From a virus: a DNA stretch of 64,000 bases. Position numbers and translations under genes: made by a program. The notes beneath the pieces are model-generated. The model did no database searches. It had not been told where the DNA came from and worked only from the letters and a program-made list of their open reading frames with translations. The stretch is taken from positions 32,001 to 96,000 of the IMG/VR virus record IMGVR_UViG_3300040801_002290. One strand, 5' to 3'. Every line of letters begins with the position of its first letter. Position 1 is the first letter of the stretch. This document shows positions 1 to 64,000 of this stretch, piece after piece.

Positions 1-51
1 CAACGCGATTGAGTCTGTCTCAAGTAGAGAGTCGTCCCACCTCTTGGCCAT
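1..51 (-). CDS. Hypothetical protein, 5' part only (MAKRWDDSLLETDSIAL..., runs off window)
   Basis: ATG at 51-49 with AGGAGG SD upstream; frame open to base 1. Confidence 0.55.
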   Translation of the reverse strand, partial: MAKRWDDSLLETDSIAL

Positions 52-81
52 ATTATACCTCCTAAACTTGTTCCTGAGTGT

Positions 82-603
82 TCAATCGTCACTGATGGAA
101 TCCAGGAAAATTCTGTTCCAATCTGAGTGTTCGTGAATTCCGAACATGTGTTCTAAAAAGGCAAGCGCCTTCCTGTATCGGGCCATTAAACTACCATTAA
201 AGTCATCATACGGTGTAGACAAATGGTCCTTCAAGTCTGCCATCTTTACATCCACGGCTATTCTGTTTCTATATGCGTAGATTCTTTCTATATATTGCCT
301 ATAGGACATGTTTTTGGGCCGAGTAAGTAACCATAGAGCCTGAATCTCGTCATCTTCAAGTAAAGGAAACGTTCTCTTCATTTCTTCCGGGTCCTCTGTT
401 GGATGAACATCCTCAAAGTAATCGTGAAGAATGGCAACTGGCATGTTTTCATTATCTACCAAACCAGCCACCCTAAAAAGATGTTGAATATAAGGTTTTC
501 CTCTTTTATCGAACTGCCTATAATGACCACGCATAGCGAATGAGACGCATTTTTGCAACTTAACGTCAAACTCACTTAAGGTGTAAGAATCAGCCATGTA
601 CAT
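82..603 (-). CDS. HD-domain protein, RelA/SpoT hydrolase-like (small alarmone hydrolase type)
   Basis: KPYIQHLFRVA, AILHDYFED, VKMADLKDHL motifs. Confidence 0.75.
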   Translation of the reverse strand: MYMADSYTLSEFDVKLQKCVSFAMRGHYRQFDKRGKPYIQHLFRVAGLVDNENMPVAILHDYFEDVHPTEDPEEMKRTFPLLEDDEIQALWLLTRPKNMSYRQYIERIYAYRNRIAVDVKMADLKDHLSTPYDDFNGSLMARYRKALAFLEHMFGIHEHSDWNRIFLDSISDD

Positions 604-649
604 CTCTCCAATATTAATTCACAACTCATTATTTTACCATTTCAATATG

Positions 650-675
650 AAAGGCGGGTTATTAGGCCCGCCTTT
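650..675. terminator. Intrinsic terminator downstream of the TROVE gene
   Basis: AAAGGCGGG-N8-CCCGCCTTT inverted repeat just after the TROVE stop. Confidence 0.75.
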
Positions 676-695
676 ATTTTAGCTCAAAGTGACTT

Positions 696-2243
696 TTAGT
701 AACTTTCGATGTACTTGACTAGGCTGCCCTCGGAAAGCATGGACATAAGCTTGAGTGTGGAGTCTGACCAACCTCCGATGGAGTAAAACTTGCCCCCAAC
801 CCTGGACATCTGAGCCTCGTAAGCCGCTAGGTTTACGGAGTAAGCAGTGCCAGTGTAGCCCTTAAGGGCATGGAAAATCTGGTCATGAATTTGCATGTCG
901 GAGAAAACAACGATGTTGTCGAAGTCCCTAACATTAACCTTAGAGAAGGCCACACTCATGTTGGTGCCGTATCCAAGCCTGTTGCGTAGGTTGCTATCCT
1001 TTAGTCGTGCCTGGTTAGCAAGAATACTGTTATTCTTGTTAAGTTCAACACGCTCTGCGGTAGTACCGAAGCAAACAACTTCTCCGTTTTGTGAGCGGTG
1101 CATAGCAGCCCCAAAAAGAGTACCAATATCAACGTAGGAAATCTCAGACTTGTCGCTAACAGTCGCGTCCATGGACCCAGACGTGTCAACAACGATTAGA
1201 GTTCTACCTTCGAAGGTTGGTAGGTTTCCGATAGAAGCGTCAAGGGCTTCGGATAGGGCGTTAGAGATTAATGCATAGCGGTCGTGGTCTCTAAACCCAG
1301 TAGAAGCTTCGCTCCAGTAATATCTACTTTCCGAACCAGAAATAGCTCGATGAGCAGAAAGGAACCGGAAAGGTAGCTGCCTAGACTTAGCTACTGCCTC
1401 AGGGTCAGCTAGCCTGTTAGCGACTAGATTCCAAAAGTCCTTGTCGGAAGCAGGAACCTTCTCAAAAAAGTTACGTAGGTTACGAAGTAGGGCCATGTAA
1501 CCCATGTTGTCCACAACGGACTCCCAGGACGCACCAGCACTACGGCTGCGTTCCCAACTAATTTCCCCGCTATCCTCAGAACCATTTACGGCCTTTAGAA
1601 TAACTGGTAGCAGAGCCCGAGCTTCGTCGGGAAGCTTTTCCCAAGCTGCGGAAAGGCTGCCTTCGCTCTTCCAAAGAAGAACAAAATCGAACAGGGCACG
1701 CTTTTCAGCAGTAGACTCAGCCCTTGCGTGAGTAATACGAATTGCCTTGGCAAGGTTCCAGTCTCGGCTAAAGTTGTTGTAACGAAGTGCGGCACGCTCG
1801 GTTAGACGGTCCTGTAGAATAGCGCGACCGAATCTAACAGCAGAAGGAATTACCTTCTTATTGTCGGAAAAAGAAGCTACGGTGGCTAGATAGTCACCAA
1901 TTTCATCACCACGGAAGAACACGTCACGAATTACACGACCATCCTGTGGCTGGCCATGCTCTAGCGTGTAGAAGCCCATAAGAGCGGCAGGCGTAGTACG
2001 CATGTTAAACTCTTGTCGAGCCACACGAGCTAGCTGGGAAACGAAGTTCTTAGGTGCCTTGGCGACAAGCGCCTGCATACGAGAAACTGTGTCGCTAGAC
2101 CTCTCGTAAAAGCTATCACTAAGGAAGCTAGAAAGAGCAAGCATGGCAAGCTCTTCGCGGACCTCAGCCTTACGGCCTACTCCACCTTCGTGTGTAACCA
2201 TCTGAGTTACGCGCCTTGGACGTGCTGTATTTAGTACACTCAT
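696..2243 (-). CDS. rsr: Ro60/Rsr-like TROVE-vWA ribonucleoprotein
   Basis: N-term THEGG; YMALLRNLRN, SRQLPFRFLSA; C-term vWA DTSGSM, GTN, FSDMQ; AAGGAG SD. Confidence 0.92.
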   Translation of the reverse strand: MSVLNTARPRRVTQMVTHEGGVGRKAEVREELAMLALSSFLSDSFYERSSDTVSRMQALVAKAPKNFVSQLARVARQEFNMRTTPAALMGFYTLEHGQPQDGRVIRDVFFRGDEIGDYLATVASFSDNKKVIPSAVRFGRAILQDRLTERAALRYNNFSRDWNLAKAIRITHARAESTAEKRALFDFVLLWKSEGSLSAAWEKLPDEARALLPVILKAVNGSEDSGEISWERSRSAGASWESVVDNMGYMALLRNLRNFFEKVPASDKDFWNLVANRLADPEAVAKSRQLPFRFLSAHRAISGSESRYYWSEASTGFRDHDRYALISNALSEALDASIGNLPTFEGRTLIVVDTSGSMDATVSDKSEISYVDIGTLFGAAMHRSQNGEVVCFGTTAERVELNKNNSILANQARLKDSNLRNRLGYGTNMSVAFSKVNVRDFDNIVVFSDMQIHDQIFHALKGYTGTAYSVNLAAYEAQMSRVGGKFYSIGGWSDSTLKLMSMLSEGSLVKYIESY

Positions 2244-2286
2244 AATCTTTCTCCTTTGCTGCTACCCTAATGGGCATAGAAAAACG

Positions 2287-2395
2287 GTGACAAGGACTGT
2301 GTATCCTCGACACCGTTAGAGTAACATATGTATCTTAGAGTAGGATGAGAGGTCGGTGTTTTTCGCCAATGAAGTAACCGAAAACTCTGGCTGCT
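2287..2395 (-). ncRNA. Candidate Ro-associated (Y-RNA-like) RNA, unit A
   Basis: AGCAGCCA-N11-TACTTCAT-N74-CTTGTCAC on the minus strand; the same three 8-mers occur in unit B; non-coding; directly upstream of rsr. Confidence 0.6.
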
Positions 2396-2483
2396 AAGAT
2401 TTTTAAAATTGGTTTACCCCGAAGGGCCGGTTTGCGGGCTGTTTACGAATGCCTGCGAGTGTAAGCATACAAGAGACTACGAT

Positions 2484-2593
2484 GGGGTTGCAAAAAAAGT
2501 TGCAGGGCTTACTTCCAACCCTCGCCTATAGTGAGGAATCTCCTCTCCATGAGTGACAAGTTTCTGTATGAAGTAGGCAACCCCGTGGCTGCT
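2484..2593 (-). ncRNA. Candidate Ro-associated RNA, unit B (41-nt core 2553-2593 plus complementary 3' extension)
   Basis: AGCAGCCA-N10-TACTTCAT-N7-CTTGTCAC; GGGGTTGC pairs with GCAACCCC at 2491-2484. Confidence 0.5.
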
Positions 2594-2610
2594 TTGCTCT
2601 TACAAGACGT

Positions 2611-2639
2611 ATAGTAGCATATTCTCTACTCTATGTCAA
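2611..2639 (-). promoter_or_regulatory. Sigma70-type promoter for the ncRNA-rsr transcript
   Basis: TTGACA (2639-2634), 17 bp spacer, TGc-TACTAT (2616-2611). Confidence 0.8.
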
Positions 2640-2961
2640 CCCCTTCGTGCTTTTGGTTGATTTTTTCTGCCAGCCCGGACAAAAGCTCTCGCTCTCTTTT
2701 GGTAAGTTTAGGATAAAACCCCACCAAAACACTAGACTTTTTATTGGTTAGGAAGTAGACTCTCTTCTTAGGAACCTGTGGTATGACGGTTTTTAAAAAC
2801 TGGTCAACGCTTGAGAGCCCCAGTTTGTGGGTCCACTTAACCTTTTTGAAAAGCTTGTTATCTGAGTTCTCGGTTCCCTCTGGATGAATTTCGGTTATGA
2901 AGTAGGTAGTACCCTCATCAGAGTCAAGACTGTACTCGGTTATGTTTCTACTTTTACCCAC
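2626..2961 (-). CDS. Hypothetical protein
   Basis: 111-aa ORF, co-directional with neighbours. Confidence 0.6.
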   Translation of the reverse strand: MGKSRNITEYSLDSDEGTTYFITEIHPEGTENSDNKLFKKVKWTHKLGLSSVDQFLKTVIPQVPKKRVYFLTNKKSSVLVGFYPKLTKRERELLSGLAEKINQKHEGVDIE

Positions 2962-2969
2962 AGTAGCCC

Positions 2970-3239
2970 CTAGTTTGGCTGCTTAGGTAGAAGCTCTTCT
3001 TCCGATTCCTGAGCTTCCATCTTAGCAAGCATGTCCGAGGCTTGAGAGACTATCTCATAGCCAAGAACGGTTTCTATTGATGCTATAGCGATGTTGTTGT
3101 TCAACAGCGCACTAGCACTAGCTACATCTCCGTTTGAAGCTGATACTGCAAACATTCGATTATGGCTCTTTAACATCTGCTTTACCTGTTTCAAAAGAAA
3201 CACACTACTATCTAGGTAGTCTTTAAAATCTTTTTCCAT
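2970..3239 (-). CDS. Hypothetical protein, probably leaderless
   Basis: 89-aa ORF; TAGAAT (3250-3245) 5 nt before the ATG, no SD. Confidence 0.65.
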   Translation of the reverse strand: MEKDFKDYLDSSVFLLKQVKQMLKSHNRMFAVSASNGDVASASALLNNNIAIASIETVLGYEIVSQASDMLAKMEAQESEEELLPKQPN

Positions 3240-3333
3240 GAGTTATTCTAACCTGACCTTTCGTGAGAATGATGTGCTAACTTTTCTCATCGTCTATGTG
3301 ATATACTAACATATATTTAGATTGGGGACAACT

Positions 3334-3987
3334 ATGAAGCTAATACTGGAGTCTGACTTCTCAGACTACTACGACTACCAATTCGACGTAATAAAGACCC
3401 CAAGCGTACACCACATATATCGACGTAGCTCAAGGGACAGAACTCCTAGACTTGAGCTACTTAGTTATGTACGTGAGCAAATGGGTCTTTTGGTACCTGA
3501 ATTCGGAACTGTAAGAGAAGTGTCAGAGCGAGTAAGGTTTGATAAGTCAGGTAAACATCTAGTAGTTTACACCAACGAATTTTCTCACTTTGGAGACGGA
3601 AAAGAGAGAGTGGGTTTGAAAAGCGCGTTAAGTAGATTCCCACTCAAACCGTGTACTCTTTATATGCATCCCGACGAAAAGGCGCAGTCCTTCAAGTACG
3701 TGGCCGTGGGTCACGACATAAGATTTTTACTTCGATACACATCTAACCACGAGTGGAAATCTAACGTTGGTGACGTATCTATTGAGTTGGTTGAGTACAA
3801 GGGAGACAAACTTGTCTCTCATCATTACCCAATGTTTTCAATAGACTTTGTTGTGTCTAACGGGATTCCTTACGCCGTAGATTTTAATTCCTCTCCCAAA
3901 TTAATGGGAACACCGATTGAGGAACTTTTAGAGCCAGAAGAACTAATAGAGGAGATGAAAAGATGGATGATAGACTCGATGTCATAG
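3334..3987 (+). CDS. ATP-grasp fold protein
   Basis: C-term FSIDFVV...YAVDFNSSPKL ATP-grasp signature; ATG at 3334 preferred; TGaTATACT -10 box at 3302-3307. Confidence 0.6.
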   Translation: MKLILESDFSDYYDYQFDVIKTPSVHHIYRRSSRDRTPRLELLSYVREQMGLLVPEFGTVREVSERVRFDKSGKHLVVYTNEFSHFGDGKERVGLKSALSRFPLKPCTLYMHPDEKAQSFKYVAVGHDIRFLLRYTSNHEWKSNVGDVSIELVEYKGDKLVSHHYPMFSIDFVVSNGIPYAVDFNSSPKLMGTPIEELLEPEELIEEMKRWMIDSMS

Positions 3988-4535
3988 AGAGCCACGACAG
4001 CATTTTCGATGTTGAGGCAGACATGATAGTAAACCCAGTAAACTGTAAAGGCATCTCTGGTAAGGGATTGGCCTTGGAATTTAAGCATAAGTTTCCAGTG
4101 TGTCAGGCTAAATACGAGGAAATATGCAGGAGGGAAATATACATTAATGACCCAACTGGAACAAGGCGAAAGGTTCCAGCATTTAGACCGGGAGATATAC
4201 TTCACTTCATAGAGATAAGCAGAGATAGAATACCCAAGAATATAGCTGAAATGTCCCCCGAAGAGATTGATGGGCTACTTAGCAAGAGGCAGCACATAGT
4301 GTATCTGCCAACCAAAAATCACTGGAAGAACCCCTCTAAGTACGAATATGTGAGGGCCGGTCTAAAGTCCCTAAGGCAACTTTTGGATAAGGAAGGTCTA
4401 GAGGGAGTTCAGACCATAGCCATTCCAGCTTTGGGATGTGGTCTCGGTGGACTTAACTGGGAAGAGGTAAAGACTATTATTTTGGAGGAGTTGGGAAATA
4501 GCGGAAAAACTTTGATTCTATTTCCTCCAAAGTGA
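3963..4535 (+). CDS. Macrodomain protein, DarG-like ADP-ribosylhydrolase
   Basis: NPVNCKGISGKGLALEFK, LPTKNHWK, IAIPALGCGLGGLNW motifs. Confidence 0.85.
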   Translation: MDDRLDVIESHDSIFDVEADMIVNPVNCKGISGKGLALEFKHKFPVCQAKYEEICRREIYINDPTGTRRKVPAFRPGDILHFIEISRDRIPKNIAEMSPEEIDGLLSKRQHIVYLPTKNHWKNPSKYEYVRAGLKSLRQLLDKEGLEGVQTIAIPALGCGLGGLNWEEVKTIILEELGNSGKTLILFPPK

Positions 4536-4558
4536 CTTCGTTTTGTTCTGGTGGCCTT

Positions 4559-4567
4559 TGGTATAAT
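4559..4567 (+). promoter_or_regulatory. Extended -10 promoter, leaderless
   Basis: TGgTATAAT, then 5 nt, then ATG at 4573. Confidence 0.65.
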
Positions 4568-4572
4568 GTGAC

Positions 4573-4764
4573 ATGCCAAAGCAACCAGAAGACCTAGCTC
4601 TCATCATGCAGAACTTAATCAACGACGAAGACCTAGACCATCTCTCTCTAAAGGATTTAAGAAATATTCTCTTAAACATACAGCCTGTAATAAACTCCGA
4701 AGACGAAGAGTCGGAAGAGGATGAGGCACTAGAGGAAGAAGAAATAAGAAGATACGTACTTTAG
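4573..4764 (+). CDS. Small acidic hypothetical protein
   Basis: 63 aa, E/D-rich C-terminus. Confidence 0.6.
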   Translation: MPKQPEDLALIMQNLINDEDLDHLSLKDLRNILLNIQPVINSEDEESEEDEALEEEEIRRYVL

Positions 4765-4773
4765 GAGCCTATA

Positions 4774-5679
4774 ATGGCTGACAGATTTGTAAGAGCAATA
4801 CCAAAAACTGTAGACACATTACTTTTGGGTGAAAGATACCCGAAATTAATTCTATCTCCCGAGGGAGACCTGGTTATAACTGATGTTTCGGAAGAAAGCT
4901 TTCTTTCCGGGCTAGACGGGTCAACTCCCGCTATAGAACCCTCTGACGACCTACCTGTTACTTTGGGAGTAGACTTTGACACCTGTATCTTTCTTTCATA
5001 TGCAAACAAGAACACGATAGTTAAAAGAAAGATTCCCGCCCCTGAATTAACGGACGGGGGGCTGTCTGGTGGGAGTCCAATTTTGTCGTGGACTAATGCT
5101 TTTGATATCCCCACCCTTATTTATAGAACAGATATTTACTTAACCGGCGCTCCAGCAACAGAATTCACGCTCATTGCTCAAATTCCAGGAACATCCACCC
5201 CAGGAGGAACAGTAGAGTACACAGATTCTTCTATCACACTCGCAGATGAGAATGATTCCGTATCCTATCTTGTAAAGAACAGGAATGGGTCTTCCAATAT
5301 AATAGAATTTACTGGTGAAATTATAGCTGAACTTACAGTTGTGTCTACAAACCCACTAGCGGGAGGTAACATTAACTTCGACTTCTTTGGTGGAACACAG
5401 AGTACTCCCATAGTAGTTACTTTCAGTGAAAATATTTCTGCTGTCAATACAAACCTTATAACCTTAGACACTAATACCACACCAGCGGATTTATCGGGTG
5501 CGGATTTTGACGTGGTTGGAAACACCCTTACCATTGACAACGCATCTTCGATTCCTGGAGCAACAGATGAATTTACTCTTACTATACCGCCAGGAGCAAT
5601 TGAAGGAGACCCAAGTGGAGCATTACTAAATTCGGATTTTGTTGTTGTTTTTGTTGGAGTAGGAACCAGCCCATTTTAA
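4774..5679 (+). CDS. Putative virion-associated protein with C-terminal Ig-like domain
   Basis: T/S/G-rich beta-strand content; IVVTFSENI...NTLTID...FTLTIPPGAI pattern; AGGAG SD. Confidence 0.5.
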   Translation: MADRFVRAIPKTVDTLLLGERYPKLILSPEGDLVITDVSEESFLSGLDGSTPAIEPSDDLPVTLGVDFDTCIFLSYANKNTIVKRKIPAPELTDGGLSGGSPILSWTNAFDIPTLIYRTDIYLTGAPATEFTLIAQIPGTSTPGGTVEYTDSSITLADENDSVSYLVKNRNGSSNIIEFTGEIIAELTVVSTNPLAGGNINFDFFGGTQSTPIVVTFSENISAVNTNLITLDTNTTPADLSGADFDVVGNTLTIDNASSIPGATDEFTLTIPPGAIEGDPSGALLNSDFVVVFVGVGTSPF

Positions 5680-5730
5680 TGTGGTAAAAAGAATTAATGT
5701 CCCAGACCCCCAAAACCCAAGCCCACCTAC

Positions 5731-5763
5731 CTCTCTCGGCATTCATCTGAATGCTCGGGAGAG
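5731..5763 (+). terminator. Intrinsic terminator
   Basis: CTCTCTCGGCATTC-atct-GAATGCTCGGGAGAG stem followed by TTTT. Confidence 0.65.
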
Positions 5764-5784
5764 TTTTGCTATATTGGAGACCCA

Positions 5785-6447
5785 ATGAAGAAAGGAATTA
5801 GCATTCTAACCGTTTTGAAAAAGTACGAGCTTAACGAAAAGCAAATGCTTGCAGTCGAAGCAATCAGAAACAACAAAATAGTTGTTCTGAGGGGCAGAGC
5901 AGGAGTAGCCAAAAGCTTCACTTCTGTCTATGCTGCCATGAAGTTGCTATCGGATAAAACGGTTGAAAGGATTGCTATCACAAGGCCCCAGATTGCAACA
6001 GAGAAAATGGGCTTTCTTCCAGGGGAGATAGAGGACAAGTTTGACCCCTACCTCTCCCCACTAATCAGTTTCTTCAATAAATTCGGAGATGCGGGAAATA
6101 ATACCTTTAACTCTTTGGTAGTAGCGGAAAAAATTAGAAGGGCTCCCATTGCCTTCATGCGTGGAAGCACAATCGAAGACGAGATTATGATTGTGGACGA
6201 AGCCCAAAATATCTCCCCAGAGCAGATGCTTATGATTCTAACCAGAATTGGAAGGGGAGGGAAAATAGTTATTAATGGTGACGAGATGCAGGACGATTTG
6301 AACGCTGGATTCACGGGACTGGATTACGTAATTGCTCTTTCCAAGAGACTCCCTTACATCCAATGCGTCGAGTTGACTGAAAATATGAGAGACGATATCA
6401 TTAACGATATTGTAGAAAATTGGCTGCCACCGTCTGCAAACGCTTGA
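5785..6447 (+). CDS. phoH: PhoH-like ATPase
   Basis: GRAGVAKS Walker A, MGFLPG, FMRGST, IVDEAQN, GD..QDD. Confidence 0.92.
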   Translation: MKKGISILTVLKKYELNEKQMLAVEAIRNNKIVVLRGRAGVAKSFTSVYAAMKLLSDKTVERIAITRPQIATEKMGFLPGEIEDKFDPYLSPLISFFNKFGDAGNNTFNSLVVAEKIRRAPIAFMRGSTIEDEIMIVDEAQNISPEQMLMILTRIGRGGKIVINGDEMQDDLNAGFTGLDYVIALSKRLPYIQCVELTENMRDDIINDIVENWLPPSANA

Positions 6448-6472
6448 TTTTAGTTCTTTAAAGGGGTATAAT
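6444..6472 (+). promoter_or_regulatory. Sigma70-type promoter
   Basis: TTGATT-17-TATAAT. Confidence 0.7.
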
Positions 6473-6474
6473 GT

Positions 6475-6503
6475 GAGGGAAGTCCTACAAAAGGGCTTCT
6501 CTC
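6475..6503 (+). terminator. Hairpin/terminator overlapping the predicted start site of the adjacent promoter
   Basis: 11-bp stem GAGGGAAGTCC/GGGCTTCTCTC (2 G-U pairs), followed by ATGTTTTT. Confidence 0.55.
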
Positions 6504-6557
6504 ATGTTTTTCATATGTGCTGAGAGTACAATGGGCACACAGTAAGAGGAGAGCAAA

Positions 6558-6920
6558 ATGATTCAATTTAAACTATCTAAGAGAACCGAGTCTCTAAAGC
6601 CCTATCTACAGGAGTTGCTACTATACAGCGGTATTAGCAACGTAACCGTGGAAGTCGGGTCCGAAAAAACTAGAGAAGACACCTTATTCATCAACGAGAA
6701 TGAGTGCGACAGTCTTGAGGATGTACTAGCTAAGTTTGCACTGGCTATATACGACGAAAGAGTACACAATAAGTGCCTAAAATCTTCTGTCGTGTCATTG
6801 TCTGCTAAGCACGGTAAGTCGGCTGAGAAAATAGCCTCCGTAATAGAACGGGCTATAGAGCCGACCTCTTTCTTTACGCTGGAAAGGTACCCAATCAATG
6901 CTACACATCAAAACGGATGA
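6558..6920 (+). CDS. Hypothetical protein
   Basis: 120-aa ORF with GAGGAG SD. Confidence 0.65.
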   Translation: MIQFKLSKRTESLKPYLQELLLYSGISNVTVEVGSEKTREDTLFINENECDSLEDVLAKFALAIYDERVHNKCLKSSVVSLSAKHGKSAEKIASVIERAIEPTSFFTLERYPINATHQNG

Positions 6921-7341
6921 ATCAATCTGGGAATATTCTGGCAAAGAAAACTTCATAGTACTCCCAATAACAAAACATGTAAGAAAAGATGGCGGTTTGG
7001 TGTTTGTAAACGACGAGACCAAAGAGGCATCAGAGAAGTTCCCTGACTTGCAAAAGGTCTGGGGGTACTTCGTTGAGAATGGTATTCATGTACCCACCTA
7101 CAGGAGAAGTAACCTTAACCTCATTGGAGCAGTAGACAGAAACCATTACGCTTCAAATCCAGATGAGGAAACCGTAGAGCAGTCTCTATACTTACTGAAA
7201 GAGACCTCTGATAATAACCCCAATTACCTGTTTTATCTACAAGGCCCGTTGGGTGGAGACAAGTTCTCGGAGTTAAATTACAAAATACTGAACAGCGATA
7301 GGTTCATTCTTTTGGAAAGGGTAGAAAATGTTGAAGTGTGA
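6898..7341 (+). CDS. Divergent macrodomain-like protein
   Basis: FIVLPITKHVRKDGGLV...KEASEKFPDL resembles phage macro-like family (T.NG.V.KDG.AVMG). Confidence 0.4.
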   Translation: MLHIKTDESIWEYSGKENFIVLPITKHVRKDGGLVFVNDETKEASEKFPDLQKVWGYFVENGIHVPTYRRSNLNLIGAVDRNHYASNPDEETVEQSLYLLKETSDNNPNYLFYLQGPLGGDKFSELNYKILNSDRFILLERVENVEV

Positions 7342-7774
7342 GGTTTGCGGAAAAGAGTTTGAGAAGAAAAACACCAGGGGCAGGCCACCGAAAATTTGTT
7401 ACTCCTGTAAAGGCAAGGTAGAGGAGCGGCATAAGCAGAACCGTGAAGCCAGAGAAAAGGCTGGGGATAACGGGCTGACTGTGGTACCAGTGTTCGAAAA
7501 GATTTCTTCCCCGGAAAACCTATCCCGTGGAGACTTGGTTTATGCTCTTCCGACATTCACGGAGAAGGATATCATTCGTAGAAGGTTTGCTATGGAGTAC
7601 AAGGTACTATCCATAGACGGACTTATGGTAGAGGTAGTGAGAAACATAAAGTCTAGCTACAAGCAGTACCCGGTAGAAGTAGATTTTTCTCGTCTGTATC
7701 AGAAGTCTGGGGTCGAGTATCTAGACATTGGCTCAGATAATGTTATAATGGAAACCGAAGGGATTGATGAATAG
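7328..7774 (+). CDS. Zn-finger protein
   Basis: CEVC...GRPPKICYSC at the N-terminus. Confidence 0.6.
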   Translation: MLKCEVCGKEFEKKNTRGRPPKICYSCKGKVEERHKQNREAREKAGDNGLTVVPVFEKISSPENLSRGDLVYALPTFTEKDIIRRRFAMEYKVLSIDGLMVEVVRNIKSSYKQYPVEVDFSRLYQKSGVEYLDIGSDNVIMETEGIDE

Positions 7775-8079
7775 TGGAAAATAATCAACCAGATTTTGTA
7801 TTTAACCTAGCCATTCCGGTCTTTAAGCCGTCAGAGCAAGAAGTCGAAGTAATGTCAGACCCAAGAAACGTGGAGCCATTCTTTAGTAAGCTCCTGGAAG
7901 AGGGTTACCTTACTCCGGAAGAATTGGCTGCTTTTATCAGGTTTGCTCTACAGGTATCGGGTGTAACGCCATTCCTGTTGGACGAGTTCCTAAAAACCTA
8001 CAGACAGCATGGAGTGGAGGCGACCAAAAAGGTAGACATTCTAAAGCCTACCGGACCCAAAATAATTGTACCAGGATAA
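7774..8079 (+). CDS. Hypothetical protein
   Basis: 101-aa ORF in operon, GTG start. Confidence 0.55.
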   Translation: MENNQPDFVFNLAIPVFKPSEQEVEVMSDPRNVEPFFSKLLEEGYLTPEELAAFIRFALQVSGVTPFLLDEFLKTYRQHGVEATKKVDILKPTGPKIIVPG

Positions 8080-8089
8080 GGAGGTAGAC

Positions 8090-8410
8090 ATGCTTAGGAC
8101 CCAGGACTATTATAGACATCATGTATCCAGGGTTACTAGAAACCGAAACCACCTTTGGAATGATTCCAAAAGAGAAGAGTACTTTAACTCAGTCTCTAAG
8201 GGAAAAGAATTCTACATAATAGGGTATCCTGAATCTACCACTAGATTCTCTAAAACCAAACCGTTTGATTGTGGTGTGCCTGGATGCCCGTGCTGCCACG
8301 AAGATAAACTAAAGAAGCGCCGCTTTTGTATAAACGACGCTGCTGTTAGTAAATTTTTAGATGAATGGGGCGTTGAGACTCCGGAAGAATTCCTTACAAA
8401 TCAATTTTAA
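8090..8410 (+). CDS. Basic hypothetical protein with Cys cluster
   Basis: AAGGAGG SD before ATG 8090; CGVPGCPCCH motif. Confidence 0.6.
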   Translation: MLRTQDYYRHHVSRVTRNRNHLWNDSKREEYFNSVSKGKEFYIIGYPESTTRFSKTKPFDCGVPGCPCCHEDKLKKRRFCINDAAVSKFLDEWGVETPEEFLTNQF

Positions 8411-8963
8411 CACTTTCTCTACTGCCGATGTAATCAATGAGTTGAAAAATCATCGGCAGTTTTTTATTGCTTTGTAAAAGTTTATTCGGGCTAAACCTAC
8501 CTAAATGAGAGGAAACGCATTCCATAATCTCATCGTATACCCTCTTCTCTATAAACCTATCAGCATCTGCGTTGAACGGAAACATATATTCTACATATAC
8601 AGGGTGCAGAGGGTCGGTGTAATTTAGAGTTCTGGGTGGTATACCCCTAGAAAAGGAATCGTGCAATATACACGCGGAAATTAGAACATCCCTCTCCCAA
8701 GCATTGAGATTATAAAATCTAACCATATGCTCTGTAAGACGAATTAATCTTCTTACATGCAGGACCAACCCACCAGGCTGTCTTTCATCTTTGGGATGAT
8801 ATTTGCTGTTACTGGCAGGGACCTCCCAAAAGTAGTCTGGGAATCTGTCTATTGAGGAGATTAGAAACTTCTTTATGTTTCCATCTGTCAGCTTTTCAAG
8901 CTCTCCCTCTATGTGGAGCTTGCTTATCTCTCTTAGTTCCATGTTAACCTTTCTATAAGTCAT
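8394..8963 (-). CDS. HD-domain protein (YhaM-like)
   Basis: KYH...GGLVLH and CILHD motifs. Confidence 0.7.
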   Translation of the reverse strand: MTYRKVNMELREISKLHIEGELEKLTDGNIKKFLISSIDRFPDYFWEVPASNSKYHPKDERQPGGLVLHVRRLIRLTEHMVRFYNLNAWERDVLISACILHDSFSRGIPPRTLNYTDPLHPVYVEYMFPFNADADRFIEKRVYDEIMECVSSHLGRFSPNKLLQSNKKLPMIFQLIDYIGSRESVKIDL

Positions 8964-10884
8964 TGAATGGAAGAACGTCAGAAAGGCGCAGTGTTTTTCC
9001 GGACTCTTTTAGTGTTCTCCAGGAGCCTAAGCCTGTGGTCATAGAATTTAGAGACTCCTGATAGGCTGCCTTATCGTCTTCTGTGGCAACTTTATTCTTT
9101 ATTCTTTGTTCTACATTGTTAGTTGCAGAAGTTCCAGCACCCAAAACATCTCTGTAGGGCCACTCATACTTCAAGATTCTAACCATTCTAGCTAGAGCAT
9201 CGCTAATATCTTTTGTCTGCCCCTCTATGTGGTCTATCTTAGGGGGATTTTTCGTTCTATCTTCTCTAAGGTTTCTTAGCTCCTCATAAACAATAGGATG
9301 CCATGGGAAGTCTATTCCACCGTTAGATTCTTTGGTACCTTTTCCGTTAGAGGGAGGAGCTTCACCAAAAATAGCATCCCTAAGAGCGGTATAGTCTTTG
9401 TAGTCTACAATACTTCTGTCATAGACTATCACGTTCTTATACGTTTTTGAAATCCACTGTGTTAGAGAAATGCTATTCCAACCATCGAAGGAAAAGATTC
9501 TTATATTATAACCCATTCTTTCCTTAAGTTTCTTTATTAGATTCTCAACCGCAACCATCTGCACTTGTCCCTCTTCGAACATTCTGCCCGTAAATCTAAA
9601 GGCAAAGTCGATAACGGGTCTTACGTACTTTCTTCCATCCTCGTCGGTTATCATCTCTCGGTGACCAAGACATATTCCATAACCGTCTCCACCATTGGCT
9701 TCGCTTCCAAGGGCTGGGTCTCCGGTTAGAACGTAATAGAAGTTTGGGTTACCGTACTCTTTAATGGGAATGTCATAAGGGTCTAAAACCTGTAGGACAT
9801 CGTTGGAGTCTTTATATTGAGATTCAGACATGGGGGCGGCTCTCCACTCATCGTGGGATTCCTTATTCCACCATAATTCGCTTCCCACCGGCTGGGGGTC
9901 ATAGGGAAGTGGCCAGTCAATAATCCACGGCCTAGTCACATTCATGGCATTCTTTATTCTTCTCTGGTCTTTTAGCCAAGAGTCAACGAAGGAGCCAGAA
10001 TCCTCAGAGCCATACATACAGGCAGCCTTCTCTGGGTTTTCGTTGTAGTAGGTTTGGAAGTCGTCTTTGGACAGAATTGGGTGAAATTCCCAAGACGCAT
10101 AACGTTTTGCGTAAACGTGGTCAAGCCCTCTAGCTTTACTGTAATACTCCATAATCTTACCTGAGGAACCTACATACCTCCGGTAAGAGATTACCATAAT
10201 CTTTTCTTTACCACGAAATCTGGACTGGGAGGAAGTACGAAGAGTGTTTACAATCTTCTCTACTCCGTGGAATTCAACATCATCAACCTCGTCTGCAAGA
10301 GCCATTAAAACGTCGTATCCTTCGATACCACCGGCCCTACTGTTTGCAGAGATAATATGAATATTCTGAGGGAAAGTGATGCTGCTTGCCTGAATGTCAT
10401 TAACTGGGTCAAAGCCAAAGTTCTTAAAAGCTTTGTTACCAGAGGCTCGGATAATATTCTTTAGTGGTTCGAAGAAGTTATCCTGAGCCTGCTTAGCGTT
10501 AATAGCAACGTTGATGAATGTTAAAGCCTTAGCCCGGTTATGGTTAAGGTATTTGTGAGCATCATACATGCATAGAAGCTTATATGCTGCGTAAAGGAAA
10601 AGAATACCGGAAGACCAGTTCTTTCCCCCACCCTTACCTACGAAAAGGACAAAGAAGTTTATTCCATTTTCGAAGTCAGAAGCTTTCTCAATGAATTCCT
10701 TCTGAGCCTCAGACATTCCCCACATCCCCTGATTTAGATAATCCGGGCTGTATACAAATGTCTCAAGGTCAACTGGCTCTATTCTATAAACCTCACCAGA
10801 GGCTTCCTTTACGGCGTGTTCTCCACGACGCATAAGATTACCCCACTCGGAAGTCGCCTTAAAAGCCTCCTTCTTCTTAGGCAT
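8953..10884 (-). CDS. terL: Terminase large subunit
   Basis: VGKGGGKN Walker A, LADEVD Walker B, nuclease GDPA, FDGWNS, KDISDALA. Confidence 0.85.
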   Translation of the reverse strand: MPKKKEAFKATSEWGNLMRRGEHAVKEASGEVYRIEPVDLETFVYSPDYLNQGMWGMSEAQKEFIEKASDFENGINFFVLFVGKGGGKNWSSGILFLYAAYKLLCMYDAHKYLNHNRAKALTFINVAINAKQAQDNFFEPLKNIIRASGNKAFKNFGFDPVNDIQASSITFPQNIHIISANSRAGGIEGYDVLMALADEVDDVEFHGVEKIVNTLRTSSQSRFRGKEKIMVISYRRYVGSSGKIMEYYSKARGLDHVYAKRYASWEFHPILSKDDFQTYYNENPEKAACMYGSEDSGSFVDSWLKDQRRIKNAMNVTRPWIIDWPLPYDPQPVGSELWWNKESHDEWRAAPMSESQYKDSNDVLQVLDPYDIPIKEYGNPNFYYVLTGDPALGSEANGGDGYGICLGHREMITDEDGRKYVRPVIDFAFRFTGRMFEEGQVQMVAVENLIKKLKERMGYNIRIFSFDGWNSISLTQWISKTYKNVIVYDRSIVDYKDYTALRDAIFGEAPPSNGKGTKESNGGIDFPWHPIVYEELRNLREDRTKNPPKIDHIEGQTKDISDALARMVRILKYEWPYRDVLGAGTSATNNVEQRIKNKVATEDDKAAYQESLNSMTTGLGSWRTLKESGKTLRLSDVLPFNDL

Positions 10885-11555
10885 TAGTTAACCTCTTCTA
10901 AAGTCCTGCTTGCTATCTTGCCACCATCTGAGTCCCAGTAAAACATAACGTCTTGACTAGATAGAGACTCAAGGACTCTCTTGGCTTCTGGGTCCGCGTC
11001 TAAAGCCCTCTGAATTTTTCTATAAAGGGTTGGGTCCTCTTGCCTTAGTATGTCTGTTACTACCTTAACGTAGGACACCTCACGCTGCACATCAAGCACT
11101 TGAGAGAATAGGCTAATGTACCCCTCAAGGTGTTTCTGAGCCCCGGCGACAAGACTGGCCATCTTCTGTGCGTTGGAGTACCACTGAGACAGAAGAGCGG
11201 CGTTTTCTCCCTTGTTTAGTGCTTCGATTCCCTCTTCCGAGATTACCTTAGCAATTTTTTCCCTAAGCATCTCTGAGACAATACCAGTAAAAGCCAACTC
11301 CTTAGCAGAATGGTGAACACTCTGAAAGTAGTAGCTTATGACATTTAGGGGGTTAAAGTCATCAGACATGGCAAGAGCTTCAAGCTTCTCGTCATTAAAG
11401 TTTTTTAGTTTGTGGTCTCTTAAAAACCTATATACCTGGGTATAGGGTACCTGTAAGTCTTCTGAAATCTGCTTTTGATTATAACCTTTTATATAAAACA
11501 ACTCTAAAACTTTGTCTGTTAAGTTTCTTTCTACTAATTCTTTGTGACGCATCAT
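10884..11555 (-). CDS. HTH protein, putative terminase small subunit
   Basis: N-terminal HTH (QKQISEDLQVPYTQVYRFL), directly upstream of terL. Confidence 0.5.
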   Translation of the reverse strand: MMRHKELVERNLTDKVLELFYIKGYNQKQISEDLQVPYTQVYRFLRDHKLKNFNDEKLEALAMSDDFNPLNVISYYFQSVHHSAKELAFTGIVSEMLREKIAKVISEEGIEALNKGENAALLSQWYSNAQKMASLVAGAQKHLEGYISLFSQVLDVQREVSYVKVVTDILRQEDPTLYRKIQRALDADPEAKRVLESLSSQDVMFYWDSDGGKIASRTLEEVN

Positions 11556-11920
11556 CTATCTCCTGGGGTGTTGACTCCACAAACCCAATGTCTTTTTCCC
11601 TCGTTAGATGACGGCACCAGTTCAAATACTAACTCATTCTCCTTCTCAACAATCTTGTTAACTCTCCAAGTGGTAAGCCACTCGGCAAAAGAAAAGGTGT
11701 CACCTATATCTAACCATCTGAAATCTTCTACATTCAAGTATTGAACATTGAAGTTCTCTTCCAACCCTCTTTCTTTGATTTCGTATTTTATGAATCTTCT
11801 GAGGTTTGAGTAATGTACGTTATATTTTTCAGCTATCTCGCTCATGTTCATCTCACGCTCAAGATAGTCTTTCATTATTAACTCTGAAAATGGCCTAAGC
11901 TTCTTAAATCTTCCGTTCAC
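11552..11920 (-). CDS. HTH DNA-binding protein
   Basis: MSEIAEKYNVHYSNLRRFI helix-turn-helix. Confidence 0.55.
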   Translation of the reverse strand: MNGRFKKLRPFSELIMKDYLEREMNMSEIAEKYNVHYSNLRRFIKYEIKERGLEENFNVQYLNVEDFRWLDIGDTFSFAEWLTTWRVNKIVEKENELVFELVPSSNEGKRHWVCGVNTPGDR

Positions 11921-12731
11921 CTATAATCACGCTCCCTGGTGGGAGTTTCGCGCCTTTGGACAGGGTTACATTCTCGACTGTAGCCTCCAAAGCAATGGTG
12001 TCCTCAATAGATATTCCATCTAGATAGGCATCCATAACAAAGGAACTGGTCACTCTGGAATTTATTACTTCCGTTGTTCCAAGAATGACAGTCCCCGGAG
12101 AGATATAAGAGTTCTCTACTCTAACATTTTTCCCAATGAAGCAAGGTCCACACACTGTAGAATCTCTAGACACATTTTCCGAAAGTATTATCGGATTTCC
12201 GTAAGTCCTGGCAGTAACTCCGACAGATTGTATAGACAGGTTCTCTACTAAATCCTGATTGAGCCTTAAGTAGTTCTCCTCTGTTAAATTGACAAAGTTT
12301 TTAAACCCGTCAAATTCCTCTGGCGCGGCTAGTTCCTGCCCCCTCTTTAGGTATCCACCAATTACTCCCCGATTTGTGAATAGTTTTTCGGGGTTCTGCT
12401 TTAAGTGGGAGATGTCCTGGTCAAAAAAATCTCCCAACATCAAAGAAAAGAGTCCGGTTATAAAAACCAGTTCATAATCTCTTTTCTGAGAAGTCGAGAG
12501 TTGATTTATTACATCGCCAGAATAAAAGCTGAAATTGGAAGAGTTCTCTATATGCGGTTCCCAGGAGGAGGGAAGAAAAATAGTATAATCCTCATCCAGA
12601 ATTATACTATTCCTCACCACGCCTGTGCCTAGAAAAGACAATAGATTAGAGGACAAGAACGGAATCTCAAATTCCGGTCTCTGAAAGAAATTTATTAAAG
12701 CACTGTCTGATTCGTAAATAAAAACCTTCAT
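11904..12731 (-). CDS. Degenerate sugar-phosphate nucleotidyltransferase-like protein with left-handed beta-helix
   Basis: C-term hexapeptide repeats (STVCGPCFIGKNVRVENSYISPGTVI); eroded N-term RP..IP motif. Confidence 0.55.
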   Translation of the reverse strand: MKVFIYESDSALINFFQRPEFEIPFLSSNLLSFLGTGVVRNSIILDEDYTIFLPSSWEPHIENSSNFSFYSGDVINQLSTSQKRDYELVFITGLFSLMLGDFFDQDISHLKQNPEKLFTNRGVIGGYLKRGQELAAPEEFDGFKNFVNLTEENYLRLNQDLVENLSIQSVGVTARTYGNPIILSENVSRDSTVCGPCFIGKNVRVENSYISPGTVILGTTEVINSRVTSSFVMDAYLDGISIEDTIALEATVENVTLSKGAKLPPGSVIIGERKI

Positions 12732-12767
12732 ACTTGTAATTATAACCTATACAAGTCTGGGAGTCAA
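12732..12767 (-). promoter_or_regulatory. Leaderless sigma70 promoter with inverted-repeat operator
   Basis: TTGACT-17-TATAAT-7-ATG; ACTTGTA (12732-38) and TACAAGT (12750-56) flank the -10 box. Confidence 0.75.
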
Positions 12768-13258
12768 TCTATTGAATCATATATTTCCTTTACGTGGCGA
12801 GAAAAGCGACGTTTCTTTAGTGTTTCTCTGTCGTCTTCTTCGAAACCACGAAAGTCATGTATACCGTCCTTCATACCTGACAAGTACTTCTCATTGTTTA
12901 CTAGGTACTTCTCAGGAAGTTTCCTTTCTTCCCCCATTCCAAATTCCCTTAGCAACACAGCTAGAGGTTTGGAATAAATAATTGTTTCGTACCTCTCCGG
13001 AGACAGCACCCTAAACCGGGCTGCCAGATTAAACGCATCTTCCACGGACTCGTATAGCTTGGTCGCATCTTCATCGTCATACATTCGAAAAACAACTTGT
13101 CCTCTGTAATTGGAGAGGTTGGCAATTCCCCGCGAAAGAAAACACCCGAAGAAATAGCCCAGGCTATAGTCGGAGTTTACATATATTCTTAGCCAGGAGT
13201 TTCCATTAATAATAAACCCATCCCTGACTTCCTTGGCCCGCTTAACATAGTGAGCCAT
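12764..13258 (-). CDS. Free-standing degenerate LAGLIDADG (intein-type) endonuclease-like protein
   Basis: LGYFFGCFLSRG and LSGMKDGIHDFRG resemble DOD motifs; K.LPE motif. Confidence 0.55.
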   Translation of the reverse strand: MAHYVKRAKEVRDGFIINGNSWLRIYVNSDYSLGYFFGCFLSRGIANLSNYRGQVVFRMYDDEDATKLYESVEDAFNLAARFRVLSPERYETIIYSKPLAVLLREFGMGEERKLPEKYLVNNEKYLSGMKDGIHDFRGFEEDDRETLKKRRFSRHVKEIYDSID

Positions 13259-13280
13259 GTTTATAGTGAAGCCTTTCTTA

Positions 13281-14300
13281 TCAGAAGTGATAAAGTCTAG
13301 CGCCATTCTCTATCACCGTATGGGGAGTAACTTTCAAAAATTCCTTCTTCTGCCAAAACTCTTCAAGGTCGTGAGAGTCGGAATAAGACATCGCGCTGGT
13401 TAATCCGTCTTTCAACTCGGTCATAATATCAGCTATAGTCTTTCCCTCATAAGGTATGAACCCAGAGTCTCCCTCAATGTAGCTTTGTACTCCTTTTTCC
13501 TCAGGGGAAGCCATACCACGGTAGGGCTTATACCACTTACCATCGTGCTTAACTTCTCTCCAAGGTGTTTCTTTAGCGGAGGCAAAAATCTTACCCATCA
13601 TAACTAGGTCAGAGCCGAGAGCTACGGCTTTAACAAAATCAGCTACACTTTTTACTCCACCGTCAGAAATGACAGGTTTTCTAGATAGATTTTTGGTCTC
13701 ATCAATCAACCAAGCCTGTGGCGCACCCACACCGGTAGTGACTCTGGTAGTACACCCAGTTCCGCTGCCAATACCAATCTTAAAAGCTATTTGACCAAGT
13801 AAGTCTCTTCTGAGAACTGCACCCGGATTACCAAAATTTCCCACAATAAGTGTAGGGAGAGGGGTAATATAGTCCCCTCCCCACTGAATATCCCTGATTA
13901 TAGCTCCGTTTGCTATATCAATAGAAACGACAGCCTTCTCTGGAAGAGACATAAGCTCTTCCTTATAGAGTTCAAATTCTGTTAGGCTCACAGCTATTCC
14001 ACACTGAATTCCTAAAGTAGAAAGAGACTGAACTGCCTTTAGCCTATCAGAAAAAGAAGTTGACCTACTAAAAATGTGCAACGAGCCAGCCTCAGCCATC
14101 GCGTTAGCAAAGCTATATACGATTGACCTAGAATTTTCACTCTCGGTGTCAAACAAAGACATGCTAGCGGAAATAGCTGGAAGAGAGAAGTTTAGATAGT
14201 TGTAAAGTTTAGAGGACACATCTACCTCAGTCCTAGACTTAACCGAAGAATAAGCTTTGGGCTTAATAAGAATATCGTCAAAGGTGTAAGTTTCGGTCAT
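13281..14300 (-). CDS. IMP dehydrogenase/GMP reductase family, no CBS domain
   Basis: GIGSGTGCTTR, SDGG, MMGKIFA, YRGMAS. Confidence 0.88.
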   Translation of the reverse strand: MTETYTFDDILIKPKAYSSVKSRTEVDVSSKLYNYLNFSLPAISASMSLFDTESENSRSIVYSFANAMAEAGSLHIFSRSTSFSDRLKAVQSLSTLGIQCGIAVSLTEFELYKEELMSLPEKAVVSIDIANGAIIRDIQWGGDYITPLPTLIVGNFGNPGAVLRRDLLGQIAFKIGIGSGTGCTTRVTTGVGAPQAWLIDETKNLSRKPVISDGGVKSVADFVKAVALGSDLVMMGKIFASAKETPWREVKHDGKWYKPYRGMASPEEKGVQSYIEGDSGFIPYEGKTIADIMTELKDGLTSAMSYSDSHDLEEFWQKKEFLKVTPHTVIENGARLYHF

Positions 14301-15376
14301 TAGTTTATTTCCTCCCCGGTTTCTCTCTTTGCGTACGCAGGGTTAATGACCTTAAGAAATAGGCGTCTGCCGTCTTTGGTGAACCTCATAGTTTCTGGCC
14401 TGACGACAATACCCTCCTTTATGTGAAGCTCTTTACCGGAAATTTGCTCATTGCCCCTGCACATCTCTTCAAGAATGACATCCTTCAACTTTCCCAGGTG
14501 AAGAATTGGAACCCAAAGCTCCATTAGGTAAGCCGGTATGCTGGGACCTTCTCCTGAGAAGTCAAGACTGTTTCCGCTGTACCTAGCGTCAAATACAATA
14601 AGCTCGGGCTCCTTGAACCCATATGTCCAGTTTCCGCCCTGGACTGGAACTACTTCACCGAAAACCTGTACAGTTTCTACTTCCCCGGTGTAAGACTTTA
14701 TTTCCCTCTGAAAAGCCTTCATTCTCTCTCTAATATCAATCTTATTACCGGCACGCCAGTAAGCGTTTGTATCAGACTCCTTAATCATGAGGTGCTTGTC
14801 GAAAAGACCCTTAGAGGTTACAAAGAAGTCCCCCTGAGAAGTAAGAGTGTACGCCGCCTGAGAGCCGTGAATCTTTTCCGTAATCACTACCCTGTCCTCA
14901 GGTACAAACTCGTCTCTATAAACCGAGAATTGCTCTACATCATGCTTAGAGTAGCTTCCACCAGGAATCGGAGCAACCTGTCCCGCCAACTCAATGGGAA
15001 CAGGAGGCTCGTACTTTGTAACACCAAAAATACCTGAGTAGTCAACGTTTGACTGAACAACCATAGCTGGAGACTTTGGGTTTAACACTGCAAAAGCATC
15101 TCGTGGGTGCATGAGAATACCCATGGACAATTCGCCACGAAGCCTAACGGACTTTACCCTGTTACCTTCTGAACCAGCTAGATAAGCCTGATACTTTTCC
15201 TTTAAAGCCCCGGAAAGAAGGGACTTCTCTGGGATAACAAAAGCTCCTTCTCCTGGTCTGTATTCTCCCTTTCTTACAACAAATTGGTAGTTCCCTGCGC
15301 GAGCAATTTCCAACGAATCCGCGTTTGGGTGTGGAAAAAGCTCAACTTGCCTATAAAATACTCCCCATTCAGCCAT
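14300..15376 (-). CDS. ATP-dependent RNA ligase, DRB0094 (DraRnl) family
   Basis: HPNADSLE...VVRKG N-module; TEKIHG motif I; FGE; EGIVV; LKVIN. Confidence 0.88.
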   Translation of the reverse strand: MAEWGVFYRQVELFPHPNADSLEIARAGNYQFVVRKGEYRPGEGAFVIPEKSLLSGALKEKYQAYLAGSEGNRVKSVRLRGELSMGILMHPRDAFAVLNPKSPAMVVQSNVDYSGIFGVTKYEPPVPIELAGQVAPIPGGSYSKHDVEQFSVYRDEFVPEDRVVITEKIHGSQAAYTLTSQGDFFVTSKGLFDKHLMIKESDTNAYWRAGNKIDIRERMKAFQREIKSYTGEVETVQVFGEVVPVQGGNWTYGFKEPELIVFDARYSGNSLDFSGEGPSIPAYLMELWVPILHLGKLKDVILEEMCRGNEQISGKELHIKEGIVVRPETMRFTKDGRRLFLKVINPAYAKRETGEEIN

Positions 15377-15389
15377 AATCAGTTACCTT

Positions 15390-16307
15390 TCATAGATGCT
15401 TCCAAACTAGCCACTCAAGATGTTCCCATTCAATCTGTTTGTGAGATAGAAGGTGTGACAAGTCTGCTAGTAATTCTTTGTTTCCTTTTCCTGACCTAAT
15501 GTAAACGGACTTAAGGTAGTTATATACACCAATCGTGGTTCCCACTACGTTGGCTTCCTTCTTGACAGATGAGATTGTCTCCAAAGCTGCTTTAATGTCT
15601 CTGTCAAGGAATGCCTTTGGAAGATTCTCATCAACCTCATCGGTAGCTACAGACTTAAGAACGGATTTAAAGATTTCTGAGGAGATAAATCCATCCTCAT
15701 CTGCGGAGGCAACAAGCTTTTCCATAAGAGAATAAACCTGTCTAAGAGAGCCCTCACTCTGGTAGACAACGGACCAAAAGTCAGCCATATTCTCAACTGT
15801 TAGATTGAACTTGGTCATTACCCGCTTTACCGCGATACCAATATCTTCTTTAGTTGCGGCGTCGGTTTCGTAAACAACACACCTACTACGGATGGTTGGA
15901 AGAATTTTCTTGGCTTCCGTAGTAAGAAGAATGAAATAGGTGTTTTCCTTAGCGTCTTCCAGAGTCTTTAGAAGAGCAGACTGAGCCTGCTTACTAAGAC
16001 CATGTACCTCATCAAGAATAAACACTTTATTCTGAGAGAATAGAGAAGACATGTACGCAGAGTCAACGATTTCTCTCATGCGGTCAACCCCGCCGTCGGA
16101 ACCGCAGTCTATCTCGTATACCTCCGCGTCAAGCTCAGAGGCAATAATTTTTGCGATAGTTGTTTTACCTGAGCCGAACTGCCCAGTAATCATAATAGAT
16201 TGACTGAGAGTACCAGACTCAAGTTGCTTCCTTAAAGGACGAACAATGTGTAGGTTTCCTATCACTTCGTCCAGCTTTGTTGGTCTCATAGCTTCTGCTA
16301 GGTTCAT
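15390..16307 (-). CDS. dnaX: DNA polymerase III gamma/tau-like clamp loader ATPase
   Basis: MRPTKLDEVIG, GQFGSGKTT, ILDEVH, LLKTLED, PTIRSRC. Confidence 0.85.
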   Translation of the reverse strand: MNLAEAMRPTKLDEVIGNLHIVRPLRKQLESGTLSQSIMITGQFGSGKTTIAKIIASELDAEVYEIDCGSDGGVDRMREIVDSAYMSSLFSQNKVFILDEVHGLSKQAQSALLKTLEDAKENTYFILLTTEAKKILPTIRSRCVVYETDAATKEDIGIAVKRVMTKFNLTVENMADFWSVVYQSEGSLRQVYSLMEKLVASADEDGFISSEIFKSVLKSVATDEVDENLPKAFLDRDIKAALETISSVKKEANVVGTTIGVYNYLKSVYIRSGKGNKELLADLSHLLSHKQIEWEHLEWLVWKHL

Positions 16308-16357
16308 AGACACTCCTATGGAGATATTCTACGACCTATTCATGTGAGAAGTGTGAG

Positions 16358-16744
16358 TTACTTACTGTAGGCGTCTGCCTCGTACCCCTTGGAGTACCAG
16401 TCGTCCCCTGGGTCTGGGATAGTATATTCTCCCAAATCTGGGACTGTAAAGGACCCGGTTTCTCTTTGCTCTGGGGACGGAACGAAGAATGCTCTCACAA
16501 ACTCGCTATTCTCTTTATAAAACTCAAGCCACCACTCTGCTTCTTCTTTGTTGTCAACAGGGTGATACAACCTACCAGGTATGGAAGGGTACCAAAAAAT
16601 AGTGGTCAAATCTATCATTCCGTAGGTTCCAAACTTTCTCTCCCCATCTAATTTTGGGGCTAGAAGTTGTTCCTTGTTCCCATAACGGTATTCTATTCTC
16701 TGTAAAACACCTAGGATAAATGGTCTAGTTTGAGTTTGACTCAC
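16358..16744 (-). CDS. Hypothetical protein, paralog A of a tandem pair
   Basis: Shares APK.DGE.K.G and GRLYHPVD..EEA..WLEFY with the adjacent ORF. Confidence 0.7.
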   Translation of the reverse strand: MSQTQTRPFILGVLQRIEYRYGNKEQLLAPKLDGERKFGTYGMIDLTTIFWYPSIPGRLYHPVDNKEEAEWWLEFYKENSEFVRAFFVPSPEQRETGSFTVPDLGEYTIPDPGDDWYSKGYEADAYSK

Positions 16745-17040
16745 AATTCACCTACCGGAACAAACCACGCGGAGTCGTAAAGGGCTTTGGGTTCGTAGTG
16801 CCTTGCGACTGTTTTGCTGCGATAAAACTCTAGCCAGTAAGTTGCCTCTTCCGGACTATCTACTGGGTGGTAAAGTCTACCCTGATTTCTTGGTTTTAGA
16901 TTGCTTTGATGCTGAGACTCAAGAGCAAGGCGGTAGGTATAAACGATGGTTCCAAACTCCCCCATTTTTACTTCGCCATCTCTTTTGGGAGCTACTCTAT
17001 GGTCTCTGTCTAAATTGCCAGCAGGGTACTTTCTTATCAT
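16741..17040 (-). CDS. Hypothetical protein, paralog B of a tandem pair
   Basis: Same motifs as 16358-16744. Confidence 0.7.
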   Translation of the reverse strand: MIRKYPAGNLDRDHRVAPKRDGEVKMGEFGTIVYTYRLALESQHQSNLKPRNQGRLYHPVDSPEEATYWLEFYRSKTVARHYEPKALYDSAWFVPVGEL

Positions 17041-17234
17041 TTTTTCTTGTACTCTCTATAGATGCCGACTAGTATTGCTACACCGCCGCTTAAGAAAATG
17101 GAAAGGAAGATTGAGGAGATGTAACTGTTGATGAAGCAGTGGAAAACTCCTACGAAAAGTAAAAGGGTACCGAGTACCCAGAAATATATGCTTTGACGAG
17201 TTGACCACCCATATAAGTATTTTAAGAAGCCCAT
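17037..17234 (-). CDS. Small two-TM membrane protein
   Basis: Two hydrophobic stretches, basic C-tail, GGAGG SD. Confidence 0.6.
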   Translation of the reverse strand: MGFLKYLYGWSTRQSIYFWVLGTLLLFVGVFHCFINSYISSIFLSIFLSGGVAILVGIYREYKKK

Positions 17235-17256
17235 TGTCTTACCTCCCCAAAAGAAA

Positions 17257-17280
17257 TAGAGCGCCCTCTCGGACGCTCTA
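17257..17280 (-). terminator. Intrinsic terminator overlapped by a promoter
   Basis: TAGAGCGTCC-GAGA-GGGCGCTCTA then TTTCTTTT; TGcTATAAT immediately 5' (17289-17281). Confidence 0.75.
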
Positions 17281-17289
17281 ATTATAGCA

Positions 17290-17305
17290 TAATTCCTAGG
17301 AATTA
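17290..17305. promoter_or_regulatory. Perfect 16-bp palindrome, candidate operator
   Basis: TAATTCCTAGGAATTA in the promoter spacer. Confidence 0.45.
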
Positions 17306-17314
17306 CTCAGGTGC

Positions 17315-17794
17315 TTACCACCAACCGAAAGGTAGTAGGGGGGCCTGCTGATAGCGAAGACCGATTCCAAAAACAACATCCGGTAGGGTAGTGAATCCAG
17401 CGTAAGTAAGGGGAGCCCTAACTCCTGCGGAGGCTACTAGAGAGAAGTCGTTCTGCTCCTGGGGCACAACTAGGTCGAGCATAAGGCTTCCAGCCATCTG
17501 TCCAAGTACGAAGAATTCGCCGTCATAAACGGGGACGTGAACACGTAGAGAGGTGGTCAAATCGGCTCCGTCCATTTCAAGAACAAGTGCGCGGGCACCA
17601 ACAGAGACTTCTGTATCCCAAGCGAACGGAACAACAGAAACCCCTAGAAGCAACTCGCCTACGGACTCGACGGGAAGACCGTACTCGGCGGTAACTGCAA
17701 CGTCACCCTGGTAAATCCCCCCTACAGTAAAGCTCTGAGCCATACCGAAGGATACTGCTGCAAGAACTAGCAAACTAACAAAAACCTTCTTCAT
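17315..17794 (-). CDS. Secreted protein, putative outer-membrane beta-barrel
   Basis: Signal peptide ending MA/Q; alternating amphipathic strands; final strand VFGIGLRY. Confidence 0.55.
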   Translation of the reverse strand: MKKVFVSLLVLAAVSFGMAQSFTVGGIYQGDVAVTAEYGLPVESVGELLLGVSVVPFAWDTEVSVGARALVLEMDGADLTTSLRVHVPVYDGEFFVLGQMAGSLMLDLVVPQEQNDFSLVASAGVRAPLTYAGFTTLPDVVFGIGLRYQQAPLLPFGWW

Positions 17795-17840
17795 ATTTTT
17801 CTCCTATTCTCTTTCGGCACACGGTTTTTGTGCGCCATAA

Positions 17841-18212
17841 TTAGCGAACTTCTATTTCCAATTCTTCTGGGGTGTTCAACTCTACCCCGATTGTAAGTAT
17901 ACCGTCTTCAAGGCTGGCTGTCAAGGTGTTTGGGTTAGAGTTTCTTGGAAGTGAGTACCTGTAGTTAAAGTCTCTACTGTCCTTCTTACCGAAGACTGAG
18001 ACAACCCTATTTACAAGCTTAACAGAGATTTCATCCTTCTTAAACCCAGGAATTTCTAAAGGTAAGGTTGCCTTATCCCCGCTAATTTCCCAGTAGTTCG
18101 TTACTCTGCTATTGCGAGAGTAAGAAGGGATGTCCCAATTAAATAGACTATCAAAGTAGCGGTCGAAGTTGTTTAGGGCATAATTTCTTGGTGAGTATCT
18201 AACTAGTGACAT
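17841..18212 (-). CDS. hsp20: Hsp20/alpha-crystallin small heat-shock protein
   Basis: LEIPGFKKDEI, F.YRYSLP, ASLEDGILTI; AAGGAGG SD. Confidence 0.9.
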   Translation of the reverse strand: MSLVRYSPRNYALNNFDRYFDSLFNWDIPSYSRNSRVTNYWEISGDKATLPLEIPGFKKDEISVKLVNRVVSVFGKKDSRDFNYRYSLPRNSNPNTLTASLEDGILTIGVELNTPEELEIEVR

Positions 18213-18234
18213 ATTTCCTCCTTAGTGGTTATGA

Positions 18235-18255
18235 CTTGAGTGCCTTAGACTAAGA
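18235..18255. promoter_or_regulatory. HAIR-like (HspR) operator
   Basis: CTTGAGT-N7-ACTAAGA versus consensus CTTGAGT-N7-ACTCAAG (7/7 and 4/7), downstream of the hsp20 promoter. Confidence 0.5.
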
Positions 18256-18272
18256 TTTTCTAAGGCGAGTAC

Positions 18273-18302
18273 ATTATACTAAAGAGGGAGTTTTCATGTC
18301 AA
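18273..18302 (-). promoter_or_regulatory. Consensus sigma70 promoter of hsp20
   Basis: TTGACA-18-TATAAT. Confidence 0.8.
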
Positions 18303-18306
18303 TACC

Positions 18307-18609
18307 CTACTCATCAGAGAAGCCAGACCAACCAACATCCCTTGCCTGAAAAGGCTCTCTGTGAACCAGTATAGGAATTCCATTACGCTCTACTGACTCT
18401 ACAAGGAAATGCCTATTGGAGACAAACCAAACCTCCCCATTGTCATTGACAACAGAAAAATAAGCTTCTGAATTCATCTCCCCATTATCATGGACATCCA
18501 AAACCAGGTAAAGTATGTCTGGGTTTAAAAATGCTTCCTGAGGAGTCGGACCTTCAACTATATCGCTTCCTTTATATGTATTAGGTCTAACCCACAAATC
18601 ATAGTTCAT
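18307..18609 (-). CDS. Hypothetical protein
   Basis: ATGA overlap with the upstream stop at 18606-18609. Confidence 0.6.
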   Translation of the reverse strand: MNYDLWVRPNTYKGSDIVEGPTPQEAFLNPDILYLVLDVHDNGEMNSEAYFSVVNDNGEVWFVSNRHFLVESVERNGIPILVHREPFQARDVGWSGFSDE

Positions 18610-19298
18610 ACAAGACTCTTTCTTTGCTGAATAGGAACGCAAGCCTCCCCGTAGTCCTTAATAAGAGCGTCCATATCGCTTATGGAGATAAAGGCATGTC
18701 CCTTCTTTCCCCAGTGCCTACCCCAACTGTTCTTGATTCTGAAAAGCCCCTTTTCCAGGTCAACACCGTTGATTACGTAAGCGTGTCCACCAGTGTTGGA
18801 GCCAGTTGCACGAATCAAGCCTTCTGCATCAGGATAGAACATGTCCTGCTTCCACCAAGTACCAACGATAACTGGACCTAGGGTTAGAATGGTTTGCGCT
18901 ACTTCGTCAGCGTTACTAGCCCACCTGTACTCTTTAATATGTCCCCACTCCTGCAAGACCTTCGCACCAGCACGTACGCTGGTACCATCGTATAGAGGGG
19001 TGGTACAGTCTCCAGGCCACGGGTCTAGCTTCTGAGCTTCACAATAAAGAACAGAAGTATCTATAGACGGTCTGTTCTTCTTGAAAATACTGGTTAACTG
19101 AGGGCCATCATTTAGCCAGTGAGCCCAAGAAAAAGCAACGCAGTGAGGGGTGTGACCCTGGTCTCCCCACCAACCCTCTGACCACCAAAATCTTTTGGTA
19201 GCGGTGGAGCGTCGAGAGACCAGCATTGGAGTTATGGGGTAAAGGCTGTCTCTGTCGTCCTCAACGTAAAGCCTCCCCATTGAATATTCTCTTGACAT
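18606..19298 (-). CDS. Papain-like cysteine peptidase (C1 family)
   Basis: DQG.TPHCVAFS, GGHAYVING, IKNSWG..WG. Confidence 0.88.
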   Translation of the reverse strand: MSREYSMGRLYVEDDRDSLYPITPMLVSRRSTATKRFWWSEGWWGDQGHTPHCVAFSWAHWLNDGPQLTSIFKKNRPSIDTSVLYCEAQKLDPWPGDCTTPLYDGTSVRAGAKVLQEWGHIKEYRWASNADEVAQTILTLGPVIVGTWWKQDMFYPDAEGLIRATGSNTGGHAYVINGVDLEKGLFRIKNSWGRHWGKKGHAFISISDMDALIKDYGEACVPIQQRKSLV

Positions 19299-19762
19299 TA
19301 TTCACCTCCCTGAGAGGAAAATAGAAATACTCCTGCTGGAATTCCAACTTCGGAGGTTATGGTGTAATTTCCCTCAAAGCTTCCTTCTAGGACTGAGCCC
19401 GTTAAACCAAGGGCAGTAATGTCTTCGCAGAAAACAATTAGGTCTACGCTTGCAGCAGTTTGAGTTCCACCAACAGAGCATGGTGCATCGTTGGTATCAA
19501 AAATCCAGTTTCCAGAAATGCTTCCACTTTCTGTCTGTGGAGCGAGATTCATATTCACTATAATTCTCTGATTTTCTTCATTGCCCGAAGCGTCGGTAAA
19601 GGAAAAGTAAATCGCCCCTACCCAATCTCCTTCTAGGAGGGTGGTCTCAACTACTGGTGGCGGGGGAAAAACTACATCTTCCTCTTCGTCTACCACGTCA
19701 GGTGGCCAACATGCCACCAAAAGAAGTGGTAAAATCGCAATTAAAAACAGCTTTTTTATCAT
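19298..19762 (-). CDS. Lipoprotein
   Basis: Signal peptide with LVAC lipobox. Confidence 0.7.
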   Translation of the reverse strand: MIKKLFLIAILPLLLVACWPPDVVDEEEDVVFPPPPVVETTLLEGDWVGAIYFSFTDASGNEENQRIIVNMNLAPQTESGSISGNWIFDTNDAPCSVGGTQTAASVDLIVFCEDITALGLTGSVLEGSFEGNYTITSEVGIPAGVFLFSSQGGE

Positions 19763-19779
19763 ATGTCTCCTTAAAATAG

Positions 19780-19805
19780 AGGGGCGAAGATATAACTACG
19801 CCCCT
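19780..19805 (-). terminator. Terminator-like hairpin after the micropeptide
   Basis: AGGGGCG/CGCCCCT stem followed by CTATTTT. Confidence 0.55.
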
Positions 19806-19810
19806 AATGA

Positions 19811-19852
19811 TTACTTACAACCGCACTTGCAACCGCATCCACATCCACACAT
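19811..19852 (-). CDS. 13-aa Cys/Gly-rich micropeptide MCGCGCGCKCGCK (absent from the ORF track)
   Basis: AAGGAGG SD 6 nt upstream, overlapping the nrdJ stop; mixed synonymous codons; TAA followed by a terminator. Confidence 0.7.
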   Translation of the reverse strand: MCGCGCGCKCGCK

Positions 19853-19863
19853 AGCTACCCTCC

Positions 19864-21741
19864 TTATGTAACTTCGCAACTGGCACCATAGCAAGCCAGA
19901 TTATCTGCCAATGATGTATTATCTTCTGGTTCAATGACCTTTGTCAAATCAACCATAGATAGAGTTTTAATCATTCTTTCGTATGTTTCAGCATCACAGT
20001 CCTCAAAAGGTGCCTGTTGATAACTGTGGTCACTGTGAGGCAGACAGGAAACAGCGGTAAAACTTTCGTTATGCTCCCAGAGGAAATCTCTAACTTCATC
20101 CCATTCGTCGTCCTTGATGTTAATAGTGCAACTAACGTTGTGGGTGTTGTCACCTAAAATATGTCCGGGCTTAATCCAATCCTCGTGCAGAAGCTGAACT
20201 CTTTCAAGAAGGCTTACGGCAGTTTCTGTGTGTCTAGTGACTGCGCCCTCTGGTGCCTTCTGTGGGACCGTAATTACCGCAGTCGTTTCTGGAGAGAAGA
20301 ATTCATCCTCGATTAGTTCTGGGTGGTAGATGGCTAGGTATGCGTAAATAGCCTCATTCTTGTTAACCCTAATCCTACGTAGGTAGTAGTCGTTGTGCCA
20401 CGCATGAACGCCTGAGGAGGAACCTAGAACTAGACTGGTGGTGCCACTAGGCTTAACCGTGGTAACTCTTCTAGCGTGGTTAATTCCTAGCATGTCAGCT
20501 ACTCTACGGTTCTCTTCTACAGAAACCTGAGCGGCTTGCTCCATGTCTAGCTTAGTTACTGTACCGCTCGCAATACCAGTCATGCTAACTCCGAGTAGAG
20601 CTTCCTTTTCCGCAGTCTCTCTCCACTCGTCCCTTAGGTAGTAGAAGTCGGTGTAAGCTGCTTGCAGAGTTCCGATAAAAGCAGCGGCCTTAGCTCTGGC
20701 GTTATAGTCGTCCTGGTCAACAATACTGGCTGCATTAATCTCTGTAAGGTTGCAAAAACCGTAAGGTTTCAATGAGATTTCCGCGCAGGGATTTGTGCCG
20801 ATTTCTTTGTCATTAGTGAAGTAAAATCCAGGCTCACCGGCACCGCTGGCACGCATGTATTCCCAAACCTCATTAAAGCTTTCTTTGTTCATGCGGTGAC
20901 GAAGCAGTACAGCGGAGTTGTTTGCCCTACCACGCTGAGGGTTCAACTCATACCAAGCACCGGACTTGGAAGAGGCCATAGCATTGTCGCCATAGCTGAA
21001 CAGTGAAATCATGGCTGCCCTACGAATACCCCCACTAAGAACCGCATCAGCAATATGGCACTGAATATCGTGAGCTTCTACAGTAGTTAGTTTTGAACCG
21101 GGTTCCTTTTCGGCTAAAATGGCTTCGATTTTCGTGAGACAGATTTTCAATGGCTCGGGACCTGGTGCCTTACCGCCACTAGTAACAAGACGAGCGCCCT
21201 TCTTACGAATGTCTCTAAAATCAAAAACTGGACGTGTGGTCTTTGAAGGGTCTAGATAAGCCCGCATAAGAACGAGGACGGCATCTGCCCATCCGGTGAT
21301 ACTATCGTCTACCAAAAACCTTCTTGTCTTCTGTGGCTTCTTAATAGGGGGAAGCTGCTCAACGTGGTGACGCTGAACAGAGTAACCAACACCGGTACCA
21401 GAAAGGAGAAGAAACATGGTCTCGGAAAAGGCTTCTATATCTTTTACGGGGAGGTAGGAACAGTTGTATAGCCTAGCATTGTTCAACTCTACTGCTCTAC
21501 CGGCAAACTGCATACTCCTCATGGAAGGCAGAACTTTCTTAGTCCTTACAAAGTTATCGTAGACTTCGGTAATCTCCTCAGCCAAAGCAGGAAACTTCTC
21601 AACATGCATTGCTAAGTTTCTGTCTACCAACTCATCCCAAGTCTCTCTTCTCTCTTCTTCTGGAAGGTACTTGGCGTACTTCATAAAGACGGTAATTTCA
21701 GAGAGAATATCTCTAGCTGTCTCATCCTGCCTTTTTGTCAT
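19864..21741 (-). CDS. nrdJ: Class II (B12-dependent) ribonucleotide reductase, monomeric type
   Basis: LPSMRSMQFAG, YNCS, GTNPCAEI, TVKPSGT, C-term ACYGASCE. Confidence 0.92.
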   Translation of the reverse strand: MTKRQDETARDILSEITVFMKYAKYLPEEERRETWDELVDRNLAMHVEKFPALAEEITEVYDNFVRTKKVLPSMRSMQFAGRAVELNNARLYNCSYLPVKDIEAFSETMFLLLSGTGVGYSVQRHHVEQLPPIKKPQKTRRFLVDDSITGWADAVLVLMRAYLDPSKTTRPVFDFRDIRKKGARLVTSGGKAPGPEPLKICLTKIEAILAEKEPGSKLTTVEAHDIQCHIADAVLSGGIRRAAMISLFSYGDNAMASSKSGAWYELNPQRGRANNSAVLLRHRMNKESFNEVWEYMRASGAGEPGFYFTNDKEIGTNPCAEISLKPYGFCNLTEINAASIVDQDDYNARAKAAAFIGTLQAAYTDFYYLRDEWRETAEKEALLGVSMTGIASGTVTKLDMEQAAQVSVEENRRVADMLGINHARRVTTVKPSGTTSLVLGSSSGVHAWHNDYYLRRIRVNKNEAIYAYLAIYHPELIEDEFFSPETTAVITVPQKAPEGAVTRHTETAVSLLERVQLLHEDWIKPGHILGDNTHNVSCTINIKDDEWDEVRDFLWEHNESFTAVSCLPHSDHSYQQAPFEDCDAETYERMIKTLSMVDLTKVIEPEDNTSLADNLACYGASCEVT

Positions 21742-22046
21742 TCTGACACCCCGCTGTATTCAGAAAAAGCCGCTTCGTAGTCTCTCTTCGCCCTGAGACC
21801 AGTAAATGTCTTTTTCTCTACTCCGTTTACAAAAAGCATAACCGTAGGAACGGCACGAATCTGATGCTTCATAGCCAATTCCTGAGCTTCATCAACGTTG
21901 ACCTTCAAAAACCGTAGGTTAGAGTATTTCTGTGAAAGGTCTTCCATGATTGGCCCAAGCATTCTGCAAGGCTGACACCAGGGGGCGGTAAAGTAAACCA
22001 CCGAGTTGGTGTAATCCATTTGTGATAATCCCGTAACTTCCGTCAT
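21738..22046 (-). CDS. trxA: Thioredoxin
   Basis: WCQPC, VPT. Confidence 0.92.
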   Translation of the reverse strand: MTEVTGLSQMDYTNSVVYFTAPWCQPCRMLGPIMEDLSQKYSNLRFLKVNVDEAQELAMKHQIRAVPTVMLFVNGVEKKTFTGLRAKRDYEAAFSEYSGVSE

Positions 22047-22576
22047 TCCTTCTTCTCCTTTAGATACGTATGAACCTTCTTTAAGATTGATGTATCTGCC
22101 ACTCCCACAACTGGAAAAACTAGGTTCAATTTGTGTGAAAGGTCTTCTATGGGCACCAGAACAACTTCGCTCTCGTAACCATAATTCTTGACTACCTTTG
22201 TGTCGTAAGACTCATTAGATACTATTGTTTTAATCTCTTCCGGAGTGAAAAAGTACATCGACCACTCGGAATTTCGAAGATACATATATGAAATACAGTC
22301 TGCCTGTGAAGTGTGTGCCCAGCCCGATTTTAAAACCTCTCCGTCTTTTCTTCTGGATACTGTCTCTAAGGCAAGATTTCCTGTGGAATGGGCTTTGGTG
22401 TCGAACTTAACATCGTAATACACGTCGTCCAAGATAAAGTCGATTCCCTTCTTTTGCCACTTCCTGTCTGAAACTACTGATTTAACTTCACCTAGTTCAG
22501 AAAGCAGGCTAAAGAAGATTGCCTCACCAATACCGCCGACGCTGTTTGAAGATACGAAATTATGTGTTATAGCCAT
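22043..22576 (-). CDS. PD-(D/E)XK nuclease-like protein
   Basis: GIDF...DVKFD...TGNLALE. Confidence 0.6.
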   Translation of the reverse strand: MAITHNFVSSNSVGGIGEAIFFSLLSELGEVKSVVSDRKWQKKGIDFILDDVYYDVKFDTKAHSTGNLALETVSRRKDGEVLKSGWAHTSQADCISYMYLRNSEWSMYFFTPEEIKTIVSNESYDTKVVKNYGYESEVVLVPIEDLSHKLNLVFPVVGVADTSILKKVHTYLKEKKE

Positions 22577-22910
22577 TGTCCTTTTTCACCATTTCTAAGG
22601 CATTTATGGCTAACTCAGCGTCTTCTCTGCCTTGCTCTATATACTCTTCGATTAGTTCGATAACTATTTTAACGGGGTCTCTGTCGTACTTTTCCCAAAA
22701 TTCGACCTTTCCTAAATCATGTCTTCCATACAGATGAAGCTCATGGTCTAATGGGATAGCACCAAAATCAAAGTACTTTTTAAGTCCCCCGGAATATTTT
22801 CTAGTTACCGACTCGTGATGGATGTCTGGATTTCGTCGTCCAGATACTACACACCCCTTGCCACCTAGATAGTCTAGGTAGTCTTTGCTCTTTATCTTTT
22901 TAATTCCCAT
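22560..22910 (-). CDS. HNH/DUF968-like protein
   Basis: CVVSG...DIHH...AIPLDHELH...H. Confidence 0.55.
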   Translation of the reverse strand: MGIKKIKSKDYLDYLGGKGCVVSGRRNPDIHHESVTRKYSGGLKKYFDFGAIPLDHELHLYGRHDLGKVEFWEKYDRDPVKIVIELIEEYIEQGREDAELAINALEMVKKDNGYNT

Positions 22911-23058
22911 GCTCGACTCCAGTTGGGTTGATGGTCTGTTAGTGTAGCAAAACCGGGATGAAGAATCAAAAGTTTAACTACAGAAAATCAGGCGCTATAA
23001 AACTTAAAAATTGCTCATACAGACACTATACACTAACTTTTCATGAGGAGTCTGAGAA

Positions 23059-24102
23059 TCACATAAGACAGGATTTTACGTGTGCAACCACTCTATCAAA
23101 CGCATCCAAGTCGGCCAAAGCTTCCATAATCTTAGCTTTGCCATTGAACTTAGGCTCCTCGTAATCAGGGAAAAGCTCTACGGGGAAGGTGTACCAAGCC
23201 CCAGCACGAACAATTCCAAGACGTTCAATAAGGGATGCATCGGTAAGGATTCCCGACAACTCGTCCACCATATCAATGTAACCATTTACATCCATGATGT
23301 ACTCTGCCTGACGACCGGGAGGGGCAAGCTTGTTCTTTTCCAGAGTTGCCTTGATGAGAACCTGGTCATCCTTCCTTTTACTCTTCAAATCCACGGTCAT
23401 TGAGGAATGGAAATTTAGGGCGTGGCCACCTGGTCGGACGGGTTTGGGGTTGTACATGTTGAGTGAATCCCTTAGCTGATTGGTGATTATCATCCAAAGG
23501 TGGTTTCTAGAAACCGGGCCATTAAGTTTTGGCATGAAGTCAGACATTATCTTAGCCCGCTTGCCCATGTTGGCGTCACCCAACTCCCCAGCTACAACAG
23601 CCTTAATCGGAGAGCCAGCAATAGAATCAAGAATAATCATGTCGTACACTGAGGAGTCTGCTAAGTCTACTGCTACTTCACCAGCTACCTCAAGGCTGTC
23701 AACCTTAATCCACTCAAATGTTCCGAGATTAACCCCGAGCTTTTCTGCCCAGGCAGGGTCTAGTGCGTACTCCGTGTCAATAAAAGCAACTGTACCACCC
23801 TGCTCCTGCACGTTGGCAGCGGCTTTCAAGGCGTGCGTAGTTTTACCAGAAGATTCCCACCCTGCTATTTGAGTGATTCTCCCTCTGGGGTATCCACCAA
23901 TCCCTGTAGCTATATCTAGAGCAAGGCTTCCGGTAGAAATAGTCTCTATCGGAGAAGCCTTACCTATCTGTACGGAATCGTCTCCATGCTCCTTGAGTAT
24001 CTTAGCCAATAGAGACTCACGGGCTTTCTTGTCCCCCGCATTGAGGGACAAAGAAGTTCCGTGAGTCTCAGAATACTTACTATCATCTAATTTTGTAGTC
24101 AT
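23059..24102 (-). CDS. recA: RecA recombinase
   Basis: STGSLALDIA.G.GGYPRGR, GWESSGKTT, FIDTE, ITNQLR, PGG.AL.F. Confidence 0.95.
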   Translation of the reverse strand: MTTKLDDSKYSETHGTSLSLNAGDKKARESLLAKILKEHGDDSVQIGKASPIETISTGSLALDIATGIGGYPRGRITQIAGWESSGKTTHALKAAANVQEQGGTVAFIDTEYALDPAWAEKLGVNLGTFEWIKVDSLEVAGEVAVDLADSSVYDMIILDSIAGSPIKAVVAGELGDANMGKRAKIMSDFMPKLNGPVSRNHLWMIITNQLRDSLNMYNPKPVRPGGHALNFHSSMTVDLKSKRKDDQVLIKATLEKNKLAPPGRQAEYIMDVNGYIDMVDELSGILTDASLIERLGIVRAGAWYTFPVELFPDYEEPKFNGKAKIMEALADLDAFDRVVAHVKSCLM

Positions 24103-24866
24103 TCAGCACTGCTCGCTTCCTGAATAATACGCTGAACCTCTTCATAAACCGCACGCTTAACTATAAGCGGGGCATAAGAGTTGTAATTACCCATGACATG
24201 AATGTGTCTTAGAGTTTCGTCGGCCCTGCGAGCAAGCTCAGGGGACAGGGATAGCGTCTTGACCTGTGTAATGGCTTCCTGAATAACGGGGTCTGGACTG
24301 GGCCTTTCAGCCGGGAGAGCCCAATCGGGGAGTTCCGGTGGTACGGTTACCTTACCATAGTCAACCTTAGCAGTAAGAGTTCCCAGTCTATAGAAGTATT
24401 CGCCAATTCCAAACTTTACAGCGGCCCTCTTTAGGGCATCAGAGTATGCACCCTTCAACTGCTCTGCAAAGGAAGGAACCCCAACGTCAGACTTGGTTAC
24501 TCCCAACACCGTAAGATGGCATCTGATTCCACCATACCTAATGTCGTTGTAAAGAAAACTCTTATCCCTTTCGAACTTAGGCGTCGTCTTATACTTAGTT
24601 CTGTTCACTCTGTCGTCTGGCAGGGAGTCAACATCGGTAACGTCTCTAACTTCTGTGTGAACAATCGTAGACTCAATGTAGTCATCGTGCCAATTATCTG
24701 CTCCTACAATCTCGTTAAGCCTGTTGGTAACAGTCCTTGCGTCAACGTATGCCAACGCCCCTGTGTTACCGCTACCGAATGCTGGTAGCCATTTCACATC
24801 TTCCGGGTCGAACGGCTCTGCTAGTCTACTTAGTACCCAATTATCAAGCACAAGCTTCAAACTCAT
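24099..24866 (-). CDS. Rad52/Rad22-family ssDNA annealing protein (DdrA-like)
   Basis: L..PF, AYVDAR.V..RL, CHLTVLGVTK.D, SDALKRAAVKFGIG.Y.Y. Confidence 0.88.
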   Translation of the reverse strand: MSLKLVLDNWVLSRLAEPFDPEDVKWLPAFGSGNTGALAYVDARTVTNRLNEIVGADNWHDDYIESTIVHTEVRDVTDVDSLPDDRVNRTKYKTTPKFERDKSFLYNDIRYGGIRCHLTVLGVTKSDVGVPSFAEQLKGAYSDALKRAAVKFGIGEYFYRLGTLTAKVDYGKVTVPPELPDWALPAERPSPDPVIQEAITQVKTLSLSPELARRADETLRHIHVMGNYNSYAPLIVKRAVYEEVQRIIQEASSAE

Positions 24867-24922
24867 TTTAAATCCTCCTAAATTTGCTTACTAGTCATTA
24901 TAACACGTAGTTTACCGTCTGA

Positions 24923-26263
24923 CTAGTAGGTCTTATTGAACTCCGAAGCGAGAGTAAATACACCATACGGCTTCTCCAACACAACCGACTCCGAGAAGAC
25001 AGCACCGTTTCTTTGCTTACCAACCTCCACTCTAAGGTATAGCTCGTCGTTGTCTTTGATGTAGTCGTCTACGTCACCATCACTTAATCCGCTAAGGACA
25101 AACTTATTCATGTCTACGTAAACAAATAGTACAATAGAAGCATCCTGCTCTAGGGAGCCACTATCCCGCAAGTCAGCAAGTGTGGGTTTACCAGTTGTGC
25201 GCTTTGTCACATCTCGATTAAGCTGAGAAGCTGCGACTACAGGAATGTTCAACTCACTAGCCAAACCCTTTAAATCCGCTGAGATTTGAGTTAGCTGTTG
25301 ATTTCTAGGGGCAGATACCAAATGGCCTGTAGCATTGATAAGACCAATATAGTCAACATAAACGACCTCACACCCATGCTCATAAACCATTTTACGCACC
25401 TTCTGAGGCACTGTAGCGTTGGTAAAAGGCCCACTATCGTCTATGAAAAGGGGCTTATTCTTGTACCAGTCTAACGCAGCCATGAGCTTTCTGTCTGTGC
25501 GAAACTCGTCAGGCTTCATCTTAAGAAGTTGAGAGCCATCAAAACGGGCTTTGGCAGAGATAAGTCGGTTAAGAATCTTTGAGGAATCCATTTCCATCGA
25601 AATGAACCCAACTCGCCTTTCGCTCTCTAGATTGGAACGAACGGACTGTAGCATCAGTGCTGTCTTACCAGTACCAGGCCGAGCAGCAATGTAGGTGACT
25701 TCCTTGGCATCGAAATCTACCAATCTATCATCCACGTCCTTGAGCCCCGTAAGCCTCAACAAACTCCTATCCTTGGAAAGCATGTTGATATAGGACTCAA
25801 CCAAGGCGGCACCAGTAACAAACTCCTGCTTAACACCTTTCTCGTTAATTCGGTGAGAAATTGTTGATATTTGAGAAACTATCTCGCTGAGGGATAAGTC
25901 TCGGTCCTTTACATGACCCTTAAGCTTCTCAAGCTCAAAGTCGAGAATTCTATACCCGGAAAACTCAGAAACCTGAGTTGCAAACGAGATAACCGAATCT
26001 GCTGGCACCCTGTAATCCAAGTACTCTTTCAACTCGGACTCTGTAATGCCCTCGTAGTTTCTCTTGGACAGGTGGTTAAGAAGGGTCTGTATGTTGACCT
26101 CAATCTTATTCTGGGCCAAATCCACAATCGAACGGAAAAGATATCTGGCCACGGGATTATAAAAGTCCTCAGGCTTAACAATCCCGTACACCTTAGGAAA
26201 AATCGTCGGGTCATACAACAAACTTCCAATGATTGAGATTTCGGTTTCTTTAGAGTTAACCAT
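24923..26263 (-). CDS. dnaB: Replicative DNA helicase DnaB
   Basis: AARPGTGKT, ISMEM, VDYIGL, ASQLNR, LRDSGSLEQDA, KQRNG. Confidence 0.95.
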   Translation of the reverse strand: MVNSKETEISIIGSLLYDPTIFPKVYGIVKPEDFYNPVARYLFRSIVDLAQNKIEVNIQTLLNHLSKRNYEGITESELKEYLDYRVPADSVISFATQVSEFSGYRILDFELEKLKGHVKDRDLSLSEIVSQISTISHRINEKGVKQEFVTGAALVESYINMLSKDRSLLRLTGLKDVDDRLVDFDAKEVTYIAARPGTGKTALMLQSVRSNLESERRVGFISMEMDSSKILNRLISAKARFDGSQLLKMKPDEFRTDRKLMAALDWYKNKPLFIDDSGPFTNATVPQKVRKMVYEHGCEVVYVDYIGLINATGHLVSAPRNQQLTQISADLKGLASELNIPVVAASQLNRDVTKRTTGKPTLADLRDSGSLEQDASIVLFVYVDMNKFVLSGLSDGDVDDYIKDNDELYLRVEVGKQRNGAVFSESVVLEKPYGVFTLASEFNKTY

Positions 26264-27545
26264 TCGTATTCCTCTCAAACAGGCTATCCAACAAATCAAA
26301 CCCCTCTACCGGAGTAGCATCCTTGTCTATCTCTACCACCTTAACCTCTTTTCTGGGCTTCTCTTCACGCATCGCCTCTTGGCGTAATTCATGGTATTCC
26401 TTGGAATGTTGCTGAACCAGAGTAATTAGGTTTCTTCCACCCTGCACTAAAAAGTTTAGAGTTCTTTCGATACCAACGGCTTTCTTTAACGTCCACAAAC
26501 ACTGTTCGTACGAGTATTTGCTCGTCAGATGCTTCTTGTACGCGCCACGGACCTCGGTGTAAAATTTAGCATTTTCTCCGTAGTTGGCACCCGTGACATC
26601 TTCGTTTAGAGCCTTCCAGAGCATAGAAAGTTTAACATAGTCCGATTTTGATGCCTCGGATTCGGAATGGTCAAACGCATAGAGTCGAAACGCGAATCTT
26701 GGGAATCTCCTGAACCTGTCGTATTTCTCAGGAACCCTATCCGACAGAAGACTGTTTACCTTAGCCAGGGTAGCTCCTGCCTGAATAGCCTCCCTAGCAA
26801 CCTTCTCTGCATCTATCCAGTTTGGCTCACTTCTTATCCTAGCATAGAGAGCGTTCAAAGGATTGTCAGACGCGGTAGCGTCTTCTTGTAATAAATCTAT
26901 ACTTACTCTATCTATTCTAGGGGCATCATTGACACCCGAGTTTTCGCGTTCAGGACGCTCTTCTCTCACGGAAACTTCTGCGTCAGTTTCGGAAAAATTT
27001 TTCCCTAGCTTTGGAAGAATTTTTCCAAGAAGCTTCTCGCGGGCCTTAGGCGGAACCAGGTTTTCTATGATGAACATGCGAAAAGAGTACTTGTCTCTCT
27101 GAGCCCATGTCTCCCACGAGTCGATAAAGAAGCCTTCGTGGTCCTCACCTACACTATAACCATCATTAGCCTCTAGCTTTAGTCTTCTGCCAACAACAAA
27201 GATATAGCCAGAGCCGAACTCCTCGACCTGAACTAGCTTAAGCTCCTCTAACTTCTTAATGAAGTCACGAATATGACGTTGTGTAAAACCAGTAGCTTCC
27301 TCTATTCCCTCCAGCGTGAAGTAGGCTGACAATTCACCGTTATCATAACGCTTTGCTAATTCAGTTACCCATCCACCCTCCTTATAGTACCTGAGTCCGT
27401 CAGTGTACTGTCTCCGAACCCCCGTCATAAGTAGACGGTGAATGAACCCTATAGGAGCCCCATCGAAGTACCTACCATACTCAGGTATCCTCAACAAGGC
27501 ATAGGGAATCATTAAAAACGGTTCATTAAAAACCCTTTTCGCCAT
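26256..27545 (-). CDS. Putative replication initiator/helicase loader with N-terminal winged helix
   Basis: TLEGIEEATGFTQRHIRDFIKKLEELKLV wHTH; position directly upstream of dnaB. Confidence 0.55.
   Translation of the reverse strand: MAKRVFNEPFLMIPYALLRIPEYGRYFDGAPIGFIHRLLMTGVRRQYTDGLRYYKEGGWVTELAKRYDNGELSAYFTLEGIEEATGFTQRHIRDFIKKLEELKLVQVEEFGSGYIFVVGRRLKLEANDGYSVGEDHEGFFIDSWETWAQRDKYSFRMFIIENLVPPKAREKLLGKILPKLGKNFSETDAEVSVREERPERENSGVNDAPRIDRVSIDLLQEDATASDNPLNALYARIRSEPNWIDAEKVAREAIQAGATLAKVNSLLSDRVPEKYDRFRRFPRFAFRLYAFDHSESEASKSDYVKLSMLWKALNEDVTGANYGENAKFYTEVRGAYKKHLTSKYSYEQCLWTLKKAVGIERTLNFLVQGGRNLITLVQQHSKEYHELRQEAMREEKPRKEVKVVEIDKDATPVEGFDLLDSLFERNTNG
26991..27026. repeat. Two 14-bp palindromic repeats at a 22-bp period (candidate iterons)
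   Basis: GGAAAAATTTTTCC (26991-27004) and GGAAGAATTTTTCC (27013-27026). Confidence 0.6.
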
Positions 27546-27558
27546 ACTTCACCTTCCC

Positions 27559-27584
27559 AACACACGGCATTTGTGTGTTATAAT
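27559..27584. promoter_or_regulatory. Inverted repeat plus extended -10 at the divergent junction
   Basis: AACACAC-N7-GTGTGTT abutting TATAAT (27579-27584). Confidence 0.5.
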
Positions 27585-27638
27585 TATCTAAGACTATCAT
27601 ACTCCCCAATCAAAAAGCCGTCAAGGAGTTGCATAAAT

Positions 27639-28172
27639 GTGAATTTTCTTAAAAACGAAGATATTATTATAGGCGTTGACCTGGCTCTTAACAAAACAGG
27701 TCTGGCCATATTGAATCGACAAAACAAGGTCCTCCATACAGAGTTAATTAAGGTAAAAACAGGCTGGGAGTATTATAGAAAGATAGGTTATTTATACGAG
27801 ACCTACCTGTCCCTGTTCGACTCCATATTGACAGCCAAGCCAGCCTCCTCTATACTGGTTCTAGAAGGACGGCTTAGGGCTGGTTGGAGCGGAACTACCC
27901 TGGCCTCCATAGAAGGAGCTAGGGTGGCTTGCTACCTGGCCTACAAGACTACATGCAATCTGCATGAGAAAGATGTGATTCATGTTTCTTACGACCCGGC
28001 TGAGGTCAAACACTTCATAGCGGGCAAGAGGAACGCCAAAAAGGAGGAGTTACTAGAAAAATCGGTCTCACGTTTCTCATGGCTTTCTGACATAGAGTAT
28101 CAGGAAGATATTTACGACGCAATATACATCGCGCTTAGGCACATAAAAGGAGTAGAAGATGAGCGTTCTTAA
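27639..28172 (+). CDS. ruvC: RuvC-like Holliday junction resolvase
   Basis: IGVDLALNKTG, LE, P.EVK.F..G..NA.KE, D.YDAI; GTG start with AAGGAG SD. Confidence 0.75.
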   Translation: MNFLKNEDIIIGVDLALNKTGLAILNRQNKVLHTELIKVKTGWEYYRKIGYLYETYLSLFDSILTAKPASSILVLEGRLRAGWSGTTLASIEGARVACYLAYKTTCNLHEKDVIHVSYDPAEVKHFIAGKRNAKKEELLEKSVSRFSWLSDIEYQEDIYDAIYIALRHIKGVEDERS

Positions 28173-28626
28173 TGAGCTTCTAAAGGTAGAAAAGTTTAAG
28201 TCAATCTGGATAGATAGAAACAAACTCATGGACAGTCTAGGAATCAACCTCGATAGACGAGAGTTCCTAGACCTTTCTAGTATAGGAATAGATGAGTTGT
28301 ATGAGCTTATGATGAAATCCCTGATGTGGATGGAGTACATCAGCGATGTTCTTAGCCGCGCCAAAAAGTTGAAGATGGACGAGGAGTTAGAAAAAGACGC
28401 CGTTCTTAACCGAGTTTTAGCTATGGGTACACCAGATAAGAAGGTAACAGAAGCAAAGGCCGAGGCAAAGTCTCACCCTGACTACCTAGAGGCACACAAA
28501 AGATATAACACCTTGGTAGCATATGTGGACTATTTGGACAGGCTTTTGGTGAACTTAGATAAATACCACTACGTTATGAAGGCGAAGATGGAGTCTAGTA
28601 GAAATATCGAAAGAAAGTATCAATGA
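28159..28626 (+). CDS. Helical protein, UvsY-like recombination mediator
   Basis: TEAKAEAKSHPDY coiled-coil pattern; context next to RuvC. Confidence 0.4.
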   Translation: MSVLNELLKVEKFKSIWIDRNKLMDSLGINLDRREFLDLSSIGIDELYELMMKSLMWMEYISDVLSRAKKLKMDEELEKDAVLNRVLAMGTPDKKVTEAKAEAKSHPDYLEAHKRYNTLVAYVDYLDRLLVNLDKYHYVMKAKMESSRNIERKYQ

Positions 28627-28955
28627 TTTCTCTACAGATTCACACCTATAAAGGGCAGTGGACGGTATCGTACTTAGATAGTATAAATTGGGACAACATC
28701 TGTAGCTTAATGGACTTTGGAGATGTTGACGCAATGTCCTCGTGCGTGCGAGATAACCTTACGGAGGAGATGGGAATAGCCATGAACAAGAAAGACGCCA
28801 CTAGATTAGTAGTTGAGGCAGCAGGAAGATATGCAGACCACCTAAGACAGCAGTCAATCTCTTGGACATATGCAAACCCAGACCCGATGGAACGAGTTTA
28901 CAGAAAAGCAATTGAAGTCTTCGAAGAGGCTGAAAATGTTCACCAGACTAAGTAA
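28623..28955 (+). CDS. Hypothetical protein
   Basis: ORF overlapping neighbours in operon. Confidence 0.6.
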   Translation: MISLQIHTYKGQWTVSYLDSINWDNICSLMDFGDVDAMSSCVRDNLTEEMGIAMNKKDATRLVVEAAGRYADHLRQQSISWTYANPDPMERVYRKAIEVFEEAENVHQTK

Positions 28956-29193
28956 CGGATGGCAAGCTGTACTTTGGGACGGTGAATACGAGCTTTACTC
29001 TAAACTCCGGTATGAGCCCATGTTCGTAGGGGTTTTACATAATCCGGACAAAAGAAAAGAGGTTCTAAAGCTCTGGGACGATACCTCAAACGAGTGGGTA
29101 GACTGCGAGCCAGGAACTTACATTGCCCGAGATGAACACGGGGTTTTTCATTCGGTTACCAAAGAATTCGTTGACGAAAGAAGATTGAGATGA
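28936..29193 (+). CDS. Hypothetical protein, PGDYG-like
   Basis: CEPGTYIARDEHG.F; internal ATG preferred. Confidence 0.5.
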   Translation: MFTRLSNGWQAVLWDGEYELYSKLRYEPMFVGVLHNPDKRKEVLKLWDDTSNEWVDCEPGTYIARDEHGVFHSVTKEFVDERRLR

Positions 29194-29468
29194 TTAAGAA
29201 TTATAGAAAAAGGCCGGTAGTAATTCAGGCCATACAGTACACAAAAGAGACTTGTGAAGAAATACACAGTTGGGCTGGACTAGAACCACATGAGTACCGA
29301 GACTACGTGTGTGGTGTTGAACCCATTCTAATACCTACCCTAGAAGGAGTTATGGAGGCTTCTCCGGGGGACTTTATCATTCGTGGTGTAAATGGAGAAT
29401 TTTATCCGTGCAAACCAGATATTTTTTATAAAACCTATGAGGATGTGCAAGAGGGAGTAGAGGAATGA
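29190..29468 (+). CDS. Conserved phage protein, PGDYG-like family
   Basis: YRKRPVVIQA, I.TLEG.M.ASPGDFII.GV.GEFYPCKPDIF..TYE. Confidence 0.8.
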   Translation: MIKNYRKRPVVIQAIQYTKETCEEIHSWAGLEPHEYRDYVCGVEPILIPTLEGVMEASPGDFIIRGVNGEFYPCKPDIFYKTYEDVQEGVEE

Positions 29469-29686
29469 TTAAACGTGCTGTGATTTTAATAACGGACCAA
29501 AGTAGCATCAAGTGGAGAGGGTGGAACGACCCTGTATTTCAGACACAAGGTGTTGAAGCCTCCGAAAAACTTCTGGCAGACCTACATACACTCGCTTCTG
29601 AGTGCGGAGCGTCAGATATACCTCACCTTCGCAACGCTGCCGCTCACGTTAGGGAGTGGCTGCCCAAGGAGGACGAAGATGAATGA
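29465..29686 (+). CDS. Hypothetical protein
   Basis: 73-aa ORF ending EDEDE. Confidence 0.55.
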   Translation: MIKRAVILITDQSSIKWRGWNDPVFQTQGVEASEKLLADLHTLASECGASDIPHLRNAAAHVREWLPKEDEDE

Positions 29687-29930
29687 CTTTGTAAAGAAAC
29701 TGCGCTCTGGTGCAGAAATGGTGGGGCGTGACCCGGAGCAGTACATGACTTTCCTCACCGTGGCTCAGGCAGACGCCGCCGCTGACCGCATCGAGGCTTT
29801 GGAGGCCGAGGTCAAGCGACTGCGGGAGATGCTGACCGGAGCATCAGCCGAGTTAGCCGCCGCCATCGACCACCTAGAGCGCGTCCGCTTGGAAGCCTCC
29901 CTGGCGGGGGGAGGAGACGAAGATGAGTGA
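29679..29930 (+). CDS. Coiled-coil mini-protein (Ead/Ea22-like module)
   Basis: AADRIEALEAEVKRLRE; GGAGG SD; 8-nt overlap with the upstream gene. Confidence 0.65.
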   Translation: MNDFVKKLRSGAEMVGRDPEQYMTFLTVAQADAAADRIEALEAEVKRLREMLTGASAELAAAIDHLERVRLEASLAGGGDEDE

Positions 29931-30226
29931 CCTGAAAGAACGCCTTAGTTCCCCGATGGCCGTGTTCTATGGTTACGACGTAGACGACGGTGCGCTGCTG
30001 CGAGAAGCCGCCGACCGCATCGACGCCCTGGAGGCCGAGGTCGAGCGGCTGGAAGACCTAGCCGACACCTACCTCGTCACGCTAATGCGGTGCGCGAAGG
30101 ACGCCGAGCGGCTGCGGGTGCTTCTAGCCGATGCGAAGAACACCCTCTGGGATGCGGTGGACAGCGGGTACGCGGCACCCAAGAGCGTGCTAGCTGCCCT
30201 GGCGGGGGAAGGAGACGAGGATGAGT
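29899..30226 (+). repeat. Direct repeats at gene junctions and within ORFs
   Basis: 30-nt junction repeat 29899-29928 vs 30197-30226 (28/30 identical); a 45-nt coding repeat also pairs 29778-29822 with 30007-30051 (39/45). Confidence 0.85.
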
Positions 30227-30240
30227 CAATCACCGTATGA
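29923..30240 (+). CDS. Coiled-coil mini-protein (Ead/Ea22-like module)
   Basis: AADRIDALEAEVERLED. Confidence 0.65.
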   Translation: MSDLKERLSSPMAVFYGYDVDDGALLREAADRIDALEAEVERLEDLADTYLVTLMRCAKDAERLRVLLADAKNTLWDAVDSGYAAPKSVLAALAGEGDEDESITV

Positions 30241-30640
30241 CGCTAGTCAGTTGCCCAACAGAACCGAAACACAAATTGAAGTTCTTGAACGAAGGCGAAG
30301 ACAGCTTATGTCTCGTAATGCAGCCCTGGAATCCGATATTAAGAGACTAAGAGAGCATCTTCGGGATTATGTTGAGACGGAAGATACCCTTACTGAGAAT
30401 CTTGACGAGTCCAGAGGAGAGATTGAAAAACTGAAAAATAAAGTTGCTGAATTAGAAAACATAATAGGGGCACAAAACCATGTTAAGGAGTTAGAAAGGG
30501 AAGTTAGAAGGCTCAGGGTAGCCTCAACTAATCTTCTCGCTCTACACCTACGAGCTTTAGAGGGTGACGTGGCAGAGCAAATCACTTGGGACGATGCTAT
30601 TTTTCGGTTGCACACTTCCCTGGTTGGGCTGCCAGAATGA
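30221..30640 (+). CDS. Coiled-coil protein
   Basis: Heptad repeats; LESDIKRLRE, LEREVRRLR. Confidence 0.6.
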   Translation: MSQSPYDASQLPNRTETQIEVLERRRRQLMSRNAALESDIKRLREHLRDYVETEDTLTENLDESRGEIEKLKNKVAELENIIGAQNHVKELEREVRRLRVASTNLLALHLRALEGDVAEQITWDDAIFRLHTSLVGLPE

Positions 30641-30831
30641 CAAGAGCAGAGTGGCACGACCATTTAGAGGGCTCTATTCTTCTTGTAGACAGTGAGATTG
30701 TTGCTGTAATAAGGTTAGTAGACCTTGATTTTGGATATAAAGCTTGGGATATTGATGGACATCTTTTTGGCGAGTTGCCCGCAGCTAAGAAATACGCCCA
30801 GCAAAGATATGCCTGGGCGCAACATCCGTAA
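30637..30831 (+). CDS. Hypothetical protein
   Basis: ATGA overlap with the upstream stop. Confidence 0.5.
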   Translation: MTRAEWHDHLEGSILLVDSEIVAVIRLVDLDFGYKAWDIDGHLFGELPAAKKYAQQRYAWAQHP

Positions 30832-30842
30832 GGAGCTAGAAT

Positions 30843-31196
30843 ATGAAAGATGAGATAGTAGCGGGATTAAGATGGATTAGCAAATACGCTACTCCCCAAC
30901 AAGAGTACGAGATGGTAGTTTGCAGAGATGCCGCAGATAAAATTGAAAAATTAGAGGCAGAACATGAAAGCCTCACGCTTTTACTGGAGAGGTTTAATAG
31001 CGCCGGGGAAAGAATTATTAGGATTGTCGGGGGAGACCCAGATAGACCTGATTACGTTGACACACTCAACGACCTTACGCTTGCCGTAATTGATGCCAGA
31101 AAAACCTTACACTCGTCTCCAAACTGTAGACTTTTGACAGAGAAAGTAAATGACAACTACTGTAGAAAATGTAGAGAGAGGCTTTTTAATGATTGA
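30843..31196 (+). CDS. Coiled-coil protein with C-terminal Zn-binding motif
   Basis: AADKIEKLEAE; H...NC...CRKC; AAGGAG SD. Confidence 0.6.
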   Translation: MKDEIVAGLRWISKYATPQQEYEMVVCRDAADKIEKLEAEHESLTLLLERFNSAGERIIRIVGGDPDRPDYVDTLNDLTLAVIDARKTLHSSPNCRLLTEKVNDNYCRKCRERLFND

Positions 31197-32058
31197 AGAC
31201 CTAAGAGAAAAACTAGAGTTTGCGGAAAACAACCCGGTAATATTCAACCAGAGGAACGTTTTAAATAAGGGGTTCGTACGACTGGTTGATTGGATTGGTA
31301 GCGACTCAAGGGTGGTTCAAGCAGCTAGGGTGTCTTATGGCAAAGGAACTAAGACCATAAGAGAAGACTCTGGTCTCATCGACTATCTTATGAGACATCG
31401 ACACACCTCACCTTTTGAGATGGTGTCGTTTACCTTTCATATTAAGCTGCCTCTGTTTGTCTTTGCCCAGCTAGTCAGACACAGGACCGCCAGCCTTAAT
31501 GCTAAGTCTGCAAGGTACTCTGTCATGGAAGATGAGTTTTATATTCCCGAGGAATTTAGACTGCAAAGCATGGAGAATAAGCAAGGAAGCGATAGCGTCC
31601 TCTCTGAGGAAACAAACCAATTTGCTATCAATAGCCTGATAAACTTCTGTGACGAGACTTATGGGGATTATGAATACCTTATTCAAATGGGTGTAGCTAG
31701 AGAACAGGCTCGTATGATTCTTCCTCAAAACCTTTACACGGAGGTCTATTGGACCCAGAATCTGCACAATCTTCTGCACCTTCTAAAGTTACGTCTTGAC
31801 CCTCACGCCCAGCAGGAGATTCGTGAATACGCAGAGGCGATTCATGAAATCATCACACCTATAGTGCCAATGTCCTTAGACTCCTGGGAAAAGCACGTTC
31901 TAGACAGCGTTTCTCTCTCAAAAGATGAAGTAGATATACTTATCAGAGCCGCCAAGGGGGACTCCCTAGAGGATGCTATGGTCTCTCATGCAGAACACAT
32001 GTCAAAGGGGTATGCTAGAGAAGTGCGAGAGAAGATTAGTAAACTGATTGGAAAATAA
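31189..32058 (+). CDS. thyX: Flavin-dependent thymidylate synthase
   Basis: QAARVSY, RHRHTSPFE, QLVRHRTAS..SARY, REQAR..LP, RL..HAQ.EIR. Confidence 0.95.
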   Translation: MIEDLREKLEFAENNPVIFNQRNVLNKGFVRLVDWIGSDSRVVQAARVSYGKGTKTIREDSGLIDYLMRHRHTSPFEMVSFTFHIKLPLFVFAQLVRHRTASLNAKSARYSVMEDEFYIPEEFRLQSMENKQGSDSVLSEETNQFAINSLINFCDETYGDYEYLIQMGVAREQARMILPQNLYTEVYWTQNLHNLLHLLKLRLDPHAQQEIREYAEAIHEIITPIVPMSLDSWEKHVLDSVSLSKDEVDILIRAAKGDSLEDAMVSHAEHMSKGYAREVREKISKLIGK

Positions 32059-32059
32059 C

Positions 32060-33148
32060 ATGGCAACAGCAGAGCATGTCCTAGAAGGACTTAAAACCGC
32101 GCTAAAGATAACCAAAGAGGCACCCGTCATAGTGGAAGCTAGGTCGGGTAAACTCTTTATTGGTACACACAACGAGTATCACAGCGTTATTTTTGAATGC
32201 CCCACGATTTGGGAGGATTTCAAAGCAGTTCTCAGCTTCAACATAGCAAAGGAAATACCGAGGTCAATCTCTGGTGGCAAAGTAAGCTTTGAGGTTCTCG
32301 AAAATCACACGTTAAAATTCGTTTCTAAGGGCGTAAAGTTAAATCTAGCCCTCTTGGATAACTCGTCTCTTTCCTTAAGTACGTTGGTGAAGAAATATAT
32401 CAAAGAAACCATGTGGGAAGTTAATGGAAAAGGCTTTAATGACGCACTAGAAAGGGTTAGACACGCTGCGAATGATAAGTCAATCGGGGATGTAGTTTTG
32501 CGCGGTTACCACCTTAAAAAGAAGGGCGAAGCACTTGAGTTTATGGCCTCCAACGGAGCAACACTCTCGGTGTCTTCTGCCCAACTTCTAAATAAAGATG
32601 AGGCAGTAGAGGGAACCCTTCTTCTTAACCCGGAATTTTCTCAGGTAGCTAATCTTTTGTTTGAGAAAACCAGAATAGGCTTTTCGGAGGACTCAATTAG
32701 TCTTGAGTCTTCCTCAGAAGATAAGACTTTGCGTATGGTCAGCCTGTTGACAAAGGGAAAGCCTTTCGATTATGACACCGTGCTTAACAAAGTTAAAGGA
32801 AACCCTATTAGGGCCTCCTTTGACGCAAAAACTATGGCAGAAGCCATTAAAAGAACGGACTTCTTCACAGACGAAGCCAATAAGAACAAGATACGCTTTT
32901 TTATTAACAACAATGGTACCGCTTCCGTTCACTCCGGTAACCACTACGGTGAGTCCTCTATTCACCTGGAGACCATAGAGCATAATTTGGACAGCGACTT
33001 AGAGTTGGAGCTAAGCGGCACACACTTCCTTAATTACCTAACCAGTTTGAAGTCTAGCACGATTACCGTCTACATCAAGGACGACACCGTTCCCATAAGG
33101 ATTGAAGACGGCTTAACAACAGAAGTTATAGTATTGTTCCGTAAATAA
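32060..33148 (+). CDS. dnaN: DNA polymerase III beta sliding clamp
   Basis: ~360 aa three-domain pattern; ASNG..L, YG.S, SG..FL.YL; replisome context. Confidence 0.8.
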   Translation: MATAEHVLEGLKTALKITKEAPVIVEARSGKLFIGTHNEYHSVIFECPTIWEDFKAVLSFNIAKEIPRSISGGKVSFEVLENHTLKFVSKGVKLNLALLDNSSLSLSTLVKKYIKETMWEVNGKGFNDALERVRHAANDKSIGDVVLRGYHLKKKGEALEFMASNGATLSVSSAQLLNKDEAVEGTLLLNPEFSQVANLLFEKTRIGFSEDSISLESSSEDKTLRMVSLLTKGKPFDYDTVLNKVKGNPIRASFDAKTMAEAIKRTDFFTDEANKNKIRFFINNNGTASVHSGNHYGESSIHLETIEHNLDSDLELELSGTHFLNYLTSLKSSTITVYIKDDTVPIRIEDGLTTEVIVLFRK

Positions 33149-33157
33149 GGTTTTTTG

Positions 33158-33186
33158 TTGACAGCCTGCCAGTCTCCTGCTATAAT
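33158..33186 (+). promoter_or_regulatory. Perfect consensus sigma70 promoter
   Basis: TTGACA-17-TGcTATAAT. Confidence 0.88.
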
Positions 33187-33243
33187 TGTATTTGTAAGGG
33201 TTAAAAGTTAGATTCTTACGAGTACACAAAAAGGAGACTGTAT

Positions 33244-33456
33244 ATGCCAAGAGAAGTATCACAAGCAACCGTCGCCCTTGAAGAAGCCGTGGCTAGATTC
33301 ATGGAAGATTTTGAGGGAGAATTTAGAAAGCAAAGGACGAAGACAAACCATTCATCCGAAAGAAGGATGAGAAAGCTTCTACGCTCTTTCCAGGAAAGGG
33401 TTTACGTTCCATACAGAGACGCAACTTTGCCCTCTAGGGACTCCGAACCGTTCTAA
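33244..33456 (+). CDS. Small helical protein, possibly Hc1/histone H1-like nucleoid protein
   Basis: NHSSERRMRKLL resembles the Hc1 NK.A..R.RK motif; AAGGAG SD. Confidence 0.4.
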   Translation: MPREVSQATVALEEAVARFMEDFEGEFRKQRTKTNHSSERRMRKLLRSFQERVYVPYRDATLPSRDSEPF

Positions 33457-33548
33457 CCATTCACATCTTTGAAAGCAGTACAATAAAGCAAGATGTAGAC
33501 CATTAAGTTGCATGTGCAATAGAGCGGCTACAAAACTAAGGAGAAAAC

Positions 33549-34253
33549 ATGAATGAAGTCATAGTAAGTGGGATTATAAAAGGCGACTTCGAAGACGTTA
33601 GTAACGACGGAGTTAAGTTTCTGGCCCTAAATAAGGGTAGGAATGGTGAAAGTGAGGAGTTTATCTGCCTCGCATATGGTAACTCAGCCAGCTTCCTGCG
33701 CCAACACGCAGAGAGTGGCCGTCGAGTTGTACTTCAAGGCCGTCTAAGCAGCGAGAAGCTGGACACCGAGAACTATCATACTGCCATTACCGTAAGCAGG
33801 GTTCTGTCTATCACGGATAGCAGTCAGGGTATGGATTATACTCATGCTGTTATTAGCGGATTGGCCTCGTCCGATGGTCTTACCCGCCTAAACAACAAGA
33901 ATCAGACCCCCCTAATTAACCTGAACGTGGCTAATAAGAGGGAGTATAGAAACGCCGAAGGTGAGACTCAGGAGTACACTACTTACCTAGGTGGGACCAT
34001 CTGGGGCAGAACGGCAGAAGCGGTTGAAGAAGCCTATGAGTTCCCAATGAGCAACGTTCCCGTTGTGTTTGAAGGGATTCTAAAGCCCAGAACTTATGAA
34101 AACAAGGATGGAGACACCATTAACAAGATTGATGTGTGGGTCAACACCATTAACGTAAGCGGTCAAGCACCTACTTCCGCTGCCCCAGCGCCGAAGCGAG
34201 AAGAGAGACAAGCTCCTAGGAAGTCAAAGCCCCTTGAAGGCTCTCCCTTCTAA
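33549..34253 (+). CDS. ssb: Single-stranded DNA-binding protein with two OB folds
   Basis: Two repeats of (AY/IW)G..A...G..V..(Q/E)G.L; RTYENKDG; C-tail ending PF. Confidence 0.85.
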   Translation: MNEVIVSGIIKGDFEDVSNDGVKFLALNKGRNGESEEFICLAYGNSASFLRQHAESGRRVVLQGRLSSEKLDTENYHTAITVSRVLSITDSSQGMDYTHAVISGLASSDGLTRLNNKNQTPLINLNVANKREYRNAEGETQEYTTYLGGTIWGRTAEAVEEAYEFPMSNVPVVFEGILKPRTYENKDGDTINKIDVWVNTINVSGQAPTSAAPAPKREERQAPRKSKPLEGSPF

Positions 34254-34272
34254 TAGACAGAGAAATTAATAG

Positions 34273-34294
34273 GTGGGAGGCTCAGTCCTCCCAC
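34273..34294 (+). terminator. Intrinsic terminator after ssb
   Basis: GTGGGAGG/CCTCCCAC stem followed by TTTATTTT. Confidence 0.7.
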
Positions 34295-34314
34295 TTTATT
34301 TTAAGGGGTATTGT

Positions 34315-34860
34315 GTGATAGTAGCACTTTCAGGTAAAAAGAGAAGCGGCAAAGACGAATTCTATAGAGTAGCCAAAAGCTACCTTGAAGCATTTTACGG
34401 GATTCCGGTAACCAGATACGCTTTTGCGGATAAAGTAAAGGAATACGCTAACTTATATTTTAACGTAGACATAGCTAATGAAACGGACAAGGAAAAGACT
34501 CGCTTCGTGTTACAGGGAATTGGACAAATGCTACGTGAAGAAGTAGAAAAGGATTACTGGCTAAATGTCATCAGAGACGAAATAGCTATAGACAACGAAA
34601 AGTACGGAGAGTTTGGGTTCGTAGGCTTCATAACGGACACTAGGTATCGGAATGAAGCAGACTGGGTTGTAAACAACGGCTACCCACTTCTAAGAATTGT
34701 TAGAAAAGGAATCATAGCTGACGACCCCCATCCAAGCGAGATGGAATTGGATGACTTTGTTTTTGAAAACACGTTCCAAAACATGGGAACGTATGAAGAA
34801 TATAGGGAGAGCGTGAGACAATGGGTGAACCAAAACGTATTGACATCACTGTCCCTCTAG
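34315..34860 (+). CDS. Deoxynucleoside monophosphate kinase
   Basis: SGKKRSGKD, FADKVK, R.VLQ.IG, ITDTRY.NE, H.SE. Confidence 0.85.
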   Translation: MIVALSGKKRSGKDEFYRVAKSYLEAFYGIPVTRYAFADKVKEYANLYFNVDIANETDKEKTRFVLQGIGQMLREEVEKDYWLNVIRDEIAIDNEKYGEFGFVGFITDTRYRNEADWVVNNGYPLLRIVRKGIIADDPHPSEMELDDFVFENTFQNMGTYEEYRESVRQWVNQNVLTSLSL

Positions 34861-35105
34861 TAAATGAGAATCTAGAGGAGAATGAAAACTCAAAAGACGT
34901 TATTAACGCCATGCTGGATGAGTCAAGTGAAGTTCACCTTCACATTCATATAAACGATAAGGAAATGATTCCCACGGCAATAGCATTGTCTATGAGCAAG
35001 AGGCATAATGTTCGTTATTACGCCACTATAGGGGACTTTCCGGGCAGAGAATATATTCACGGTTACCTTATGAGTGGTTACTTTGAAAAGGTGGAGATGA
35101 TATAA
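34821..35105 (+). CDS. Hypothetical protein
   Basis: 94-aa ORF in operon. Confidence 0.55.
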   Translation: MGEPKRIDITVPLVNENLEENENSKDVINAMLDESSEVHLHIHINDKEMIPTAIALSMSKRHNVRYYATIGDFPGREYIHGYLMSGYFEKVEMI

Positions 35106-35776
35106 TGTACCATTACATGCCGACAACCGTCGTCTTTGAGAGACTTGAAAGACCACAGCACCTACACGAAAGTTTTCCTTGGACCCCGGTTATGCCAAGC
35201 TACGATAACGACCTAGGAAATGCTGGAATTGACCTGGCTTCGGCAGCTACTGTAGTAGCTGAGGAAGTGGGTGCCTCTTCCAGGCTTCCATACGGGTACT
35301 TTGAAATTACCGGCTCAGACATGAATCAGGACGATATGCAGACGCTAGCCAGAGCCCTGACTGATATGGATGCCTCCGTAGATGTCTCTTTTATGGGAGA
35401 TTTAGCCCGTAAGAATGTGAGAATGGAGTACAGTTCAAACTCTCCCAAGCCCTTAAGGATGTATCAAGCGGTTATTAGAACAGGGCTTAGAGTAGCCCTA
35501 CCGACAGGGTTTCACATGAAGATAGCCTCTCGTAGTGGTTTGGGGTTCAAAAGAAACATTCTCGCCTTCCCAGGAATCATAGATAACTCCTATAGGGGAG
35601 AATTAATGATTAAGCTTTACCAGTTGACCAGCGATGAATCCCCATTTATAATCGAGGCAGGAGAGAGAATCGCACAGGGTATCTTATTCTCTACCCCAGA
35701 AATCTTCATTAGAGAGGGAGAAGTCTCTACCTCCACTCTAAGAGGAGAAAATGGTTTTGGTAGCACCGGAGCGTGA
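35105..35776 (+). CDS. dut: Trimeric dUTPase with ~60-aa insertion
   Basis: AGIDL, RSG, GIIDNSYRGE, ERIAQ, RGENGFGSTG. Confidence 0.92.
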   Translation: MYHYMPTTVVFERLERPQHLHESFPWTPVMPSYDNDLGNAGIDLASAATVVAEEVGASSRLPYGYFEITGSDMNQDDMQTLARALTDMDASVDVSFMGDLARKNVRMEYSSNSPKPLRMYQAVIRTGLRVALPTGFHMKIASRSGLGFKRNILAFPGIIDNSYRGELMIKLYQLTSDESPFIIEAGERIAQGILFSTPEIFIREGEVSTSTLRGENGFGSTGA

Positions 35777-35779
35777 TAT

Positions 35780-36049
35780 ATGGTTTACAATTACAAGTGT
35801 AGAAAGTGCGAAAACGTCTTTGATATAGACCACTCCATGAAGGTCAAGGACGCCGTAGAAGAACTTGGAGCGTCGTGTCCGAAGTGTGGTTCCACAGATA
35901 TTTTCAAGTATCTTGGTAATATGAAGACGGCACACATTCATTTCAAGGGTGTAGGCTTTGCCACAAATGACCTAGCCCTAGATAAAATCGGGTTTCCCAA
36001 ACATTACAAGGACAACCCAGAAGTACGAGAAAAGCTAAAGAATATGTAA
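35780..36049 (+). CDS. FmdB-family zinc-ribbon protein
   Basis: Y.YKC.KC...F...CPKCG...FKGVGF. Confidence 0.85.
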   Translation: MVYNYKCRKCENVFDIDHSMKVKDAVEELGASCPKCGSTDIFKYLGNMKTAHIHFKGVGFATNDLALDKIGFPKHYKDNPEVREKLKNM

Positions 36050-36063
36050 GATAGGAGGCCGAC

Positions 36064-37758
36064 ATGAGCAAAGTAGAAGAGATTATTGGGAAGCTAGATT
36101 TTTATGGCCTTGTTAGTAAAAAGACACAGTTAAAAAGGTTCAAGGGAGACCAATTCAGAGGTCTCTCTCCCTTTACAAACGAGAAAACTCCTAGCTTCTT
36201 TGTAAACACACACAACAAAACCTGGTACTGCTTCTCCTCCGGAGTTGGAGGGGGAGTGTTGGACTACGTGTCTAGAGTTGAGGGTGTGGGCAGAGATGAA
36301 GCCATACGCATTCTGGCCGACTACACGGGCATAGAATTAGAGGAAGAATCTGACCCTCACTATCACACCAAGAAGGCCCTGAAATTAGCCCTGAATTATT
36401 ACAGACAGAATACAGAGCCTTCTGTAGAATACATGGCGTCTCGTGGATTCAGCCTCGACACCGTAGAACACTATGAACTGGGGTATGCCGAGGATTCAAC
36501 TCACGGTTTATTCTCTTATCTACAAAAGAACGGAATTAAAGAAGAGCATATAGTCTCAGCGGGGCTTGGGTATAAAAGGGACGATGGAAAAGTAGTCCAC
36601 AGATACAAGAATAGAATGATGATACCAATCCGAGACGAGTATGGTAATCTCATCTCGTTTACTGGCAGGGATTTGACCGGGAATTCAAATGCAAAATATT
36701 TGCATGGACCGGTTAACGCATTGTTTCAAAAGAAAAAGGTTATCTGGGGGCTGAGAAACTCAAGAAACCTAATTTCCGAAAAGGACTATGTGATTGTCAC
36801 AGAGGGCCAACTAGACGCAATGGCCTTAGTGGACGTAGGAATTCCTGCTGTATCTATTCTAGGGGCGAATGTGTCAGAAGAACAAATGCTTCTTCTGTCC
36901 AAGCTCACTCAAAACATTTATTTTACCTTCGACAGTGACGATGCTGGAGACCGTGGTCTATTCAAGGCTTTCAAAATGGCAAAGGACCTGGATGTTGACT
37001 CCGTTATTTACGCCATTGTTCTTCCAAAAGGAAAAGACCCGGACGACTTCATTCACGAATTTGGAGCAGAGAAGTTCGACGCCCTTAGACAGGATGCTAC
37101 CTCTGATACCGCAGCAATAGTGCAGTCACTTATCAAGACACACTACAAAGATGGGGCTAGTAAAGCCTCCGTTGCAAAGAAGGTTCTTTCTGAGTTGAAG
37201 GATTCCTTTCAACAGACTTTTACATATAGAAGCATGGATTTGATTGAGCGTCTTTCTCAAGAATTCAGTATTAACCCTAAAGAGTTACAGGAGTGGATAA
37301 GAAAAGAGCCTTCTTTTAAGGGTGGAGGGGCTGTTGACAAGAAGATTGACGACATGTCCTTCCCAGCGCCGATTTATGAAAGAAGAATCCTTTACGCTGT
37401 ACTACAGGAACCTGGGCTAGTAAATAAGGTAGTTAACTCCCCGGTTTCCTTTGGTGATTTTACCTCACACCTGGTCTCTAAGACCCTATCCAATATAGAC
37501 CCCACCTGTTCACCGACCGAAGTTTTTGATATACTAAGAGACAAGCTAAATGAAGACGAGTATGATGCCGTCCTAAAGTTTTTCTCTACGGGCCTTTCCG
37601 GAGTTGACTTTGAGACTTCCTTTGACATTTTGAGGCTTAAGGTACTTCAAAGGGAGAAAGAAGCAAAGCTGGATTTTCTCGGAAGACCGGTAACGGCTAC
37701 AGAGAGCGAGCTAAGGAACGTGTTCAAAGAGATACTCGACTATAAGGAGCAGCAGTGA
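36064..37758 (+). CDS. dnaG: DNA primase
   Basis: GLSPFTNEKTPSF, R.MIPI, KYL.GP, TEGQLD, FDSD.AG, KDPD. Confidence 0.95.
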   Translation: MSKVEEIIGKLDFYGLVSKKTQLKRFKGDQFRGLSPFTNEKTPSFFVNTHNKTWYCFSSGVGGGVLDYVSRVEGVGRDEAIRILADYTGIELEEESDPHYHTKKALKLALNYYRQNTEPSVEYMASRGFSLDTVEHYELGYAEDSTHGLFSYLQKNGIKEEHIVSAGLGYKRDDGKVVHRYKNRMMIPIRDEYGNLISFTGRDLTGNSNAKYLHGPVNALFQKKKVIWGLRNSRNLISEKDYVIVTEGQLDAMALVDVGIPAVSILGANVSEEQMLLLSKLTQNIYFTFDSDDAGDRGLFKAFKMAKDLDVDSVIYAIVLPKGKDPDDFIHEFGAEKFDALRQDATSDTAAIVQSLIKTHYKDGASKASVAKKVLSELKDSFQQTFTYRSMDLIERLSQEFSINPKELQEWIRKEPSFKGGGAVDKKIDDMSFPAPIYERRILYAVLQEPGLVNKVVNSPVSFGDFTSHLVSKTLSNIDPTCSPTEVFDILRDKLNEDEYDAVLKFFSTGLSGVDFETSFDILRLKVLQREKEAKLDFLGRPVTATESELRNVFKEILDYKEQQ

Positions 37759-38651
37759 ACACAAAAAACTTCATATTTTCCGCCAGCAGCGTGAAAGAGT
37801 ACATGCAATGCGGATTGAAATTTAAATTCAATAGGATAGATAAACTCGAAAAGACAGATGTTTCCTCCCACCACAGGTGGTTTGGAACTCTGGTACACAA
37901 TCTAATCTACGCTTCTCTATCAGAGCCAGCAGAAGACTTGAAGAAGATGGTGCTGACCAACAAGATAAACGAAAAGTACCCTATGAAAATCTTTGAAACG
38001 GTCTGGAAAGAAAAGGAAAGCGAAGACCTGATGGTTCAGACCATAAGAAAAGATTTGGGAGAAAAACCGGTAGGTCGATTTATGAGGGGCAAGATAGTTT
38101 CCCTTGGAATAAACGACCCCGACATTACTCAGGCTCAGCTTGAGAAGGGCTGGAAAGCCGAAGCCAAAAAGATGGTCAAAAACGGCATCTCTGTGGTCAA
38201 AGAGATTCCAGAGATTGTTGAGCTAGAAAGAAAACTCTTCTGGATTTTTCAGAACAGAAAGTTTTTGGGTTACGCAGACATTCTAGCCAAAGATGAGAGT
38301 GGAAGATATACCTTCTACGATTTTAAGACCACCTGGGACAAACCCGGAAAAAGACTTGACGACGATTTTCAGTTCTTTTCCTACTCTCACGCATTAAAAT
38401 CTTACTACAACCTAGATTATTATCCAGTAGGAAATTACGTACACCTAAGAAGTGGTGACGTTATACCTTACGAGGTTACACCAGAGATAATTTCCAATAT
38501 GAACAGAAAAGCCAAGAAAGCCTTTGATAACATGGAAGCAAATATCTTCTTCGATGATTACGGTGGCTCCCTCTGTCCCTATTGTGACTTTAGACATATA
38601 TGTTACGGGAAAGATTCTGACGTGTGGAAGAACTCTTCCTTTGGAGGCTGA
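37755..38651 (+). CDS. PD-(D/E)XK (Cas4/AddB-like) nuclease
   Basis: S.S....Y.QC, G.ADI...YDFKT, C-term C..CDFR.IC. Confidence 0.8.
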   Translation: MNTKNFIFSASSVKEYMQCGLKFKFNRIDKLEKTDVSSHHRWFGTLVHNLIYASLSEPAEDLKKMVLTNKINEKYPMKIFETVWKEKESEDLMVQTIRKDLGEKPVGRFMRGKIVSLGINDPDITQAQLEKGWKAEAKKMVKNGISVVKEIPEIVELERKLFWIFQNRKFLGYADILAKDESGRYTFYDFKTTWDKPGKRLDDDFQFFSYSHALKSYYNLDYYPVGNYVHLRSGDVIPYEVTPEIISNMNRKAKKAFDNMEANIFFDDYGGSLCPYCDFRHICYGKDSDVWKNSSFGG

Positions 38652-39109
38652 TTAACATAGCAATCATCATACACTTACCAGACGAACAAAAGAGCGTTTC
38701 GGTACCGGATTGTAGCAATCTCCAGGAGTTGGGCTCTCACAAAAGCAAGTCCCTACAGCGGGTCGCTTTTAGCCACATATTTTTCCAAAAGATTTTTGGG
38801 TATATGGAGCTTATCAATACCGGAGAGTTAACTCACGAACAGGCTCAGGAACACATTAAAGACTTTGCACAGGCGTATAACGCTAACATACTAGACTTTG
38901 ACTCGGAGCCCGATGATGATATCTCAAACAGAGTTTTTGATATTATGAAGAGCGATGAGTTTAGCGAAAAGTACCAGACGTTTCTGCAAGTGGTCAGCGG
39001 AGAAATATTCAGGCTATTTGCTAGCGGTGCCATGTCTTACGAGGAAGGAGACACGGAGTTGGGGATTATGCCTTCATACATGACTTCCTTGATTCCTACA
39101 AAAGCATGA
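38624..39109 (+). CDS. Hypothetical protein
   Basis: 161-aa ORF in operon. Confidence 0.55.
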   Translation: MEELFLWRLINIAIIIHLPDEQKSVSVPDCSNLQELGSHKSKSLQRVAFSHIFFQKIFGYMELINTGELTHEQAQEHIKDFAQAYNANILDFDSEPDDDISNRVFDIMKSDEFSEKYQTFLQVVSGEIFRLFASGAMSYEEGDTELGIMPSYMTSLIPTKA

Positions 39110-39534
39110 TAAAACTTAAAAGTGATTTAGTAAGCATAGAAGTAGACCCATCCAACCCTCTTTACAGCGTTTTGGCTAAGTTTGTTGGCGAGGTCTTCTT
39201 CGTACAGTCAACAGAAGAGAAAAAAGAGGAGAAGCCAGTAAGGGAAGCTCCTAAAAAGAAGAACACTATAAGTCACCCAACCGAGGGTGTCTCGGTCAAT
39301 ATAGCAGAGTACCTTTTTGAGCTAGACAAACTCTTTCCTGACGAGAAGAGCGTGACCAAGAGCATTCTAAAACAGCACGCTGTGAGATTCTTTGGGGTTT
39401 CAGAAGGAGTTAAAACAGGTAACTACGCGGCTATCTCACCATTCTCATCTGACCAGTATGTAACATGCGTTAGGATGTTGGACGACACGCCAGCCTATCT
39501 AACCGTACCTATGAAATGGATAACCACATTATGA
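39106..39534 (+). CDS. Hypothetical protein
   Basis: 142-aa ORF in operon. Confidence 0.55.
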   Translation: MIKLKSDLVSIEVDPSNPLYSVLAKFVGEVFFVQSTEEKKEEKPVREAPKKKNTISHPTEGVSVNIAEYLFELDKLFPDEKSVTKSILKQHAVRFFGVSEGVKTGNYAAISPFSSDQYVTCVRMLDDTPAYLTVPMKWITTL

Positions 39535-39749
39535 AAGCAATGGGAGTAGGAAGATATGTAGCAATAAAAATATCCTCTGTTAATGAGGATATAGGTGAGT
39601 CCATGCAGGATGTAGAAGAGTTGAGTATTTCTTCCGGAGACACAATCTTTTTTAGCCCGAGTGGAATAACTTTACAGGGGGACAACAAAGAAATCTTTAC
39701 TTTCGTAAGGCCAGAGGACATCTACGGGATAGTTACTGAATTATCATAA
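39516..39749 (+). CDS. GroES-like co-chaperonin fold protein (short)
   Basis: I.SGDTIFF...EIFTFVRPEDIYGIV matches the GroES C-terminal half. Confidence 0.5.
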   Translation: MDNHIMKAMGVGRYVAIKISSVNEDIGESMQDVEELSISSGDTIFFSPSGITLQGDNKEIFTFVRPEDIYGIVTELS

Positions 39750-39783
39750 TTCTCATTTAATAATATTGTATAGTGTTGTTACT

Positions 39784-40134
39784 ATGAAAAACACATACAT
39801 ATCAGAAGTCAGAACAGAATTAAAGGGAACTCCCGGCTCAAAAGATTTAGACCTCTCGTTCTCTGTAAATTATTACGATAGAGACGGGGAACTAGCTCTT
39901 TATATATTTAGTGACTACAGCGACGAAATAACAATCTTTTCTTTCAAGCCAGCGTTACGGTTAGAGTTAGCAATACCATTTCTTCACTCGTGGCATATTT
40001 ACGAAGATATAAACCAGACTATAATGACCTGTAAAGTACCCGCTGGTAAAAATTTCTTTGAGGAAGACTTTTCTGTTCTAAATTCACTATTAGGATTTGA
40101 ATACAATAGGGATTTTATATTCAATAGATGGTAG
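39784..40134 (+). CDS. Hypothetical protein
   Basis: AT-rich ORF, ATG at 39784. Confidence 0.5.
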   Translation: MKNTYISEVRTELKGTPGSKDLDLSFSVNYYDRDGELALYIFSDYSDEITIFSFKPALRLELAIPFLHSWHIYEDINQTIMTCKVPAGKNFFEEDFSVLNSLLGFEYNRDFIFNRW

Positions 40135-40143
40135 GAGGATAGT

Positions 40144-40605
40144 ATGAACTACACAACTGAGCAAGTCATAGACTACATTAAAACAACTTCACCACAGACC
40201 AAAATCTACGTAGGTTGTGACTCAAGACAATCGGGCAAAAACACCATCTTCGTAACAGTAGTAGTAGTACACTTGGACGGAAATAAGGGAGCTAAGGTTT
40301 TTCCTTTCATTGAAACCGTCCCCAGGATTAAGTCACTAAAGTGGAGACTAATTCAGGAGACACACTACGCTACCTACAAGGCACTTGAGGTTAAGGAAGC
40401 GGTTGGAGACAGGGAGTTTTACGTACACCTAGACTATCACCCATCCGATAAGCACAAGTCCAACACAGTTGTGAAAGAAGCAATCGGTTTCGTTGTGGGT
40501 CAAGGTCTAGACTATGAGTTGAAGCCATACGCTCACGCAGCGTCATCAGCCGCAGATTATTTAGGAAGACACGGTGGTGTGTTCAGACACCCGCTAAACG
40601 CATAG
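40144..40605 (+). CDS. Ribonuclease H-like YkuK (DUF458) family protein
   Basis: YVGCDS, RL..E, VHLD, SN, KP.A.AAS.AAD. Confidence 0.85.
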   Translation: MNYTTEQVIDYIKTTSPQTKIYVGCDSRQSGKNTIFVTVVVVHLDGNKGAKVFPFIETVPRIKSLKWRLIQETHYATYKALEVKEAVGDREFYVHLDYHPSDKHKSNTVVKEAIGFVVGQGLDYELKPYAHAASSAADYLGRHGGVFRHPLNA

Positions 40606-40611
40606 AAAAAT

Positions 40612-40630
40612 CCCAGGGTTAATCCCTGGG
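40612..40630. terminator. Terminator between convergent transcription units
   Basis: CCCAGGG-ttaat-CCCTGGG flanked by A and T runs. Confidence 0.7.
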
Positions 40631-41092
40631 GTTTCTCTTATCATATTCTTCTTTGTCTTTCTTAAGAAGCTCCTCTAGTTCATCTAGTCGAGCTTCTCTT
40701 TCTTTGTCCTCGTCCGAAGGTACCCACACTTTTATCTTATCCTTATTCTCATTTACTATTCTGTTAACTTCCCTCTCAACCAATTCCTCTATAAGTTTTG
40801 CCAAGCTCTCCTGGTCTATCTCCACGTTAGTACCTGGGGCTGGTTTGAAGTTTGAGAAGAACTTACTAAGACCCCCCAAAAGACCAATGATGAGAGGCAG
40901 ATTCTTTAGTATAAGAGGCAGGGTTGTTAGGAGCAAGGAAAGAATGCTCGTAACTCCAATGGACTTTGGAATCTCTGGTACATTGGAGGAAACTATAATT
41001 TCCTCTGACTCGACCGGCTCTTCGTGTACTAGCTCTACTTCTTCCTTCATTTCTTCGAATAGAGCATCAAACTCTTCTCTATTATCTGACAT
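40619..41092 (-). CDS. Membrane-anchored acidic protein
   Basis: One central hydrophobic segment; AGGAGG SD. Confidence 0.6.
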   Translation of the reverse strand: MSDNREEFDALFEEMKEEVELVHEEPVESEEIIVSSNVPEIPKSIGVTSILSLLLTTLPLILKNLPLIIGLLGGLSKFFSNFKPAPGTNVEIDQESLAKLIEELVEREVNRIVNENKDKIKVWVPSDEDKEREARLDELEELLKKDKEEYDKRNPRD

Positions 41093-41109
41093 TGTTACCT
41101 CCTAATAAA

Positions 41110-41137
41110 AAACGGGGCTGCTTTCACAACCCCGTTT
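41110..41137 (-). terminator. Intrinsic terminator
   Basis: AAACGGGGTTGT-GAAA-GCAGCCCCGTTT followed by a T run. Confidence 0.8.
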
Positions 41138-41154
41138 AAAACCTCATAGGTTTA

Positions 41155-41589
41155 TTACTCTTTTACTTCAAGCTCGTGTAGTCTCTTGGCAGCAGAGGCG
41201 GCAACCTGACGGTCAGCCTTGGCCATACCGTTAGAGCCTAGGAAAGCAACTGCTACTAGGAAAGCAGCCTGTAGTGCGCCCTGTAGACCGGAAACTCCTG
41301 CTAAATATCCTAGGGAGAAGTATCCACCCACACCGGCAATAATTACTGCCACACCTAGAGAGAGCCACTGAGTTGCCTGACCGTCGGTGTTAAACCAATC
41401 CTTACCAAGAGCGGTAAAGATTTTGGTAATCCACGGAACGATTAGGGAAGCGGCGATTAGAACACTCTCAGCACTGGTAAACCAGGTTGAGGGGTCAAAC
41501 ACGATAACATCCTGTGCAATTCCTACGCCTACTAGAGTAAACGCTAGAAGAGCGGAGAAGAAGGTAATCATTCTTAGTTTCATAGTCAT
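41155..41589 (-). CDS. Membrane protein, holin-like
   Basis: Signal-like N-terminus plus 3 TM segments; close to the endolysin. Confidence 0.5.
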   Translation of the reverse strand: MTMKLRMITFFSALLAFTLVGVGIAQDVIVFDPSTWFTSAESVLIAASLIVPWITKIFTALGKDWFNTDGQATQWLSLGVAVIIAGVGGYFSLGYLAGVSGLQGALQAAFLVAVAFLGSNGMAKADRQVAASAAKRLHELEVKE

Positions 41590-41603
41590 ATTTAATCTCC
41601 TAC

Positions 41604-42524
41604 TTACTGACGCTTGTATCCAGTACCGTATGCGTCTGCGTTGGTGTAGCTCACTCCATCAATAGATACGGTGGGTGCCTGAGGTTCTGCCATATCGCCA
41701 GCATCGGTATCGTAGAAGTATCCATCCCTAAGAAGAGCATCGCCACTACGGTTGATTGGGGCCATTGCTTCGGAAGGAATTCCGCCGCGCCAGCGAAGTA
41801 GACGGCTAGGAATCTGCATAACGTTGCTATCCAAATCAGTTACGTCGGACTGCATGTAGATGAAATCGAATAGTGGACGGTCATTGTTAATGTACATGGG
41901 CTCAAAGTACACAACCCCGCTGACAACAGGTGCGTCATTTACATCGACCCAATCACCGGAGAGGCTGTGAAGTTCGCTCACCTTAGAGCGGGAAACTCCA
42001 CGAGGTAAAACGAACCCGTACCTGTTAAAGCCCTTTACAGGAAATGCCTGTACGTATTCAGAGAAGCTACGAACCTTTCTGGAAAGGTCTGGTGCCAACA
42101 TGTCTAGGCCCAACTGGCTTCCAATCCCAGTCAAATCTTCTCCTGGGTCAGAAAAGCCGACGGCAGAGGAAGGTACCTGAACAAGAATACGCTCTTCTTT
42201 AGTCCCGCTTACGCTGTAATAGTAAAGAAGGTGTACAGGAAGGACTTGAGGAACTACAATAGTACGCTCATGTACCTGTACGCCGATACCATAAGCACCA
42301 GGGTCGTATCCCTTGTCGGTAGTATCGGTTCCAGTTACAAAGGTTGCCCACTCGCGCTGGAAGGTCTCTGGGTAGGTAGCGGCAGAGGTACCAGCGGGGG
42401 TAATCTGAGCCGTACGTGGCATAGAGTGTTTGCCGGGTAGGTAGGTTTCCGTAACTTCGAATTTTCCGGTCTGGACGTATGCAGTAGTTAGATAGTCAAA
42501 CCAGACTTGTCCTTGGTCTGTCAT
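41604..42524 (-). CDS. Hypothetical, probably virion-associated protein
   Basis: 306-aa ORF with GGAGG SD. Confidence 0.6.
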   Translation of the reverse strand: MTDQGQVWFDYLTTAYVQTGKFEVTETYLPGKHSMPRTAQITPAGTSAATYPETFQREWATFVTGTDTTDKGYDPGAYGIGVQVHERTIVVPQVLPVHLLYYYSVSGTKEERILVQVPSSAVGFSDPGEDLTGIGSQLGLDMLAPDLSRKVRSFSEYVQAFPVKGFNRYGFVLPRGVSRSKVSELHSLSGDWVDVNDAPVVSGVVYFEPMYINNDRPLFDFIYMQSDVTDLDSNVMQIPSRLLRWRGGIPSEAMAPINRSGDALLRDGYFYDTDAGDMAEPQAPTVSIDGVSYTNADAYGTGYKRQ

Positions 42525-42539
42525 AATTTGTTTCCTCCG

Positions 42540-42643
42540 TTAAGTCTTTTTGATGGCTTAACCATCGCACAGACCGTATTTTTACCCCGACCAACACTTC
42601 TGACGGGTATGGGTGCGATGTCACTTATAAAGTCAGCATAGCA
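42540..42643 (-). promoter_or_regulatory. Extended -10 promoter and structured 5' leader
   Basis: TGcTATGCT (42643-42635); CATCGCAC/GTGCGATG stem enclosing TACCCG/CGGGGTA. Confidence 0.45.
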
Positions 42644-42663
42644 TATTTTTTTTGAAAACTCCA

Positions 42664-43083
42664 CTAATTCTCGACAATGAATCTTTTTTCCAAATCCATG
42701 CAAATAATTAGTTTTATGTAGCGCCAGAATGAGTATACTGCCAACATGGTATAGATTGGCACAGCGGTGTTTTCTGGAGACGCAAAAGCGAACATAACAG
42801 CAACAAAAACCCAAAATGCTATGTGAAAGAACACCATTAACTTTCTTAAAAAATAAGATTGAGTTCCAGCAGCTATTATAGTAGTCAATCCCAGGAATAA
42901 AGCCCAAAGACCCCAAATGCATTCAGGAGCTACTGACAAAAAAGCAGAAAAAACGGGTAATGAAAATGTGTCCCAAAATGGCAAGAGAAGCCAGAATCCC
43001 CAAGAAGCAGCGAAGAGTCCTAGTATAAATTCACCTATCTCAGCGTGTTTTTTAATTATAAAAAGAGTAGCAGCTTCTAACAT
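42664..43083 (-). CDS. Multi-pass membrane protein (holin/antiholin candidate)
   Basis: About 4 TM segments; follows the amidase. Confidence 0.55.
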   Translation of the reverse strand: MLEAATLFIIKKHAEIGEFILGLFAASWGFWLLLPFWDTFSLPVFSAFLSVAPECIWGLWALFLGLTTIIAAGTQSYFLRKLMVFFHIAFWVFVAVMFAFASPENTAVPIYTMLAVYSFWRYIKLIICMDLEKRFIVEN

Positions 43084-43112
43084 TTCTTCACCCTTCCTTA
43101 ATTTTATTATAC

Positions 43113-43811
43113 TCACTTCTTCACGGCTATGTAAAGTTTATCGCCTACAATGCTCATTCTCTCTATGGAAAGTTGTGTTTGTACCCCGTCTTCTATAATA
43201 AATACGCGCTGAAATGGGGTACTAAATGCTGGAAGCTCGTCGTTGTCTATGGCTCCACCGGCATCACCGGTTATACCCAAGTACTCTTTTACTCCCAAAA
43301 GAAGTAGGTTAGCAAACTCAAGTCTAGCTTCTACCGAGGAGTCTGCTCTGTCAATTCTATCTACCTCTACTAGAATAGAGGGACATTTGTTGTCGTCAAT
43401 ATAGAGTCTGCCAAACCTACTAGAGGTGGAGGGTCTTAAATCCCCGGTCTTCAAATGCTTGTCCACTGCCTCCGCTAATTTGATACTATCTGCACGAATC
43501 TTTTGGTTTTGACCGGCAAAATAAATCATTCTTCTTCCGCCGATATAACTATCAAAGTGAATTGATATGAACAAGTCACCCTCTTTAGCAAACTTAGTTC
43601 TCTCAGTAAGGGGGACAGTGTATTCGTCATGCTCTCTAGTTAGAACTACATCAAACCCGGACTTCTCAAAAATCTCTTTAACCGCCTTAGAATAAATCCA
43701 TGTGTAATAAGACTCAATCTTTTTCCCATCAGCAGTGACTACGCCTGGGTCTCCCTTAGGAGGCTCTGGACGCCAAACTCCACCGTGTCCTGGGTCAATG
43801 ATTATTCTCAT
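43113..43811 (-). CDS. N-acetylmuramoyl-L-alanine amidase (endolysin, Amidase_3)
   Basis: IDPGHGG, E..Y, LTR, L.ER, SIHFD, ILVE. Confidence 0.9.
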   Translation of the reverse strand: MRIIIDPGHGGVWRPEPPKGDPGVVTADGKKIESYYTWIYSKAVKEIFEKSGFDVVLTREHDEYTVPLTERTKFAKEGDLFISIHFDSYIGGRRMIYFAGQNQKIRADSIKLAEAVDKHLKTGDLRPSTSSRFGRLYIDDNKCPSILVEVDRIDRADSSVEARLEFANLLLLGVKEYLGITGDAGGAIDNDELPAFSTPFQRVFIIEDGVQTQLSIERMSIVGDKLYIAVKK

Positions 43812-44206
43812 AAATCAGGCTCCTTTGGCCAAGCCACATCACAGGGGAAACCTGGTTGCTTTGTTATGTCCCTAAGTGACTGCCTGTATTCTTTCCAAGC
43901 AGATTTAAGTTTTTCTGGTACGTCAGAGGTTTGAGTCCAATCAGAACTGAGAAGAAGTCTGTTTCTATGATACCTAATTTCCTCTGATAGCTCCTCTTCC
44001 GATGGTGCTGAGTATGGTTCTACTATTATTTTTCCAGACTCTGCAAGTGATTTTAGATTAAAAAATAACTCTTTTCCATACTCAACATCGTCATAAGGAG
44101 TTGCATGAAACGGAATCCAGCCATATTCTTCGTGCAAAACATCACAGGAGATAGTACCTAAGTCAGTGTATTTAAAGTTTTTTGCTTCAAGTATAGGACT
44201 ATGCAT
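43808..44206 (-). CDS. Tail fibre assembly chaperone
   Basis: GWIPF.A.P.D..E.G, R..RN.LL..SDWTQ..D, W..YRQ.LRD. Confidence 0.88.
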   Translation of the reverse strand: MHSPILEAKNFKYTDLGTISCDVLHEEYGWIPFHATPYDDVEYGKELFFNLKSLAESGKIIVEPYSAPSEEELSEEIRYHRNRLLLSSDWTQTSDVPEKLKSAWKEYRQSLRDITKQPGFPCDVAWPKEPDL

Positions 44207-46842
44207 TAACTTACCCTAACCCACAAAGTGTGTACATCATTTCCCCAAGTACCGCTAAGGTTCCGTGTCCACCCCTGGCATCTCCAAGAGCCACTTGACA
44301 AGGAACTACTCCTTACAGTAGTAGCACCAGCATTTTGATAAAACCCCGCTGGATAAAGAAGTGCGCCAGAAATTATTCTCCCTAACCAAAACTCCTCACT
44401 TACGTTTGCCCCCTTCCTGGTAGCCCAAACATACGCACCAATTCCCGTGGTAGAAGCTACTCCAGCAGAAGAGTCATCCACGTAGCCCTTTGTTGCGACA
44501 GTATCACTTGAGTCACCGCTAGAGGTGGCCGCTGCCCTAAACTTACCAGAGGAATCTCTTCTGACAAGAGTATTAGCTGTAGAAGCATTTGTGCTGTTGG
44601 TTCTAATCCAATTAACATTAACTATTTGAGTTGAAGTAGATGTAGGACCGTTAACAGAAGTACCAACATTTGAATTTGCAGCCCCATCCCTAGCCATAAT
44701 TGTACTTAGTGAGGCAGAAGAGGTGGCACCGTGAACAGCAGTTCCTGTGCCATTTACGTGTGTATCAAACTGGGACTTTGGTACAGCATCATTGGGGTCA
44801 GAAGCTGTAGCAACCCTAAGCCTTCCACTGCTGTCTCTTCTTGCTAAGGTATTGGCAGTTTGAACGTTTGTAGAGTTTGCTCTAATCCAGTCAACATTTA
44901 CAATATCCTGAGAAGTGCTTGTTGGGTTATTGGTAGAGGTGCCTACTTGGGCACGAGCATTTGTGTCTCTAATTATAATTCTGCTGGCCGTAGCGGTGCT
45001 TCTGGCGTCGTGAACATCTGTGGCATTTACGTGGAAAGAGATGTCCCCGCCAACTCCACCAGCTACTGAATCCACATAACCCTTAGAAACCAAAACATTT
45101 GCTGGGGTGCTTGGACCTAAGGCGCTGGAGATTACAGAAGAATAAGTTATATTACCTTCTATATCTTGTAAGGCTATCGGTCTTGTGCTGTTAATCCACG
45201 AGCCCCCAGAGTACCTTAGAAAATTATTTTCCGATGGGGCTACAATATTAGTGTCTAGAAGAGCAGAAAGTGTATAATCAGAACCAATAAAGTCAGTCCC
45301 CAGTGCGTTTCTCAGTAGTATCTGGTTTGGGCCTACAGAGCCAATATCATTTAGGTCTGCAAGTCCAATGGTATCAACAATCTTAAATGCTTGGTTCGGG
45401 TCAAAGGTGCCAACAAAACCAACGTTTCCTGCTTCGTTTGCAGTTAGGAATGTGTGGTATGTTTCGTTTGTTCTGTTAACGGGGAAATACTCAGAATCCA
45501 AAACGTCTCTGTTATACCAGGAAGATGGGTTCTGCTCAAGGAAACACCTTACTTCTGTGTTTGGAACTGCGGCAGACTTAACTAGACCCAAATGAAAATA
45601 GAACTGGAACGTGTCTGGCTTATATCTGTTTCTTTGAACCTTTTCTAGTTCCTCAGAGTTTGGAACCGCATAGTACTTTATACCCAAGACTACCCCGTCT
45701 GTATACCTACCGTTAACATCCTGGAGAAGTAAGTCTCCAATGCCGCTAAAGTAGTCACTTTGAGGAATTTCTCTTACAATGTTGTTATTTCCATCAAAGA
45801 TGTATTCCGCCAAAATTGCATCTTGAGATTCCCCATTGTAGACATTACCATATCTTGTGTAGTAGTACTGAACTCCACCTACATTTTCTTCCCGTAATTG
45901 CTCAGCAGAAATTACTGTAAAATTCAACTCTGTGTCTAAGTCGGTGAAGGTTTCTCCGTCAAATACAAGAGTTTGAAGCTGAGCATTGGTGATGTTCAAC
46001 TTAATAATTCCTTTACTGTAATCTAGAACTTTGAAAGTGCCGGAAGCTACGTCCTCTGAGCTACTTAAATCCTGAGGTATGTAAGAGAATTTATTAGACC
46101 CAGAAACACTTCTCCAAAGAATAACGTGGGCTCCAAAATCTAGAGAAAAATTAGTGTGTTCAAAGGTAAGAGTGCTATCATAATTGTTTCGAAAATAAGC
46201 TCTAGTAATCGTACTATTTTGAGGGTCTATGAAGTTACCATCGTATCTACCGTCTTTTATTGGCAATGGACTCTCTGCCCCCAGTCTTAGCAAAGAGAAA
46301 GTTACGCTCTGACCTGAAAAGTTCAAACCGTCATAGGGATAAACAATCGAGTATTTATCTGGCTCTTGAAAAATCCCGTTAAGTCTAATATCCAAATACC
46401 CATAGGCGTAGTCATCAAAAAAATCTTTGTAAATCGGCCTGTAAGGGAGTTGTCTTTCCGCTGCACTAAGATTTTCAAAAACTATTGTCTGTGTATTTCC
46501 ACTTGAGTTCTCGGTAGCAAGCGTGGTCCACTTATACACCTGGGGCTCTACCGCTCCGTCATTAGTTAAGACGTTAAACCTAAAGTACTCGGTGTCTAAG
46601 CGGCCAAAGAAGTTACCCTCCTCCTTTCCAACCGGAGTGAAAAAGACCGACTCGTTTCCACCGGCACCTGTTCTAGTGTCGTAAAGGAAGTTATCGGCGT
46701 CAAAGAACCCACCTTCATTAGTGAGGGCGTTGGTGGAGAATCCAAAGTTGGCCCCCAGGAACCCACGAATATAATCCATGAAGTCACTGAAATTGCTTCC
46801 ACCAATAGGTACACCCTCATAGGTGTTAAGTTTAGTTATCAT
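44206..46842 (-). CDS. Tail fibre protein
   Basis: TK.YVD repeats, 93-aa internal duplication, C-term GIGAY...GSWRC.G tip; adjacent chaperone. Confidence 0.85.
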   Translation of the reverse strand: MITKLNTYEGVPIGGSNFSDFMDYIRGFLGANFGFSTNALTNEGGFFDADNFLYDTRTGAGGNESVFFTPVGKEEGNFFGRLDTEYFRFNVLTNDGAVEPQVYKWTTLATENSSGNTQTIVFENLSAAERQLPYRPIYKDFFDDYAYGYLDIRLNGIFQEPDKYSIVYPYDGLNFSGQSVTFSLLRLGAESPLPIKDGRYDGNFIDPQNSTITRAYFRNNYDSTLTFEHTNFSLDFGAHVILWRSVSGSNKFSYIPQDLSSSEDVASGTFKVLDYSKGIIKLNITNAQLQTLVFDGETFTDLDTELNFTVISAEQLREENVGGVQYYYTRYGNVYNGESQDAILAEYIFDGNNNIVREIPQSDYFSGIGDLLLQDVNGRYTDGVVLGIKYYAVPNSEELEKVQRNRYKPDTFQFYFHLGLVKSAAVPNTEVRCFLEQNPSSWYNRDVLDSEYFPVNRTNETYHTFLTANEAGNVGFVGTFDPNQAFKIVDTIGLADLNDIGSVGPNQILLRNALGTDFIGSDYTLSALLDTNIVAPSENNFLRYSGGSWINSTRPIALQDIEGNITYSSVISSALGPSTPANVLVSKGYVDSVAGGVGGDISFHVNATDVHDARSTATASRIIIRDTNARAQVGTSTNNPTSTSQDIVNVDWIRANSTNVQTANTLARRDSSGRLRVATASDPNDAVPKSQFDTHVNGTGTAVHGATSSASLSTIMARDGAANSNVGTSVNGPTSTSTQIVNVNWIRTNSTNASTANTLVRRDSSGKFRAAATSSGDSSDTVATKGYVDDSSAGVASTTGIGAYVWATRKGANVSEEFWLGRIISGALLYPAGFYQNAGATTVRSSSLSSGSWRCQGWTRNLSGTWGNDVHTLWVRVS

Positions 46843-47587
46843 AGTAAATCTCTCCCTTACTTCCTCCCGCTCCGGGCTCCCTAATTATAACCCGGTCAAC
46901 ACGAATACCGGCAGCGGAAATATCATTTATTAATGAGCGGAAACTATCTGCCCTAAAAGCCTCTAAAAGTCTATCAAAATATAAGTTTTTAACTCTTCTC
47001 CACTCAACATTTGGTGGGTAAATAAACTCCTCCATTGAGAATGTATCAAAGTTAAATATATCAACTTTTCGGTAAAGAACATTTCCATCAGAATCTAAAA
47101 CCGGAACAGAGGCATCGTAACTTTTTGGAGAAATGACAATAGAAAGTCCGTATAGAAGAGTACCTTCCGGTTCTCTTATGGGAACATCGAAGGTAGAAGA
47201 AGTACCATCAAAAGCAGTGCTAAAGCTCTCTCTGATTTCAACATCGGCTTCTATTCCATAGGTGTCCATCAATCTAGCAATGCTTCTTGAAATACCGCCG
47301 CGAGTAGCACTCTGTCCGATTGAGAAAAGAATTCTTCTTCTATACTCCTTGTCATTTTCCCCGACATTTCTTAGAACCCCAAACATGTCTCCAAGTAGGT
47401 CTAGGTAACTTCCAGAGGATTCTGGATTTATATTTGGAAAGTCCCCGTCATAGATAAGCGGAGTTTTACTACTACTTTTCTCCTCATTTATTAGATATAG
47501 ATTTGGAAGGAGGTTTCTTACCGCTGTTTTTAAAAGAGTAATACCGGAAGAAAATCCCCTGGTGAAAAAATAGAGTATTTCTCCCAT
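46832..47587 (-). CDS. Baseplate wedge protein
   Basis: YLDLLG..FG..R..GE.D..YRRRI; AAG. Confidence 0.7.
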   Translation of the reverse strand: MGEILYFFTRGFSSGITLLKTAVRNLLPNLYLINEEKSSSKTPLIYDGDFPNINPESSGSYLDLLGDMFGVLRNVGENDKEYRRRILFSIGQSATRGGISRSIARLMDTYGIEADVEIRESFSTAFDGTSSTFDVPIREPEGTLLYGLSIVISPKSYDASVPVLDSDGNVLYRKVDIFNFDTFSMEEFIYPPNVEWRRVKNLYFDRLLEAFRADSFRSLINDISAAGIRVDRVIIREPGAGGSKGEIYYDN

Positions 47588-47588
47588 A

Positions 47589-49091
47589 TTACTTAGACCT
47601 TCCTATGTCTTCAAGAGAGAGAAAGTATGGTGGATATTTAGAATAAATGAACTCCACATCCTCTTCTAGATACTTCTTTAGTGCTTCATAGTCTGTAGTA
47701 ACTCTCATATAGACAGATGGAAGGAGTTGATTTACAGGGACGTTATTCTTTTTTAGTTGTCCTGGGTATGTCTCTCTAAATTCGCTAGACACCGTTGTGT
47801 AGCTTAGGTGGAAAAAAGAGTAGTCAGATTTTATAGGAAAGTCTGGTAGAAAGTTTGTGTTTATTTTTAGATAAACCCCAACATAATCCCCAGGAGCCAA
47901 AACAGGAATTCTTGTTACTGTATTTCCAGGAGTAAATGTTTGAGAGCGGAGGTCAATACCCACACCAGACCCATCTGAGTTAAAGTTTGAAACGTTCCTT
48001 ACGGGGGAAAATAGGTAGCTTACTGAAATTTGATTGAACATGGAGGTTTTTGAACGGCCATCAGTAATTATTTCATCTCGGTTATCTAACAAAACACCGT
48101 ACCTAGACTCCTCATCTTCAAGAAAGAACCTATTCTCAAATATTTTTTTATCATCTATCGTGTATGTAGAGCCACCGTCAACCCAAAAATCTATGTTTCT
48201 TCTTTCTAGAAAAGTAGAGTCATTGCTTATGTAAAAAGCTCTATAGAATGTTTTTGAAAACAAAGCATCGCTAGACGGGATATACCTGTCCATAAGGCCA
48301 ACAACAGGGGAGTAGGAAAAATCGGCTCTTGATTCGTAGGTAGAGGAGGGCAGTCTTGGATAATAGTTCTGTGAGGAGGCTAAGTAATCTTTAGTTATGT
48401 CTCCACCATAGATAGTGTCTGCCCTTTTAAACCTAATAGGGTCTATTATGTCTCCTCTGACTCTTAGGGGGTATATGTATAGGTTGTCTATAAACCCAGA
48501 AACATTAATATCTACATTTCCTGGGGAAACTTCCGGGTCATAAAACTCACCCTCTAAAACCTCTGTAATTATCTCGTTTCGAAAGTCTGTTGATGACGGA
48601 AAAAATGAAAAATCGGAGAACTCCAACAGACGTATATCAACCCTCGGTATTATTGGGTAAACCTCAAATGAGTTAATAATGTTAGGCGATATTTGTCTTC
48701 CGGTTATAGTTGGGTTGAATATTTCAAAAGAGTCAAGCAAGTCCAAACTAGCCGCTCTACCAAAAACAGAGGAAATGTCATAAAAATTAGCAGAGTCAAT
48801 AAGGTTTGGAGAAAACGAAAGCTCAGTTCTTATTACATCGTATACTTCTGACTGGTCGATTATCTGAGTTTCAATCTCTTGTGGGTATGAAACTAGGGGA
48901 AGAAATACAACTCCACTCGGTAGGTATTCAATAAGGACAGGGTGTCCAGAAACACTACCATTTGCGGTAATGTAGTTTTCAAAAAAAGTAAATTCCTCTT
49001 CAAAAAAAGCAACAGAAACTATCTCCCCACCCGTGACAGAGGGGGCAAAAAAGCTTTCTGAATCTAGTAATTGAAGAGAAATATCAGCCAT
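47589..49091 (-). CDS. Tail/baseplate structural protein
   Basis: 500 aa, beta-rich, position in the baseplate cluster. Confidence 0.5.
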   Translation of the reverse strand: MADISLQLLDSESFFAPSVTGGEIVSVAFFEEEFTFFENYITANGSVSGHPVLIEYLPSGVVFLPLVSYPQEIETQIIDQSEVYDVIRTELSFSPNLIDSANFYDISSVFGRAASLDLLDSFEIFNPTITGRQISPNIINSFEVYPIIPRVDIRLLEFSDFSFFPSSTDFRNEIITEVLEGEFYDPEVSPGNVDINVSGFIDNLYIYPLRVRGDIIDPIRFKRADTIYGGDITKDYLASSQNYYPRLPSSTYESRADFSYSPVVGLMDRYIPSSDALFSKTFYRAFYISNDSTFLERRNIDFWVDGGSTYTIDDKKIFENRFFLEDEESRYGVLLDNRDEIITDGRSKTSMFNQISVSYLFSPVRNVSNFNSDGSGVGIDLRSQTFTPGNTVTRIPVLAPGDYVGVYLKINTNFLPDFPIKSDYSFFHLSYTTVSSEFRETYPGQLKKNNVPVNQLLPSVYMRVTTDYEALKKYLEEDVEFIYSKYPPYFLSLEDIGRSK

Positions 49092-49094
49092 TCA

Positions 49095-49535
49095 TTACAG
49101 CCTAAAGATGTAACCGTTCCCACCATTCCAAAGAATAGTTATGTCCCCTCCGTTTGGAGTCACTGGCAATCCAGAAATTGCAGAGTCAATATAAGCCACA
49201 AGCACGTTATCATCTTCGTTTGCAGTACCGTTATCTCGATAAATTACTACAGCAGAAACTTCGGCTCCGGTAACAGTAGAGAAAACAGTGTTAGTTGCCT
49301 GGGCGATTCCCTCGGTGGTAGAAGAGTTTCCAACCAGCGGAGTGACATCAACCCGAGCCCCAACCGGAATATCAGCCAGGGAAAGATGGGTCACATCGTG
49401 TGTGTAAAGCGTAGTGTCGATAAGAACGACTCCAAAGCTGTCGGCCTCCCAGTCTATCTGGCCCGTGAATGGCGTCGTTCCCTGGGTTATGGAGGTTAGG
49501 AACCCTCTTCTTCCAATATCATAAAGTGAAGACAT
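49095..49535 (-). CDS. Minor tail protein
   Basis: IDW.AD...VL.D, ..VIY, LVAYID...PNGGDITI.W. Confidence 0.65.
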   Translation of the reverse strand: MSSLYDIGRRGFLTSITQGTTPFTGQIDWEADSFGVVLIDTTLYTHDVTHLSLADIPVGARVDVTPLVGNSSTTEGIAQATNTVFSTVTGAEVSAVVIYRDNGTANEDDNVLVAYIDSAISGLPVTPNGGDITILWNGGNGYIFRL

Positions 49536-49547
49536 TTTTTCTCCTTA

Positions 49548-51782
49548 TTAAATAAACTTGATTCCAACTATTGTAGTTGGTTGAGTACTTAGACTAATTG
49601 TTGATGGCCTGAAAATTTCTACTTCGGAGGATTCGTAGTCTCTAATAACATTGTAGTTAATAAAGTCTGGTTTTAGCGGGTAATTTTCCGGAGCTAGAGT
49701 TTCAATTGGCTCTCCGAGAATGTAGGAGAGAAAGTACAACTGGTCATTAAACGTAGTTCCAAAAGAGTCTAGATAGGAAGAAATAACAGAGCTAAAATAA
49801 TCTACCGTAATAGCATCTTCATACCTCTCAATCAGTGCTTCATAAAGATTATACAACACTTCTGCATTTCCCTCAAGAACTTCAAAATTACTACCATCTA
49901 TAACGTTGTAAAGAATACCTGTGGCGTCTCCTACCCCAGAGGCGGTAATGTAGGTAATATCGTCTATATCCTTTTTAATATAAACAGCCTGGCCTCCTGG
50001 TGCGTAAGGAGTGAATGAGTGTGCTTGGTTTATCTCTAACACTCCTGAGGTTGACGCCTTAGAAAGAACTTCCTCATCATAAGAAGCCTTATATTCAACG
50101 TATGTTTCATCCGTAAGATACTTAGACAAAACCATGTTGAAAACGTTGGAAATTCCAGTTATGTCACTAAGCGCCCTCAGTAATTCTGAGTACCTTACAG
50201 AGTCACCGGGGTTAATCAACTTTAAGTATTCCTCTACGGTTACTGCGGATTGCTGATAGATTGAATTCTTTGAAGTGCCAGCATCTAGACGCATAGTAAG
50301 AGTAGTGTTTAGTCTTATAAGTTCTGGCTCTCTGACAATTAGGTTTATTCCAGCGGCTTTCCACTCGTCGTTTAGAAACTGCCTAATAGTTCCTCGTAAA
50401 CCACCTGGCAAAGTACCATTCTCGTCTGACGCAAGCACCACAGCAGAGCCACGAGGAGTCAAGGTTGAAGGTAGAGTTTTTGCAAAAGACACACCAGGAA
50501 TTTGTAGAGTACCAGCCTCCAGGGAGGTGCTGGTAGCCCTCGCCAGACTTCCAAGATACTTTCTCAGAGACTCTCGATACTGAGCATCAGTATCCTCATC
50601 CGACGCCCCTCCTACCGCAGCAGAGTCAATGATTCTATAGTCCGAAGTTAAAACACTATCCGGGTCAAAAATCAACTCGTTGCTGATTTGGTCTGGTCTC
50701 TGCTGGACTCTTAGACCGTCAACAAGGTTTGTCTCTATAAAGCTTCTAAGAGAAGCAACAGTCGGAGAGGGGTAGACGGTGTCTTTGTAATTGAATGACG
50801 TGAGAGTTAGTTCAACAACCGTATTATTGTCCAAAACCTTAATTGAAGGAAGCTTATTTAGGGAGTTTTCTATGGGCAAGGCCAAAGTTATATTTGAAGT
50901 ACTGGCGTCAATATATTCAAAGATAAGACCAGCAGTTCTATTTATTGTTCCACCATCTGTATAAGTTGCAACGATAGAATTTTCTTTCGTAACATCCCCA
51001 GTTATTTCCACAAAGCCCGTTTTAGAAAAGTTAAATGCATTCAATGTGGAAAGAGAGCTAGTAGCATTATCGTAATCTAAAATCTCTGTAAATCGACTAT
51101 AGAACGGGGCTCCAGAAACCGCCTGCTGAGAGGAGAAGAAAATAAGTCCTGGATTCTTTGTGTTAAGAACACCAGTCAGACCGGGTGGAGGGGAAGGGAA
51201 GGAATAAATGCCGCCCTCACGAATGTTTGTCTTGCTCCCCTTATTTACAGAAGCTACAGGTAAAATCAAAAACTGAACAGCCCTATCTATGTAGATAAGC
51301 CTGTCTGTGTTTCCGGGGTCCACAAAAGGAAGAAGGACATCTGTGTTTCTTGGAGCTATTAGAGAAAATACTGTACCCTCTTCTCCCTGTAGGTTATACC
51401 CAACAAACTTGGTAGAACTTTGTACACCGCCGGTAAATTCTCCGGTTTCGTGATTATAGTCGGCATATCTCAGTTCAATACCCTCTGGGTTTGTCAAGGG
51501 AGAGTTACCGTATACCACAACGTACCCGGTAGCCCTAGTGGACGGACTTCTCTCTAGCTGAAAGGTTCCCTCAATTAACTTATCCAGATACTCTCCGGTC
51601 GCCGTTGCTACGTATGCCTGTCTACGAATTTCCTCAAGCTCGCTGTACACCCTCTCAAGAGAGGAGGAAAAGGCGTAAAAAATACCACCAATTACCGAGC
51701 CTATGGAGAAATCTGTAATTCTATTCTGAATAGCAGAATAAAATGAAATTATATTTCTTCTAATTTCGCTAAGAGTTTTCAT
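49548..51782 (-). CDS. Baseplate J-like wedge protein
   Basis: ITDFSIGSV, TA.GEYLD, GG..EDTD..YR, KAAGI. Confidence 0.88.
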   Translation of the reverse strand: MKTLSEIRRNIISFYSAIQNRITDFSIGSVIGGIFYAFSSSLERVYSELEEIRRQAYVATATGEYLDKLIEGTFQLERSPSTRATGYVVVYGNSPLTNPEGIELRYADYNHETGEFTGGVQSSTKFVGYNLQGEEGTVFSLIAPRNTDVLLPFVDPGNTDRLIYIDRAVQFLILPVASVNKGSKTNIREGGIYSFPSPPPGLTGVLNTKNPGLIFFSSQQAVSGAPFYSRFTEILDYDNATSSLSTLNAFNFSKTGFVEITGDVTKENSIVATYTDGGTINRTAGLIFEYIDASTSNITLALPIENSLNKLPSIKVLDNNTVVELTLTSFNYKDTVYPSPTVASLRSFIETNLVDGLRVQQRPDQISNELIFDPDSVLTSDYRIIDSAAVGGASDEDTDAQYRESLRKYLGSLARATSTSLEAGTLQIPGVSFAKTLPSTLTPRGSAVVLASDENGTLPGGLRGTIRQFLNDEWKAAGINLIVREPELIRLNTTLTMRLDAGTSKNSIYQQSAVTVEEYLKLINPGDSVRYSELLRALSDITGISNVFNMVLSKYLTDETYVEYKASYDEEVLSKASTSGVLEINQAHSFTPYAPGGQAVYIKKDIDDITYITASGVGDATGILYNVIDGSNFEVLEGNAEVLYNLYEALIERYEDAITVDYFSSVISSYLDSFGTTFNDQLYFLSYILGEPIETLAPENYPLKPDFINYNVIRDYESSEVEIFRPSTISLSTQPTTIVGIKFI

Positions 51783-52315
51783 TGTCTGTCCTCAACGGCA
51801 AGAGAAATACTGATTACTTCTCTTTGTGCAGTAATTGGTATAACCGAGCATGTAACTTCAACCGAGGTGGGTGTAGAAAAAACTGCTCTCACTTCCGCTA
51901 CTTCTTTTGTTCTCCTATCTTTATACAACTCTTCTGTTATGTCAGCAACAAGTCTAGATGTTATTACGCTTTTCGAAGCATAACTTTGTCCTAAGTAGTT
52001 TCTCCACGGAACACCAAAAAACCTGTCCTCAGGGTGAGTACCCCTATCGGTCACAAGCCTGTGGGTTATAGCTTGAGCATAATTTAGAAGTCCACTTACT
52101 TCGCGCAAATCACCGGAGGAGAAAAACTGCCTCTCGTTAATAAATAAGTCTCCTTCGGCAAACATAAGTAAATCTGTGCCATAAAGCCTTATATTTTCCT
52201 GGCTTCTGGCATAAAGGGCTTCTTTTTCCACGCCATCAGCAGTAAGAAAATCCTCTCTTGAGGAATTTAATATAGCCCCGTTAATAGAAATAGTTGCCTT
52301 GGTCGTCGTTAACAT
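51779..52315 (-). CDS. gp25-like baseplate wedge/sheath initiator
   Basis: NY.QAI..RL.T..G.HP...FG, D.R. Confidence 0.75.
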   Translation of the reverse strand: MLTTTKATISINGAILNSSREDFLTADGVEKEALYARSQENIRLYGTDLLMFAEGDLFINERQFFSSGDLREVSGLLNYAQAITHRLVTDRGTHPEDRFFGVPWRNYLGQSYASKSVITSRLVADITEELYKDRRTKEVAEVRAVFSTPTSVEVTCSVIPITAQREVISISLAVEDRQ

Positions 52316-52321
52316 AAAAGT

Positions 52322-52350
52322 ATTCTACCACAGTTAAAAATCATTCTCAA
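52322..52350 (-). promoter_or_regulatory. Leaderless sigma70 promoter
   Basis: TTGAGA-17-TGgTAGAAT-6-ATG. Confidence 0.7.
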
Positions 52351-52872
52351 TCAACTATACCTGTCAATAATTTCCTGAGCATTTCCACCTATCTGACCGA
52401 AGAGCTTCCCAATTCTGTCTATAGTGGCAGCAGTACCGCCATCCCCACCAACGATGAGAATAATTGCAGCGACAGACTCGTCTCCACCCCCTGGACTTCT
52501 ATCTGGTAACCCAGAACCTAGCTCACTCGATATTTCTCCGCTCATTCCGTCTATTCTTCCTACGTAGTTAAAATGATAAATTCCAGAAGCACTAAGAGCA
52601 TCAGCTAGTTGACTCGTTAAACCCTTAGCCTCGTCAAGGATAGCGTTAGCTTGAGTTAATACATTCTGAGCATTATTAGCGGTTGCTTGGGCCTTGGTAA
52701 GCTCTTGTTGAACACGAAGAGCCTTTTGTTGTAGAGCCTCAACACCCTTTTGCTTATCTTCCAAGAAGGACTCTACCTCAGCAGACTTTTCTTGCAATGT
52801 AGCTGCCGCTTCATTAAGACCAGGAGCTAAATCAGAAAAAGAAATTTTACCCTGATAAATTAATTCGGCCAT
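52351..52872 (-). CDS. Coiled-coil baseplate-region protein
   Basis: Long heptad segment. Confidence 0.55.
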   Translation of the reverse strand: MAELIYQGKISFSDLAPGLNEAAATLQEKSAEVESFLEDKQKGVEALQQKALRVQQELTKAQATANNAQNVLTQANAILDEAKGLTSQLADALSASGIYHFNYVGRIDGMSGEISSELGSGLPDRSPGGGDESVAAIILIVGGDGGTAATIDRIGKLFGQIGGNAQEIIDRYS

Positions 52873-52881
52873 AAATTCTCC

Positions 52882-53178
52882 TTAAACAATATTTACATTC
52901 CCGCTGTTTGCAACAACGGTGTGAGTAGCATCGCAACTAGCCCTGTCTCCGTTTACAATGACACCCTGCCCGTTAACTCTAATTGTGCCCTGACTAGCTA
53001 TCATGGTTGGGGAAGTATGAGTTGGAAATAAAAATCTCGTATGCGTTGGTATAACATCCCCGTGGACAACAACTGTTCTTCCATTAATTCTAACATTCCC
53101 TGTTTTAGAAATAATAGCAGGGCTAGGGGACCAGGGGGAGGTTATAACACCGTCGCCAGAAAGGGCAATTGCAGGCAT
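52882..53178 (-). CDS. PAAR-like spike tip protein
   Basis: V.ING..V...GD...H, G..V..NGD.ASC, V...S.NV. Confidence 0.85.
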   Translation of the reverse strand: MPAIALSGDGVITSPWSPSPAIISKTGNVRINGRTVVVHGDVIPTHTRFLFPTHTSPTMIASQGTIRVNGQGVIVNGDRASCDATHTVVANSGNVNIV

Positions 53179-53186
53179 ATTTTCTC

Positions 53187-55421
53187 CTAAGCGTCGAAGT
53201 CGATTGAAGCGCCAGAAACTGTTACTGCTCCGGTTGCCGTTAGACCAAATGTAGACCCGCTTGTCAAATCAGCAGCGCCGACACTCTCCATTAACAAAGT
53301 TGACCCATTAATAATTACAGGTGAGGTACTGTTACCCAACGTTATCGCTCCGGTTCCAACATCGTTTCCAACGTTAATCGTGAAGCCAGCCCCCGCCGCC
53401 TCCCTCATTACATCTACGGTGGATTCATTCTGTAAAATCCTTGAGGCTGGAGCCCCGCCCAAATACTTAATCGTCTCTATCTCTGTTCCAGTTACATTCA
53501 AATCAGATGCTGGAACTCCACCAATTAGGACATTTACAGTGGCAGAAGGGGTCAAGGCATTCTCTGTGTGAACTACCGAAGGAACACCAGCATTATACAT
53601 GGTGGTTGTAGTTGTAAAAACAGAACCGTCTTCTACTCTATCTATAGCTGGTACACCGGCTGTAAGAATGTTTGTTGTTATGGAAGGAGTGGAACCATCT
53701 TCCGTTACAATAATCTGATTAAGGTTGGGTAGAGTGGTGGTCTTTCTAGACATCGCGGTGTTCGTTCCGGTTATGGTTTCTAGAGTCTCAATAGTATCCT
53801 CTCCAACCCTTTCCAGAAGAGTTGTTTTGGTTACCTCGGAACTAGACACAGTTACGGTTTCAGTGTATTCATGTGGTACAGCGGGGTTATCGTGCTTAAG
53901 TATGTTGGTTTGCGTTACGGCTGTCCCATCCATTTCTTGTCTAATTGAGGAGGACTGTACAGCCCCGTCAAAACCAAGATTTTCCTGGGCCGTCTCAACA
54001 ACCAAGTTAGTACCGCTTCTGTACATAGAGTATGACTGAGCAGCAGTGTCAGGGTCTGTATTACTCCTCATGTAAATTCCTGGGGAGCCAGCACTATTCA
54101 CCAACGAGTTCATTCCAGAAGAAAGCCTGCTATTAATTTCCCCTATGATTCCTGCTGTACTAACCATGAGAAATTCCTGATTAGGAACATCATCTTTAGT
54201 TAACCCGGTTTTAGTTCCAAACTCCGTTTGAGAGTCTCCGAAGTTAGAGCCGTTGCGAATGTAGGTAAATTCTCCCACATCTTTTACTCCACCCTGCTCA
54301 ATCACCTGTCTGTTAGCAGTCCAGGAGATAACCCTAGGAGCCTCTGGATTAGCTTCTAATAAGACTCCTTGACCTAGGTGGTCTCTTACTCGCACCTGAC
54401 TCTTATCTGCATTATGCACAACGGTGAACCCAGAGTCATACTGGTTCTTAAGGGTTATCAGAAGTTGCTCACCGTCACCATACTGGTCCTGAATCAGAAG
54501 CTTGTTGTTTCCCCTTAAGGCCACCTGGTACTCTTCTGCCGCTGGTAATTCTCGTTCAAACTCAGCTTTATCTAGGTAATCCTTGTCTAGAACGGGTTGA
54601 TAGGAAACGTAGTTTTTGTTTTTCAGTACTAATTTCTCTTTTTTGGGCTTCCAGCCCGAAACCTTTTCTTCAAGGTCATAGTGGTCTGCTGTAAACCTAG
54701 TATCCATAGGCTCATTTAAAACATTTATATATGTGTAATTCTCGTCCTCTTCTATTTCAGACGGAACATTAAGAGGGTTGGGGTATAGACCTTGGTCAGC
54801 CTCTAGGTCCCCACCGTACCCAACATAAGCACCAGATTCTACAAGGTATTCATCGCTTACGTTTCCGCCAATGTCGAAAACTGAGTCCCCACGAACAGCA
54901 AATCTTCCTTTAGAAAGATTACTCCTGTAAAAACTTCTAAACCTATACCCAGTAATAGACCTTACATACTTCTTTACAAAGTTGGAATTAATAGTGGCGA
55001 AAAACTGCTTATTGTGGTCTCTATGTGTTCTAAGATGACCGTAGTCGCCCGAGAATGACCCCCACTGAGGCACTGGGGATTGACCAACAATGTTTTTAGG
55101 GTCAGGAGTACTGTTGTAGGTAGAATACTTGTATATAGGATTAGCTCCGTACTCTCTCCTGCTCTCTTCAATCCAAACAACATCCCCAACCTGGGGAACC
55201 TTGAATGAACCAAGTACATCCTGTGGAACAACGACATTTAACGCTATTCCACCGCCACCCCCACCGCCAAGTTTAAAAACACCGAGGTGAAAGTTCCTTC
55301 CGGTCTGAGGGGACATTTTTTCAATGACGCCCTCTTCCTGCAAGTCATTAAGACTTCCATTGTGGTCAACCCATGCAACATAAGCCTGAAAATGAGAGCT
55401 ATAAATTCCGAACTCATTCAT
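53187..55421 (-). CDS. Baseplate central spike (gp5/VgrG-like)
   Basis: N-term OB-like VP.VGD.VW; C-term beta-helix repeats; followed by PAAR. Confidence 0.7.
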   Translation of the reverse strand: MNEFGIYSSHFQAYVAWVDHNGSLNDLQEEGVIEKMSPQTGRNFHLGVFKLGGGGGGGIALNVVVPQDVLGSFKVPQVGDVVWIEESRREYGANPIYKYSTYNSTPDPKNIVGQSPVPQWGSFSGDYGHLRTHRDHNKQFFATINSNFVKKYVRSITGYRFRSFYRSNLSKGRFAVRGDSVFDIGGNVSDEYLVESGAYVGYGGDLEADQGLYPNPLNVPSEIEEDENYTYINVLNEPMDTRFTADHYDLEEKVSGWKPKKEKLVLKNKNYVSYQPVLDKDYLDKAEFERELPAAEEYQVALRGNNKLLIQDQYGDGEQLLITLKNQYDSGFTVVHNADKSQVRVRDHLGQGVLLEANPEAPRVISWTANRQVIEQGGVKDVGEFTYIRNGSNFGDSQTEFGTKTGLTKDDVPNQEFLMVSTAGIIGEINSRLSSGMNSLVNSAGSPGIYMRSNTDPDTAAQSYSMYRSGTNLVVETAQENLGFDGAVQSSSIRQEMDGTAVTQTNILKHDNPAVPHEYTETVTVSSSEVTKTTLLERVGEDTIETLETITGTNTAMSRKTTTLPNLNQIIVTEDGSTPSITTNILTAGVPAIDRVEDGSVFTTTTTMYNAGVPSVVHTENALTPSATVNVLIGGVPASDLNVTGTEIETIKYLGGAPASRILQNESTVDVMREAAGAGFTINVGNDVGTGAITLGNSTSPVIINGSTLLMESVGAADLTSGSTFGLTATGAVTVSGASIDFDA

Positions 55422-58400
55422 TTTCTACTCTCCCAAAAGTTTCAAAATTTCCGCTTCTTAAAAACGCTTTTTGCTCCCCGTTAAGACCGAGGACATCATC
55501 TGGAATACTTCTAAAGTTGTCTCTTATGTACTCAGATACCTCAGGTATGGTTGGCTTTTCTGGAGAAACAAAACGCCTATAATTTTCCAGAAGAGCGACA
55601 ACTTCAAGATAAGCATTTCTGCTATTAGGAGTTTCTAAGTCTGAGTCGATGGCCATGGTTGTTCTTACATTGCCCAAAAATCCATCTCTCCATACTATAT
55701 AAGCATCGCTAAGCGGGGGAACTATAATTTCTGTCCCCACAACACCTCTGCCTAACTCCCTAGCTGACCTTTCGGTTGTCTGTAACGTCTCAGACTCGCT
55801 TACGTCTGGGGGCTCGTAAGACAAACCAGTATCAATTGGGTCATAGAAGTTAGCCAACTCATACATGTAATTCGAAGAATTTCTAAAGTACTGAGAATTG
55901 TGTAGGAAAGAAGCTTCTTTATACTTTTTATCCTCTTGAAACTGGTTTATGTACATGTTCTGCATAGCAGACCTCTCGGAGAGGTATTCTTCCCATAAAT
56001 CCTGCTGAAAAGTGTCGTCGTAACCAATTTTCATCTTCTTTTCGATTGATATGAATCCTATTGGTAAAAAGCTCTTAGGCTCTAGAAGAACAAGATTGTC
56101 CTGACCGTAGTTAAGATTTAGTACCGTTTCAGCGGCAGCAGCATAGCTAAACCTGTGAGCTACCCCCTCTATGTAGTAGGAGGAGGCCCTAAAGTTCTGA
56201 AACTTTACAGCATTAATGATGCCTTGGTTTCTATCAAGAGAAAGTAGTTGATTAATAACCTCTTTTGATGAAGCATACCCATAGGTAGCAGACTTAATCA
56301 GGGTACTGTACACGTCTATTATTTCCTGGTCTTTTATATTCCCCTGGTCCCAGTTTTTAAATCCTCCAGGAAGTTTTTGGTGATACCAGTAGGTGGTAGG
56401 AAAATACTCTGGAGTAAATACATTTATATTGGGTATGGAGTCTCTCAGAAATTCAAATGTTCTTAAAAATGCATTGGCTACAAATTCGTGTGGATTTCTA
56501 TTATATAAATCGTACATGTCTGTGTTGGGAATAGGCAAAATACTTTCACCGGTAGTATAAAAATATGAGTCTTTTCCGGGCTGTAAGAATCTTTTCTCCA
56601 CTCCAATGTACATTTCTAGAAGCTCTTGGTCTGTCAGTATATAGTTCAACCACTCAATCATCTTGTTTACATCAAAGACTGTTCTAGAACGCTTCTTATT
56701 CTTCTGCAAAGAAAGAAGCACTGTCTCCCCCGCTCTAAACGAGGTATTGTTTCTCAACCTTACGGTAGCCTTCTTTAGGGGCTTGCCATAAAACATTCTG
56801 TAAAGGTGAGCCTTTCTCTTGGCCCCGCCCCTCTCTGACTGATACAAATCCTGAATTTGCATGGTTCTAAGACCATATTTGAACAATTCAGGGGCAAGAC
56901 TTTCCGGTGGAATGTCCTCCTCTATGCTGTCAATAGGCATTTTTCCAGAAGGAGGAACACTTCTTCCAATAAAAGCTAGACCACCAAAGGTAGTTACCTG
57001 TCTAGTGAGGATGGGAGACACGTCTACAATGGTGGACAACTGAGAGTCATCAACGGAGAAGGAAGTACCACTGGCCATTATCTCATAGTCCTGAATAATA
57101 GGGGTAACTCCCGTGTCCGGAGTTCTTTCTATAGCCTCAAATTTTAGGCGATACCTAAACCTACCAGACTCATCAACAAACATTTCGTAAAAGTCAGCAA
57201 CCCCTCCTACGCGACGTAGGTTATTCATAATGCTTTCTCTTCCGTTTATGTTTTGAGCAGTATTGATAGCCCCTTCTACTGTAGGGTCTCTATAAGACTT
57301 GTCCAGAGTTGTTGACATCTCTCTAATTCTAGTTATATCTAGATAATTAATAGGAGAAAACACCCTAAGAAACTCTGGTTGTTCTGACTCCGCTGAATTA
57401 ACGTAATCTGAATACACAAATGTTCCGCGAATTGGAACGTTACCGTCTTCCTGGCCGGGAAACTTGGGGTTAAAGACGTTTTGTTCTGATTCATCTGTGT
57501 CTACCGGGTCTTCGTCTCCGTACGCCTTCCTTAACCATAGACTTCTATTAAACGCCAAAATTGAATAGGAGGTTGGTTTACCGAAAACAACCTGTCTAGC
57601 AGCCCACCTTGAGATAATCTGTTGAATAGCTCTGGGTGGGGACATGTTCATATAGACGGTGTTGTAGTCTGTTAGTGGAGCATAGGTGGCTTCCGGGTAG
57701 AGTAAGTCCTCATAAAAAACCTCATTCGACGTGAGAACCTTTTCATAGCCCGAGCCAGAAAGAGTAACCAAATAGGTCCCGTCCGTTGTTCCTATAGACG
57801 TAGAAATGCTAGAGACAACTCCCTTTAGGGCTAGGTACGGAGTTTCTCCGTGGGCTCCATTAAGTAGAACCTTTCTTCCGTTACTGAACACCTGGGAAAC
57901 AGTTGTCTGTCCCCTTCTGGCGAGGTAGTTATTAGCGTACGCTCTGGCTTTGTCATTTACGCTATTTTTTAAAATGTTTAGAGAAAGTATTGCCTTATTT
58001 GGGTCTTCAAAACCAAGTTCACGGAGTTTAACTAGCTGAGTGTTTAGAACATCGGCTTCGTCTGTAGAGTCCAGAAGTAAAAAATCTCCAGTAGACTGGT
58101 CAACCTCTAGATTCTGTATTACAGAATTTAAAGTATTTATTCTCCCCTGAAAAGCAGGAGCTTCTGGGGATAGTACGCCAACTGGAATATAGGTGGCTGG
58201 GTCAATTCTTCTTAGAGTAGCCAGAATATCCACTATGTACTGTCTCTGTGTTTCGTCCGCTTCCGGGAAGGAAGCCGCTACATAGTCCTGAATCTTTACA
58301 TAAGCAGTCTCAGGCAAGACTCCGGTGCCAGCTTCTTGAGACATAACCAAAAGAACATCGGATAGGTTTTCCTGAGACACAGTATTTATTTGGTCTATAG

Positions 58401-59250
58401 GATTAACATCTTCTTCCTCTGATGCCCCTAAGTTTACCGACTCTAGCTCAACAGCCTCTTTAACAATATCGTTAACAAGTCCTAGGTTAAAAAGCATCGT
58501 TTCATCGAAGTCTCTTTCGCCAGTAGAAAACTGGTTCTGTCTGTCTCCAGAACCTATAATACCCTTTATTTCATTACTTTCATTTTGAAGAAAATCGTCG
58601 TTATCAAAAGAAGGAACATCGTCCTTTAGATAGAAGTCCTGGGGGTCATGATAAATCCAGATGGTGACAGTATCATTAACATCTACCAAATCTTCCACAT
58701 TGAAGGCAGACTGAGAGCCAGAGATTCTATATCTACTTAATCCCAAGTCGTCATCTTTTACATATTTCCAGTCAGCTTCATTACTACCATCTGGACTTAT
58801 TGGGTCCAGTAGTTGTGGAAGTGCATTTTCAAAATCAGATTCAATTAAGTCGTTTCTTGAAATAGGAAGACCGGTGGCATATCTAAAAGCAGACTCGCTG
58901 CCCTTGGGAAGAACCAAAAGCAAGTCGTCCAAAGTAAACGCTACAGAAAAACCAGAGCCTCCATTTACAGAAGTAGAGGTTTCAACTCTAACAACGTTTA
59001 GAGGAAGGATTTTATAATAGCCCTGTTTTTCCTGGTAATCCTCTTCGCTAGCAACCCCAACGGTGTCGTTAACTCCTGGCCTAATGGTGGATTTATACGG
59101 TTTGGATTCTGCCCCGATAAGAGACATGTCTGCATCATTGGGGGATAACTCCGTGCCTTCCGGGTTTGGCCACACAGATTCTATCGCTACTATAGCGAAA
59201 GCTGAGTATTGAGGTGCGTTTCCTTCATATCTCATTACAAAGAGCCCCAA
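55414..59250 (-). CDS. Baseplate hub protein
   Basis: 1278 aa; YEMFVDE.G.FRYR, FRAGETV, YYIEGV.H.F. Confidence 0.65.
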   Translation of the reverse strand: MGLFVMRYEGNAPQYSAFAIVAIESVWPNPEGTELSPNDADMSLIGAESKPYKSTIRPGVNDTVGVASEEDYQEKQGYYKILPLNVVRVETSTSVNGGSGFSVAFTLDDLLLVLPKGSESAFRYATGLPISRNDLIESDFENALPQLLDPISPDGSNEADWKYVKDDDLGLSRYRISGSQSAFNVEDLVDVNDTVTIWIYHDPQDFYLKDDVPSFDNDDFLQNESNEIKGIIGSGDRQNQFSTGERDFDETMLFNLGLVNDIVKEAVELESVNLGASEEEDVNPIDQINTVSQENLSDVLLVMSQEAGTGVLPETAYVKIQDYVAASFPEADETQRQYIVDILATLRRIDPATYIPVGVLSPEAPAFQGRINTLNSVIQNLEVDQSTGDFLLLDSTDEADVLNTQLVKLRELGFEDPNKAILSLNILKNSVNDKARAYANNYLARRGQTTVSQVFSNGRKVLLNGAHGETPYLALKGVVSSISTSIGTTDGTYLVTLSGSGYEKVLTSNEVFYEDLLYPEATYAPLTDYNTVYMNMSPPRAIQQIISRWAARQVVFGKPTSYSILAFNRSLWLRKAYGDEDPVDTDESEQNVFNPKFPGQEDGNVPIRGTFVYSDYVNSAESEQPEFLRVFSPINYLDITRIREMSTTLDKSYRDPTVEGAINTAQNINGRESIMNNLRRVGGVADFYEMFVDESGRFRYRLKFEAIERTPDTGVTPIIQDYEIMASGTSFSVDDSQLSTIVDVSPILTRQVTTFGGLAFIGRSVPPSGKMPIDSIEEDIPPESLAPELFKYGLRTMQIQDLYQSERGGAKRKAHLYRMFYGKPLKKATVRLRNNTSFRAGETVLLSLQKNKKRSRTVFDVNKMIEWLNYILTDQELLEMYIGVEKRFLQPGKDSYFYTTGESILPIPNTDMYDLYNRNPHEFVANAFLRTFEFLRDSIPNINVFTPEYFPTTYWYHQKLPGGFKNWDQGNIKDQEIIDVYSTLIKSATYGYASSKEVINQLLSLDRNQGIINAVKFQNFRASSYYIEGVAHRFSYAAAAETVLNLNYGQDNLVLLEPKSFLPIGFISIEKKMKIGYDDTFQQDLWEEYLSERSAMQNMYINQFQEDKKYKEASFLHNSQYFRNSSNYMYELANFYDPIDTGLSYEPPDVSESETLQTTERSARELGRGVVGTEIIVPPLSDAYIVWRDGFLGNVRTTMAIDSDLETPNSRNAYLEVVALLENYRRFVSPEKPTIPEVSEYIRDNFRSIPDDVLGLNGEQKAFLRSGNFETFGRVENE

Positions 59251-59891
59251 ATTCTGGCCTTATTACTGGCCCTGTGAGAGTAGTCCTGTAGAACTATCAT
59301 TCTTAAATCTGCGCTTAAGGTCGTGTTCGAATCTGACCTTTGCTGCATATCTAAGCTTTCGATAGTTACCTTATACTTACCTAGGTATTTTTCTGTACCG
59401 TCGGAAAAGTTGTCGTATCCCAACAAATAAAGCGAGCCAAAATACCTACCTTGATTAGCAGAAAGGTAAGATATTGCTTCTAATCCATTAACATAAGACT
59501 CCCAAAGCCTCCCGGCCTTGATAATCTTTATATTTAGGCCAACCTTTTTGATTCCAGCACCAAACGTGGTCACAGAGTTGCCACCCAAAGTGTGATATTG
59601 AACAATTTTATTCTTTATCTGTGGGGTGTACTCTTGGGCAAGGGCCACATTGGTATTAAATGGAAGAATTAGGGTTGAATTATAGCCAACCCTCACAATC
59701 TCTTCTGTACTAAAGTCATTTGGGTCATAGGAGGATGTCTCAAGAGTAAGATTAGCCTTGTCTTTTTCGTCCCCTACGTACTTCTTCTTCTCACCAATGA
59801 CATAGATTCTAATCTTCCCGTTTATGGTAGCCGGGAAGGAAGGTTGCCACATTAATTGATATCTTTTTAACTCTCTACCACTTGTAGCCAT
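59235..59891 (-). CDS. Tail tube initiator-like protein
   Basis: Position after the tape-measure genes; beta-rich. Confidence 0.4.
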   Translation of the reverse strand: MATSGRELKRYQLMWQPSFPATINGKIRIYVIGEKKKYVGDEKDKANLTLETSSYDPNDFSTEEIVRVGYNSTLILPFNTNVALAQEYTPQIKNKIVQYHTLGGNSVTTFGAGIKKVGLNIKIIKAGRLWESYVNGLEAISYLSANQGRYFGSLYLLGYDNFSDGTEKYLGKYKVTIESLDMQQRSDSNTTLSADLRMIVLQDYSHRASNKARIWGSL

Positions 59892-59895
59892 AAAG

Positions 59896-62301
59896 TCAAG
59901 CCCTCACGAAAGACGATTGAAAATGTCTAGCAAAATCCCCTGTTCTTATACCGTTGATTTCAAGGTCTATATTAACATAGTTCGGGATTATTTGCGAGCT
60001 TCTTCTACCTATAGGTGAGTACGTTCCACCGGAGATTTGCCCACCAACAGAATTGAGCCTTCCTAGAATCAAACGAACATAGTCTTTAGTTTCCTTTGGA
60101 GCATACTCCAACCAGTCTTCCCCGTAATTCTCTATGGCCCGGTTTACATTCCCAGGCCCCCAGTTGTAAGCAGCCAACGCTTTCTTTATATCATTATCAT
60201 ACTCTTCTAACATTGCCTGTAAATAGTCCTGACCAAACCTAATGTACTCTGCCTCAGATTGGTCTTTTAGTGGAGCAACACCGTAACCAGGGGATTCGCC
60301 GGTAGCTACCATAACCTGTGTAATACCGCGAGCCCCAACCGGGGATTCCAACAAAGCTCCAGAAGAAGTTCTGTGTACCCCTCCAGACTCCTGCTGAATA
60401 AGAGAATTAAACAATCTAGTAAATTCGTCACTGGAGGGCTCAGATGTAACTACCCCTGGGTCCAACCTAGCTTCATTGGTAGAGCTAGCCCTTCCACCAG
60501 AAGAGCCATCTCTTTGCAGCCCTAAGGCATATCTAGAAGTTCTTTGGCTGGTAGAGGTAATTGTCCTTTGCATTTCAGGCAGCATGATTGGAGCTAATTC
60601 CTTGGCTAACTTAAGAATCGCCCTATCCATCTTAACCATGACATCAGTATAGGAAAATAGTACATCTGTCAATACCCTTGAGCCCTTAGTCCATGACTTT
60701 GCAAGACTAGTTATTGAGTACTCAGGGTAATCCTCTGCGGCGTACTCTTCAAAAGCATCAGCGTAAGCCCTACTTACATCCTCTCCTCTAGCCCCCTGCA
60801 CAAATCCACGATAGGCAACATAGGTCGCCCTTTGAGTTGCTTGGTCCATACCCAGACCGTGCTGAGAATAAGCCATGAATCTCTCCATGTCTTCATCGCC
60901 CAATTCTCCTTCGCTATTAAAATCTGTGTTTCCTATGCCTAACTCTAGATACATACCATACAAGAATTTCTCTAGGGTCTCAGGCTGTGAGGTGACACCA
61001 CCAAGGGCTTCTCCACGAGTAATACCAGTTCTCGCCATAATCATTGACATGTGAGGACTTGTTCCCAAAGCCCCCTCTTGAAGCACGGCATCAAGACCTG
61101 TAACAAGAGTCTGAGTTGCTTGAGTCGTCTGCCTATCCCCTAACATTGGGTTAACGAACGCATGAGTTCTAGCTAGATTGCTAGCACCATCTTCTAGGTT
61201 AAGCCTTCCACCAACTACATAAGATTCTGCGAAAGAGGACATTTCATCTACAAGGGCAAGCTGTGACAGGTGAAGTCTTCCGTCGGAAACCATAGAGGAG
61301 AAGAACTTTTGAAATAATCCGCTTGCTTCGTCTACATCTCCACCTAGGTTAACCCTACTCATTGTGGCTAGAGTTCCGGTCATGTCTCGCCCATACAACC
61401 CGCTCATCTGTAGAGACCTTTCGGTGTAACCAAGATAGGTATTTCTGTCTATGATGGCAGAGGTGTTTATCTGTGCGGTTGTGTTTATAGCGTCGGAGTA
61501 ATTTCTTCCAAACATTTCGGGAGAAACACCTCTGTACTCAGATGTTAAAATATTCTCCATGGTTGGGTAAACATTATACCCTCCCTCTTGCATAAGATAA
61601 GTTCCTTGGTAAGCAGAGTAGTCTTGCAAAAGAGTGTCGGGCTTCATAATCTGAGGCGCAGCAGACTGAATTGCCAATCTAGTGGCACGCCCTTCCATCA
61701 GGGCTTCTCCAGCTTTTTGTGCAGCAAGACCTATGGCCTCCCCAATGGCAAATTGAACAACGGCCCACAGAAGTCCAACACCGGTCATGGCCGCACCGGA
61801 GGACACTGCTCTAGAAATTCTAGTAAAGGTTGAGACGTTCTTCAACGCTTTAGCAACACGAAATGCCCTTATTAAAGCGTTAGACGTTAAGGCGAGATAG
61901 TACACACTTTGAGCCGCCTGCCTAGCCATCGTCCCATACTCATACTGTAGCTCTTCCTTGGTAGACAGTATGGAGCCTATGACTTGACCATACCCGTCAA
62001 CTGTTTTTGCTGCCGTTTCTATTGCTGGGGAGCGAAAGAATTTATACTCTTCCGAAATCTTTAGCTGGGCACTAAAAGTACCAAGAGCATAACCAGTAGT
62101 AGGAAGAGTTTCTCTTTGTAAATCTTTTAATTTGTCTTCTAACTGGCTTTCGGTTAACCCGCTGCCGCCGCCCAAGTCTTTCCAAGAGGACTCAATAGAG
62201 TTTTTTGCTCTGTCGAAATAATCATCTCCAAGACCGAAGATAATGACTCGCATATCATCGGTAAGCCCCTTTTCTACTAGTTGCTTAAGTGAAAAAGACA
62301 T
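59896..62301 (-). CDS. Tape-measure-like protein with C-terminal lytic transglycosylase (SLT)
   Basis: QQESGG, SPVGA.G..Q.M..T, ALAAYNWGPG, ET..YV. Confidence 0.85.
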   Translation of the reverse strand: MSFSLKQLVEKGLTDDMRVIIFGLGDDYFDRAKNSIESSWKDLGGGSGLTESQLEDKLKDLQRETLPTTGYALGTFSAQLKISEEYKFFRSPAIETAAKTVDGYGQVIGSILSTKEELQYEYGTMARQAAQSVYYLALTSNALIRAFRVAKALKNVSTFTRISRAVSSGAAMTGVGLLWAVVQFAIGEAIGLAAQKAGEALMEGRATRLAIQSAAPQIMKPDTLLQDYSAYQGTYLMQEGGYNVYPTMENILTSEYRGVSPEMFGRNYSDAINTTAQINTSAIIDRNTYLGYTERSLQMSGLYGRDMTGTLATMSRVNLGGDVDEASGLFQKFFSSMVSDGRLHLSQLALVDEMSSFAESYVVGGRLNLEDGASNLARTHAFVNPMLGDRQTTQATQTLVTGLDAVLQEGALGTSPHMSMIMARTGITRGEALGGVTSQPETLEKFLYGMYLELGIGNTDFNSEGELGDEDMERFMAYSQHGLGMDQATQRATYVAYRGFVQGARGEDVSRAYADAFEEYAAEDYPEYSITSLAKSWTKGSRVLTDVLFSYTDVMVKMDRAILKLAKELAPIMLPEMQRTITSTSQRTSRYALGLQRDGSSGGRASSTNEARLDPGVVTSEPSSDEFTRLFNSLIQQESGGVHRTSSGALLESPVGARGITQVMVATGESPGYGVAPLKDQSEAEYIRFGQDYLQAMLEEYDNDIKKALAAYNWGPGNVNRAIENYGEDWLEYAPKETKDYVRLILGRLNSVGGQISGGTYSPIGRRSSQIIPNYVNIDLEINGIRTGDFARHFQSSFVRA

Positions 62302-64000
62302 TATACGTAATTAAGCCTATTTCTGACTATATAATCTTCCGTTACCCTTCTAGCGGTATCCTGAATATCTTCTGGGGACATCCCATGAATTTTCATGGTC
62401 AAATAAGTTACATTGCCCTGTCCAGAAGACACGGAAGACTCAGAAACGGTTTCTCCAGATTGAATTCTGTTTAACACATCTATATTGTTTGATACATTAT
62501 TGGAACTAATAACATACTCACCCGCGTGTACCATCCCCGCGACTTGATGTCTTCCCCCCATACCCGTAAATCCACCAGAGGAAAAACCCTCACCTTCCGT
62601 GTCTCCAAAGCCAGGCACAGAAAGACCATGAGTCCCAAATAACTCTCTCAAAGACTCGTTCATTGTGTCCCTGTTTGAGATAGCCGCTGTTAGACCCTCT
62701 CTAAAATTCTCATCTTCTATTCCCTTGGACATGATATCCCAGTATGCCGCAGTATCAGTTCCACCTAGAGCATCAACAAATTGGTTATAATTTCTAGTTT
62801 CGTGAAGGCCGCTTCTTAGCTCAGCAAACTCCCCTGGGTTCATTTCTCGGGAAGCTTGGTGTCTCATGTGAGCGTCCTCTACGGCCCTTCTCTCTGCCGC
62901 TTCTGCCCCCCTCTCGGCAAGACCCTCAGAAAGCCCAGAGACTCTATCCGAGCTTTGTGCAAGGAAATCACTCATTATAGTAGCAATATGTGAGTTCCCT
63001 AAAAATCCAGTTAGAGACTCTTGTAAGGTTTTTAACTCATCAATTAAACCACTTGATGTAGTCATAAACTCGTCTACCTGTTCAGACATGGTAGAAGAAA
63101 TTTCGGCAAGCGGACTGCCTCCCAGGGCATTGATTCTTTTGGCCATGTCTTCGTCCATGGCTCCCATGTCAATGGCTCCCTTTTCGTCAAACAGGGTTCC
63201 CTCCATGGCTAATTCGGTTAAAGCAAGCAAATCCTGAGGAGAAATTCCAGTGAATAGTCCCTGTAGAACCCTCATGGTTCCTATTCCCTGCATACTGCCT
63301 AAAAATTCATCCGGAGAGCCAAACTCTTGACCCGCTAATCCAGATTGGTTTAAAACAAACTGCATTCTTCTGTCCGCAACAGAAGCTCTGCCCATGAAAA
63401 TGTCCGCAAAGGAACTGCCGAGGGACATGTCCAAAGCTGCCATAGCAGGGTCTTCCATACCCATTGAGGCGCTAGCCTGCAAGCCTGTCAATAGCCTTCC
63501 GAGTACTTCCGGGTTTGCTTTTGCCAACTCCCCAAGCCTTGTTTCGCTCTGAATTACTGTTCTACCGAAGGTGGTAACCTCACCAGTCAACTCTTCAGTT
63601 GTCCTGGCAAGGTTTCTCATCGCCATGCTCTCGGTTACTTTCAACAATGCTGGTACTAGAACAGACATTGAATAGCTGCTGATATCTCCATCTTCTTCGG
63701 CAAAAACACCAGCATATTCTTTATATGTTCCTACGGCGTCTTGACTTCCAAATCTCTGAGCCGTTTGCATAGCAGAAATCGCGGCCTCGTCACCTATACC
63801 GTATAGGCCCCCAACTTCTCCAGCAAATGCCCCCATTGATGCGAGCCCAGGACCAGTATCACGGAGGGACAATGCGGACTGGGAAAGAAGTGCGCCTAGG
63901 GATTCACGGTTGTATCCCAGTGCCCTGAGAGTGCTTACGCTTCTTGCGTTTCCACCCTCGTCAAGAAGTGCTTCTCCCTGTGGGCCATAAAGATTGGTCC
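62301..64000 (-). CDS. Tape measure protein, 3' part (5' end beyond the window)
   Basis: Frame stays open from 63872 to 64000; helical A/G/M-rich; GGFTG...VAG.VH.GEYV motif. Confidence 0.75.
   Translation of the reverse strand, partial: TNLYGPQGEALLDEGGNARSVSTLRALGYNRESLGALLSQSALSLRDTGPGLASMGAFAGEVGGLYGIGDEAAISAMQTAQRFGSQDAVGTYKEYAGVFAEEDGDISSYSMSVLVPALLKVTESMAMRNLARTTEELTGEVTTFGRTVIQSETRLGELAKANPEVLGRLLTGLQASASMGMEDPAMAALDMSLGSSFADIFMGRASVADRRMQFVLNQSGLAGQEFGSPDEFLGSMQGIGTMRVLQGLFTGISPQDLLALTELAMEGTLFDEKGAIDMGAMDEDMAKRINALGGSPLAEISSTMSEQVDEFMTTSSGLIDELKTLQESLTGFLGNSHIATIMSDFLAQSSDRVSGLSEGLAERGAEAAERRAVEDAHMRHQASREMNPGEFAELRSGLHETRNYNQFVDALGGTDTAAYWDIMSKGIEDENFREGLTAAISNRDTMNESLRELFGTHGLSVPGFGDTEGEGFSSGGFTGMGGRHQVAGMVHAGEYVISSNNVSNNIDVLNRIQSGETVSESSVSSGQGNVTYLTMKIHGMSPEDIQDTARRVTEDYIVRNRLNYV

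Follow-up and report, generated by a model that had tools for sequence, protein, structure and literature searches.

The region upstream of the phage Ro60 gene rsr is a separate noncoding gene of ∼325 nt (positions 2604-2278, minus strand) with its own promoter and terminator, and it probably encodes two Y RNAs of the YrlB type, which lack the tRNA-like domain and would be partners of the Ro60 protein encoded downstream. Positions refer to the window, the 64,000-nt stretch of DNA that was analyzed; the locus belongs to the 194-kb genome of an uncultured phage (G000), which carries ∼28 tRNAs, RtcB, and a Ro60 gene. A first-pass annotation had recognized Y-RNA-like units that keep the handle without a tRNA-like domain beside a genuine Ro60 (TROVE and vWA_Ro60 domains), as we find here. 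It had treated the region as a simple mRNA leader of rsr, but an intrinsic terminator ends the stretch and in a related locus (L001) a 55-amino acid ORF precedes rsr.

The noncoding gene and the Ro60 gene downstream

The rsr product, a genuine TROVE Ro60, falls into PHROG 850 (RNA-binding protein), and its nearest solved structure is the Ro60 of Thermus phage phiLo (PDB IDs 9KOP and 9L5Y, E 2e-48). It has 27 clade relatives sharing 42-88% identity, 26 of which (P0002-P0028) come mostly from Logan and ENA contigs. The basic residues K141, R173, R178, and K193, which contact RNA in phiLo Ro60 (PMC12135203), align with conserved arginine or lysine residues in this clade. RtcB is located 2.5 kb downstream of rsr on the same strand, a placement that resembles bacterial rsr-Y RNA-rtcB loci. 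When contigs of viruses, metagenomes, and genomes were scanned, L001 was the only locus from the clade to be recovered; its Ro60 is 48% identical to the rsr product. BLAST searches of GenBank phages with the locus and the RNA as queries gave no match.

The sigma-70-type promoter is present as described in the first pass, scores 10/12 with an extended -10 element and is the top promoter-like site of positions 1-4000. Transcription is predicted to start at ∼2603-2605 (near 2604), and the rsr ATG at 2243 follows ∼361 nt downstream, in line with the gap of ∼360 nt estimated before. The terminator hairpin (-20.4 kcal/mol, z -5.1; 0/200 shuffles fold equally well) was overlooked by a simple scan because it contains two bulges. 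L001 has the same promoter-terminator layout, with a TTGACA-17-TATACT promoter and, in the corresponding place, a different hairpin followed by a U tract (z -3.9). No ORF of at least 40 amino acids lies wholly inside the promoter-terminator stretch on the coding strand. The linker between the two units, at whose position L001 likewise has hairpins and an A/U-rich stretch and into which relatives carry insertions (at 2405 and 2412), may be a processing site. The leader gave weak Rfam matches to PhotoRC-I, Mahella-1, and others, all well short of threshold, and these were rejected.

Table 1. Features of the rsr locus, in window coordinates
Feature	Position	Strand	Details
Sigma-70-type promoter	2611-2639	-	TTGACA 2639-2634, 17-nt spacer, TGc-TACTAT 2619-2611
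Unit B, Y-RNA-like domain, 137 nt	2468-2604	-	handle boxes and P2 covariation
Unit B P1	2604-2597 with 2475-2468	-	UGUAAGAG with CUCUUGUA; less certain than P2
Unit B 5' box (first 8-mer)	2593-2586	-	AGCAGCCA
Unit B P2	2584-2577 with 2491-2484	-	GGGGUUGC with GCAACCCC; in the free MFE structure of a 145-nt fragment
Unit B second 8-mer	2575-2568	-	TACTTCAT
Unit B UACUUC box	2575-2570	-
Unit B cargo, 78 nt	2569-2492	-	not tRNA-like
Third 8-mer in unit B cargo	2553-2560	-	CTTGTCAC; not kept in L001
Linker between units B and A	2401-2467	-	CCC-UUCG-GGG hairpin and A/U-rich stretch (AAUUUUAAAAAU)
Unit A, putative minimal Y RNA of YrlB type, 69 nt	2332-2400	-	same fold predicted in both phages
Unit A P1	2400-2394 with 2338-2332	-	AUCUUAG with CUAAGAU
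Unit A 5' box (first 8-mer)	2395-2388	-	AGCAGCCA
Unit A helix	2387-2385 with 2351-2349	-	GAG with CUC
Unit A P2	2381-2377 with 2357-2353	-	UCGGU with ACCGA
Unit A second 8-mer	2376-2369	-	TACTTCAT
Unit A UACUUC box	2376-2371	-
Unit A loop			AUUGGCGAAAAAC; 13 nt, A-rich; sole cargo
Third 8-mer, unit A copy	2294-2287	-	CTTGTCAC
Intrinsic terminator	2278-2317	-	hairpin AACGGUG-U-CGAGGAU / GUCCUUG-U-CACCGUU (2317-2283), then UUUUUCU
rsr, phage Ro60, 515 amino acids	696-2243	-	Pfam TROVE (3.9e-17) and vWA_Ro60; ribosome-binding site GGAG 2254-2251

Metatranscriptome contigs, one from each of two libraries (two samples of one study), cover 2315-2597 and 2344-2591 with no differences from our sequence and bridge both units; this cover is a hint rather than proof of transcription, because DNA may occur in RNA libraries. 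No contig from the RNA libraries X12 and X13 covers rsr or the upstream ORFs, an absence that is uninformative on the rsr mRNA. In related DNA contigs the noncoding stretch has diverged by 1.5-1.8%, compared with 3.6-10% in the flanking genes, and the indels listed (at 2264, 2271, 2317, 2323/2324, 2352, 2405, and 2412) fall outside the modeled P1 and P2 helices of the units, those at 2264 and 2271 being downstream of the terminator. In the region of unit A, the relatives' contigs match 2303-2404 only.

Structure and conservation of units A and B

Three 8-mers had been reported to recur in the same order in two units, and we find them with exactly the spacings given (10 and 7 nt in unit B, 11 and 74 nt in unit A). 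Counted by themselves, repeated 8-mers are only marginally enriched in the 363-nt leader (four distinct ones, compared with a shuffle mean of 0.94; P(≥4) = 0.05). The first two 8-mers form a bipartite motif, AGCARCCA-N9-11-UACUUC, which is kept with the same spacing in L001. The expected conservation thus extends to these two and not to the third, CTTGTCAC, which had been proposed as a conserved unit end. It is absent from the L001 RNA and its unit A copy is the 3' arm of the terminator hairpin, and it is therefore no unit-defining element; the unit B copy, which lies inside the cargo, is probably a chance repeat. The unit boundaries consequently differ from those drawn initially, unit A spanning 2400-2332 and unit B 2604-2468.

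When we searched both genomes (∼200 kb each) for AGCARCCA-N8-13-UACUUC, we found exactly three copies in this phage and three in its relative (G001), with ∼0.02 expected. A relaxed search of ∼1.8 Mb of Ro60 loci, with a single mismatch permitted in either half of the motif, returned 71 matches, compared with 71 in the reversed control, and there is thus no evidence of diverged motif copies elsewhere. The bases following UACUUC are CAU in units A and B here and GAU in units A and B of L001.

In all six units of the two genomes the motif spacer pairs with a segment further downstream and so provides the 5' strand of the inner helix, which UACUUC directly follows. Helices of 8-9 bp are formed in four of the six units. 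Covariation was assessed against one related genome, using two orthologues and three paralogues. Unit B P2 is formed in L001 by GAAGUCGC and GCGACUUC at the same position, which amounts to three compensatory double changes relative to the pair found here. The fold of unit A is predicted alike in both phages (z -2.9 and -2.1), and its P1 pairing is preserved in L001 through a paired U/G insertion. P1 is uncertain in unit B and in the third unit of G001, and the hairpins of unit B are thermodynamically not unusual. Both units have a Y RNA design, in which a stem and an internal loop are followed by a second helix bearing a variable module, and they are encoded close to rsr on its strand (within ∼2 kb; units at 2604-2332, rsr at 2243-696), as is also the case in L001. 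The first pass had seen no T loop or D arm in the units. ARAGORN called no tRNA in them, no T loop was found, and units A and B had no Rfam match at E≤10, the YrlA and tRNA models included.

Some shorter elements were noted in passing. Two copies of UACUCUAA lie at 2342-2335 and 2323-2316. GGCGAAAAAC occurs in the loop of unit A and is not kept in L001 unit A. The cargo of unit B also contains a loop, GAAGUAAG, with complementarity to UUACUUC; this loop is not kept in L001 either and was set aside.

A YrlA-like third unit and the handle at other Ro60 loci

In bacteria and mycobacteriophages, YrlA (RF02553) is a Y RNA that mimics a tRNA. The third copy of the motif, located at a distance of 24 kb within the tRNA array, heads a YrlA-like RNA (G000:C1:10309-10433, minus strand), which aligns full-length (positions 1-114) to the Rfam YrlA model, with a score of 19.2 bits that is far below the gathering threshold of 69 bits. 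Its cargo has the permuted tRNA-like order of T arm (CCAGGUUCGAAUCCUGG), V arm, and D arm. The effector domain, which the first pass took to be replaced or deleted, is missing from units A and B, but not from the genome, since the tRNA-like Y RNA of the tRNA array combines it with their handle. A model of handle plus T arm (R2) matched every tRNA and was uninformative on this unit; weak YrlA matches at 12.0-12.5 kb of G000 and 63.9-64.5 kb of G001 turned out to be pairs of adjacent tRNAs. We found no tRNA-like Y RNA in G001.

YrlA-like RNAs of 164/222 other Ro60 loci contain an exact UACUUC in the same position after the helix strand, with the handle consensus CCCGGUGCG(C/A)AGG-N3-(C/G)GGU-UACUUC; the canonical form of the handle reads GGUGCGCAGG...UACUUC. 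The YrlA features given in the first pass were correct, since YrlA handles of actinobacteria and phages conserve the UACUUC box. At 102 of the 222 loci there are units that consist of the handle and have no tRNA-like part (125 matches, compared with 2 for the control strand). In many of these handle-only units GAAAAC closes the loop immediately ahead of the 3' strand of P2, as it does in unit A here and in L001 unit B.

Rfam has no model for handle-only units, and we built one from 35 canonical examples of other Ro60 loci. Across 94.6 kb its sole match at E≤10 lies inside unit A and is weak (11.5 bits, E = 3; E 0.012 when the leader alone is searched). L001 unit A is matched over the full model length, again weakly (8.7 bits, E 0.055), and unit B is not matched. 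With a weight matrix of the canonical handle applied genome-wide, units A and B do not stand out, and the best of them reaches 11.4-11.6 bits, compared with 13.8 bits for random sites and a training median of 23.3 bits. The 5' strand of the handle lacks the GNCGAAN0-1G or CGAA motif, which is taken to be the Ro60 contact (PMC4201824, PMC12135203), and reads AGCARCCA(G) at this position in 6/6 units. CGAA is not universal, since the commonest 5' box in the 222 other loci is GCGCAGG (109), followed by GCGAAGG (41). Because their handle is shared with the YrlA-like third copy and with the 164/222 and 102/222 loci, we assign units A and B to the YrlB type, with a diverged 5' box and without CGAA. 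They are divergent members of a known RNA type rather than the new class of Ro-binding RNA envisaged initially: besides the 102/222 loci, handle-only Y RNAs have been described (PMC4201824, PMC12135203), and YrlB of Mycobacterium smegmatis and Salmonella Typhimurium and Yrn2 of Deinococcus radiodurans are known experimentally (PMC4201824).

Comparison with known systems and competing explanations

The two units resemble YrlB and Yrn2 in lying upstream of rsr on the same strand in one precursor with another Y RNA (Chen et al. 2014, PMC4201824), and in sharing the handle of their own genome's tRNA-like Y RNA without a full tRNA-like domain (PMC4201824). They differ in their 5' box (AGCARCCA(G) instead of a GNCGAA type), in the cargo of unit B (48-78 nt), and in that the tRNA-like paralogue, instead of adjoining rsr, belongs to the tRNA array at a distance of 24 kb; they are putative Ro60 partners. 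In Thermus phage phiLo, two Y-RNA-like RNAs, Yrl1 and Yrl2, are also located directly upstream of the Ro60 gene and have a stem-bulge-stem structure with no tRNA-like domain described (PMC12135203; PDB IDs 9KOP and 9L5Y). They were identified through a CGAA motif that has no counterpart at the corresponding position here, and they bind phiRo60 and PNPase in vitro (PMC12135203; Hu et al. 2025), whereas binding is a prediction in our case. With YrlA, units A and B share UACUUC after a helix strand and the P1-box-P2 handle, and the third unit also shares the permuted T-V-D cargo; units A and B differ from it in lacking the T and D arms. The Class I RNAs of Dictyostelium (RF01414; PMC7919456) similarly combine a short end-to-end helix, a conserved single-stranded box, and variable cargo, but the present handle contains UACUUC and another helix, and the Class I box is CAGCAA instead of CAGCCA. 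A kinship with these ACAGCAA-handle RNAs was not supported: the box here is CAGCCA or CAACCA, the genome shows no enrichment of ACAGCAA (24 occurrences, 23.7 expected), and there is no RF01414 match at E≤10.

The structures of Xenopus Ro60-Y RNA and phiLo Ro60-Yrl2 suggest, by analogy, that the outer surface of the phage Ro60 would bind the handle mainly via its 5' strand. This handle consists of the closing helix P1, the 5' box AGCARCCA(G), P2 (its 5' strand being the 9-11-nt spacer), and UACUUC atop P2, and bears different cargo in each RNA: a 13-nt A-rich loop in unit A, 78 nt of non-tRNA structure in unit B, and a permuted tRNA-like module in the third unit. During infection the RNAs may gate the Ro60 cavity and/or tether Ro60 to effectors such as PNPase. 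They may also redirect or jam host PNPase or RtcB, as proposed in the first pass, for which the attenuation of PNPase by phiLo Ro60 with its Yrl RNAs is a precedent (PMC12135203). Production of rsr via terminator read-through would, we propose, keep the RNA in excess over the protein.

A further-reaching reading, which we regard as unlikely, adds that the AGCARCCAG box co-evolved with this Ro60 clade into a private pairing and that the ∼325-nt transcript stays unprocessed as a two-handle scaffold. If so, AGCARCCAG would replace GYGMAGG/CGAA, the phage Ro60 would bind phage Y RNAs only and the host Rsr would not, and two Ro60 rings would be joined together with the unit B cargo. To our knowledge, no such bivalent Y RNA has been described.

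Units A and B could also be structured RNAs that are not Ro60 partners, for example base-pairing regulators with a UACUUC seed or ligands of another protein, placed beside rsr by chance or operon history. The absent CGAA contact motif and the predicted nature of Ro60 binding speak for this, and the extension after UACUUC, uniform within each genome and different between the two, fits concerted evolution with a common partner sequence. We nevertheless find it improbable, as the same box recurs in the same place and architecture in the Ro60-adjacent YrlA-like RNAs of 164/222 loci, two of three units stay beside rsr in both phages, and the third has YrlA architecture.

It seems rather improbable, too, that the stretch is a cis-acting rsr leader or attenuator, in which Ro60 or another factor on the handles sets read-through of the terminator (2317-2278) and thereby autoregulates rsr. 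The terminator lies 40 nt before the rsr start, which leaves no space for another promoter, and rsr expression probably depends on read-through; the handles lie just upstream, and the UACUCUAA repeat (2342-2335, 2323-2316) offers an alternative P1 partner near the terminator. However, an antiterminator pairing that overlaps the terminator stem was not found, and in L001 terminator and rsr are separated by the 55-amino acid ORF and ∼170 nt. The third unit carries the same handle and cannot regulate rsr in cis, because it is located 24 kb away in a tRNA operon. In addition, M. smegmatis YrlA and YrlB, which lie upstream of rsr, arise by processing of a common precursor and occur as free RNAs bound by Rsr (PMC4201824). 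Finally, the possibility that the region is an ordinary untranslated leader or intergenic stretch in which the repeats arose by chance fits the marginal 8-mer count (P = 0.05) and the chance-like third 8-mer, but is already contradicted by the motif and spacing kept in L001 at 48% Ro60 identity while the remaining RNA diverged, by the mere three copies genome-wide and by the three compensatory changes in P2, and with RNA-library contigs covering the region we consider it highly improbable.

Read as YrlB-type Y RNAs, units A and B would add a phage lineage to the Ro60/Y RNA systems, the mechanism of which is itself already known, and one in which the tRNA-like Y RNA has moved to a tRNA operon while the handle-only RNAs stay beside rsr. 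UACUUC and the P1-box-P2 layout mark this Y RNA family better than CGAA does, and the changeable 5' box would allow a direct test of what Ro60 reads. Judging by the handle-only units at 102/222 Ro60 loci, RNAs of the YrlB type seem to belong to the system as a rule rather than being a curiosity of a few species.

Phage Ro60 and its gene neighborhood

The virus record that contains the window (at positions 32001-96000) is G000, a 194,021-bp IMG/VR entry, about 97% complete. Judged by its sequence, the ORF assigned to rsr encodes a genuine Ro60. Among solved structures, the phiLo Ro60 from a Thermus phage comes nearest (9KOP/9L5Y, E = 2e-48), and several basic residues contacting Yrl2 in that protein (PMC12135203) are kept. 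The window Ro60 belongs to a clade of 27 proteins (42-88% identity), of which one genome was compared, the related phage G001 (locus L001; 201,951-bp virus record, 48% identity in Ro60). Together with the HD phosphohydrolase (no Pfam match at E = 0.01) and RtcB, rsr forms a neighborhood that recalls bacterial rsr-Y RNA-rtcB loci. The split RtcB match in G001 points to an insertion, for instance an intein. Each phage has one tRNA array far from rsr, with about 28 genes in G000 (C1:379-14210) and 30 in G001 (C1:50720-66250), whereas in Arthrobacter phage Atuin (194 kb) the Ro60 gene lies within the tRNA array and adjoins a YrlA-like match.

Features of the window (W) and of related phage G001 (L, locus L001)
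Feature	Coordinates	Strand	Remarks
rsr (Ro60, 515 aa)	696-2243	minus	Pfam TROVE 3.9e-17, vWA_Ro60, PHROG 850
HD-type metal-dependent phosphohydrolase	82-603	minus	PHROG 990, 3e-26; directly downstream of rsr
RtcB RNA ligase	G000:C1:29068-30207	minus	2.5 kb downstream of rsr
RtcB of related phage	G001:C1:78499-80754	minus	match in two pieces, one 797-aa open frame
Promoter	2639-2611		TTGACA-17-TGcTACTAT
Unit B (W-B)	2604-2468	minus	P2: GGGGUUGC with GCAACCCC
Unit A (W-A)	2400-2332	minus	P2: UCGGU with ACCGA, plus GAG with CUC
Intrinsic terminator	2317-2278	minus	hairpin then UUUUUCU; -20.4 kcal/mol, z -5.1; CTTGTCAC is 3' arm
Unit B of L001 (L-B)			P2: GAAGUCGC with GCGACUUC
Unit A of L001 (L-A)			P2: UUCGGU with ACCGAA
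55-aa ORF	L001:2830-2998	plus	between RNA-gene terminator and rsr; absent from window
Third copy, YrlA-like (W-T)	G000:C1:10309-10433 (= L165:1501-1625; handle C1:10405-10428)	minus	outside window; Rfam YrlA alignment; P2: UGAGUGAG with CUCAUUCA
Third copy (L-T)	L179:19380-19496	minus	AGCAACCA-AGACUCCGG-UACUUC; P2 partner CCGGGGUUU

A noncoding gene with a recurrent RNA handle

The first-pass annotation had described a promoter, a ~360-nt leader of rsr and, in it, two units defined by three 8-mers. Promoter, 8-mers and spacings are all found as listed, and the promoter, the best promoter-like site in 1-4000, is kept in L001. The stretch is not simply a leader: it has its own promoter and its own terminator, with an extra ORF before rsr in L001, and is therefore a separate noncoding gene of about 325 nt. 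L001 has a terminator hairpin at the same place, unrelated to that of the window. Less probably, the stretch could be a cis-acting attenuator of rsr, with a terminator ahead of the gene; against this, G000 has a further copy of the handle 24 kb from rsr, too far to act on it in cis.

The terminator 3' arm CCUUGUCACCGU (2284-2295, minus) recurs unchanged over 12 nt in locus L093 (~2340-2352), in the 3' strand of a canonical YrlA handle, and the two 5' arms have AACGGU in common; the terminator could be the relic of a collapsed YrlA or a coincidence (rough chance about 0.03). UACUCUAA occurs twice in 2316-2342 (minus), 19 nt apart, in the 3' strand of unit A P1 and just before the terminator, the second copy being a possible alternative pairing partner.

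The six units share a layout of P1, 5' box, P2 5' strand, UACUUC, cargo (the RNA beyond the handle), P2 3' strand, joining loop and P1 3' strand. In 6/6 units, P2 forms between the spacer and sequence further downstream; within its 8 bp, W-B and L-B are set apart by three compensatory double changes. Unit A has a clear P1 (AUCUUAG with CUAAGAU; L001 adds a paired U/G insertion). P1 is short in W-T and, as modeled from the predicted 5' end, plausible in W-B (UGUAAGAG with CUCUUGUA). A GCAACCCC/GGGGTTGC pairing was found in the unit B region. GCAACCCC could pair either with GGGGUUGC in P2 or with GGGUUGG at 2523-2517. The cargo hairpin loop UGGAAGUAA of unit B (2503-2522, minus), not kept in L001, shows complementarity to unit A over 7 bp (UUACUUC) and to unit B over 6 bp (UACUUC). 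A less probable alternative is a structured RNA without relation to Ro60, a reading that the YrlA-like RNAs of other Ro60 loci speak against (see below).

The repeated 8-mers by themselves are only a marginal signal (4 in the leader versus a shuffle mean of 0.94, P(>=4) = 0.05). Two of the three motifs hold up: AGCAGCCA and TACTTC recur in both L001 units with the same 10-11-nt spacing amid diverged RNA. The third, CTTGTCAC, does not recur in the L001 RNA and is a terminator arm in unit A. Against the improbable reading of the repeats as chance, a genome-wide search found AGCARCCA-N8-13-TACTTC in exactly 3 copies in G000 and 3 in G001, versus about 0.02 expected.

Relation to YrlA and YrlB RNAs

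A YrlA-like match lies just upstream of Ro60 in 9/10 sampled loci (sub-threshold E-values), with tRNA-model matches there instead in the tenth (L092). Its 5' part reads, for example, GGUGCGAAGG-UAACGGU-UACUUC; the handle consensus across other Ro60 loci is CCCGGUGCG(C/A)AGG-N3-(C/G)GGU-UACUUC, and in 164/222 non-redundant loci an exact UACUUC precedes a T loop by 8-60 nt on the Ro60 strand. UACUUC, rightly named in the first-pass annotation as a YrlA feature, is thus a box that YrlA-family handles conserve, in the same structural position as in the window. Of the canonical box, the 5' box of the window retains just the ...CAG(G) end, without CGAA; the ACAGCAA handle box is not present here and shows no enrichment. 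Rfam YrlA at its threshold matched 0/20 loci. Most phage and actinobacterial YrlAs are missed by that model at threshold.

Using a canonical-handle weight matrix (threshold 20 bits; 222 non-redundant loci, L005-L163 and L190-L269), we counted 247 handles with a T loop behind them and 125 lacking one, the latter in 102/222 loci; the control strand gave 2 matches. Both kinds occur together in 77 of the 153 loci whose flanks are complete; of the others, 51 have tRNA-like units only, 11 handle-only units alone and 14 none. Handle-only (YrlB-type) units are 57-75-nt hairpins with the consensus CCCGGUGCGAAGG..CGGUUACUUC...GAUCUCGGG, their loops often ending in GAAAAC before P2', and often lie just upstream of a YrlA-like unit; they have no Rfam model. 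This loop look is common to W-A (GGCGAAAAAC-ACCGA) and L-B (GCGAAAAACC-GCGAC). The weight matrix alone did not single out our units genome-wide. A covariance model built from 35 handle-only units, run over 94.6 kb, gave a sole match at E<=10, weak and within unit A (E = 3; 0.012 when the search was limited to the leader), and aligned with L-A over its full length (E = 0.055), matches that are no more than suggestive. The proposal of a new Ro-binding RNA class with its effector domain replaced or deleted was right about the kind of RNA, Y RNAs, but its novelty falls to the frequency of handle-only units and to a phage precedent, phiLo Yrl1 and Yrl2 (PMC12135203). Sequence comparison best supports units A and B as divergent Y RNAs of the YrlB type.

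W-T, with the AGCAGCCA...UACUUC handle of units A and B, sits in the phage tRNA array directly behind a tRNA; it shares the strand of rsr, which is 24 kb away. W-T spans the full Rfam YrlA model (positions 1-114), but at 19.2 bits versus a threshold of 69. Its cargo is in permuted YrlA order (T arm CCAGGUUCGAAUCCUGG, V arm, and a D arm resembling that of the neighboring tRNA), and the tRNA model makes no call on it. L-T, on G001:C1, is intergenic, 16 nt past a 154-aa ORF, and its cargo is a short hairpin without T arm; G001 has no YrlA-like matches except tRNA pairs.

Expression, constraint and proposed role

Public sequencing runs were queried with 600-3400, and four were aligned. Two metatranscriptome libraries (one microbial-mat study, two samples) each yielded one window-identical contig (2315-2597 and 2344-2591) spanning unit B, linker and unit A, a hint of transcription, as RNA libraries can contain DNA. 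Sediment runs gave DNA contigs of relatives in which the RNA gene diverges by 1.5-1.8% versus 3.6-10% in adjacent genes, and all indels listed lie outside the modeled helices; some contigs match only at 2303-2404, that is, unit A.

In our best-supported interpretation, the phage Ro60 has units A, B and the YrlA-like T as partner RNAs, which it would bind through their shared handle; binding, processing and function of these RNAs are inferred. Y RNAs are known to serve as a gate to the Ro60 cavity and as a tether between Ro60 and effectors such as PNPase (PMC4201824), and in phiLo, Ro60 and the Yrl RNAs together attenuate the PNPase of the host (PMC12135203).

Follow-up and report, generated by a model that had tools for sequence, protein, structure and literature searches.

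A 13-codon, cysteine-rich micro-ORF conserved behind nrdJ in a group of large phages

The end of the trx-nrdJ unit

The window considered here is a stretch of 64,000 nucleotides from a phage genome of 194 kb. On its minus strand lies a unit whose first gene encodes a thioredoxin and whose last, behind the gene for a ribonucleotide reductase (RNR), is an open reading frame of a length that gene finders miss. The features of the locus, in the direction of transcription and with the neighbour that follows, are these:

21738..22046, minus strand: thioredoxin gene, 102 aa (Pfam PF00085, E = 2.7e-22; from the ORF list)
19864..21741, minus strand: nrdJ, 625 aa (from translation), class II (B12-dependent) ribonucleotide reductase of the monomeric type
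19859..19865, minus strand: Shine-Dalgarno sequence (SD) AAGGAGG (from the sequence), overlapping the nrdJ stop TAA (19866-19864)
19811..19852, minus strand: micro-ORF of 13 codons plus TAA, product MCGCGCGCKCGCK (from translation)
19813..19837, minus strand: 12-nt tandem duplication within the micro-ORF, in frame, CGCK CGCK (TRF: period 12, 2.1 copies, 92% match)
19773..19805, minus strand: terminator-like hairpin of 7+2 bp, GC-rich, then CUAUUUU (from folding)
19298..19762, minus strand: downstream gene, a predicted lipoprotein of 154 aa with a signal peptide, an LVAC lipobox and its own SD

The genes are tightly packed. The stop codon of the thioredoxin gene overlaps the start of nrdJ, and the TAA of nrdJ is contained in the AAGGAGG that stands, with a 6-nt spacer (GTAGCT), before the ATG at 19852. 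This is the arrangement that the original prediction had described, and the coordinates, all on the minus strand, agree with it. The window contains five sites of the form AAGGAGG-N4-9-ATG against 0.98 expected, that of the micro-ORF being one of the five, and 29 of the 44 GGAGG-N4-9-ATG sites in the whole genome start ORFs of more than 60 aa. The NrdJ protein matches Ribonuc_red_lgC of Pfam and, slightly under its cut-off, the RNR-II insertion domain; its sole match in PDB is the L. leichmannii enzyme RTPR (1L1L, E = 1.8e-42). It ends in ...LACYGASCEVT*, where CYGASC is the redox pair.

Five nucleotides past the stop of the micro-ORF begins the hairpin AGGGGCG...CGCCCCU (19805-19780; -14.9 kcal/mol, z = -2.95). 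Together with its U-tract it bears out the earlier view that a terminator follows and that the unit is trx-nrdJ-peptide, with the micro-ORF as last cistron. The lipoprotein gene, which matched no Pfam or PHROG family, is a neighbour outside that unit, and relatives have it 3' of nrdJ whether or not they carry the micro-ORF. A gene for a papain-family (C1) peptidase lies two genes downstream of the micro-ORF. A near-consensus, promoter-like site, TTGACA-18-GATAAT, within the 3' end of nrdJ (19947-19918) was weighed as a promoter for the peptide. It does not qualify as a conserved feature: it is made by codons for conserved NrdJ residues (DLT...DN), it is intact in the peptide-less lineage L093, and it is degraded in the peptide-bearing lineages L097, L100 and L103.

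Translation confirms that six of the 13 residues are cysteine, in the pattern CxCxCxCxCxC. The frame is the only one in the 194-kb genome, on either strand, to hold at least four cysteines (at least 25%) within 40 codons or fewer. The cysteine codons are three TGT and three TGC, and glycine is encoded twice by GGA and twice by GGT. Such mixed codons had been put forward as an argument against a DNA repeat, an argument that does not survive, since half of the ORF is the 12-nt duplication: its 5' half is TGTGGA twice over and its 3' half TGCGGTTGYAAG twice over. This composition favours the view that the micro-ORF is a non-functional chance ORF, arisen from a short (TGYGGN)n repeat beside a leftover SD. 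So does the finding that ORFs reading exactly M(CG)n, where they occur in the rest of IMG/VR, are dinucleotide or hexanucleotide microsatellites. When that database was scanned for ATG(TGYGGN)3TGY, the only frames recovered were M(CG)n, microsatellite-like, without an SD or any common context.

Conservation of the micro-ORF

Close relatives could be obtained only by searching for homologous proteins and then retrieving the contigs that encode them. The GenBank phages gave no BLASTN match to the trx-nrdJ-peptide region, and no IMG/VR relatives came up when the C1 peptidase or the clade-specific 177-aa protein served as query. The resulting set comprises 12 distinct lineages, the window included, whose NrdJ proteins are 78-90% identical. 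An SD-led, cysteine-rich ORF of 11-19 codons with 4-9 cysteines is present at the same position in nine of the 12. The orthologs in the eight other lineages are MCDCGCKTCGCR, MCPCGNKCGCGCR, MCPCGTSCGCK, MCDCKSCNCGKDCKCGK, MRCPCGCGCGAAS, MNCCCCDDCNCECPCCGD, MRCPCGCSCGCK and MMKKCPCGCGWGDCDCCGK; that of L187/L188 is KKCPCGCGWGDCDCCGK.

All nine have a GGAGG SD 6-9 nt ahead of the ATG, and the micro-ORF follows the nrdJ stop at -4 to +24 nt, with the SD at or beside that stop. In each locus of the clade, as in the 194-kb genome, it is the sole SD-led, cysteine-rich micro-ORF of its kind. The nucleotide sequences can hardly be aligned. Both cysteine codons are in use across the orthologs and the frame stays open despite the range in length. 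Most of the peptides contain CPCG-x0-3-CxC, and the only property conserved across lineages is a high density of cysteines, spaced as CxC or CPC by residues that are small or charged. A fusion to NrdJ by frameshift or read-through was considered and rejected: the frame offset varies (0 or +2) and stop codons intervene.

Because the peptide occurs in basal as well as derived branches of the NrdJ tree, in which the clade has support of 100/100, the micro-ORF looks ancestral to the clade, with at least two losses. Three of the 12 lineages keep nrdJ without it, so its role is dispensable. In five of the nine lineages that have it, a terminator hairpin follows the micro-ORF and not nrdJ (z = -2.0 to -5.5), which puts the micro-ORF inside the transcript; the terminators of L097, L098, L100 and L103 stand at the same place and are stronger than that of the window. 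In L095, L099 and L102 the stop of the micro-ORF abuts or overlaps the SD or start of the next gene.

The control set consisted of 240 loci (1.26 Mb; 80 each from IMG/VR, metagenomes and GTDB genomes) found with NrdJ, whose NrdJ proteins are 54-64% identical and all carry the same short C-x4-C tail. Not one of these distant loci has an SD-led cysteine-rich micro-ORF. Eight ORFs in them start with ATG, span 8-25 codons and encode four cysteines or more, and none of the eight has an SD. It is too much to ask of chance that nine divergent orthologs should keep ATG, SD, frame, early stop and a cysteine content of 31-50%, that terminators should sit after the micro-ORF, and that the background rate in the controls should be zero. 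A chance ORF is strongly disfavoured, and I regard it as very improbable. The comparisons support the view that a genuine protein-coding micro-gene, under selection and equipped with an SD, closes the trx-nrdJ unit as its last cistron. What is established is that the gene is present, has an SD, is conserved in where it lies and what it is made of, and does not depend on nrdJ.

In an unrelated phage group, SD-led, cysteine-rich micro-ORFs of the same sort lie directly before the portal gene (MCPCGKCVCGK, MPCPCNGDCVCGK, MSDPNCPCGGSCIGGC and MTNPCSCNGNCYGSCQR). Two of these copies encode the same peptide, MPCPCNGDCVCGK, identical at 13 of 13 residues; their flanks differ, and between them there are nine synonymous differences and no non-synonymous ones, a ratio that points to protein-level selection on peptides of this sort. 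The window's genome has no portal related to that of this group, and the 488-aa neighbour of the portal-linked micro-ORF, used as a query, returned only its own contig. The pattern search that found these micro-ORFs also matched SEC-C tails (...APCPCGSGKKYKYCCGK*).

Less likely roles: regulator, precursor or partner of the reductase

A short ORF rich in cysteine codons brings to mind a regulatory element, in which the supply of charged tRNA-Cys, sensed by how fast ribosomes pass the Cys codons, would control read-through of the terminator or translational coupling to the lipoprotein and peptidase genes. Attenuation by polycysteine sORFs is proven in mycobacteria (bioRxiv 10.1101/834739), and the sORFs of the Cys ribulon described by Canestrari et al. 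(the same preprint) resemble the phage micro-ORF in being unannotated, very short, rich in cysteine codons and placed within operons. The geometry is also suggestive: with the stop 5 nt before the hairpin, a terminating ribosome in the window would cover the 5' arm, and the three lineages in which the stop abuts or overlaps the start signals of the next gene could be read the same way. However, the mycobacterial sORFs are leaderless, come first in their operons upstream of cysteine-metabolism genes, and act by an mRNA structure that sequesters the ribosome-binding site (RBS; bioRxiv 10.1101/834739) until a stalled ribosome relieves it, whereas the phage micro-ORF is SD-led, comes last, and often has a terminator after it. 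Folding of 111 nt gives z = -0.47, with only the local terminator hairpin stable and the downstream SD unpaired in the centroid structure. Cysteine codons alternate with others and form no run, L102 excepted, and the genes downstream are not genes of cysteine metabolism. Moreover, L097, L098, L100 and L103 have a strong terminator with genes beyond it that differ from those in the window, and thus there is no common target to regulate. In the portal-linked group, finally, the entire peptide is conserved through nine synonymous changes, not its cysteine codons alone. I judge attenuation to be quite unlikely.

It was also suggested that the peptide is a RiPP-like precursor; enzymes encoded nearby would then modify it. 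A very short, cysteine-rich peptide with a C1 peptidase gene two genes downstream might give that impression. The 11-13 residues are too few for a leader and a core, though, and the unit contains no gene for a radical-SAM, YcaO, lanthipeptide or other maturase, nor do the neighbouring genes belong to any maturase family. The peptidase-lipoprotein pair is present in peptide-less lineages and missing behind the peptide in L097, L098, L100 and L103. The suggestion can be set aside as scarcely credible.

There remains the reductase itself. The peptide might work specifically with the monomeric class II enzyme as its redox or zinc partner. It would then either act in trans, in the way of the six-cysteine array that closes the CRD (Cys-rich domain) in non-monomeric NrdJ, or serve as a CxC thiol-disulfide relay between the phage thioredoxin and the CYGASC tail. 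The constant place of the micro-ORF close behind the nrdJ stop, within the trx-nrdJ unit, speaks for such a role, and a redox function alongside the enzyme would also account for the tight translational coupling to nrdJ and for the thioredoxin gene next door. There is a precedent in the split NrdJa+b, where NrdJb provides the Cys-rich module as a separate downstream gene; six cysteines at the C-terminus of NrdJb and the CRD bind Zn and relay electrons (Loderer et al. 2017, PMC5704485). CxC peptides, for their part, can catalyse thiol-disulfide exchange in vivo (bioRxiv 10.64898/2026.01.27.701630). The likeness to the CRD and NrdJb lies in a cysteine array tied to a B12-dependent RNR and, in one subclass, encoded in its own gene beside the catalytic gene (PMC5704485). 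There are differences too: the CRD and NrdJb have 150-220 aa and six invariant cysteines, and they occur only with non-monomeric NrdJ, never on NrdJm enzymes (PMC5704485), whereas the phage peptide has 13 aa here (11-19 in the clade) and a variable number of cysteines, is dispensable, and accompanies an enzyme that is NrdJm-like, with 1L1L as its only structural match.

The distribution of the peptide argues against a partnership as well, and with it against the original prediction that the peptide serves dNTP synthesis. Three of the 12 lineages have nrdJ without the peptide, as do all 240 distant loci with their C-x4-C tails; the last 25 residues hold at most two cysteines in all 121 of the nearest NrdJ proteins, so that no fused form appears; and similar peptides adjoin a portal gene in unrelated phages. 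The link between micro-ORF and RNR looks like a clade-specific gene order, and adjacency to nrdJ is no evidence for a role as reductase subunit or cofactor. A dedicated partner strikes me as unlikely, and the roles of RNR subunit, cysteine attenuator and RiPP precursor are all poorly supported.

A proposed metallothionein-like peptide

I propose that the last cistron of the unit, translationally coupled to nrdJ, encodes a thiolate peptide resembling a metallothionein, one that would bind metal or, possibly, take part in redox reactions through its CxC motifs. This is somewhat better than an even bet, and a miniature metallothionein-like thiol peptide is the most likely reading of the sequences, rather than a dedicated part of the reductase. 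Metallothioneins are defined by their composition, rich in CxC, poor in aromatic residues and rich in lysine and glycine. Among the shortest are the fungal copper metallothioneins of about 25 residues, for example that of Neurospora crassa, and those of plants have CxC-rich N-domains. In the same manner the phage peptides are 31-50% cysteine, with repeated CxC (and CC) separated by Gly, Lys, Ser, Asp and Asn; there are hardly any aromatic residues, and length evolves by duplication of in-frame units. All nine orthologs are small and very rich in cysteine (4-9 in 11-19 residues, mostly spaced as CxC), and eight contain no aromatic residue or histidine, that of L187/L188 having one Trp. They differ from metallothioneins in having about half the length of the smallest one described, in being encoded by phages as the last cistron of a DNA-metabolism operon, and in matching no metallothionein family of Pfam. 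The last point comes from six peptides padded to at least 20 aa, which matched no family at E <= 10, neither a metallothionein nor the SEC-C model (PF02810), a weak test for queries so short and biased as to be nearly unsearchable. The suggestion of an ultra-minimal metallothionein holds as far as composition goes, with repeated CxC and otherwise Gly, Lys, Asp, Asn and Pro.

The SecA-like SEC-C motif offers a further comparison. It is a cysteine motif of about 20 residues that begins with CPCG and ends in CCGK or CHG, and a 27-residue peptide of the metal-binding domain (MBD) of SecA, with CXCXnC(H/C), binds Zn and Fe in isolation (bioRxiv 10.1101/613315). The L187/L188 ortholog has exactly CPC-X8-CC-GK; it alone fits the CXC-X8-C(H/C) spacing, which the window's peptide lacks. 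SEC-C, however, is the C-terminal tail of larger proteins, with a conserved Ser after CPCG and an aromatic residue, while the phage ORF is free-standing and has neither.

The proposal would work as follows. Ribosomes that finish nrdJ stop within the SD of the micro-gene, so that synthesis of NrdJ probably always brings synthesis of the peptide with it, and most transcripts end at the hairpin just beyond. The product would have 13 residues, or 12 should the initiator Met in front of Cys be cleaved off. Its thiolates may chelate a soft metal ion (Zn, Cu(I), Cd or Fe) in the manner of a minimal metallothionein; four to six cysteines suffice for a single tetrathiolate site or small cluster. Peptides with four cysteines (MCPCGTSCGCK, MRCPCGCGCGAAS) would hold at most one ion and make a poor buffer unless abundant or oligomeric; the second possibility is a thiol-disulfide role for CxC. 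The location behind nrdJ would be a gene order inherited within one phage clade. I infer translation, metal binding and physiological purpose alike.

A wider form of the proposal is a long shot. Phages might commonly carry unannotated thiolate peptides of phytochelatin size (11-19 aa) with CxC or CPC motifs, the smallest ribosomal metallothioneins known, that move between neighbourhoods. Here such a peptide would be a Zn or thiol relay acting in trans, co-translated with the monomeric B12 reductase as a minimal functional analogue of the Cys-rich domain that monomeric NrdJ enzymes are missing.

No earlier description of such a micro-ORF was found in the searchable literature. If translated, its 11-13 codons would place it with the shortest functional protein-coding genes on record; one survey of smORFs set its floor at 15 codons (PMC11188072). 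An SD overlapping the stop of a long gene, with a terminator a few dozen bases on, may serve annotators as a signature of hidden cistrons. The peptides can be made by chemical synthesis (CGCGCGCKCGCK, with or without Met, and MCPCGTSCGCK), so their chemistry can be tested cheaply and directly. If the proposal is true, then phages bring their own metal- or thiol-handling peptides into infection, and this bears on the management of Zn, Cu or Fe and on the thiol redox balance of infected cells.

Layout of the unit

The viral record containing the window is 194 kb long and estimated to be 97% complete. In it, thioredoxin (trx), nrdJ, micro-ORF and hairpin are all encoded on the minus strand.

Features of the unit and the genes that follow it
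22046..21738 (-): thioredoxin gene (PF00085, E = 2.7e-22), overlapping the nrdJ start
21741..19864 (-): nrdJ, class II ribonucleotide reductase, 625 aa, from translation
19866-19864 (-): nrdJ stop TAA, within an AAGGAGG Shine-Dalgarno sequence (SD)
ATG 19852 (-): micro-ORF encoding MCGCGCGCKCGCK, starting 6 nt past AAGGAGG
19805-19780 (-): GC-rich hairpin, then CUAUUUU (-14.9 kcal/mol, z = -2.95), beginning 5 nt after the micro-ORF stop
next after hairpin (-): lipoprotein-like gene, 154 aa, with its own SD and ATG, LVAC lipobox and acidic Pro-rich linker
overlapping the lipoprotein gene's end (-): papain-family C1 peptidase gene (family match, phrog_16701); the pair spans 18606-19762

Checked on the sequence, the original prediction had the stop within the SD, the ATG, the peptide and the terminator right. 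NrdJ has one PDB relative, the monomeric L. leichmannii RTPR (1L1L, E = 1.8e-42), and its C-terminus, ...LACYGASCEVT, holds the redox pair.

The micro-ORF (ATG TGT GGA TGT GGA TGC GGT TGC AAG TGC GGT TGT AAG TAA) had been credited with protein-level selection on the strength of its mixed codons. Part of it, however, consists of DNA repeats (TGTGGA twice, plus an in-frame 12-nt duplication encoding CGCK CGCK), so codon mixing alone is no proof of selection. Across both strands of the 194-kb genome, no other ORF of at most 40 codons encodes four or more Cys (25% Cys or more). Of the genome's 44 GGAGG-N4-9-ATG sites, 29 begin an ORF of more than 60 aa, so a site of this kind usually marks a true start.

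Conservation behind nrdJ

No close relative was found in public phage records or IMG/VR. Relatives were therefore taken, with their contigs, from a protein collection (NrdJ 78-90% identical), giving 12 distinct lineages. In nine of these, a GGAGG SD leads into an ORF that is 11-19 codons long, encodes 4-9 Cys and lies -4 to +24 nt from the nrdJ stop.

Peptides encoded behind nrdJ, by lineage
window: MCGCGCGCKCGCK
L095/L096: MCDCGCKTCGCR
L097: MCPCGNKCGCGCR
L098: MCPCGTSCGCK
L099: MCDCKSCNCGKDCKCGK
L100/L101: MRCPCGCGCGAAS
L102: MNCCCCDDCNCECPCCGD
L103: MRCPCGCSCGCK
L187/L188: MMKKCPCGCGWGDCDCCGK

The nucleotides of these ORFs can barely be aligned, and what is retained is the start codon, SD, frame, early stop and Cys density. 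The micro-ORF is absent behind nrdJ in the remaining three lineages, L093, L094 and L184-186. The following gene begins 39 nt past the nrdJ stop in L093, and in the other two it begins 9 nt past the stop or overlaps it. In the NrdJ tree (clade support 100/100), L093 and L094 are sisters and the micro-ORF occurs in basal branches (L100, L098, L097 with L103) as well as derived ones, so it is ancestral to the clade and was lost at least twice.

Chance was gauged on 240 loci surrounding less similar nrdJ genes (54-64% identity; 1.26 Mb from IMG/VR, metagenomes and GTDB genomes). Eight Cys-rich micro-ORFs with an ATG occur there, and not one has an SD before it or sits behind nrdJ. By these sequence comparisons, the micro-gene is real, conserved and unannotated.

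Several close relatives have a long NrdJ of 909-971 aa, as against 625 aa for the intein-free window copy (L094:2001-4790, L099:2001-4730, L100:2001-4916, L103:2001-4787), with matches to the intein/homing-endonuclease Pfam models LAGLIDADG_3, Intein_splicing and Hom_end. Most members of the clade, whether or not they have the micropeptide, keep the lipoprotein and C1 peptidase pair downstream of nrdJ. In L187 (3437-3496) and L188 the micro-ORF overlaps the nrdJ stop (ATGATG) and the called lipoprotein start (3456) falls inside it; the lipoprotein probably starts later, and the public gene call looks wrong.

Position in the operon and predicted expression

Five lineages (window, L097, L098, L100, L103) have their intrinsic-terminator hairpin (z = -2.0 to -5.5) after the micro-ORF and not after nrdJ, so that the transcript takes in the micro-ORF as its final cistron. 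The micro-ORF stop adjoins the SD or start of the lipoprotein gene in L095, L099 and L102. I infer that it is translated. Read-through or frameshift extension of NrdJ is excluded, since the micro-ORF lies in frame 0 or +2 relative to nrdJ and is separated from it by stop codons. A near-consensus sigma-70-like TTGACA-18-GATAAT (11/12; 19918-19947, minus strand) lies in the nrdJ 3' end, some 66 nt ahead of the micro-ORF's ATG; the site consists of codons for conserved NrdJ residues (DLT...DN), does not co-vary with the micropeptide among relatives, and was rejected as part of the unit. Before the window start (C1:223-20417), the phage genome has 31 tRNA genes by ARAGORN, tRNA-Cys(GCA) among them, along with a tmRNA whose tag is ...ASYNPQALAA.

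A short Cys-rich ORF might instead be a cysteine attenuator (bioRxiv 10.1101/834739). The model fits poorly: this ORF has an SD and comes at the end of its operon, terminators and then differing genes follow it in several lineages, no structure sequesters a ribosome-binding site (z = -0.47), and no cysteine-metabolism genes lie downstream. Nor do a leader sequence or maturase gene accompany it, as a RiPP-like precursor, also suggested earlier, would call for.

A probable thiolate peptide and its neighbours

The sole conserved property is a thiol array, with repeated CxC, often a CPCG start and often a CG(C)K or CG(C)R end. Gly, Lys, Asp, Asn, Ser and Pro lie between the cysteines, and aromatics are nearly absent. 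This is the composition of metallothioneins, and the product is most likely a metallothionein-like thiolate peptide. Among the smallest known metallothioneins are fungal Cu-MTs of about 25 residues, and the micropeptides (11-19 aa) are about half that size. Pfam models give them no match.

The SecA-like metal-binding motif, as a peptide of 27 residues, binds both Zn and Fe (bioRxiv 10.1101/613315). Its exact CPC-X8-CC-GK spacing recurs in one ortholog, that of L187/L188, which lacks the motif's conserved Ser and aromatic residue. The DNA pattern used here also catches phage proteins with a canonical SEC-C tail (...NAPCPCGSGKKYKYCCGK*; L394:1638-1710, L397:2940-3001), so the two motifs are close. 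CxC peptides are also able to catalyse the exchange of disulfides inside cells (bioRxiv 10.64898/2026.01.27.701630), and the operon's first gene encodes thioredoxin; I rank a thiol-disulfide role second and prefer metal binding.

An IMG/VR search for SD plus MCPCG found MCPCGKCVCGK elsewhere: its SD overlaps the stop codon of a gene for 488 aa, and a portal gene (phrog_2833) follows just downstream. Among relatives of that portal the same slot holds MPCPCNGDCVCGK (two lineages), MSDPNCPCGGSCIGGC and MTNPCSCNGNCYGSCQR.

Portal-linked, SD-led micro-ORFs with 4 Cys
L339:1133-1168
L340:1132-1173
L341:1132-1173
L343:1119-1169
L347:1119-1172

Between the two MPCPCNGDCVCGK copies, amid diverged flanks, 9 of the 13 codons differ. 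All nine differences are synonymous and none non-synonymous, direct evidence that purifying selection acts on the portal-linked peptide. Ahead of the portal start, after this micro-ORF, a CTGTATA(G/T)TAA-like motif is conserved. No portal related to the phrog_2833 group occurs in the window's genome, so such micro-genes occur in unrelated phages, beside an early DNA-metabolism gene (nrdJ) in one group and a late structural gene (portal) in the other.

These portal neighbours speak against the proposed service to dNTP synthesis, as do the loss of the gene from three lineages that kept nrdJ and its absence from all 240 distant nrdJ loci, where the NrdJ tail is the same short C-x4-C. A Cys-rich extension is found on none of the 121 NrdJ proteins nearest to this one. 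What stands of the original prediction is a real, conserved micro-gene of metallothionein-like composition, without the codon argument, the reductase partnership or the RiPP. A dedicated reductase role is thus disfavoured, and the coupling to nrdJ looks like a clade-specific gene order, not a functional partnership. I file the peptide as one that would work like a minimal metallothionein, outside any described family.
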